NCBI GenBank assembly: GCA_007135955.1
Contig: SLHW01000003.1
Coordinates: 27,198 to 51,197 of the forward strand
Length of the DNA stretch: 24,000 nt
Source of the DNA: Candidatus Saccharimonadota bacterium
GTDB lineage: Bacteria; Patescibacteriota; Saccharimonadia; Saccharimonadales; SLHW01
Direction of reading: 5' to 3'
Shown: in pieces, positions 1-24,000 of the stretch
How the letters are laid out: every line of letters starts with the position of its first letter
Numbering within the stretch: position 1 is the stretch's first letter
Position numbers and translations under genes: made by a program
The notes under the pieces: model-generated
What the model was told of the DNA's origin: nothing
Databases searched by the model: none
Seen by the model: the letters and a program-made list of their open reading frames with translations, nothing else

Positions 1-186
1 CAACTTGATCGTTTGCGTTCTGGCGGCACACTCAAGGTGACAATCGCTCGCTGGTATACACCAGAAGGCCTGAATATTGACCGTGAGGGAATTGAGCCAG
101 AAATTTCGGTAGAACGAACTCGAGAAGATTTCGAAGCTGACAGAGATCCGCAACTCGATCGCGCGGTTGAAGAGCTCACTCGTTAA
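1..186 (+). CDS. C-terminal fragment of an S41-family carboxy-terminal processing peptidase (5' end outside the window)
   Basis: Frame 1 is open from the window edge to TAA at 184-186. The translation ...KVTIARWYTPEGLNIDREGIEPEISVERT...DPQLDRAVEEL resembles the conserved tail of Ctp/Prc-type S41 peptidases (IARYYTPxG...GIxPDI...DxQLxxA). Confidence 0.55.
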   Translation, partial: QLDRLRSGGTLKVTIARWYTPEGLNIDREGIEPEISVERTREDFEADRDPQLDRAVEELTR

Positions 187-192
187 TCTAGC

Positions 193-221
193 TTGCACCC
201 AACAGCAATAACCGGTAGCAT
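193..221 (+). promoter_or_regulatory. sigma-70-type promoter upstream of pyrG
   Basis: TTGCAC (193-198), 17-nt spacer, TAGCAT (216-221). The leader carries the SD GGAGAGG (237-243), 7 nt before GTG 251. Confidence 0.45.
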
Positions 222-250
222 ACATACGTATATAACGGAGAGGAAAAGCG

Positions 251-1864
251 GTGGCAAAACAACCGACTAAGTATGTTTTTGTAACAGGTGGTGTCTTGTC
301 TGGTTTAGGTAAGGGTATTACCGCTGCCTCTATCGGCAACCTTTTGAAAGCTCGGGGACTAAAAGTAAACATTCAAAAATGTGACCCGTACCTAAATGTA
401 GATGCTGGAACACTTAATCCGGCTGAGCACGGTGAGTGTTTTGTCACTGCAGATGGGGCTGAGACTGATTTAGACCTTGGTCATTATGAGCGCTTCTTAG
501 ATCAGGAGCTCTCACGATCCAGTAGCTTGATGAGTGGTCGAGTACTTCGCAATGTAATTGCCGGTGAGAGAGAGGGCAAGTATCTTGGTAAAACAGTACA
601 GTTTATCCCACATGTAACTGATGCAATTCAGACTGAAATTAGGGTGGCCGCTAGGGGACATGATGTGCATATTGTTGAAATCGGCGGTACGGTGGGGGAT
701 TATGAAGGCTTGAGCTTTCTTGAGGCAATCAGGGAGCTTTCGTTTCAGGTTGGTGAGGAAAACAGCTTGTTTGTCCACGTGGTGTATATCCCGTATCTCG
801 GCGCTAGTAAAGAGTTTAAGACTAAGCCAGCTCAAAACGCTGTACGTGACCTACGAGGTTTGGGTATAAGCCCTGACATATTAGTGGCACGCAGTGAAGA
901 GGAGGCTGATAAAGCAATTGTCAAGAAACTGAGCCTGTTTTCTGGCGTGTATCCGGAATCGATCGTGTTGTTGCCAAATGCCCCTTCGATTTATCAGGTG
1001 CCATTGACGCTGGAAGACACCAATATTGGCAAAGTCATTGTTGATAAACTGCAAGTTAAGGCAAAGCGACCAAACCTTAGTGCTTGGCGTTCGGTAGTAA
1101 AGCGAGCCACCACATGCTACGATCGGTCAGTTACCGTTGGGCTAGTAGCTAAGTATCTCGACAATCAAGATACGTATATGTCAGTTATTGAAGCGTTGCA
1201 GGCGGCTGCAATGTGGAATGATACCAATATAAACATTCGGTGGATTGATGCTGAAAAAATTGAGGACAATCGGCCAGCTTCTAAAGCACTCACTGGCTGC
1301 GATGGTGTAGTGATACCAGGTGGCTTTGGTGTGCGAGCGTTAGAAGGCAAGATTCGAGTAGCACAGTATGCGCTCAAGCGAGACGTGCCGTATCTTGGAC
1401 TTTGTCTTGGCTTGCAGATGGCAGTGATAGCTGCTGCCCGAAACGCTGGCATTAGTTCGGCCACTACTGCAGAGATTGACCCCAAGGCAGAGCACCCAGT
1501 CATTAATACTATGATTGACCAGAGAGGCAAAGAGAATACTGGTGGGACGATGCGTCTTGGCAACTATGACTGCCAGATAGCTAAAGGTTCTAAGGTTGCA
1601 AAACTATACGGCAAGCGTCGTATCCAAGAACGTCATCGTCACCGTTACGAGTGCAATAATGATTATCGAGATAGTTACGAGGAATGGGGCATACGGCCTG
1701 TTGGTATCAACCCAGGCCAGGACCTCGTTGAAATTATCGAGGGAGTTAATCATCCATTTTTTGTCGCTAGCCAATTCCATCCGGAATTTACCTCTCGACC
1801 AAATCGACCAAACCCACTCTTCGATGGCTTGATAAAAGCATTGCTTGCAGAGCAGGCAAAATAG
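251..1864 (+). CDS. pyrG: CTP synthase
   Basis: 537-aa ORF with a GTG start behind an SD. The N-terminus KYVFVTGGVLSGLGKGITAASIG is the classic CTP synthase synthetase motif. The C-terminal glutamine amidotransferase part has GLCLGLQ and the HRHRYE signature. Confidence 0.97.
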   Translation: MAKQPTKYVFVTGGVLSGLGKGITAASIGNLLKARGLKVNIQKCDPYLNVDAGTLNPAEHGECFVTADGAETDLDLGHYERFLDQELSRSSSLMSGRVLRNVIAGEREGKYLGKTVQFIPHVTDAIQTEIRVAARGHDVHIVEIGGTVGDYEGLSFLEAIRELSFQVGEENSLFVHVVYIPYLGASKEFKTKPAQNAVRDLRGLGISPDILVARSEEEADKAIVKKLSLFSGVYPESIVLLPNAPSIYQVPLTLEDTNIGKVIVDKLQVKAKRPNLSAWRSVVKRATTCYDRSVTVGLVAKYLDNQDTYMSVIEALQAAAMWNDTNINIRWIDAEKIEDNRPASKALTGCDGVVIPGGFGVRALEGKIRVAQYALKRDVPYLGLCLGLQMAVIAAARNAGISSATTAEIDPKAEHPVINTMIDQRGKENTGGTMRLGNYDCQIAKGSKVAKLYGKRRIQERHRHRYECNNDYRDSYEEWGIRPVGINPGQDLVEIIEGVNHPFFVASQFHPEFTSRPNRPNPLFDGLIKALLAEQAK

Positions 1865-1880
1865 TACTATCATAAGCTCT

Positions 1881-2264
1881 ATGAACGAACAAGCAACAAA
1901 GAAAATATTACTCGTAGAAGATGATGATGCGCTAGCCAGCGTCTATGAAACACGGCTCCAAGCCGAAGGTTTCGATATAAAACGTGTTCCTAATGGCGAG
2001 GATGCTTTAGCTGCAGCGTTGGAGTACAGGCCAGACCTAATTCTACTTGATGTCATGATGCCAAAAGTTAGTGGTTTTGACGTTTTAGATATCTTACGCA
2101 ATACCCCCGAAACAGCTAGTGTAAAAGTAATCATGCTCACAGCACTCAGCCAAGACAGTGACCGCGAGCGGGCAGAGAGTCTCGGTGTAGATGATTACTT
2201 GGTTAAGTCTCAAGTCGTTATCTCTGATGTTGTCGATAAGATTCGCCAACACCTCAGCGTATAA
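1881..2264 (+). CDS. stand-alone CheY-like response-regulator receiver domain
   Basis: MNEQATKKILLVEDDD..., phospho-acceptor context DLILLDVMMPKVSG, IMLTA (Thr) and DDYLVKS (Lys) are all present, with no output domain. ATG 1881 is preferred over the ORF-track start 1845, which overlaps the pyrG 3' end. Confidence 0.85.
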   Translation: MNEQATKKILLVEDDDALASVYETRLQAEGFDIKRVPNGEDALAAALEYRPDLILLDVMMPKVSGFDVLDILRNTPETASVKVIMLTALSQDSDRERAESLGVDDYLVKSQVVISDVVDKIRQHLSV

Positions 2265-2303
2265 GCCTACCAACTAGTCTTACAATATAGGTTAGCCAAT
2301 CAG

Positions 2304-2332
2304 AGCGAAGCGTTTCGCTATTATTAATAATT
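2304..2332 (+). terminator. possible intrinsic terminator after the receiver gene
   Basis: AGCGAA (2304-2309), loop GCGT, TTCGCT (2314-2319), followed by the A/T-rich ATTATTAATAATT. The U-tract is imperfect. Confidence 0.35.
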
Positions 2333-2359
2333 GACAAAAATTCAAAAAAGTGCTAGTAT
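2331..2359 (+). promoter_or_regulatory. near-consensus sigma-70 promoter of the 374-aa orphan gene
   Basis: TTGACA (2331-2336), exactly 17 nt, TAGTAT (2354-2359), with an A/T-rich tract upstream. Confidence 0.6.
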
Positions 2360-2389
2360 CTAAAGCTAAGACCCCCTAAAATAAAAATT

Positions 2390-3514
2390 ATGAAACCAGA
2401 AAGATACAAGCCACCAAACATAGAAACAAGGCAACAAGCAGTTGCCGAGACATATAGAGCAGCTATGGCTAGTGAGCGCACTGAACACGTGCAATTATTG
2501 CCAGGTGCGAAATTTAACATACCAAACGGTATTCAGCTTGATTTTGGAACAGAGAAGCCAGGAGTTGGCAATCAAGAATTACTAGCATTTGTAAAGTCTG
2601 GTGATGCAATGTTTAGCATAACTTCTTTTGAACCAGCTGACAGTCCAGGTAAACTCAGCTATTTTGTTAATGAAATAGGAACGCCAGATAAGCCAGATAA
2701 GCGAGCCCGAGTATACCAGACAGTACCAAAAGCCATTTCAGTTGACCCAATGGATCAAGAGCAGACAAGGAACCCAGGCGTAAAAGTATTTATAGATAAA
2801 GATAGTTCACTAGCAATAGAGGCGAGCGGCAATAACAACATCGATATTTTGTTCTCGGCGGAAGCTAAAGAAATACCTGATTTTTCAGGAGGAATAACAT
2901 CAGAAAAAACAGCAGCGGGCGGCTTGCGCCGTTTTATCCAGAAGTTTAAAGGAGCTGGCGAATTAGATAACGTCGAGCCAATGGATTTTAATGATTTTCG
3001 TATCTGGGCACCTAAGACCTCAGACGTAGCCTTTATAGCAAAGCGCCAACAGAAGCCTAGTGAAAAAATAAGCCAACGGCCTTTATTCAGTGGTTTGCCT
3101 GAGGATAAGGCCAGACAGGAGACTCCTGGCATTATCGATAGTGTACCGCTGGGAGAGAAACCAGATCCAGAAGAAAAAACTCTGACGCCAGTGATTGACC
3201 GCGTGCCAAGCTTGGCTGAGCTGAAGGCTGAAGCAGCACATGCTCAAGAAGTAGAGGATGCCGAACAGGATCTGAAAGATTTTAAAGAGCAGTTTAGCAA
3301 AGAAGACCAACTAGGCCTATGGAAGTACGCAGCTAATCTACTCAGTAAAATAGAAGCTCAGCAAAAGCATGACGGGCAAGCCTCGATTGATTACGGACAA
3401 CTCGCCGGCGAAGGGCTCCGGATGTTATCTCCGGCAGCCAAAGAAGCCGCTGAAGAATACCGGGCTCGCTTTAATAGGCTCCATGACATGCGCAATAAAA
3501 GCAAAGAATATTAG
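2390..3514 (+). CDS. hypothetical protein, 374 aa, no recognisable family; charged, probably helical C-terminal third
   Basis: Long ORF with only short antisense shadow ORFs opposite it and its own strong promoter. No signal peptide or TM segment is visible. No SD in the ~24-nt leader. Confidence 0.7.
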   Translation: MKPERYKPPNIETRQQAVAETYRAAMASERTEHVQLLPGAKFNIPNGIQLDFGTEKPGVGNQELLAFVKSGDAMFSITSFEPADSPGKLSYFVNEIGTPDKPDKRARVYQTVPKAISVDPMDQEQTRNPGVKVFIDKDSSLAIEASGNNNIDILFSAEAKEIPDFSGGITSEKTAAGGLRRFIQKFKGAGELDNVEPMDFNDFRIWAPKTSDVAFIAKRQQKPSEKISQRPLFSGLPEDKARQETPGIIDSVPLGEKPDPEEKTLTPVIDRVPSLAELKAEAAHAQEVEDAEQDLKDFKEQFSKEDQLGLWKYAANLLSKIEAQQKHDGQASIDYGQLAGEGLRMLSPAAKEAAEEYRARFNRLHDMRNKSKEY

Positions 3515-3520
3515 GCTGCA

Positions 3521-3826
3521 ATGAGCGAAAACAGAGAAAACGAAGGTCGGCAAGTCGATAATATTTTACCAAAAGGCGTGGTTGATGCAGAAAAGGCTAT
3601 CTTTGATGACATTGTTGGAAGTACCCCCGATGGTATAAGTCACGAATACATTGATATCTCAGATCAGCCACAAACTACAAGGGAAAAGCCGGTAGCTAAT
3701 AAAGCGTTAGCTAGAATCAGAAATACTAGCGGTGCCATTGTGCGATTCTTCAGCGAGCTGCCAGCTAGTGGTGGTGCTGCATTGTGGGAAGGTGAAGTGC
3801 GGAAAAAGACCCATCATGAAGATTAG
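3521..3826 (+). CDS. hypothetical protein, 101 aa
   Basis: ORF starts 6 nt after the stop of the 374-aa gene, on the same strand. I recognise no family. Confidence 0.5.
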   Translation: MSENRENEGRQVDNILPKGVVDAEKAIFDDIVGSTPDGISHEYIDISDQPQTTREKPVANKALARIRNTSGAIVRFFSELPASGGAALWEGEVRKKTHHED

Positions 3827-3886
3827 AGCAGTAAAAACATACTGAAGAAGTCGCTTGCAAAAAACATGCTTGATGAAAAATTAAAA

Positions 3887-3915
3887 TTGACTATTTAGCA
3901 AGTAAGTACTAGTAT
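3887..3915 (+). promoter_or_regulatory. near-consensus sigma-70 promoter of the 283-aa orphan gene
   Basis: TTGACT (3887-3892), exactly 17 nt, TAGTAT (3910-3915), with an A-rich tract upstream. Confidence 0.6.
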
Positions 3916-3926
3916 TCATTGTAAAT

Positions 3927-4778
3927 GTGAAAGAGAGAGTTCTTAACATGGAAAACCGCCTAGACATTAGCGACGTGAATCCAGTAGCTAAGCATAGCTT
4001 AGATACTTCAGAAGTGGATCCAACAGAAGAAAAGTTACGGGTCATAACCGCAGAACTTGCAGCACAAACTATCGAGGCAGTAGGTGATGGTCCGCGATTG
4101 TCGACTGTTTCCACAGAAGGTTCAGTGCCTTTTTTTGATTATGATTATATCGGCAATACAAAAAGTATCGGTGGCGGCATGCGTCTAGAGCTTGACCCTG
4201 AATCGTCGATTATTGCATGCGGAGGGACTCGCTCTCCAGTAGTTTTTTCAGAATTACACGCAGCGATTTATTCGAAAGACGCAGTGTTTTTCGTAATGTC
4301 ATCAAGGCTGGATGCGCTCACCAAAGAACGGCACTACCTATTAACTCGCAAAGCTTTAGTCTATAAAGAATCAGATGAAACAGACATTCCGCACCCAGAA
4401 ATTATAGGTGTACTAGAAAGAGGAAGTGAAGTCACTTTGGTTGATAGTCGAGGGTATGTTTCTCACAGTAAAGGCCAAGTTTCTTTGGGTGTTAATGGCA
4501 GAGTAAATATTAGTGCACTTGGTCAGCAAGAGCTGGATGTTGCAACAGCTCAAGGTGCGACTCAAGAAACGTATGGAGATGTAGGGGTAGAAAGCATAAT
4601 ACGATTGCTGTTTAAGGGTTTTTCCGGTAGAACAACAGAGAAGCATCGAATTACCGAGGTAGTGATTGGCACCCAACCTAAAAGCAATGATGAATCTAGC
4701 GGAGTTGATTTTTCTCAAATGCCTCTGCAGTCTTGGTTGCCAAATTCAAATACGCTACGCAAAATCATTGAAACTTAA
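3927..4778 (+). CDS. hypothetical protein, 283 aa (276 aa if ATG 3948 is used), possible distant paralogue of the 374-aa protein
   Basis: Long ORF behind its own promoter. GTG 3927 lies 11 nt after the -10 box; ATG 3948 is the alternative start. I recognise no family, signal peptide or TM segment. Confidence 0.7.
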   Translation: MKERVLNMENRLDISDVNPVAKHSLDTSEVDPTEEKLRVITAELAAQTIEAVGDGPRLSTVSTEGSVPFFDYDYIGNTKSIGGGMRLELDPESSIIACGGTRSPVVFSELHAAIYSKDAVFFVMSSRLDALTKERHYLLTRKALVYKESDETDIPHPEIIGVLERGSEVTLVDSRGYVSHSKGQVSLGVNGRVNISALGQQELDVATAQGATQETYGDVGVESIIRLLFKGFSGRTTEKHRITEVVIGTQPKSNDESSGVDFSQMPLQSWLPNSNTLRKIIET

Positions 4779-4789
4779 GTTGAGTTGCT

Positions 4790-5062
4790 TTATTCAACGA
4801 CGACTTCGGTGCGGGGAACTGATTTGCCGGTGAATTTTTTGTACTTGCGGTCTTGGTAGCGCACAACGCCATCTTGTTTGGCGTGAATAGTGTAGTCGCG
4901 GCTCATAAAAGTGCCTTTGCCAGCACGTTTGCTGGCGCCAGTTTGACGAACGATCACTTGACCAGTCTTAACTGGTTGACCAGTGTAGAGTTTGACGCCG
5001 AGGCGTTTGCCGGCGCTGTCCCGATTGTTTTTACTTGATCCACCTGCTTTTACCTTACTCAT
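4790..5062 (-). CDS. rpmA: 50S ribosomal protein L27
   Basis: MSKVKAGGSSKNNRDSAGKRLGVKLYTGQPVKTGQVIVRQTG... matches the L27 signature (KAGGS-x-NGRDS-x-KRLGVK). SD AGGAGA lies 6 nt upstream. Confidence 0.95.
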   Translation of the reverse strand: MSKVKAGGSSKNNRDSAGKRLGVKLYTGQPVKTGQVIVRQTGASKRAGKGTFMSRDYTIHAKQDGVVRYQDRKYKKFTGKSVPRTEVVVE

Positions 5063-5231
5063 CAGTTTTCTCCTGTCGCCAAAGCCTGCTCAGGTGCAGA
5101 GCACCTGACTCTGCTTTGGCTCACCGCGCCTGCTGCTTCACCCGACTTAAATACTTCCTAATCGTATTATTTATACGACTCGGTCCACTTTAAGTCGGCT
5201 TCATTGCATCCATCGGCGCAGGAGAAACCTG
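5063..5231 (-). promoter_or_regulatory. structured 5' leader of rpmA with an SD-sequestering closing helix (candidate ribosomal-protein leader or riboswitch)
   Basis: On the - strand, CAGGUUUCUCCUG (5231..5219) pairs with CAGGAGAAAACUG (5075..5063). Enclosed are a 10-bp helix (5198..5189 / 5151..5142) capped by the hairpin 5178..5162, and a two-tier hairpin at 5120..5078. A possible -10 TGTAAT sits at 5237..5232. Confidence 0.5.
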
Positions 5232-5261
5232 ATTACACGCTCGGCTGTTAATTTGCATCCG

Positions 5262-6449
5262 TTACGTCCGGGTGAGGACGAGGAGTTCACGGGCGACGAT
5301 TTGGCCTTCTCTACGGTAGATGAGGTCTTCTGTCTTCGCATGAACAAAACTCTGACGAGTATAGCCTAATTTCTCTAGAGAAGCAAGGGTTTTTAGGTGG
5401 TGAACCGCGTTATTTACGTGCCAAGCGGGTACAGCAATACACAGTCGAAAGTCGGGCTTGGTTTGTCTAGTAACGTTTTTGAGGAACTTTGAGGTAATGG
5501 TATCGACATCTTGCATCACTTTTTTGAGAGTTGTCTGGTCTGGGGTTGTAGCAAATGGGCGACCAAGGTATGCTTCACCGGCGATAGTAGTGAAGTCAAT
5601 GCCCCAAGTGTGAGTAGTGGCATCAGCTACGGTAGTAAAGTAATGAGGATTTTCTAGCGAAAAAGCTTTGGTAAGCCATGCTAGATTTGCTTCGGTGTAG
5701 TCAATCATGCGCTGTTCAATATCACTACCGTACGCAGCATAGTTCATGAGCACCGTCTCTTGCGCAATTACTCCGGTGCCACAGAAGGGATCAAGAACGG
5801 TTATTGCTGTCGCTTCGTCATCCGTTAAAGCGAGCTGTCCGACGGCAAGGTTGACGATAGTCTGCGCTAGTTTGGGTGGTAGCATGCCGACCTTGGCATC
5901 ACGCTTGGGACGCTGTTGGTCACGGGCAGTGTAGGCGTCGATATCTTGCACGGCGGTTGTTTTGCCAATATAGAGCTGGTTGTCGGCCCCTTTGCAGATA
6001 ATGATTTCGGCACCATTTTCATCAGTGAAGTGGTTATGAAAAACTTGGGCACTCGATAGCGCGAGATGCTTATTCGGTACAACGCGAACAGATCTACCAG
6101 TACTACGTAGCGCCTTTTTTGCTGTAAGGGCAGTCTTCTGTAGCTGCTTAAGTGATAGGTGCATGCCGTAGACGCTAAACCCAAGATGTATTTTACGGTC
6201 GGGCATGTCAGCAAGCTGTGTCGGCAAGGTATTAACAAGATAGCGCTCTATTTCATTCCAGTTTTTTTGAGGAATGACCGTAAAAAGTTGCGCGATTTTT
6301 TGGGTGCCGCCAAGTCGTGAAAAGTCAGGCGTGCAACTCAGTAGGGCAACCTCCGAATTAAGCTTTGTTACCGCATCACCACCATAGAGACTCTCTAATT
6401 CAGCGAGACTGATTTCTGATTGTCGCCCCAATATGCAAAGTGTTTTCAT
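5262..6449 (-). CDS. SAM-dependent RNA (guanine-N2-type) methyltransferase, UPF0020/Trm11-RlmL-like
   Basis: 395-aa ORF. MLPPKLAQTIVNLA followed by the DPFCGTGVIAQE SAM-binding motif is typical of UPF0020 RNA methylases. GGAGGAGG lies directly upstream of the ATG. Confidence 0.7.
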   Translation of the reverse strand: MKTLCILGRQSEISLAELESLYGGDAVTKLNSEVALLSCTPDFSRLGGTQKIAQLFTVIPQKNWNEIERYLVNTLPTQLADMPDRKIHLGFSVYGMHLSLKQLQKTALTAKKALRSTGRSVRVVPNKHLALSSAQVFHNHFTDENGAEIIICKGADNQLYIGKTTAVQDIDAYTARDQQRPKRDAKVGMLPPKLAQTIVNLAVGQLALTDDEATAITVLDPFCGTGVIAQETVLMNYAAYGSDIEQRMIDYTEANLAWLTKAFSLENPHYFTTVADATTHTWGIDFTTIAGEAYLGRPFATTPDQTTLKKVMQDVDTITSKFLKNVTRQTKPDFRLCIAVPAWHVNNAVHHLKTLASLEKLGYTRQSFVHAKTEDLIYRREGQIVARELLVLTRT

Positions 6450-6503
6450 GCCTCCTCCATTGTACCTTGAATCAACTAACGAGCAATCAGGCCCCGCGTG
6501 CGA

Positions 6504-6509
6504 TATACT
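6504..6509 (+). promoter_or_regulatory. -10 box 8 nt from ATG 6518 (leaderless-type)
   Basis: TATACT, then gatatcag, then ATG. No SD. Confidence 0.35.
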
Positions 6510-6517
6510 GATATCAG

Positions 6518-7567
6518 ATGGCTAATCGACGAGAGAAGATGCAGCGACAGAAAAAAATAAAGACCATTATCACTGTGGTCACGTTTATCGTGCTGGCATT
6601 GATAACCTACGGTATCCGAGATCAGATTGCAGAAACTATAGACAATTTACAAACCGCCAATCCATGGCCGATACTACTGATAATTCCGCTAGCTTTCGTC
6701 AATCATTATTCGTTGGGCAAGTTGTATCAATCGGTGTTTCGAACACTTGGTGACCGATTTCGTACCAGGTCAATGATTCGGCTTAGCCTGGAGCTCAACT
6801 TTGTTAATAACGTTTTTCCTTCGGCTGGAGTGAGTGGCTTTTCGTATATCGGCTTGCGAATGAAAGGTGAAGAGATTGCAGCAGGTAAGTCGGCGCTTGT
6901 ACAGGTCATGCGTTTTGCTCTGCAGTTTATTTCGTTTCAGTTGTTATTGGGCCTTGGGCTACTATCACTTTCGATAGCAGGCAACGCTAACAACTTTGTA
7001 ATTATGGTTGCCGCTTCACTGGTGACGCTACTGTTTGTAGGTACTGGCCTTGCATTGTTTATCATCAGCAGTAAACAACGGATGAATGGTTTTTTTACAG
7101 GACTTACCAGGTTAGCTAATCGGCTGATTCAGTTTATTCGTCCGAAGAACCCAGAAACTATCAATATCCGTCGGGTCGAGCGGTTATTTACCGAGCTACA
7201 TAAAAATTACCGTCGCGTTAGGCACAATTTGCTCGATTTGAAAAAACCTTTGTTCTACGCCCTAGTGTCAAACCTTACCGAAGTACTATCAATTTTTGTG
7301 GTATTTATAGCGTTCGGCGCATCTGTTAATATCGGCGCGGTGATTATTGCTTATGCGGTTGCAAACTTTGCTGGCATTATGTCTGTTTTGCCAGGAGGTA
7401 TTGGGGTCTACGAAGGACTTATGACTGCAGTGTTAGTGGCGACTGGTGTCCCGGTAGCGATTAGTTTGCCAGTGATTGTGACATTTCGGATTGTGAGCAT
7501 GGCTACACAATTACCAATCGGATATTACTTTTATCAGCGAAACCTCAGCGAGCAAACTCACTTATGA
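6518..7567 (+). CDS. UPF0104 / lysylphosphatidylglycerol-synthase-TM-like (flippase-like) integral membrane protein
   Basis: 349 aa with multiple hydrophobic helices and the C-terminal PGGIGVYEG motif characteristic of the family. Confidence 0.7.
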   Translation: MANRREKMQRQKKIKTIITVVTFIVLALITYGIRDQIAETIDNLQTANPWPILLIIPLAFVNHYSLGKLYQSVFRTLGDRFRTRSMIRLSLELNFVNNVFPSAGVSGFSYIGLRMKGEEIAAGKSALVQVMRFALQFISFQLLLGLGLLSLSIAGNANNFVIMVAASLVTLLFVGTGLALFIISSKQRMNGFFTGLTRLANRLIQFIRPKNPETINIRRVERLFTELHKNYRRVRHNLLDLKKPLFYALVSNLTEVLSIFVVFIAFGASVNIGAVIIAYAVANFAGIMSVLPGGIGVYEGLMTAVLVATGVPVAISLPVIVTFRIVSMATQLPIGYYFYQRNLSEQTHL

Positions 7568-8694
7568 GCAATGAAGTAGTATATTCTCCGGTGGATTTTG
7601 TAGCGGTATTCAATCAAACACTGGAATACGCTTATCCAACAGTGTTATTACAGGGCGAACTAGCTGATTATCGCGTCAGTAAAGGCAAATGGCTGTACTT
7701 TAAGATTAAGGATGAGCATGCGTCAGTTCATTGTTTTGGTACGGTGATGCAGCTTCGTCATGAACTGCGCGAGGGCATGATGGTGCAATTGCGAGCGCAC
7801 CCCCGATTGCATCCGTTGTATAACTTCAGTTTACAGGTGCAGTTTATTCAGCCAGTTGGCGAAGGTGACATTAAGAAGGCGGCTGATTTATTGCGTGAAA
7901 AGCTTAAAAAAGAGGGATTGTTTGACCCGTCAAAAAAGCGATCACTACCATACCCGCCTCGCTCGATTGGGTTGATTACATCTAATGAATCAGCGGCGTA
8001 TAGGGATTTTATCAAGGTTTTACAGGGTCGCTGGCCAGGCGTGGAGCTGCATCTATACAATGTGCAGGTCCAGGGTGAACTAGCTGTCGAGCAGGTGGTT
8101 CAAGCGCTTGATTACTTTAATCAGACGGATAGCCCACCCGAAGTATTAGTGCTCACTCGCGGTGGCGGTAGCGCGGAGGATCTAGAAGCATTTAACACTG
8201 AGCCTATCACCAGAGCAGTAGCAACCAGTAAAGTGCCAATAGTGGTCGCCGTTGGCCATGAGGTAGATGTTTGTTTAGCAGAACTGGCTGCCGATTTACG
8301 TGCGAGCACACCCAGCAATGCAGCAGAACTGCTAGCTCCAAGTAAACAAGACGCCCTTGTCCAGCTAGCTAATCTTGCCGATCGGGCCGACACGTATCTT
8401 GCAAGGACGCTACAGCAACAACAGGACCGCCTGAAAGATCAAGCTGCATCATTAGAGCGGTCGCTAGCAGTAAGCCTCAAGACAGAGCAACAGCGTCTAG
8501 CAAGCTATCGACAGCTACTGATTTTATTGCATCCCCGAAGTGCGCTGGATAGGGGCTACGCCATAGTCTGGACTGCTGACGGCTCAGTAGTTCGTGGCAG
8601 TAGTAATATTTCGATCAACGATATCGTCAGCATCGAAGTAGCTGATGCACATATTGACGCTCTGATACAATCAATAAGAAAGGACAACAAGTAA
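7564..8694 (+). CDS. xseA: exodeoxyribonuclease VII large subunit
   Basis: N-terminal OB-fold pattern (LLQGELADYRVSKGKWLYFKIKDEHASVHCFG), then GLITSNESAAYRDF, TRGGGSAEDLEAFN and VGHEVDVCLAELAADLRASTPSNAAE. The ATG overlaps the upstream stop (ATGA). Confidence 0.9.
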   Translation: MSNEVVYSPVDFVAVFNQTLEYAYPTVLLQGELADYRVSKGKWLYFKIKDEHASVHCFGTVMQLRHELREGMMVQLRAHPRLHPLYNFSLQVQFIQPVGEGDIKKAADLLREKLKKEGLFDPSKKRSLPYPPRSIGLITSNESAAYRDFIKVLQGRWPGVELHLYNVQVQGELAVEQVVQALDYFNQTDSPPEVLVLTRGGGSAEDLEAFNTEPITRAVATSKVPIVVAVGHEVDVCLAELAADLRASTPSNAAELLAPSKQDALVQLANLADRADTYLARTLQQQQDRLKDQAASLERSLAVSLKTEQQRLASYRQLLILLHPRSALDRGYAIVWTADGSVVRGSSNISINDIVSIEVADAHIDALIQSIRKDNK

Positions 8695-8699
8695 GCCGT

Positions 8700-8909
8700 A
8701 TGACCAAACAACCGATTGACTATAAGAAACTTCAAGCAGAACTAGAAAGCATAGTTGCCGAGCTGCAGTCTGGCGATTTAGCAATTGACGAAGCGATGAA
8801 GCGACACGACAAAGCTCAAAAGATTATTGAGCAGCTCGAACAGTTTCTCGAGCAGGCTGAGCAAAAGATTTCGAAGGTAGGCGATCTACGCTCCGGTAAA
8901 GGCAAATAA
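8700..8909 (+). CDS. xseB: exodeoxyribonuclease VII small subunit
   Basis: 69-aa helical protein directly after xseA. ELESIVAELQSGDLAIDEAMKRHDKAQKII matches the XseB pattern. Confidence 0.85.
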   Translation: MTKQPIDYKKLQAELESIVAELQSGDLAIDEAMKRHDKAQKIIEQLEQFLEQAEQKISKVGDLRSGKGK

Positions 8910-9406
8910 TGGCAACCGCAGTCGTGTTAGTCACTGCATTGATTATGTTGTTTGGGTTTGTGGTTATGGTCGGAGCGCCGTACGTACCAACCCTAAGGGT
9001 GCAATCAGTTACTGCACTAGACCTGCTAAACCTAAAGGCCGGGGATTCTTTGCTCGAGCTAGGCAGTGGTGATGGCCGGGTCGTAAAAGCTGCTGCTGAG
9101 CGAGGGATACAAGTTACCGGTATTGAGCTTAATCCGTTGTTGGTCTTGTGGAGCAAGCTAATTACTTGGCGCTACCGAGATATCGTTACTATTAAGTGGG
9201 GTAATATCTGGTCAACTAGACATTGGCCAGAAAAGACAGATGGCATTTACGTGTTTCTACTCGACAAATTTATGCAAAAGTTGGATAAAAAAGTTACTCA
9301 AACATACCCAAGTCAATCAATCAAGTTAGTGAGTTTTGCATTTGAGATCCCCAACAAAAAACCTAAGCAGGAGCGGGCGGGGCTTTATCTCTATCTCTAT
9401 CGGTAG
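8909..9406 (+). CDS. membrane-anchored class I SAM-dependent methyltransferase, FAM173/ATPSCKMT-like
   Basis: N-terminal TM helix, then GAPYVPT...LLELGSGDGRVVKAAAERGIQVTGIELNPLLV...W. By my recollection this is collinear with the PFVPAT...GSGDGRIV-AAA-G...ELNPWLV pattern of FAM173-family lysine methyltransferases. The start overlaps the xseB stop by 1 nt. Confidence 0.7.
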   Translation: MATAVVLVTALIMLFGFVVMVGAPYVPTLRVQSVTALDLLNLKAGDSLLELGSGDGRVVKAAAERGIQVTGIELNPLLVLWSKLITWRYRDIVTIKWGNIWSTRHWPEKTDGIYVFLLDKFMQKLDKKVTQTYPSQSIKLVSFAFEIPNKKPKQERAGLYLYLYR

Positions 9407-9424
9407 CAGGAAACTCTTTGCTTA

Positions 9425-9433
9425 TGCTATTAT
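9425..9433 (+). promoter_or_regulatory. extended -10 box 9 nt from ATG 9443 (leaderless-type)
   Basis: TGcTATTAT, then atatttcaa, then ATG. No SD in the gap. Confidence 0.4.
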
Positions 9434-9442
9434 ATATTTCAA

Positions 9443-10177
9443 ATGCCACCAAATAACCAGCAATTACCACCGCAGCCTCAAGGTCAGCCGTATCCGGCAC
9501 CACCACCAGACTATCAGTCAGCTTCACAGCAGGCGGGTAGCCATCGCAAGTTATGCCTTATTCTCTCGATTGTGTTTGGCCTGTTGTTTCTTGGTGCGGC
9601 TGGGTTCGGGGCGTGGGCCTTTTTAGAAAGAGGTGAGTACAAGAATGAAACCGATGCCATTGTAGCCAGAGAGGTGGAAGCTGCGGTAGCACAAAACACC
9701 GAAGAACTAGAAGCAAAGTTCTTAGAGCGAGAGAAAGAACCGCTTGTTACTTATAACGGCCCGGCTGCTTTTGGGTCGGTATCGATAGACTATCCAAAGA
9801 CTTGGTCGGCTTATATCGAAGAATCCGGCAGAGGGTCAACACCTATAGAAGGATATTTCCATCCGAATTTTGTGCCTGACCCATCAGATAACCTCATCGC
9901 TCTTAGCGTAGAAGTCGTTGATAGAGACTATTCCAGGGTATTGCAACCTTTTGAAAGTCTAGCTAGACGAGGACAAGTTACTATTTCGCCGATTGAAGCA
10001 GAAAACGTTGATGGTGTGCTCGGCACACGAATAGAGGGTGAGATAGAGCGTGATGTGCAAGGCATTGTGGTGATATTTGAGATACGTGATAAAACATTAG
10101 TCCTTAAAACTCAGTCAACTGAGTTTAAGAATGATTTTGACAACATCATTCTTGCTAACCTTCGATTTAACCCCTAG
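9443..10177 (+). CDS. single-pass membrane-anchored protein with P/Q-rich N-terminal tail and extracytoplasmic beta-rich domain
   Basis: 244 aa. Proline/glutamine-rich tail, one TM (LCLILSIVFGLLFLGAAGFGAWAF), then a domain opening with SIDYPKTWSAY (PsbP/DcrB-like YPxxW motif). Confidence 0.65.
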   Translation: MPPNNQQLPPQPQGQPYPAPPPDYQSASQQAGSHRKLCLILSIVFGLLFLGAAGFGAWAFLERGEYKNETDAIVAREVEAAVAQNTEELEAKFLEREKEPLVTYNGPAAFGSVSIDYPKTWSAYIEESGRGSTPIEGYFHPNFVPDPSDNLIALSVEVVDRDYSRVLQPFESLARRGQVTISPIEAENVDGVLGTRIEGEIERDVQGIVVIFEIRDKTLVLKTQSTEFKNDFDNIILANLRFNP

Positions 10178-10265
10178 TTTTTGCAGGAGGTAGGCATTAG
10201 TAGCATCCGCGTGTTCGGTGCGCTATACTGAGTAGTATAACGGGGGTAAAAATACAACTATCGTC

Positions 10266-10961
10266 ATGTCAATCGAGTACAAAAATGCATCAATGACGCA
10301 CCATGCCACCCATGAGCGCTCACTGGCACTACAACTGCAACAGGCGTTGCTACAAATTTCTCAGTATGCTCAAGGAGCGCAGGTTGACGCCCGGGCAATC
10401 GAAGTGACAGCCCGGCGAACTCTTGATTTAATTGATTGCTATCTTTTAGGGTCTCGTGGCCCAGATCAACTAAGGCTTCACCTCGAGCCAGTGTCGCTCG
10501 GCTCTATCGTCCAAGAAGCACTCCACCAGCTTACCCCGACTGCAGAGCAATATGACTGCCAGCTTTGGCTCAAGTCAACTGGTAGCCCCGCGCTTATCTA
10601 TACCGACAAAGAACTTGCCAAGATGGCGTTTGTTGGGCTTGGCCATAGCTTTATCGAAGAGGCAGCCAGCCAGAGCAAAGCTCGGCGAGTAGTCTTTGCA
10701 GTGAAGTCTCGTTTAGCAGGTCCTACGGCTGGTGTTTTTTCGCCAGGAATAGACGTCAAGGCTCGTTCACTAGAGCAACTCAGAAATTTGCAAGGGCAAG
10801 CCTCGCGGCAGAGTGGCAGTTTTAGTAGCACTGCGACCGGTGTAGTGCTGGCTGACGCTTTACTCAAGCGTATCGAGACGCAACTGTTTGCGACAAGCTT
10901 CCATCACATTAAAGGGTTCGCTGCAACATTTGATAAAAGCACCCAGCTTCAACTTGTCTGA
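10266..10961 (+). CDS. cytoplasmic histidine-kinase-like protein (DHp plus degenerate catalytic domain), probable pseudokinase
   Basis: H-box-like HATHERSLALQLQQALL near the N-terminus. CA-like region LEPVSLGSIVQEAL...IYTDKELAKMAFVGLGHSFIEEA has His where the N-box Asn is expected, and no clear DxGxG or GxGLGL boxes. No TM or sensor domain. Confidence 0.5.
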   Translation: MSIEYKNASMTHHATHERSLALQLQQALLQISQYAQGAQVDARAIEVTARRTLDLIDCYLLGSRGPDQLRLHLEPVSLGSIVQEALHQLTPTAEQYDCQLWLKSTGSPALIYTDKELAKMAFVGLGHSFIEEAASQSKARRVVFAVKSRLAGPTAGVFSPGIDVKARSLEQLRNLQGQASRQSGSFSSTATGVVLADALLKRIETQLFATSFHHIKGFAATFDKSTQLQLV

Positions 10962-10962
10962 T

Positions 10963-11337
10963 ATGCTACGGATTGTTCTCATAGAACCAAACACAGTACT
11001 TGCTCGGCAGTACTCTGAAGCTATTACTGACGAATTAAACGAAGTGGTGATTGCGCACTCAGCAGAGACCGCGCTAAGTGCGCTAGACGCTCCGACAGAT
11101 ATGATTGTGCTAGAGCTACAACTTGGTCCACATAATGGGCTCGAGTTGCTCTATGAAATCCGCAGTTATGAGGATTTAGCGGAAACGCCAGTAGTTATCT
11201 TGAGCAACGTTAGTTCCAGTTATGTAACCAATGCTAAGAGCTATGAGCTACTCGGTATTTCCGAATATTTATATAAGCCACAGACAACACTTCGTTCACT
11301 GAAACGCACAATAACTAGCTTGCTTGAGGACGATTAG
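10963..11337 (+). CDS. receiver-domain protein with Glu at the phospho-acceptor position (atypical or pseudo-receiver)
   Basis: MLRIVLIEPN... (acidic pair replaced by E-P), DMIVLELQLGPHNG (Asp to Glu at the acceptor position). ILSN and YLYKP (Ser and Lys) are retained. ATG 10963 is preferred over ORF-track start 10888, which overlaps the upstream gene. Confidence 0.7.
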   Translation: MLRIVLIEPNTVLARQYSEAITDELNEVVIAHSAETALSALDAPTDMIVLELQLGPHNGLELLYEIRSYEDLAETPVVILSNVSSSYVTNAKSYELLGISEYLYKPQTTLRSLKRTITSLLEDD

Positions 11338-11343
11338 GTAGTC

Positions 11344-12042
11344 ATGCAGCGCATTGTCACGACCGCGATTGTGCTTCGTCGAGTTGATTACGGTGAAGCA
11401 GATAGGATTGTTAATGTTTTGACGTATGATCAAGGGAAAGTAACCTTGTTTGCTAAAGCGGTCAGGAAACCAAAATCTAAGCTAGCTGGTGGTATTGAGC
11501 TGTTTAGCGTCAATGACGTTACCTTTATCCCAGGACGGAGCGATATGGCGACACTGGTATCGAGCCGTGTGCTTGAGAATTTTGGGCGCATTGTCCATGA
11601 CTATGATTCGACGATGACAGCTTATCGGCTGTTAAAGGCCGTTGATGCTATCACTGAGTCAACTGCCGGTGAGCAATATTTTATTTATTTGCGCGAAACG
11701 TTAGCAGGACTCAATGACGATGATTTGTCGCTTGATCAGGTCTTATTATGGTCCTCTACCAGGCTACTGGCGATAAGCGGCAATTTACCTAACTTGTTAA
11801 CTGACGTTAAAGGCAATCAGCTTAGTGAGCAAGCTAGCTATCTTTTTTCGTTAGAGAATATGAGCTTCAAAACAGATGGTAATGGAGTGTTTCGGGCTGA
11901 CACTATCAAGCTAATTCGCTACTGTGCTAGTACCGAGAGTCCATTGGCACTCAAACGTTTGCAGGCAGATGAATCATTGTATCAGCCAGCGCGCTTGTTA
12001 TTGCAACAAGTTGTTGCGGAATCACTATCTGTCGAGCTATAG
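11344..12042 (+). CDS. recO: DNA repair protein RecO
   Basis: AIVLRRVDYGEADRIVNVLTYDQGKVTLFAKAVRKPKSKLAGGIELFS is the typical RecO N-terminal OB-fold pattern. Length is 232 aa. Confidence 0.85.
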   Translation: MQRIVTTAIVLRRVDYGEADRIVNVLTYDQGKVTLFAKAVRKPKSKLAGGIELFSVNDVTFIPGRSDMATLVSSRVLENFGRIVHDYDSTMTAYRLLKAVDAITESTAGEQYFIYLRETLAGLNDDDLSLDQVLLWSSTRLLAISGNLPNLLTDVKGNQLSEQASYLFSLENMSFKTDGNGVFRADTIKLIRYCASTESPLALKRLQADESLYQPARLLLQQVVAESLSVEL

Positions 12043-12233
12043 CCACGCATTTTGCTCTGTTTCCGCCGCGCTATATCACACACTGACTGCTGCAAACTAT
12101 CACTCCTCGCTTAAGGTAAGGCTAGGCTTATGCTTACGCTCGGATTAAAAGTTTTCGCTCGCCTAAGGTACAATCCATCATCAGCGGGAAACTACAGAAT
12201 GCGTGATAACTAGAAATTCATCACATAAACAGA

Positions 12234-12239
12234 TATACT
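12234..12239 (+). promoter_or_regulatory. -10 box 9 nt from the glyQS ATG (leaderless-type)
   Basis: TATACT, then cccataagt, then ATG 12249. A weak -35 TAGAAA lies 17 nt upstream. No SD. Confidence 0.4.
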
Positions 12240-12248
12240 CCCATAAGT

Positions 12249-13607
12249 ATGAGTAAAGAAGTAGCACTTGAAGACATAGTAAGTTTGTGTAAGCGCCGAG
12301 GATTTATTTACCAAGGCTCTGAAGTATATGGCGGCTTAGCCGGTACATGGGATTATGGTCCGTTGGGTCTCAGCCTTAAGCGCAATATTATGAATCTTTG
12401 GTGGAAGACGTTTGTCGAAGAGCGCGATGATATGTATGGTGTCGACGCAGCTATTCTGATGAATCAGAGAGTCTGGCAGGCGAGTGGTCACGTTGATACT
12501 TTTCATGACCCTTTGATTGAAGATATTGAAACTAAGCGTCGTTACCGGCTAGATCACTTACTAGAAGATAATGGGGTAAATCCTGAGGGTATGTCGCTCG
12601 AGCAGATGGCTGAAGCGCTCAGAGAGAACAATATCAAAAGCCCTGACGGCAATCAGTTAGGTGAGCCACAGTTTTTCAATATGATGTTTGAAACTGCTGT
12701 TGGTCCAGTAAAAGACGAACACAGTAAAAGCTATCTACGGCCAGAAACAGCGCAGGGAATTTTTACCAATTTTAAAAACGTTGTTGATAGTTTTTATCCA
12801 GATGTGCCGTTTGGTGTCGCTCAGATGGGCAAGGCGTTTCGTAACGAGATATCGCCGCGTGATTTCGTTTTTCGCAGTCGTGAGTTCGAGCAAATGGAAA
12901 TCGAATATTTTATACATAAGGATGACTGGAGAAAAGAGTTTGAAAAATGGGTTGTCGACATAAAGGCTTTTCTCAGCGAGCTCGGGCTTCCGGAAGAAAG
13001 CGTTCACGAACACGAAGTTCCAGCGGAAGATCGGGCACACTACAGCGAACGCACTATCGACTTCATGTTTGATTATCCGCATAAGCGTGACGAGTTGCTT
13101 GGTCTTGCGTATCGAACTGATTTTGACCTAAAGAACATCGAGCGCGAGTCGGGTAAGAACATGGAATATATCACTAAGGGCGGGGGTGAGCGCTTCGTTC
13201 CGCATGTAATCGAGCCAAGCTTTGGTGTCGAGCGTGCAGTTATGGCAGTGCTTGTGAGCGCATATAACCAAGATGAAGTGAACGGTGAAAAGCGTATTTT
13301 CTTGAAGCTGCCGCAGCATCTTGCGCCAGTGAGGGTCGCTGTCAGTCCATTACTGAAGAACAAGCCAGAGCTAGTTAAGAAGGCTCGTGAAGTTTACGAC
13401 CTAGTAAAAAAAGAATTTAGTAATGTCATGTGGGACGACAACGGCAACATTGGCAAGAGATATCGTCGCCAAGACGAGATTGGTACTCCGTATTGTGTCG
13501 TGGTTGATTTTGATTCGCTTGAGGATGATTCTGTTACAGTTCGCGATAGAGATACCACAGAGCAAGTTCGCGTTAAGATTTCTGAGTTATCAGAAAAACT
13601 TAAATAA
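12249..13607 (+). CDS. glyQS: glycine--tRNA ligase (alpha2 homodimeric type)
   Basis: 452 aa. The N-terminus LCKRRGFIYQGSEVYGGLAGTWDYGPLGLSLKRNI and class II motifs (RPETAQGIF, FRNEISPR, EPSFGVERAV) are diagnostic. Confidence 0.95.
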   Translation: MSKEVALEDIVSLCKRRGFIYQGSEVYGGLAGTWDYGPLGLSLKRNIMNLWWKTFVEERDDMYGVDAAILMNQRVWQASGHVDTFHDPLIEDIETKRRYRLDHLLEDNGVNPEGMSLEQMAEALRENNIKSPDGNQLGEPQFFNMMFETAVGPVKDEHSKSYLRPETAQGIFTNFKNVVDSFYPDVPFGVAQMGKAFRNEISPRDFVFRSREFEQMEIEYFIHKDDWRKEFEKWVVDIKAFLSELGLPEESVHEHEVPAEDRAHYSERTIDFMFDYPHKRDELLGLAYRTDFDLKNIERESGKNMEYITKGGGERFVPHVIEPSFGVERAVMAVLVSAYNQDEVNGEKRIFLKLPQHLAPVRVAVSPLLKNKPELVKKAREVYDLVKKEFSNVMWDDNGNIGKRYRRQDEIGTPYCVVVDFDSLEDDSVTVRDRDTTEQVRVKISELSEKLK

Positions 13608-13610
13608 ACA

Positions 13611-13627
13611 ACCTGCCCAAGGCAGGT
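13611..13627 (-). terminator. intrinsic terminator oriented for the - strand (possibly bidirectional), overlapping the glyQS stop region
   Basis: ACCTGCC (13611-13617), loop CAA, GGCAGGT (13621-13627). On the - strand it is followed by UGUUUAUUUAAGUUUUU. On the + strand the downstream flank is not U-rich. Confidence 0.45.
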
Positions 13628-13684
13628 AGTAAATAGGAAGAGTTTCGCTCTTGCAGAGCAGCGTACTTTTGCCAGTCGTAGTAT

Positions 13685-13840
13685 TTATTGTTCCTTGTCA
13701 TCGAGTATTTTTCGGAACGTATCTGACAGCTCATCAAGGCCATCACCAAATTCAAGCGCGAGTGCGTCTACTTGACTGCGCTATTCGATCTTTTCTTCAG
13801 TTAGCGATTTTTGCAAGTGTCGTTCAGCAATAAGCTGCAT
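13685..13840 (-). pseudogene. possible decayed small ORF (52 codons) with an in-frame TAG
   Basis: The - strand reads MQLIAERHLQKSLTEEKIE*RSQVDALALEFGDGLDELSDTFRKILDDKEQ*. The internal TAG is at 13783..13781. I recognise no family. Confidence 0.2.
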
Positions 13841-13919
13841 CAGTGGTCAGTTATCGATGGCAGTGCTAGTATTGAGTCGTTTATCGCCTCAGTTAAATTG
13901 TAGAAAATATAGTATATCG

Positions 13920-13928
13920 TGGTAAATT
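13920..13928 (+). promoter_or_regulatory. extended -10 box 8 nt from ATG 13937 (leaderless-type)
   Basis: TGgTAAATT, then aatactgg, then ATG. No SD. Confidence 0.4.
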
Positions 13929-13936
13929 AATACTGG

Positions 13937-14212
13937 ATGTATTCATTTGTCGTTACACTATTAGGGTTAGTAATTTTTATCTACATGTTCGATGTGCTGC
14001 GCAAACGATCATCGGTGCGCGCTAAACGCATTGGTCTGGCTTCTTGGCTCGCAGCAGGTGCTCTAGTGACCTTGTATGCGTTGCTGAGTTTTTCTGCATG
14101 GGATGGGGGCGCAGGTTTTATGATTTTCTTTTTGATGGGATTGTTTTTTTGGGTGATTCCGACGGGTGGATTGCTTTACTTAGATTTTAAGCAAAACCAT
14201 AAAAATAGATAA
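13937..14212 (+). CDS. small integral membrane protein, 91 aa
   Basis: Three hydrophobic segments (VVTLLGLVIFIYMF, LASWLAAGALVTLYALLSF, FMIFFLMGLFFWVIPTGGLLY). I recognise no family. Confidence 0.55.
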   Translation: MYSFVVTLLGLVIFIYMFDVLRKRSSVRAKRIGLASWLAAGALVTLYALLSFSAWDGGAGFMIFFLMGLFFWVIPTGGLLYLDFKQNHKNR

Positions 14213-14244
14213 AGGCTAAGCAGTAAATACATTTTTTTTATCTC

Positions 14245-14823
14245 ATGGAACAACCTGGATACCGATTCAAAACAATAGAGCTTGATATTGCGATCCAATA
14301 TGGCTTGCCGAGTAGTGAATTATTAGCTGAACACAAAGCAGCAGGAGTTAAGCTCGTTGTATCCGATATCGATGCTACCTTGACCAATAGTCATGCGGGT
14401 GAATTGAGCCCACAAGCAAAACATTTTGCCGATACTATTGAGCAAAATGATTTACAGCTTATACTCGTTACAAACAATAACAACACCGATTTCGTTTATT
14501 CGATAGCAGAAGACTTATCAGTTCCTGAAGAACGAGTGTTTAGACCAAGCAGTGTATTTGAGCATAAGCCAACGCCTATTATGGTTCGTCGAGCCATGCA
14601 TTCACTTGATGTATCTCCTGAGAAAACGTTTGCAGTAGGCGACGGTGGGACTGACGTAATTTCTTTTTTGGCATCAGGTATACGAAAGGCCTCAGTCTGC
14701 CTCAACTCTCCTAATGCAGCCAATGGCTATCCTTTTCGGCGATACGTAAGATCAGCTGAATATAAAATAGGAAAACAAGCAGTATTATTAGGATTAAGAA
14801 TCGGCTTAATAACAAGATTTTAG
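14245..14823 (+). CDS. HAD-superfamily phosphatase (YqeG / HAD-IIIA-like)
   Basis: Motif I VVSDIDATLT (DxDxT), LILVTNNN (motif II-like Thr), K in EHKPTP, and motif IV GDGGTDV. Confidence 0.75.
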   Translation: MEQPGYRFKTIELDIAIQYGLPSSELLAEHKAAGVKLVVSDIDATLTNSHAGELSPQAKHFADTIEQNDLQLILVTNNNNTDFVYSIAEDLSVPEERVFRPSSVFEHKPTPIMVRRAMHSLDVSPEKTFAVGDGGTDVISFLASGIRKASVCLNSPNAANGYPFRRYVRSAEYKIGKQAVLLGLRIGLITRF

Positions 14824-14857
14824 TTGAGCTGAAGTTTATTTTAGGCTATGTGAATAA

Positions 14858-15703
14858 TTATAGTAAGCCGAGCGACTTAATGATATCGACAGCTTGCTTA
14901 TAGGCATTGGTTGATTGGAAGTATTGTGTATTGACTGAGTGCATCTGTAAGTCGTCTTCTAGCTCATCAGAGCTATAGCCACCAGCAATGATATAAGAAT
15001 CACCATCTCGGCCAAAGTCTGGCCCGAGTATATCGCCAGTTATCAGCTGAAAGTTGCCGGCAATCATCATGAAGGATAGATTGTTGCTGGTGTCTAGACC
15101 AAAGAATTGCAAGAATGTTTCTTCGCGTTGGCCGATAGAAGGGTTACTGTACTTGAGTGGTTGTGAGGGCAGGGCGGCGACGCCACGGCCGATGTAACTA
15201 CTATCTACGTCTCGTGCGCCTTGACGAAAGTAGAGCTTAAAATAACCATTAGCTATTTCTTCGCCAGCTAATGTAGTAAAGCTAAAACGGGGAGATATGA
15301 TACTGACGTCCTCCCCTTCATCGACGAGCGTCCAAGTGTTTGGGTAGGCGATATCCATCCGCGGGCTAGTGGTTCGCTGAGTTGCTATTTCAAAATCAGT
15401 AGTCACGTCGGACCCATCCGCTACTGGGCCTGCTTCTTGTGTGATATCTTGAGTTTGCTGAGCATCTGTATCGGACGGTTTGTCGGATTCATCACTACCA
15501 CTTATAAAAAACCAAGCAGCTGCTCCACCGAGGCCAACGACAAACAGTGAAGCCAAGGCTACAAAAGCAAATTTTGGTAGCGGTTTTTTATTTTTGTGTG
15601 GGGAAGGAGGTGTATATTCATCGTCAGGCATGTCTAGTGACTGTCCGTATAGTTCGTCTTCGGGGCTTACGTTTTGTTTCTTGCCTTCGTCGTTATCGTC
15701 CAT
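14858..15703 (-). CDS. single-pass membrane-anchored protein with acidic N-terminal tail and extracytoplasmic domain
   Basis: 281 aa. D/E-rich tail, TM FAFVALASLFVVGLGGAAAWFFI, T/Q/D-rich linker, then a domain opening with MDIAYPNTWTLV (same YPxTW motif as the 9443 gene product). Confidence 0.65.
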   Translation of the reverse strand: MDDNDEGKKQNVSPEDELYGQSLDMPDDEYTPPSPHKNKKPLPKFAFVALASLFVVGLGGAAAWFFISGSDESDKPSDTDAQQTQDITQEAGPVADGSDVTTDFEIATQRTTSPRMDIAYPNTWTLVDEGEDVSIISPRFSFTTLAGEEIANGYFKLYFRQGARDVDSSYIGRGVAALPSQPLKYSNPSIGQREETFLQFFGLDTSNNLSFMMIAGNFQLITGDILGPDFGRDGDSYIIAGGYSSDELEDDLQMHSVNTQYFQSTNAYKQAVDIIKSLGLL

Positions 15704-15712
15704 AATATCTAT

Positions 15713-15721
15713 ATACTACCA
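15713..15721 (-). promoter_or_regulatory. extended -10 box 9 nt from ATG 15703 (leaderless-type)
   Basis: The - strand reads TGgTAGTAT, then atagatatt, then ATG. No SD. Confidence 0.4.
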
Positions 15722-15758
15722 TTGATTTAGCGGAACGTTGATTTACAAGATGTTAAAC

Positions 15759-15764
15759 TATAAC
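15759..15764 (+). promoter_or_regulatory. -10 box 7 nt from ATG 15772 (leaderless-type)
   Basis: TATAAC, then tactact, then ATG. TTGATT lies 15 nt upstream. Confidence 0.35.
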
Positions 15765-15771
15765 TACTACT

Positions 15772-16311
15772 ATGAGAGAACTAGAAATCAAAGCAAAAGT
15801 GGCGAGCAAAGATGCGCTTCTACGAAAACTTCAGAAATACTCGATTGCTCTAGGTGAGCCAGTACGTCAGCAAGATATTGTTTTTGCTCAAGTTGACGGT
15901 GATCCAGACCAAAGCAAAAATAATTGGCTAAGAATTAGAAAAGAAGGACAAAACTATACTTTTACGTTGAAGCGCGCGGTGACTGGTGAGCTAGATAACA
16001 TAGAACACGAAACTAAAATAACAAATCCAGAAGAGTTAGAAAAGGTACTCGAGCTAATCGGTTTTAAGCGACATAGTGAAATCGATAAAACTCGGCAAAA
16101 GGGATAAGTACAAGATATTGAAATTTGCATCGATGAGGTAGCCAGACTCGGCTTTTTTATAGAAGCAGAACTCATGGTTGACGATGACGCTGACTACACG
16201 GAGTCATACGAAAAACTTTGGCAACTACTCGACAAAATCGGCGTAGATCGTTCAGGTGAAATAACTAAAGGCTATGATGTATTAATCAATGAAAATAAAA
16301 TAATATTATAA
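15772..16311 (+). pseudogene. CYTH-domain protein (class IV adenylate cyclase CyaB / triphosphate tunnel metalloenzyme-like) interrupted by one in-frame TAA
   Basis: N-terminal ExExK signature (RELEIKAK). The ORF stops at TAA 16105-16107, but the same frame continues as VQDIEICIDEVARLGFFIEAELMV...ITKGYDVLI to TAA 16309-16311, matching the CYTH C-terminal half (LDxVxxLGxFxExE). Total 179 sense codons, the normal CyaB-like size. Confidence 0.8.
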
Positions 16312-16320
16312 TAATAATAA

Positions 16321-16329
16321 TGTTATAAT
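16321..16329 (+). promoter_or_regulatory. consensus extended -10 box 7 nt from ATG 16337 (leaderless-type)
   Basis: TGtTATAAT, then aaataat, then ATG. No SD. Confidence 0.5.
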
Positions 16330-16336
16330 AAATAAT

Positions 16337-16531
16337 ATGGAATCAAAGTCAGTTCAAAAAGTTATCAAGGTAGGCTCCAGCATTGGAGTAACTATTCCAG
16401 CGCGCGAAGCTCGCTATCATGGCATCAAGCCAGGCGATAAGCTGCAACTTGTTATTCGTCACGACGACGAAGGCGGCATCCTACTAAAAGTTATGCGCTT
16501 GTCTTGGTTACGACGTATTTTTAGCCGGTAG
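16337..16531 (+). CDS. AbrB/MazE/SpoVT-family swapped-hairpin DNA-binding protein, 64 aa
   Basis: VIKVGSSIGVTIPAREARYHGIKPGDKLQLVI fits the SpoVT-AbrB domain pattern (GnSxxvtIPkxxxxxlgixxGDxv). No MazF/PIN-type toxin gene is adjacent. Confidence 0.75.
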   Translation: MESKSVQKVIKVGSSIGVTIPAREARYHGIKPGDKLQLVIRHDDEGGILLKVMRLSWLRRIFSR

Positions 16532-16575
16532 AATATACAATTTATCTTCTATGCTCAGTATTTAGTGATAGATGC

Positions 16576-16584
16576 TGTTATGCT
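16576..16584 (+). promoter_or_regulatory. extended -10 box upstream of the heliorhodopsin gene (SD-led transcript)
   Basis: TGtTATGCT (16576-16584), about 30 nt upstream of ATG 16621, which is preceded by the strong SD AAGGAG (16610-16615). Confidence 0.4.
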
Positions 16585-16620
16585 ATGCTTAAAAATACAA
16601 ACAACCAAAAAAGGAGACAT

Positions 16621-17394
16621 ATGCTTAAAAAGAAAAAAAAGCTTGAGAATCTCGTTAAGCTAAATATCATCGCATCCGGCTTTCATGCAGTGCAAGGGCT
16701 TCTAATTCTTCTGATTAGCAGTAGCTTCGCTCTGCCGGTGACGACTCGTTTTCTCGTTTTTGATGAAGCGACTCAGTCGCTCCAGCAGTCTTCAACTGCA
16801 TTGTTTGATCTAAAACTAGCCTATCTTGTGGCTGGCTTTTTCTTCTTGTCGGCGCTGTTTCACTTTTTGATAGCGTTTGTATTCCGTAAGAAGTACGTGA
16901 GCGATCTAATGCAGGGGTTCAATAAGTTTAGATGGTGGGAGTATTCAGCTTCAGCATCTATTATGATGGTGGCAATTGCCATGCTGGCTGGCGTTTACGA
17001 GTTGTCATTACTACTTTCTATCTTCTTCTTTACTGCGATTATGAATTTGCTCGGTTTAGTGATGGAAGTACACAATCAAACTACTAAAAAAACCAATTGG
17101 TTGAGCTTTAATTTAGGTTGCCTAGCAGGAATTGTCCCGTGGCTTATCGTTGGAATATATTTCATAGGAACGGCTGCTGAGAGTGGCGCTGATGCGATAC
17201 CAGCGTTCGTGTATTGGATATATGTATCGATATTTATCTTCTTTAACGCATTTGCGGTAAATATGGTCTTGCAGTACAAAAAGATTGGAAAATGGAAGGA
17301 CTATCTCTATGGCGAGAAGTCATACATCATCTTGAGTTTTGTTGCCAAGACGTTGCTTGCATGGCAGGTTTTCGGTGGCACATTGCAACCATAA
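16621..17394 (+). CDS. heliorhodopsin (7-TM retinal-binding photoreceptor)
   Basis: Collinear with my recollection of heliorhodopsin 48C12: GFHAVQ, SALFHFLIA, FRWWEYSASASIMMVAIA, GCLAGIVPWLIVGIYFIG, YGEKSYIILSFVAKTLLAWQVFGGTLQP. The Schiff-base Lys (SFVAK) and counterion Glu (WWEYS) are present. ATG 16621 is preferred over 16585 because of the SD. Confidence 0.9.
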   Translation: MLKKKKKLENLVKLNIIASGFHAVQGLLILLISSSFALPVTTRFLVFDEATQSLQQSSTALFDLKLAYLVAGFFFLSALFHFLIAFVFRKKYVSDLMQGFNKFRWWEYSASASIMMVAIAMLAGVYELSLLLSIFFFTAIMNLLGLVMEVHNQTTKKTNWLSFNLGCLAGIVPWLIVGIYFIGTAAESGADAIPAFVYWIYVSIFIFFNAFAVNMVLQYKKIGKWKDYLYGEKSYIILSFVAKTLLAWQVFGGTLQP

Positions 17395-17435
17395 TTGGAT
17401 GATTGTCAGTTTATAGCTTTTTCTATCATAGCTTA

Positions 17436-18014
17436 CTAAAGCTTTATCAATTTTTTGGCAGATAAATACCCAAGAGATTCGGCATTATGGTAGCCAATAT
17501 GTATAGCTTCGTAGTGGTATCTTGGATTATCGACTTCTAGTGTCATGCGCTCTGCTAAATCATCTAGAATAGCTGATTCAAAATCATCATAGTAGATTTC
17601 TTCTGCAGGCATTTGATCAAACTCTAATAGATTAGCAAAGCTTGTAACAGTGTCGGGGTGATGTTCCCCCCAATGGTGCCTTGGGTATAAGAACATGGTT
17701 TTTGCGAGAGCTAAATGTCCCCCGAATGCATAGATGTCTCGAATTGATTGGGCACGCCGAGGCGAATTTGGCTCTTTCTGCTCGGCAAACTTCCCGGCAA
17801 ATATTTCGATGACTGCTGAAGAAGACGGAAAGTAGCCTAGGCTAATATCTCGAATAATTAATGAAAGTCGTTCTTTTGCTTGACTGTATAGCTGGTCAGC
17901 ATAAGTTACTGATTCAAGCACTTGCGCCTCACCTATCTCAATAGCAGGTACTGGAGCGGCGATATGATCGACGATCTCAGCGAGGTGTATATTGTCTCTT
18001 TCTGGAAAAATCAC
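17436..18014 (-). CDS. hypothetical protein, 192 aa, no recognisable family
   Basis: ORF with only a minor opposite-strand shadow overlap, convergent with the heliorhodopsin gene (41-nt gap). GTG start; His-rich patch PRHHWGEHHPD. Confidence 0.55.
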   Translation of the reverse strand: MIFPERDNIHLAEIVDHIAAPVPAIEIGEAQVLESVTYADQLYSQAKERLSLIIRDISLGYFPSSSAVIEIFAGKFAEQKEPNSPRRAQSIRDIYAFGGHLALAKTMFLYPRHHWGEHHPDTVTSFANLLEFDQMPAEEIYYDDFESAILDDLAERMTLEVDNPRYHYEAIHIGYHNAESLGYLSAKKLIKL

Positions 18015-18020
18015 ACGAAA

Positions 18021-18026
18021 ACTATA
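18021..18026 (-). promoter_or_regulatory. -10 box 6 nt from GTG 18014 (leaderless-type)
   Basis: The - strand reads TATAGT, then tttcgt, then GTG. It sits in an A/T-rich tract with TTATAA repeats. Confidence 0.3.
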
Positions 18027-18130
18027 TCATATTATAATTATAATTCAACTACTGCACAAATCAGGCCACAACCTTACTTAAACGATGATCAGTATACACT
18101 TAGCGGTTTTTGTTTAAAATATATCAACTG

Positions 18131-18136
18131 TACAAT
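18131..18136 (+). promoter_or_regulatory. -10 box 5 or 8 nt from the helicase ATG codons (leaderless-type)
   Basis: TACAAT, then gggtg, then ATG 18142 and ATG 18145. Confidence 0.35.
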
Positions 18137-18138
18137 GG

Positions 18139-19662
18139 GTGATGATGGATCAAGACTTAGCGATTGAGATACTGCATGACGGGCAGCACGTACTGTTAAC
18201 GGGGCCAGCCGGCTCTGGTAAAACGCATGCGCTTAGGACATTTATTAACGAGTCGAAACGGGCAGGCAAGACAGTGTCAGTGACGGCGACAACTGGCTTG
18301 GCAGCTTCACATTTAGGCGGTAATACGATTCATTCTTGGAGTGGCATTGGTATTGCCGATGAATTACCGGATGATTTTGCTAAGTTTTTGTCAAAAACGC
18401 GACAGGAAACTATCAAGAAAACTGATGTTTTGATAATTGACGAGATATCGATGCTGCATGATTATCGGCTGGATATGGTCGACCGTGTTGCGCAAACGGT
18501 GCGAGAGTCTAACGAGCCATTTGGTGGTATCCAGGTGGTGTTGTGTGGTGATTTCTTTCAGCTGCCACCAATTAGTCGCCAAGATCAAGCGCCAAGCTCT
18601 TTTGTGGTAACGGCAGAGTGTTGGCAAGAGCTTGATCCAGTGGTGTGTTATCTCAATGAGCAGTTCCGTCAAGATGATGAGGCGTACCTGGAGATATTAC
18701 AGGCAATGCGCACTGATTCCGTCCGCCGTCATCATGCTGAGCAGTTATTAGAGCGGCAGGTGAGTGAATTGTCCGGTTCGATAACTGAGTTGCACGTGCG
18801 AAATGTCGATGTTGATGAAATAAACAACCAAAAACTTGCCGAAGTTGATGCGCCAGTACATATTTTTGCGATGGAGACCACTGGTGGCCGGCAATACGTT
18901 GATTCGCTCAAGCGATCGTGCCTTGCGCCAGAAGAGCTCGTCCTAAAAGAGGGTGCGTTAGTGATGTGCCTGAAGAATAATCTTGAGAAACGTTACGTTA
19001 ATGGGTCGCTTGGTACGGTTGTCGATTTTGATAAATCATCTGGCTACCCAGTCGTAGAGCTAAAAAACAGACGGCGGGTAATCGTGGAGCCAGAAGAATG
19101 GGAGCTACGTGATGGTAACCGGAAACGAGCTGGCCTGACGCAGGTGCCATTGCGACTAGCTTGGGCGATTACAGTGCATAAAAGCCAAGGGATGACACTC
19201 GATGCTGCGCGAGTGGATTTACGTCGGGCATTTGTCGAGGGGATGGGTTACGTGGCGTTGTCACGGGTGCGAAATCTTGAGTCATTGAGCCTGACAGGAA
19301 TCAACAAAATGGCGCTAAAAATCAGCCCGGAAGCACTAGCAATTGATGAGCAGTTGCGCAAAAAATCTATCCAAGATGCCAAGCGGCTTGAGCATTTGCG
19401 AGAGAAGGGAAGGGTTCGAAAAGCTACCCAGAACAAGAAAAAATCAACATCCGGGCCATGGCAACAAAAGGTCGCCAAAATGCGCGAGCAGTATCCAAAT
19501 GCGTTTCGACCATGGAAGCAGGAAGATGACGAGAAATTGGTCGAATTATTTAGCCAAGACTCCAGTGTTGATATCGATGCGTTAACCGAAAAATTTGGCC
19601 GTCACGCCGGCTCAATTCGCGCCCGACTAAAAAAACACTTTGGCGAAGATGCCGTAAGCTAA
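18139..19662 (+). CDS. Pif1/RecD-like SF1 DNA helicase with C-terminal helix-turn-helix tail
   Basis: Walker A LLTGPAGSGKTH, Walker B LIIDEISM, VLCGDFFQLPP, and the C-terminal ITVHKSQGMTLD and YVALSRVR motifs. The tail PWKQEDDEKLVELF...GRHAGSIRARLKK resembles the HTH appended to bacterial Pif1-like helicases. The start may be GTG 18139 or ATG 18142/18145. Confidence 0.88.
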   Translation: MMMDQDLAIEILHDGQHVLLTGPAGSGKTHALRTFINESKRAGKTVSVTATTGLAASHLGGNTIHSWSGIGIADELPDDFAKFLSKTRQETIKKTDVLIIDEISMLHDYRLDMVDRVAQTVRESNEPFGGIQVVLCGDFFQLPPISRQDQAPSSFVVTAECWQELDPVVCYLNEQFRQDDEAYLEILQAMRTDSVRRHHAEQLLERQVSELSGSITELHVRNVDVDEINNQKLAEVDAPVHIFAMETTGGRQYVDSLKRSCLAPEELVLKEGALVMCLKNNLEKRYVNGSLGTVVDFDKSSGYPVVELKNRRRVIVEPEEWELRDGNRKRAGLTQVPLRLAWAITVHKSQGMTLDAARVDLRRAFVEGMGYVALSRVRNLESLSLTGINKMALKISPEALAIDEQLRKKSIQDAKRLEHLREKGRVRKATQNKKKSTSGPWQQKVAKMREQYPNAFRPWKQEDDEKLVELFSQDSSVDIDALTEKFGRHAGSIRARLKKHFGEDAVS

Positions 19663-20546
19663 GTTTCAATTAATTCTGTTTCGGGCAGAAACTCTTTTGC
19701 AACATATGCTTGCAGCTGAGATATGATACGTTGTCGGTTTGGGTTAGTCGAAGTCAAGCCGTTTATTTTATTGAAAAATGAAGATCGACCTTCTTGGTTT
19801 TCATGCAGTAACGTGCCACCGATTCTTCGTATGAGATCAGGAGAAGGGTTCTGATCGGTTAGTAATGCGTCAAGGTGACCCTGTCGTTCTTGTTCGGCTC
19901 GAGACAAGGGACGGGCACCCTCCTCGGTCATTTTAATTCTAACTTTTAGGTCTTCTCGCCAAACATACATCTTGTCTTCTAGCCTTTGTTTAATATCTTT
20001 ATCGCCACTAGATTGTTGTATTATGTGGCCGCGAATTTTATGCCACCTGTTATAAAAGCTATTAGGACTATTGTCTCTAATGGTTGTTCTGTTATTTCTA
20101 CTGGTAGAGTTCAGTACTTGCGCATATTCCTCGTCTAGCAATTTCCGGGTTTCTGGTTTGTCAATATCTAGAAAGCCTTCTAGTTCACTTGGCATACCCA
20201 TACGCCATAATAATTTTTGGGTAATTTCGGATTTTGCTTGCAGCCGGGCTGTTTCGAATTCAGCCGAATCCAAGGGGGATTCGAATAATTGATCAGTAAT
20301 TTTTCCTGGCACAATCGAAGAGTACTCATTTAGTATGCTCTCGAGCGTAAGTGGACCCTCGTATTTTTGCTTCTGCTCCTGGTCGTTTTTAGCTTCTATA
20401 TATGAAACGCTTGGTTGAATTAACTCTTCGGGTTGAAGCGGTAGAGACCCTTCGTTTGGTTCGACTATCGTGACATGTGAAGGCTGGCCATAAGAACCAT
20501 CTGGTTCAAAAACTATTAGTCTTTCGGGGTCTCGTGGTGGCGCCAT
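19659..20546 (-). CDS. hypothetical protein, 295 aa, no recognisable family
   Basis: Long ORF with only a short antisense shadow ORF (20071-20292) opposite it. Its stop overlaps the helicase stop tail-to-tail (CTAA at 19659-19662). The ATG lies 2 nt after the stop of a 34-codon upstream ORF. Confidence 0.65.
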   Translation of the reverse strand: MAPPRDPERLIVFEPDGSYGQPSHVTIVEPNEGSLPLQPEELIQPSVSYIEAKNDQEQKQKYEGPLTLESILNEYSSIVPGKITDQLFESPLDSAEFETARLQAKSEITQKLLWRMGMPSELEGFLDIDKPETRKLLDEEYAQVLNSTSRNNRTTIRDNSPNSFYNRWHKIRGHIIQQSSGDKDIKQRLEDKMYVWREDLKVRIKMTEEGARPLSRAEQERQGHLDALLTDQNPSPDLIRRIGGTLLHENQEGRSSFFNKINGLTSTNPNRQRIISQLQAYVAKEFLPETELIET

Positions 20547-20548
20547 AA

Positions 20549-20653
20549 TTAAAAAACCTGCTCGTTTGAGCAGGGCCTTCGCAGCTTATTGTTAGTTGCT
20601 TTCATGTGGCAGACCTTTGTTTTGCTAGCCTTGTTTGGGTGTCGTTGTTTCAT
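20549..20653 (-). CDS. candidate 34-aa basic leader peptide or small protein
   Basis: The - strand reads ATG (20653..20651)...TAA (20551..20549): MKQRHPNKASKTKVCHMKATNNKLRRPCSNEQVF. Weak SD AAAGG. The last 10 codons span the terminator hairpin and U-tract. Confidence 0.3.
   Translation of the reverse strand: MKQRHPNKASKTKVCHMKATNNKLRRPCSNEQVF
20551..20574 (-). terminator. canonical intrinsic terminator on the - strand, immediately upstream of the 295-aa gene start
   Basis: The - strand reads CCUGCUC (20574..20568), loop AAAC, GAGCAGG (20563..20557), then UUUUUU (20556..20551). That is a 7-bp GC-rich stem plus a U6 tract. Confidence 0.6.
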
Positions 20654-20698
20654 AGTGCCTTTTATGTTTATTTAATGTAAAGCGTACTATGCCTATAT

Positions 20699-20727
20699 GT
20701 AATACGCTTGTGTTTTGGCTTTGTCAA
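20699..20727 (-). promoter_or_regulatory. candidate sigma-70 promoter for the small-ORF/terminator unit
   Basis: The - strand reads TTGACA (20727..20722), 17 nt, TATTAC (20704..20699). Confidence 0.35.
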
Positions 20728-20797
20728 TGTGATTTTAATCACTGATATATGTTGGAGGAGATGATTTTTGCAACTTTTCGGCCTATTTACTAGGTAG

Positions 20798-20806
20798 TGG
20801 TATGAT
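20798..20806 (+). promoter_or_regulatory. extended -10 box 6 nt from ATG 20813 (leaderless-type)
   Basis: TGgTATGAT, then atcggt, then ATG. The predicted +1 coincides with the A of the ATG. Confidence 0.5.
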
Positions 20807-20812
20807 ATCGGT

Positions 20813-21463
20813 ATGCCAAAATTAACGCTTCCTCGGAAAAAGAAGCAGAATACATTACCAACATACGCCTTTATCGATAGCCAGAATCTAAACCTCGGGA
20901 TACAGCGTCTCGGCTGGAAGATGGACTGGAAGAAGTTTCGTCTGTTCCTAAAAGAAACGTACGGTGTCAAAGAGGCATTCATGTTTATCGGCTATATGCC
21001 AGAGTACGAAGACCTATATGAGCAAATGCATGAGGCAGGGTATAAAGTAGTGCTTAAGCCCACTTATGACATGACCCGACCACATCCGGAAATGGAGGTA
21101 GACGCCTCAGGTCAAAAACAACCTCAAAACGGTAAAAAATCAGAAGACGAAAAGCACATAAAGGGTAACATTGACGCTGATTTAGTGTTGTTTGCTATGA
21201 AGGAATGGCCAAACTATTCTCGGGCAGTAATCGTGTCTGGTGACGGTGACTTTTATACGCTTATCGAGCACCTTGAAAAAAACAATAAGTTACAAAATAT
21301 CCTCACACCGAATCAATATTACTCAGGACTTTTTAATGCCTTTGATAGCTATATCGTATCGCTCGATAGCAAACGGGATAAGCTGGCGTATCGTGATCGT
21401 CGCAAGAAAAAGTCCGGCAAGAGGCAAGGCCATAGTGCAAAAAGCCAATCCAAAAAAAGCTAG
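20813..21463 (+). CDS. NYN-domain (LabA/DUF88-like, PIN-fold) putative ribonuclease with lysine-rich tail
   Basis: YAFIDSQNLNLG near the N-terminus, KGNIDADLVLFAM, and AVIVSGDGDFYTLIEHL match the NYN/LabA pattern (aFIDgxNl ... vDvxla ... vLvSGDgDF). Confidence 0.8.
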   Translation: MPKLTLPRKKKQNTLPTYAFIDSQNLNLGIQRLGWKMDWKKFRLFLKETYGVKEAFMFIGYMPEYEDLYEQMHEAGYKVVLKPTYDMTRPHPEMEVDASGQKQPQNGKKSEDEKHIKGNIDADLVLFAMKEWPNYSRAVIVSGDGDFYTLIEHLEKNNKLQNILTPNQYYSGLFNAFDSYIVSLDSKRDKLAYRDRRKKKSGKRQGHSAKSQSKKS

Positions 21464-21466
21464 CTT

Positions 21467-21475
21467 TGTTATACT
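21467..21475 (+). promoter_or_regulatory. extended -10 box 9 nt from ATG 21485 (leaderless-type)
   Basis: TGtTATACT, then gtctactgg, then ATG. No SD. Confidence 0.4.
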
Positions 21476-21484
21476 GTCTACTGG

Positions 21485-22750
21485 ATGAAAGAAGACAAAA
21501 ACTTAGATATATTTCCTGAAAACTTTTTTTGGGGAGCGAGCACAGCAGGCCATCAGGTAGAAGGTGGCAACAAGAATCAGTGGTCTGCCTGGGAGTTGGC
21601 AAATGCCAAAGAGCTGGCACAAACCGCCCATCATCGTATCGGCTGGCTACATAATTGGCGTGAAATCAAAGATCAAGCTGAGGTGCCAGATAATTACATC
21701 TCAGGCCGGGGTGTCGAGCACTATACTAGGTATAAAGAGGATTTTGACTTATTAAAAGGCCTTAACTTAAACTCATTTCGTTTTGGTGTAGAATGGTCAC
21801 GACTTGAGCCAGAAGAGGGCAGGTGGGACAGCGCTGCATTCAACCACTATAAAAACTATATTAAAGAGCTGCGTAAACGGGGAATTGAGCCGTTTATGAA
21901 TTTGTGGCATTGGACACAACCACAGTGGTTTGTCGAGAAAGGCGGTTTTGAAAAAGCAGAAAATATAGCATTCTTTGATAGATTTGTGCAAAAAGTTGCC
22001 GACGAGCTGCTGGAGGATGTTACGTATGTGATAACCCTCAATGAACCGAATGTTTACGCATCCTTTAGCTATCTTACTGGTGAGTGGCCACCAGAAAAAA
22101 AGACCAGATTTACTTTCTTGAAAGTGTACTGGAGCTTAACTCGAGCACATCGACGAGCATATAAGATATTAAAAAGCGCTAAGCCGAGCCTGCAGATTGG
22201 GTTGGCCGCGCAGCTTGCGAATATCCAGGCTAAGCATCCGCACAGCTTACTTGACAGGTTTTCGACCAAATGGATGCGTTATTTTTGGAATTGGTGGTTC
22301 TTGAATCGTGTAAAACACTACCAGGACTTTGTTGGCATTAATTATTATTTTACTGATTACTACAAAGGAATGGTGCGCCGCGAAAATCCGAGCGTGCCAG
22401 TCAATGATCTTGGCTGGTACATGGAGCCGGAGGGTTTGTACCCGTTATTGCTGCGAGTTTGGTCTCACTACAAAAAGCCAATTATCGTTACCGAAAATGG
22501 TGTCGCGGATGCTGATGATCAGTATCGCCAATGGTGGATAGAGGAAACAATTGTTGCAATGGAGCGAGCTTTAAGTCAGGGCGTAGAAGTTCACGGTTAT
22601 CTGCACTGGAGTTTGCTCGATAATTTTGAGTGGAAATATGGTTGGTGGCCAAAGTTTGGACTCATTGAAGTCGATCGGAAAAATGGCATGAAGCGACGGG
22701 TGCGCCCAAGTGCTAAATGGTTTGCTGAGCGAATAAAAAATATATCCTAA
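21485..22750 (+). CDS. glycoside hydrolase family 1 beta-glucosidase
   Basis: FPENFFWGASTAGHQVEGG, the acid/base motif TLNEPN, the nucleophile motif VTENG, and the C-terminal HWSLLDNFEW. Confidence 0.92.
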   Translation: MKEDKNLDIFPENFFWGASTAGHQVEGGNKNQWSAWELANAKELAQTAHHRIGWLHNWREIKDQAEVPDNYISGRGVEHYTRYKEDFDLLKGLNLNSFRFGVEWSRLEPEEGRWDSAAFNHYKNYIKELRKRGIEPFMNLWHWTQPQWFVEKGGFEKAENIAFFDRFVQKVADELLEDVTYVITLNEPNVYASFSYLTGEWPPEKKTRFTFLKVYWSLTRAHRRAYKILKSAKPSLQIGLAAQLANIQAKHPHSLLDRFSTKWMRYFWNWWFLNRVKHYQDFVGINYYFTDYYKGMVRRENPSVPVNDLGWYMEPEGLYPLLLRVWSHYKKPIIVTENGVADADDQYRQWWIEETIVAMERALSQGVEVHGYLHWSLLDNFEWKYGWWPKFGLIEVDRKNGMKRRVRPSAKWFAERIKNIS

Positions 22751-22835
22751 GTAGTATATATTAACGTTATTTTCTAAAGTATTTATATTTTGCTTGCAAG
22801 CAATAGGGAGCTTATTGTTATTGTGCAATAGCGCT

Positions 22836-23828
22836 ATGGCGAAAAGCATATCTACAAAAAACATTGTGGTAATCGGTGGTGGCACCGGTAGCTTTAGCGT
22901 GCTCTCTGGCTTGAAAAAATATTTCAAGAACATTACTGCAACCGTAAACATGGTTGATGACGGCGGCTCAAGCGGAGTGCTCAGGGATGAGCTTGGCGTT
23001 TTGCCACCCGGTGATGTTCGTCAGTGTCTAGTAGCGCTGAGTGATGCTCCAGAAGATGTACGAAAATTGTTTAACTTTCGCTTTGCTGAAGGTTCTTTGG
23101 CGGGGCACTCTTTTGGAAACCTGCTCTTAAGCGCAACAGAGCGAATGAATGATGACTTTATTAGTGCGGTTGATATGGCGGCTAATATTCTACAGATTAG
23201 CGGCAAAGTTATACCGCTTACAATTGATGATTGTCGTTTATGCCTAGAAGTAGAAGGTCAAGTTACTTGCGGAGAGTCAGCTGTCGATGATGTGATTATT
23301 CCAAAAGGTGCAAATCCTAGTTTATGGATTGAGCCACCAGCTCGGATAACCAGGCAGGCTAAAAATGCCTTAATTGAAGCTAATGCAATAATAATTGCTC
23401 CAGGTAACTTGTATCAATCATTGATACCGTCACTGTTAGTTGATAGTGTAGCGGACGTCATCGCGCAGAGTAAGGCTCAGATTATATATGTAGCGAATTT
23501 GGTAAATAAGCCAAATCACACCAAGGACTTCTCAGTGCTTGATTATGCGAGTGAGCTAGAGCGGTTTATGGGTGGTCGGACTATCGACACTATCTTATAT
23601 AACACGACTGAACCTACCCGCGATTTGATGAAACAATACGCATTGGATGAGGAATATCCAGTGATAGTTGATGAGCCAGAACTCATAGACTCTAAGCATA
23701 GTGTAGTCGGTGGAGACTTTCTGCAAACCAGCGATATTGCTACCCAGGCAAACGATACTCGAGTTAAGCGATCCTATATCCGACACGATGGTGATGCGAT
23801 AGCTACAACACTGGCAGAAATTATCTAG
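22836..23828 (+). CDS. yvcK: YvcK / CofD-like (UPF0052) protein
   Basis: IVVIGGGTGSFSVLSGLKKY...ITATVNMVDDGGSSGVLRDELGVLPPGDVRQCLVAL is the family signature. ATG 22836 (MAKSIS...) is preferred over the TTG start at 22794 in the ORF track. Confidence 0.85.
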   Translation: MAKSISTKNIVVIGGGTGSFSVLSGLKKYFKNITATVNMVDDGGSSGVLRDELGVLPPGDVRQCLVALSDAPEDVRKLFNFRFAEGSLAGHSFGNLLLSATERMNDDFISAVDMAANILQISGKVIPLTIDDCRLCLEVEGQVTCGESAVDDVIIPKGANPSLWIEPPARITRQAKNALIEANAIIIAPGNLYQSLIPSLLVDSVADVIAQSKAQIIYVANLVNKPNHTKDFSVLDYASELERFMGGRTIDTILYNTTEPTRDLMKQYALDEEYPVIVDEPELIDSKHSVVGGDFLQTSDIATQANDTRVKRSYIRHDGDAIATTLAEII

Positions 23829-23848
23829 TACACACGCAGAACTTTAAA

Positions 23849-23877
23849 TTGACTATCTAAGAAGTTTATGTTAATAT
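23849..23877 (+). promoter_or_regulatory. sigma-70 promoter 9 nt from ATG 23887 (leaderless-type)
   Basis: TTGACT (23849-23854), 17 nt, TAATAT (23872-23877). Confidence 0.5.
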
Positions 23878-23886
23878 ATTTGAATG

Positions 23887-24000
23887 AATGAACGACCTGA
23901 ACAGAAGCGATCAAGATACGGAATCCGAAGAACTGTTGCGGGAACAATGGCTGCAGTGGCACTATTTGGTGTATATAAAGCCGGTGAATCATCTATCAGC
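23887..24000 (+). CDS. 5' fragment of an unknown protein (continues beyond the window)
   Basis: ATG 23887 opens a frame that stays open to the window edge: MNDLNRSDQDTESEELLRGTMAAVALFGVYKAGESSIS, an acidic start then a hydrophobic stretch. The neighbouring ATG 23883 frame stops after 33 codons. Confidence 0.35.

Follow-up and report, generated by a model that had tools for sequence, protein, structure and literature searches.

The spacer upstream of rpmA, the gene for ribosomal protein L27, holds what is probably an ancient member of a dispersed family of insertion elements, similar in kind to the RPEs of Rickettsia, that is found in the Saccharibacteria and more rarely in other Patescibacteria. 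The element has a conserved core, made up of the domains P2 and P3, that is closed by a locus-specific helix, P1; upstream of genes, the 3′ arm of P1 is the region of the ribosome-binding site (RBS). The copy described here lies in a 24,000-nt window of the source genome (G000; 0.73 Mb, 93% complete), in which the covariance model of the family matches a single copy (Table 1). Genomes of relatives are numbered G001 onwards.

Structure of the element at the rpmA locus

On the minus strand, the 199-nt spacer between the stop of a methyltransferase (MTase)-like ORF (5262) and the rpmA ATG (5062) carries a multi-helix fold. The closing helix P1 pairs CAGGUUUCUCCUG (5231-5219) with CAGGAGAAAACUG (5075-5063), interrupted by a single G:A mismatch, and continues into AUCAG/CUGAU, taking in the A and U of the rpmA AUG. 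Enclosed by it, P2 contains the helix formed by CCGACUUAAA (5198-5189) and UUUAAGUCGG (5151-5142), which is capped by UCGUAU-N5-AUACGA (5178-5162), and P3 stacks GCCAAAGC/GCUUUGGC and UCAGGUGC/GCACCUGA (5120-5078) on either side of a 4x4 loop, AGAG/GCAG. The P2 loops read GAUG, AAGG, GGA..GAG, UGA..GAG and CUGAC in the family consensus, from which the rpmA copy deviates at several places (UGA to UUA, GAG to AAG, CUGAC to GUGAA and AAGG to AAUG). These helices had all been proposed in the initial annotation, and each is present on the minus strand where it had been placed.

Table 1 Features of the rpmA locus (positions within the window).
Feature	Position	Strand	Description
MTase-like ORF (395 aa)	5262..6449	-	weak Pfam MTase matches; upstream of rpmA
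MTase stop-to-element spacer	5234..5261	-	28 nt
Whole element copy	5060..5233	-	covariance-model match 154.1 bits, E = 1.4e-37; ~170 nt: P1 + P2 + P3
P1 5′ strand, AUCAGGUUUCUCCUG	5219..5233	-	locus-specific anti-RBS arm; partner is 5061-5075
P2 domain	5122..5218	-	long interrupted hairpin; conserved internal loops; apical hairpin CGUAUA/UAUACG
P3 two-tier hairpin	5078..5120	-	conserved 4x4 loop AGAG/GCAG; apical GCUCUGC
P1 3′ strand	5061..5075	-	holds rpmA SD (AGGAGA), spacer, A and U of start codon
rpmA (L27, 90 aa)	4790..5062	-	Pfam PF01016, E = 2.8e-24

The predicted minimum free energy of positions 5050-5262 (213 nt, covering the spacer and the opening codons of rpmA) is -88.5 kcal/mol, compared with -56.6 +/- 4.1 kcal/mol for 200 dinucleotide shuffles, none of which equalled the native sequence (z = -7.83). 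The self-complementarity of the spacer is therefore beyond chance, as had been suspected. The plus strand of the same stretch is nearly as stable (z = -7.7), and since both strands fold well, the functional strand had to come from a comparison of copies. Within the predicted ensemble, the bases of the Shine–Dalgarno (SD) sequence have an unpaired probability of at most 0.013; the values for the first two bases of the AUG (A and U) are 0.015 and 0.066, respectively. The closing helix is thus predicted to bury the rpmA SD, which agrees with the initial annotation, and opening 5075-5060 to single strand would cost about 8.8 kcal/mol.

No promoter-like site was found on the minus strand between the MTase-like ORF and rpmA, and this ORF is probably co-transcribed with the element and rpmA. 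The gene rplU (L21) is not beside rpmA, as had been noted from the window, and sits on another contig near ileS (G000:C54:712-1005, minus strand, downstream of the ileS match at ~1820-3934, minus strand, on the same 5.3-kb contig). In the lineage of the source genome, rplU and rpmA are unlinked and no longer form their usual operon. In Firmicutes, the L21 leader precedes rplU-rpmA.

Covariation and selection on the fold

Among 62 aligned copies, 93.5% of the cells at consensus pairs are paired, versus 70.1% in shuffles and 23-40% when the partners are slid, and cells with double changes number 551 versus 164 in shuffles. Double changes support covariation at 30 of the 34 consensus pairs, so the proposed helices do covary in relatives. 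The six P2 helices, defined from RNAalifold and counted pairs in the same copies, are 83-97% paired and show double changes at 21 of 24 pairs, comprising all pairs of helices 1-5 and 4 of the 7 in helix 6. The upper helix of P3 covaries in nearly every copy (for example UCAGGUGC/GCACCUGA versus UUAGAUGC/GCAUCUAA versus UUGAUAGC/GCUAUCAA). G:U combinations outnumber A:C by about 3:1 in the family copies (113 versus 38), and this excess fixes the functional strand. Selection acts on the fold of the sense strand, and does so at every locus.

The P2 and P3 core also contains many invariant unpaired bases and complex internal loops, and it shares with riboswitches an aptamer-like, covarying organization. 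At the rpmA locus, the element is 72-84% identical between genomes, versus 28-68% at the 4-fold sites of rpmA; the MTase C terminus has 35-69% protein identity between the same genomes. Strong purifying selection at individual loci would not be expected of DNA that is merely selfish, and it may point to a function.

A locus-specific closing helix

P1 is present in almost every copy, with a mean duplex energy of -24.3 kcal/mol versus -15.2 kcal/mol in shuffles. Its sequence differs from locus to locus whereas the core is conserved, and the orthologous rpmA copies carry compensatory changes in it (UUUAGGGUUCUC/GAGAAUCCUAAA in G002 and CCUCUUGC/GCAAGAGG in G001). For most gene-proximal copies with a reliably placed start, the inner end of P1 lies at -12 to -17 from the start codon, so the SD is covered, and often the AUG too. 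Masking of the RBS is a generic consequence of P1 forming beside genes, and not an rpmA-specific expression platform. The rpmA copy of G036 (L035 ~1377-1522) consists of P1 and P2 without P3, and its 5′ arm still pairs with the SD (CGCGAAGGAGAAUC).

Where copies lie inside ORFs, the outer pairs of P1 can be host codons that are conserved in insert-free orthologues, as with LVILP of UDG, YLL of IleRS, QDF of Der and IVD of a PrmC-like protein. We considered derivation of outer P1 from host sequence as a general rule; it fits these four hosts, but not an Ogt-like ORF or an intergenic site, where the insert contains both arms of P1.

Distribution of the family

BLAST searches of 40 relatives returned full-length homologues 5′ of rpmA in two congeners and partial matches elsewhere. 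The copy between the MTase-like ORF and rpmA is common to all five genomes of the genus, with the P1 sequence rebuilt between genomes, and the same architecture occurs between rplV and rpsC in G016 and inside ileS in G019. A covariance model, R1, was built from an alignment of 8 sequences, in which compensatory changes were seen at 28 of the 34 consensus pairs. R1 matches five diverged copies in the source genome (0.73 Mb) and 34, 42, 21, 36 and 23 copies in five relatives, a density of 5-42 per genome of 0.7-1.0 Mb. Across the order, 106 of 151 genomes have matches, as do 7 genomes from other orders of the phylum; these counts depend on R1, which was trained mainly on rpmA-locus copies, so genomes without a match may hold diverged versions.

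A scan for the pattern in public genomes, with R1 as a check on its matches, recovered the element mostly from Ca. Saccharibacteria, Saccharimonadales and Nanosyncoccus and more rarely from Paceibacterota, Berkelbacteria and Zambryskibacteria MAGs; it confirmed no copies on viral contigs. Two MAGs labelled Gammaproteobacteria gave model matches of 42 bits (full-length) and 35 bits (cut by the locus end), and the contigs concerned (L150 and L152) are probably mis-binned CPR contigs. Other Saccharibacteria carry mini-versions of ~75-83 nt that consist of P2 only, as well as a tandem array of three units (L209 3486-3902; L219, L204, L192, L157). P2 looks like the basic module of the family. In the source genome, an ORF-poor region of ~1.9 kb at a contig end (G000:C46:18864-20724) contains two diverged tandem copies ~480 nt apart (L083 1501-1674 and 1981-2148).

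The rpmA element has no match in Rfam 15 at gathering thresholds, and in E-value mode its sole match, Mu-gpT-DE (E = 1.7), is at chance level. Rfam searches with 17 other copies gave nothing on the element at E <=5, so the suggestion that this is not an already described element held for the rpmA copy and for these 17. Full-text searches of the literature turned up no description of such repeats in CPR or Saccharibacteria, and lysM-TM7 is the sole TM7 motif of Weinberg 2017. This family of structured elements of ~170 bases in Saccharibacteria is apparently undescribed.

Genomic contexts

We surveyed contexts on one contig of 706 kb, taken whole (G058 C2; the genes of relatives are simple ORF calls). 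About nine of its 31 copies are in sense and abut a start codon, about seven are antisense and abut or overlap the stop codon of a gene, and roughly nine (seven sense, two antisense) lie inside ORFs; the remaining copies occupy other intergenic positions. Genes located 3′ of sense copies encode L27, S3, NusA, MetRS, ValRS, Obg, LepA, Der, YebC, PyrG, Xth, MurC/D, Pyk and MnmA. Such a set, functionally heterogeneous, amounts to no more than the housekeeping genes at the core of a minimal genome, and the consistent 5′ UTR placement of riboswitches, in sense to related genes, is not seen.

Several positions are old. Orthologous copies have been kept across families upstream of Obg, MetRS and Der, and an antisense position at the 3′ end of rny is common to five families, including that of the source genome. 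The source-genome copy (G000:C18:3770-3936, plus strand; L082 1501-1667) overlaps the last ~9 nt of rny (RNase Y). In a Saccharibacteria MAG from the Salar de Ascotan (JAXHNE010000004.1), a copy on the plus strand (L191 6952-7120) ends ~50 nt before a 23S rRNA match that begins at model position 46, which places the copy at the predicted 23S 5′ end.

The initial annotation had read the structure as a candidate new ribosomal-protein leader or riboswitch in front of rpmA. Its multi-helix, RNA-type structure and its sequestration of the SD are borne out. The dedication to rpmA is not, because the same element occupies many unrelated loci: five copies are found in the source genome and 21-42 in relatives, beside unrelated genes, in antisense and within ORFs, and 24 of 30 rpmA loci (those of the source genome and relatives) lack the element at E<=0.01.

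Copies inside coding regions

At least 14 host proteins carry the element within their ORFs, among them IleRS, Der (in two genomes), UvrA, PcrA, DnaG, UDG, the MTase itself and TsaB-like, Ogt-like, PrmC-like and YjbR-like proteins. For most hosts tested, the orthologue in the source genome lacks the insert (IleRS, Der, UDG, DnaG, MTase and the Ogt-, PrmC- and YjbR-like proteins). The in-ORF copies were stop-free in each case examined and add ~50-60 residues. Nearly all use the same reading frame, at least in the first half, and some switch frame in the 3′ half; the resulting peptide has the form LDG(V/A)QG..E(Q)R(T/S)E(P/A)Y..Y.EG. Intergenic copies, in contrast, have 1-7 stops in the frame that in-ORF copies use, and among the 31 copies of G058 we saw none that splits a gene homologous to one of the source genome by a stop codon. 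These open frames indicate translation through the element, as in RPEs, rather than splicing, and the in-ORF copies are evidently read through as an insert of ~55 residues.

The insert peptide matches no Pfam family, and a word-indexed protein search with it recovered the query alone, the peptide being too variable. An AlphaFold model of insert-bearing Der, based on a two-sequence alignment, has a mean pLDDT of 56, with values of ~25 and no secondary structure in the insert, which may be a disordered loop.

Age and mobility

Identity between copies within a genome is at most 79%, and the five copies of the source genome are 44-54% mutually identical. The lack of near-identical copies indicates that there has been no recent transposition. 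Old as they are, the copies have kept their fold, unlike selfish repeats in decay. Both filled and empty sites occur. The MTase-like ORF and rpmA are also adjacent in the three element-free relatives whose locus was readable (G031, G034 and G016), and in these empty sites the ORF ends 1-32 nt before the ATG; they make up three of the four element-free rpmA loci with a placeable start. At two such loci (L033 of G034 and L040 of G016), 1-4 nt separate the MTase stop from the rpmA ATG, and the SD (AAGGAAA or AGGAAG) falls within the final codons of the MTase. Genomes with the element have their SD in the 3′ arm of P1 instead. The source genome is itself empty at four sites that are filled in G001, G002 or G003, and has a 17-nt mini-hairpin at one of them.

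Five comparisons of filled and empty sites revealed no clear or consistent direct repeat of the kind expected of a target-site duplication. The tree of the element at the rpmA locus conflicts with that of L27, so strict vertical descent is uncertain; judging from these trees, replacement by recombination or repeated insertion at this locus is possible. Two candidates for a mobilizing enzyme were rejected since neither tracks the element: reverse transcriptase, present in 30 of 151 genomes, and Y1 transposase, with Y1_Tnp in 45 of 151. The Y1_Tnp-like ORFs (~205-250 aa) align with the profile (IS200-like/RAYT) over its C-terminal two-thirds only and often number several per genome, for example G058:C2:563994-564221 (minus strand), six loci in G016 and nine in G031.

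Comparison with known systems

RPEs are short palindromic repeats of ~150 bp that occur in intergenic regions and in frame within housekeeping ORFs of Rickettsia (PMC10969869). Like the element described here, they are self-complementary and multi-copy in a reduced genome, contribute a conserved peptide that is absent from orthologues, and have no associated transposase (PMC10969869). The family shows the defining traits of such repeats, being multi-copy, ~100-200 bp long, self-complementary and in frame in unrelated ORFs; the likeness is one of description, and given the phyletic distance, with hosts in another phylum, we assume it to be analogy and not homology. The element differs from RPEs in its three-helix architecture, its many invariant unpaired bases, its very strong covariation, its purifying selection at individual loci and its lack of young copies, as well as in a closing helix that varies with the locus and in many cases takes in the RBS or host codons.

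MITEs such as Correia/NEMIS, ERIC, BOX and RUP are likewise non-autonomous, structured and dispersed, are transcribed within mRNAs, and can change the expression of neighbouring genes (PMC10969869). Unlike them, the element has no constant terminal inverted repeats, clear target-site duplication, parent IS or near-identical copies, we found neither a mobilizing enzyme nor recent copies, and its core is more conserved than neighbouring synonymous sites. Similarly, REP/REPIN sequences with their RAYT (Y1) are old, vertically retained, dispersed palindromes with strand-specific hairpins, whereas the element is about 4x larger, multi-helix and frequently intragenic, with no consistent Y1 association. 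The L21 leader and translational riboswitches share with the rpmA copy a structured 5′ region and a closing helix that buries the SD of a ribosomal protein gene. L21-type leaders differ in being specific to ribosomal proteins; the element numbers dozens of copies, some of them antisense or intragenic, and has neither an Rfam match nor an exclusive link to ribosomal protein operons.

Three further identities were considered and rejected. A group I or II intron or other self-splicing RNA does not fit, as Rfam gave no intron match and each in-gene copy has an open frame. P3 contains an SRP-like string (GUCAGG...AGCAG), and a divergent SRP RNA was dismissed on account of the multiple copies, the covariation of the string as a helix and the lack of a GNRA tetraloop. 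The source genome has no match to RF00169 or RF01854, and its RNase P RNA was found on contig C50; its SRP RNA is either unassembled or diverged. A K-turn or L7Ae-binding RNA, suggested by the tandem G:A loops, was set aside as no L7Ae-family gene occurs in the 151 genomes searched.

Discussion

Several explanations compete with an ancient insertion element at rpmA. The family could be a regulatory RNA in which the core binds one trans-acting factor, a protein or small molecule, that stabilizes or opens P1 and thereby co-regulates dozens of housekeeping mRNAs, mobility being merely how the module spread. Much in the data suits such a role: the invariant unpaired nucleotides and complex internal loops, in situ purifying selection as strong as that on rpmA codon positions 1 and 2, the compensatory P1 changes at orthologous loci, the P1 that overlies the RBS in most gene-proximal copies, and the orthologous copies retained across families (five families share the one at the 3′ end of rny, and others precede Obg, MetRS and Der). 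We nevertheless consider it unlikely, given that an RBS switch makes no sense for the many copies that are antisense to all neighbours or within ORFs, that nothing but housekeeping unites the genes downstream, and that we found no candidate factor, L7Ae-type K-turn binders being absent from all 151 genomes searched. A leader or riboswitch dedicated to L27 is far less credible still and can be set almost entirely aside; it would explain why the SD is sequestered and why the five congeneric genomes conserve the element, but against it stand the copies at unrelated loci and in ORFs, the element-free majority of rpmA loci, and Rfam searches that showed no likeness to the L21 leader or to another family.

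The element might instead be a processing or punctuation signal, or an intron-like RNA that is excised. As a signal, the fold would direct cleavage at the foot of P1 and so set the 5′ terminus of downstream RNAs, for instance of leaderless mRNAs that begin with AUG or of the 23S rRNA. The P1 3′ arm does end a few nt from the AUG in many copies, and the copy ~50 nt before the 23S match (model position 46) has a suitable position. We regard this as improbable, since the open frames of every in-ORF copy examined indicate read-through, not cleavage or splicing, and Rfam gave no ribozyme or intron match. An equally doubtful proposal is that the element acts as single-stranded DNA, in the manner of REPIN or IS200-IS605, its hairpins serving a Y1 (HUH) transposase as recognition sites or taking part in replication or recombination, and RNA folding being incidental. 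Strand-specific structure with G:T-compatible wobbles, the stability of both strands, and Y1_Tnp-like ORFs in 45 of 151 genomes (one of them ~540 nt from a G058 copy) are in keeping with it. Against it, searches of G112 and G019, both rich in copies, and of the source genome yielded no Y1-like genes, the orientation of copies on the 706-kb contig has no replication-type polarity, and REP hairpins are much smaller and simpler than the element.

We therefore favour an ancient, RPE-like insertion at rpmA. An ancestor of the genus would have acquired the element in the very short spacer between the MTase-like ORF and rpmA. In the resulting transcript, P2 and P3 may fold first, after which P1 would close over the RBS. 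Closed P1 would hold L27 translation down, or tie it to whatever opens or recognizes the family fold. The opener might be a trans-acting factor or simply the kinetics of unfolding, and in either case it would be a property of the whole family rather than a feedback loop specific to L27. This effect on L27 translation is a thermodynamic prediction.

The strong in situ conservation gives a family-wide RNA function an appreciable, if lesser, probability. More speculatively, the family may be a new class of ancient, selection-maintained RNA domain in Patescibacteria mRNAs, recognized by a conserved trans-acting factor and serving global post-transcriptional control or as a processing signal. Such a domain would mask the RBS in 5′ UTRs, occupy 3′ and antisense positions as well, and be translated inside coding regions. 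Among family-wide functions, a processing signal is less likely than a module that binds a trans-acting factor.

To our knowledge, in-frame "selfish" palindromic repeats in essential genes were until now essentially a Rickettsia curiosity. An analogous and far more intricate family in the Saccharibacteria and other CPR bacteria indicates that the phenomenon recurs in independently reduced genomes. The family combines a conserved fold like that of a non-coding RNA, a locus-specific helix that masks the RBS, and translation inside ORFs, and it raises the question of whether a mobile element is used as a genome-wide RNA module. For annotation, dozens of ~55-residue inserts and "structured leaders" in CPR genomes should not count as gene-specific features, and a covariance model of the family would clean up screens of these genomes for non-coding RNAs and riboswitches.

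Follow-up and report, generated by a model that had tools for sequence, protein, structure and literature searches.

Heliorhodopsin 48C12, from a freshwater actinobacterial fosmid, is the founding member of the heliorhodopsin (HeR) family of light-sensing membrane proteins (PDB 6SU3, 6SU4 and 6UH3). According to Kovalev et al. (2020), family-wide conservation extends to 17 polar or charged residues, in 48C12 numbering S237, E107, S111, S76, H23, H80, N101, Y108, N16, E230, R104, Y92, E149, Q216, Y226, W105 and Q213, with Met a frequent variant at the last of these (PMC7049168). The same study ties two further positions to a tighter lateral fenestration in 48C12 (PMC7049168).

TaHeR is the heliorhodopsin of the Thermoplasmatales archaeon SG8-52-1 (PDB 6IS6, 7U55 and 7CLJ). 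Its host is described in PMC9385722 as lacking a retinal pathway, and the summary given there includes the proposal that exogenous retinal enters through a lateral fenestration. Neither 48C12 nor TaHeR releases the proton to the bulk, according to PMC9726877.

Heliorhodopsins are also documented in bacteria of the candidate phyla radiation (CPR). Chiriac et al. (2022) screened 1,326 CPR genomes and found 98 heliorhodopsins. Saccharimonadia account for 80 of these, and the TM7/helix-G motifs seen most often are SLVAK, SLIAK and SFVAK (PMC9166423). Patescibacteria were included in the heliorhodopsin neighbourhood analysis of Bulzu et al. (2021) (PMC8612252), and Shim et al. (2024) grouped heliorhodopsin operons by partner, including glutamine synthetase, photolyase, ABC transporter and MerR groups (PMC11109279). 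Freshwater Saccharibacteria additionally carry type-1 rhodopsins, the SacRs, which take up external retinal rapidly; no blh was found in these rhodopsin-bearing genomes, and retinal from actinobacterial hosts was proposed as the source (Jaffe et al. 2022, PMC9296517).

Family membership, conserved residues and fold

The open reading frame at 16621-17394 on the plus strand (257 aa plus stop) is a genuine, intact heliorhodopsin. It lies within a window, meaning the whole stretch of DNA analysed here, of 24 kb, and the assignment draws on the open reading frame list, the sequence, profile HMMs, PDB matches and an AF2 model; nothing argues against family membership. The protein matches the Pfam Heliorhodopsin profile PF18761 end to end (positions 1-242 of 242; E 5.9e-94, 314 bits against a gathering score of 26.7) and scores 321 bits against the NCBIfam HeR equivalog NF038020, for which the cut-off is 100. 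Its best PDB sequence matches are TaHeR (6is6, E 6e-77) and 48C12 (6su3, E 2e-56); in the HMMER alignment, TaHeR is 54% identical across 237 aligned residues and 48C12 is 45% identical. Close relatives are named 'heliorhodopsin HeR [Candidatus Saccharibacteria bacterium]' in NCBI. The initial annotation, which had called the product a heliorhodopsin collinear with 48C12, was right on both counts: the matches to the family HMMs span the whole profiles with scores far above the cut-offs, and the three 48C12 segments it quoted agree with the deposited 48C12 sequence.

A type-1 microbial rhodopsin was considered and rejected. The Bac_rhodopsin profile PF01036 gives no match even at E <= 1, the helix-G motif is SxxxK and not DxxxK, and the counterion is Glu and not Asp. 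The type-1 fold was likewise rejected, as Foldseek returns type-1 rhodopsins at a TM score of only ~0.6 and at 8-16% identity.

The active site was read by transferring 48C12 numbering through the HMMER alignment. The retinal Schiff-base lysine is K243 (codon AAG, 17347-17349, plus strand) in the motif S239-F-V-A-K243, and aligns with 48C12 K241 and TaHeR K238. The Schiff-base counterion is E107 (codon GAG, 16939-16941, plus strand) in R104-W-W-E107-Y-S, and aligns with 48C12 E107 and TaHeR E108. Both residues are invariant among the 50 homologues aligned. S239 of the helix-G SxxxK motif aligns to 48C12 S237, and the counterion-supporting S77 and S111 (48C12 Ser76 and Ser111) are present. H22 (codon CAT, 16684-16686, plus strand), in GFHAVQ, is equivalent to 48C12 H23, and H81 (codon CAC, 16861-16863, plus strand), in ALFHF, is equivalent to 48C12 H80, so that the Lys, the Glu and the two His residues that had been claimed are all in place on proper alignment.

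Conservation extends well beyond these four positions. Sixteen of the 17 residues in the Kovalev set are identical, among them H22, H81, N15, Y92, N101, R104, Y108, E232, E149, Q218, Y228 and W105; the exception is 48C12 Q213, which is M215 here. The prolines P40 and P172 of 48C12 are kept as P39 and P173, and its surface cluster Q26/S242/W246 corresponds to Q25/T244/W248.

An AF2 model built on the 50-sequence alignment has a mean pLDDT of 93.7 and predicts seven helices at residues 2-32, 66-87, 102-122, 128-154, 160-188, 195-219 and 228-254. It also predicts the heliorhodopsin-specific AB beta-hairpin (strands 37-48 and 53-65) and a BC helix at 89-97. In a Foldseek search with this model, heliorhodopsin crystal structures rank first at TM scores of 0.84-0.94, and superposition on 6is6 gives TM 0.91/0.94 with an rmsd of 1.8 A. 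Lys and Arg residues number 18 on the predicted cytoplasmic segments, including an N-terminal KKKKK, versus 2 outside. This charge distribution, an indirect and sequence-based measure, predicts the inverted topology, with the N-terminus in the cytoplasm and the C-terminus outside.

Host, selection and expression signals

The host is a member of Candidatus Saccharibacteria. The exact protein is found on PWPC01000052.1 (GCA_003558765.1), and PWPC00000000 is Candidatus Saccharibacteria bacterium CSSed10_402R1, a 0.82-Mb MAG of GC 44.8% from Cock Soda Lake sediment (Vavourakis et al. 2018, supplementary table, PMC6146748). The window has a GC content of 44.5%. A reduced-genome host had been raised as a condition in the initial annotation, and the size of this MAG bears it out. 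Identical protein occurs in at least three NCBI MAGs and in several independent read-set assemblies.

Among species-representative genomes, the nearest heliorhodopsins are those of Saccharibacteria/Patescibacteria MAGs at 50-76% identity, followed by those of Thermoplasmatales archaea at 47-55%. In a neighbour-joining tree, which is distance-based, lacks support values and is indicative only, the protein falls within a Saccharibacteria/Patescibacteria clade, far from 48C12; the Thermoplasmata clade that holds TaHeR is adjacent.

Selection was assessed against seven relatives that share 72-84% amino-acid identity with the protein. In these comparisons dN lies at 0.11-0.22 and dS is saturated; a quantitative dN/dS is therefore not computable, and codon-level counts are given instead. 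In each of the seven, the codon differs at approximately 60% of the conserved residues. Saturation of synonymous sites in a conserved protein points to purifying selection and not to decay. The earlier description of the gene as apparently functional agrees with this, as the gene is intact and under purifying selection; retinal binding itself would follow from the behaviour of characterised relatives. Family membership, intact active-site residues, the fold, the topology signal, purifying selection and the identity of the host are the directly supported parts of the account given here.

A streamlined genome unable to make the chromophore could in principle carry the gene as a decaying relic, or the open reading frame could be mis-called. 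The lack of a retinal pathway nearby and a neighbouring CYTH gene that appears split would both fit such a history. It is effectively excluded by an intact frame with every catalytic and cavity residue retained, by strong conservation of the protein over saturated synonymous sites, by the conserved Shine-Dalgarno sequence ahead of the start codon, and by the repeated recovery of the gene in separate MAGs and assemblies.

The start codon at 16621 is better supported than the in-frame ATG at 16585-16587 (plus strand), which database gene calls (P0001) use for a 269-aa version. A Shine-Dalgarno sequence, AAGGAG, reads at 16611-16616 on the plus strand, 4 nt ahead of the ATG at 16621; homologues are almost all 253-257 aa; and a Shine-Dalgarno sequence is retained before the equivalent Met or Val start in four relatives (L085, L087, L005 and L088). 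The position of AAGGAG, the lengths of the homologues and its retention in relatives together favour the 16621 start. Only 5 of the 27 window genes have any such motif within 30 nt upstream, and that of the heliorhodopsin is the strongest, in keeping with the earlier remark that it is one of few genes in the window with a strong Shine-Dalgarno sequence.

An extended -10 box and a long leader had also been described, and these claims fare differently. A pattern search finds two overlapping candidate extended -10 elements at 16576-16589 on the plus strand, TGTTATGCT (16576-16584) and TGCTATGCT (16581-16589), and TGnTAnnnT elements are also present in the corresponding spacer, which is poorly conserved, in three relatives (L085, L086 and L088). 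The extended -10 box is only partly supported: such elements exist, but their hexamers are weak, matching TATAAT at 4 of 6 positions, and a sigma-70 scan calls no promoter in the 89-nt spacer before the heliorhodopsin. TGTTATGCT and TGCTATGCT may nonetheless serve as promoter elements, judging from their sequence and recurrence. The long leader is not established, given a spacer of 89 nt that is unstructured and contains no terminator between the two genes.

A terminator search finds none between the upstream AbrB-like gene and the heliorhodopsin and none after the heliorhodopsin stop codon. The leader and the 3' spacer have fold z-scores of about 0, with no unusual stability, and the window contains no Rfam match and no tRNAs. 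A regulatory RNA or structured leader for the heliorhodopsin was rejected on the Rfam result and these z-scores.

Ten of the 27 window genes may have leaderless transcripts, since a -10-like hexamer ends 5-12 nt ahead of their start codons. A perfect extended -10 element, TGTTATAAT (16321-16329, plus strand), identified by sequence reading and by a -10 scan, ends 8 nt before the ATG of the AbrB-like gene; it implies a leaderless transcript of that gene, which could read through into the heliorhodopsin. The two genes may thus be co-transcribed. The heliorhodopsin could be expressed either from its own promoter, with a leader of ~30-40 nt, or by read-through from upstream.

Gene neighbourhood and candidate partners

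The gene directly upstream encodes a 64-aa small DNA-binding protein of the AbrB/MazE/SpoVT type (16337-16531, plus strand; Pfam MazE_antitoxin, E 4e-07, 30.3 bits against a cut-off of 24.7) and ends 89 nt before the heliorhodopsin. Downstream, a 192-aa open reading frame (17436-18014, minus strand) is convergent with the heliorhodopsin and occupies a slot whose content varies among relatives. Neither this protein nor a 295-aa neighbour has a match in Pfam, NCBIfam or PHROGs. Other genes in the window are ordinary chromosomal ones: CTP synthase, L27, XseA, RecO, a class-II aaRS, a Pif1-type helicase, GH1 and YvcK.

The immediate, genus-level clade comprises eight distinct genomes (the window, L005, L085-L088, L094 and L095), and the AbrB-like gene lies directly upstream of the heliorhodopsin in all eight. 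The shared order begins with a ~280-aa membrane-anchored protein, a variable gene, the AbrB/MazE-like gene of 61-64 aa and the heliorhodopsin, and continues with the variable slot, a Pif1 helicase, a ~295-aa protein of unknown function, NYN, GH1 and YvcK. In relatives, the slot after the heliorhodopsin is either empty or taken up by an aldo-keto reductase or a DNA-alkylation-repair protein.

Partner genes were sought by tblastn of all 29 window proteins against 84 related heliorhodopsin loci and by all-against-all clustering of 735 open reading frames flanking such loci. Neighbours are common to the closest clade only and are entirely different outside it; the largest cross-clade cluster consists of generic ABC ATPases. 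Conservation confined to the immediate clade identifies no partner protein, and a conserved operon partner was rejected on this basis. None of the ten partner classes of Shim et al. (2024) adjoins the heliorhodopsin on the same strand (PMC11109279), and no two-component, glutamine synthetase, photolyase or ABC-transporter gene lies beside it.

The AbrB-like gene was followed further by HMM iteration over open reading frames of the loci and by a metagenome scan with an alignment of AbrB-like proteins. This search recovered only two further clade members with a heliorhodopsin, and 11 distant AbrB-like homologues (L096-L106) have no detectable heliorhodopsin in their retrieved flanks (at most 3 kb, with some contigs far shorter). 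A linkage of AbrB/MazE and heliorhodopsin beyond the clade was rejected, since within the flanks retrieved only clade members had a heliorhodopsin detected. The whole region is syntenic within the clade, so the adjacency is explained by shared ancestry and is no independent evidence of a functional link.

The AbrB-like protein ends in a conserved basic-aromatic tail, SW[WL]RR[LI]F. It is conceivable, though extremely improbable, that the heliorhodopsin and this 64-aa protein form a minimal light-to-transcription switch in this genus of Saccharibacteria. In such a switch, the tail would dock on the cytoplasmic face of the heliorhodopsin or on the membrane, and illumination would release or capture it. 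The setting of the two genes is an apparently leaderless AbrB-like gene behind a perfect extended -10 element, next to a heliorhodopsin with the strongest Shine-Dalgarno sequence in the window.

Other neighbours bear on the proposal of Bulzu et al. (2021) (PMC8612252) and Chiriac et al. (2022) (PMC9166423) that heliorhodopsins have a role in oxidative stress. The protein might, on these lines, serve light-dependent protection from oxidative or DNA damage, switching on repair or detoxification in place of classical signalling. Methionine sulfoxide reductase MsrA (Pfam PMSR) lies within ~1.1 kb of the heliorhodopsin in seven related loci of Saccharibacteria and Thermoplasmatales, a Pif1 helicase flanks the gene throughout the clade, and the flanks of relatives include a DNA-alkylation-repair protein or an HhH-GPD glycosylase. 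The MsrA loci amount to only ~2-3 independent synteny groups, however, the repair-type neighbours occupy a variable slot and differ between genomes, and the window itself contains no msrA, glyoxalase, glutaredoxin or photolyase gene. Damage protection is therefore a rather unlikely account of this locus, and it is a sub-case of the sensor or regulator model described below and not a true alternative to it.

Chromophore, mechanism and relation to known systems

Retinal synthesis is not encoded in the window. None of its 28 open reading frames is a carotenoid or retinal enzyme gene at the Pfam level, as the initial annotation had noted. Among open reading frames without a Pfam match, none has more than three hydrophobic segments and those of Blh-like size have 0-1, so a hidden Blh-type protein was rejected: the unannotated frames include no multi-pass membrane protein. 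The chromophore is most likely taken up from a host or from the surroundings, given that no retinal gene lies in the 24-kb window and that published surveys report none in rhodopsin-bearing Saccharibacteria.

At the two fenestration positions the protein is 48C12-like, with I171 and F205, whereas TaHeR has F172 and A200, and all 50 of the aligned CPR-type homologues have F205. The argument that TaHeR captures retinal through an open window is accordingly not automatically transferable.

The locus very probably encodes a functional heliorhodopsin of a haloalkaliphilic CPR bacterium of Candidatus Saccharibacteria with a genome of ~0.8 Mb, acting as a retinal-binding, non-pumping sensor or regulator of the TaHeR type on scavenged retinal. 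From characterised relatives and the literature, we infer retinal binding, a photocycle, lack of transport, the sensor role and scavenging. The protein would be a seven-helix membrane protein with its N-terminus in the cytoplasm, and K243 would bind all-trans retinal covalently, forming a protonated Schiff base that E107, S239, S77 and S111 stabilise. Residues H22, H81, N15, Y92, N101, R104, Y108 and E232 would line a water-filled polar cavity behind it. Light would isomerise the retinal, and the Schiff-base proton, by analogy with TaHeR and 48C12, would shift within this cavity and be released to neither side. A long-lived intermediate might then alter the cytoplasmic or lipid-facing surface and so modulate a partner protein, making the heliorhodopsin a sensor or regulator and not a pump. 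For CPR heliorhodopsins in general, a sensor or regulator role is likewise a proposal.

Transport has been reported within the family, and a light-driven or light-gated proton transporter like the viral V2HeR3 would supply or dissipate proton-motive force. Viral heliorhodopsin proton transport is cited in PMC11109279 and PMC12873467, and CPR bacteria have few ways to energise their membranes, an argument made by Jaffe et al. for the type-1 rhodopsins of Saccharibacteria (PMC9296517). Transport is nevertheless very unlikely here. The protein falls in the TaHeR-related clade and outside the viral subfamily, retains the cavity residues of non-transporting heliorhodopsins, and keeps the pattern linked by Kovalev et al. 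to the hydrophobic extracellular half of most heliorhodopsins (PMC7049168); 48C12 and TaHeR, as described in PMC9726877, do not release the proton to the bulk.

The identification is correct, and heliorhodopsins of this lineage are already published, which makes the finding an ordinary one. The novelty implied by the initial annotation does not hold, because heliorhodopsins with SFVAK are documented as common in Saccharimonadia (PMC9166423). Its questions about chromophore source and physiological output are real ones, and they too are in print for TaHeR, Saccharibacteria rhodopsins and CPR heliorhodopsins (PMC9385722, PMC9296517 and PMC8612252). An organism of ~800 genes that keeps a heliorhodopsin under purifying selection and apparently does not make retinal is a compact place to seek a partner and a chromophore route; this argument has been published for CPR bacteria and for TaHeR, and the locus adds no conserved partner gene to it.

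TaHeR is the best solved relative. The two proteins share Met at the 48C12-Q213 position, the N142, A112 and T138 variants, and a polar AB-loop bend (FDEA here, YDEI in TaHeR). Unlike TaHeR, which has an archaeal host, the present protein belongs to a CPR bacterium, carries a six-residue insertion in the EF loop (TAAESG), has I171/F205 at the fenestration, and has T244 where Ser stood.

48C12 has the same Lys/Glu/His/Ser set and the same I/F fenestration residues. It differs in belonging to another subfamily that is distant in the neighbour-joining tree, in having Q213 where M215 is found here and GPPG in place of the FDEA bend, and in coming from a host lineage able to make retinal.

SacRs share the host phylum and the chromophore problem, again with no blh (PMC9296517). 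They differ in belonging to an unrelated rhodopsin family of opposite topology, in carrying a DTS pump motif and in having been shown to pump protons.

The closest counterparts are the Saccharimonadia and CPR heliorhodopsins of Chiriac et al. (2022), which belong to the same lineage and family and with which the present protein shares SFVAK. The surveys of Chiriac et al. and Bulzu et al. centred on freshwater genomes, whereas this protein is from a soda lake; there is no categorical difference between them. In practical terms, it provides the Saccharibacteria heliorhodopsin clade with a soda-lake representative that is correctly annotated and expressible.

Genes flanking the heliorhodopsin

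The heliorhodopsin (HeR) gene of the window lies at 16621-17394 (+), 89 nt downstream of a 64-aa AbrB/MazE-like small DNA-binding protein gene (16337-16531, +) that has no adjoining toxin gene. C-terminal residues 54-64 of this protein form a conserved basic-aromatic tail, which reads LSWLRRIFSR in the window and SWWRRLF in relatives. Further upstream, a CYTH-domain (CyaB-like) gene is found in two pieces, with ORFs of 111 aa (15772-16107, +) and 45 aa (16174-16311, +); its counterpart in the closely related HeR locus L085 is unbroken and encodes 181 aa. Because independent assemblies (L090-L093) reproduce the same split, it is a true disruption in the window population and not an assembly error.

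Downstream of HeR, the interval preceding a Pif1-type helicase gene (17395-18138 in the window) differs in content among close relatives. The window carries a 192-aa ORF without a database family, while an aldo-keto reductase occupies this slot in L085, L087, and L005, a DNA_alkylation repair protein occupies it in L086, and it is empty in L088.

MsrA genes near HeR in related loci

Methionine sulfoxide reductase (MsrA, Pfam PMSR) is encoded within about 1.1 kb of HeR at 7 of approximately 85 non-redundant loci, and this arrangement occurs in both CPR bacteria and archaea. Five of these loci are from Saccharibacteria (L008, L018, L022, L024 at 5295-5942, and L055) and two are from Thermoplasmatales (L030 and L035 at 4442-4897). 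In the two loci tested, L024 and L035, the Pfam PMSR match has E 1e-62 and 1e-69, respectively, and msrA lies 7-24 nt upstream of HeR on the same strand. The seven loci probably represent only two to three independent synteny groups, and the window itself contains no msrA. Bulzu et al. 2021 (PMC8612252) make no mention of MsrA in their main text.

Start signals and receiver-domain genes

An SD-like motif precedes only 5 of the 27 window genes, and a -10-like hexamer ends 5-12 nt before the start codon in 10 of the 27. Examples include TGTTATAAT (16321-16329), upstream of the ATG at 16337, and TATACT, located 9-10 nt upstream of the starts at 6518, 12249, and 21485. These sequence features suggest that leaderless mRNAs are common in this Saccharibacteria genome.

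The window also encodes two stand-alone response-regulator receiver-domain proteins (1845-2264 and 10888-11337, +) and no histidine kinase. The second of these receiver genes is overlapped by a 231-aa ORF (10266-10961) that matches no family.

HeR contigs assigned to unrelated genomes

Two Saccharibacteria-type HeRs reside on short contigs assigned to unrelated MAGs: L025 (LNGD01000252.1, 1.6 kb) to Methanofastidiosum and L034 (DATLJN010000049.1, 3.3 kb) to Magnetospirillaceae. L025 is nearly identical to another HeR locus, L026, in the tree. Both assignments probably reflect mis-binning rather than true occurrence, which bears on the claim in the literature that diderm bacteria lack HeRs.
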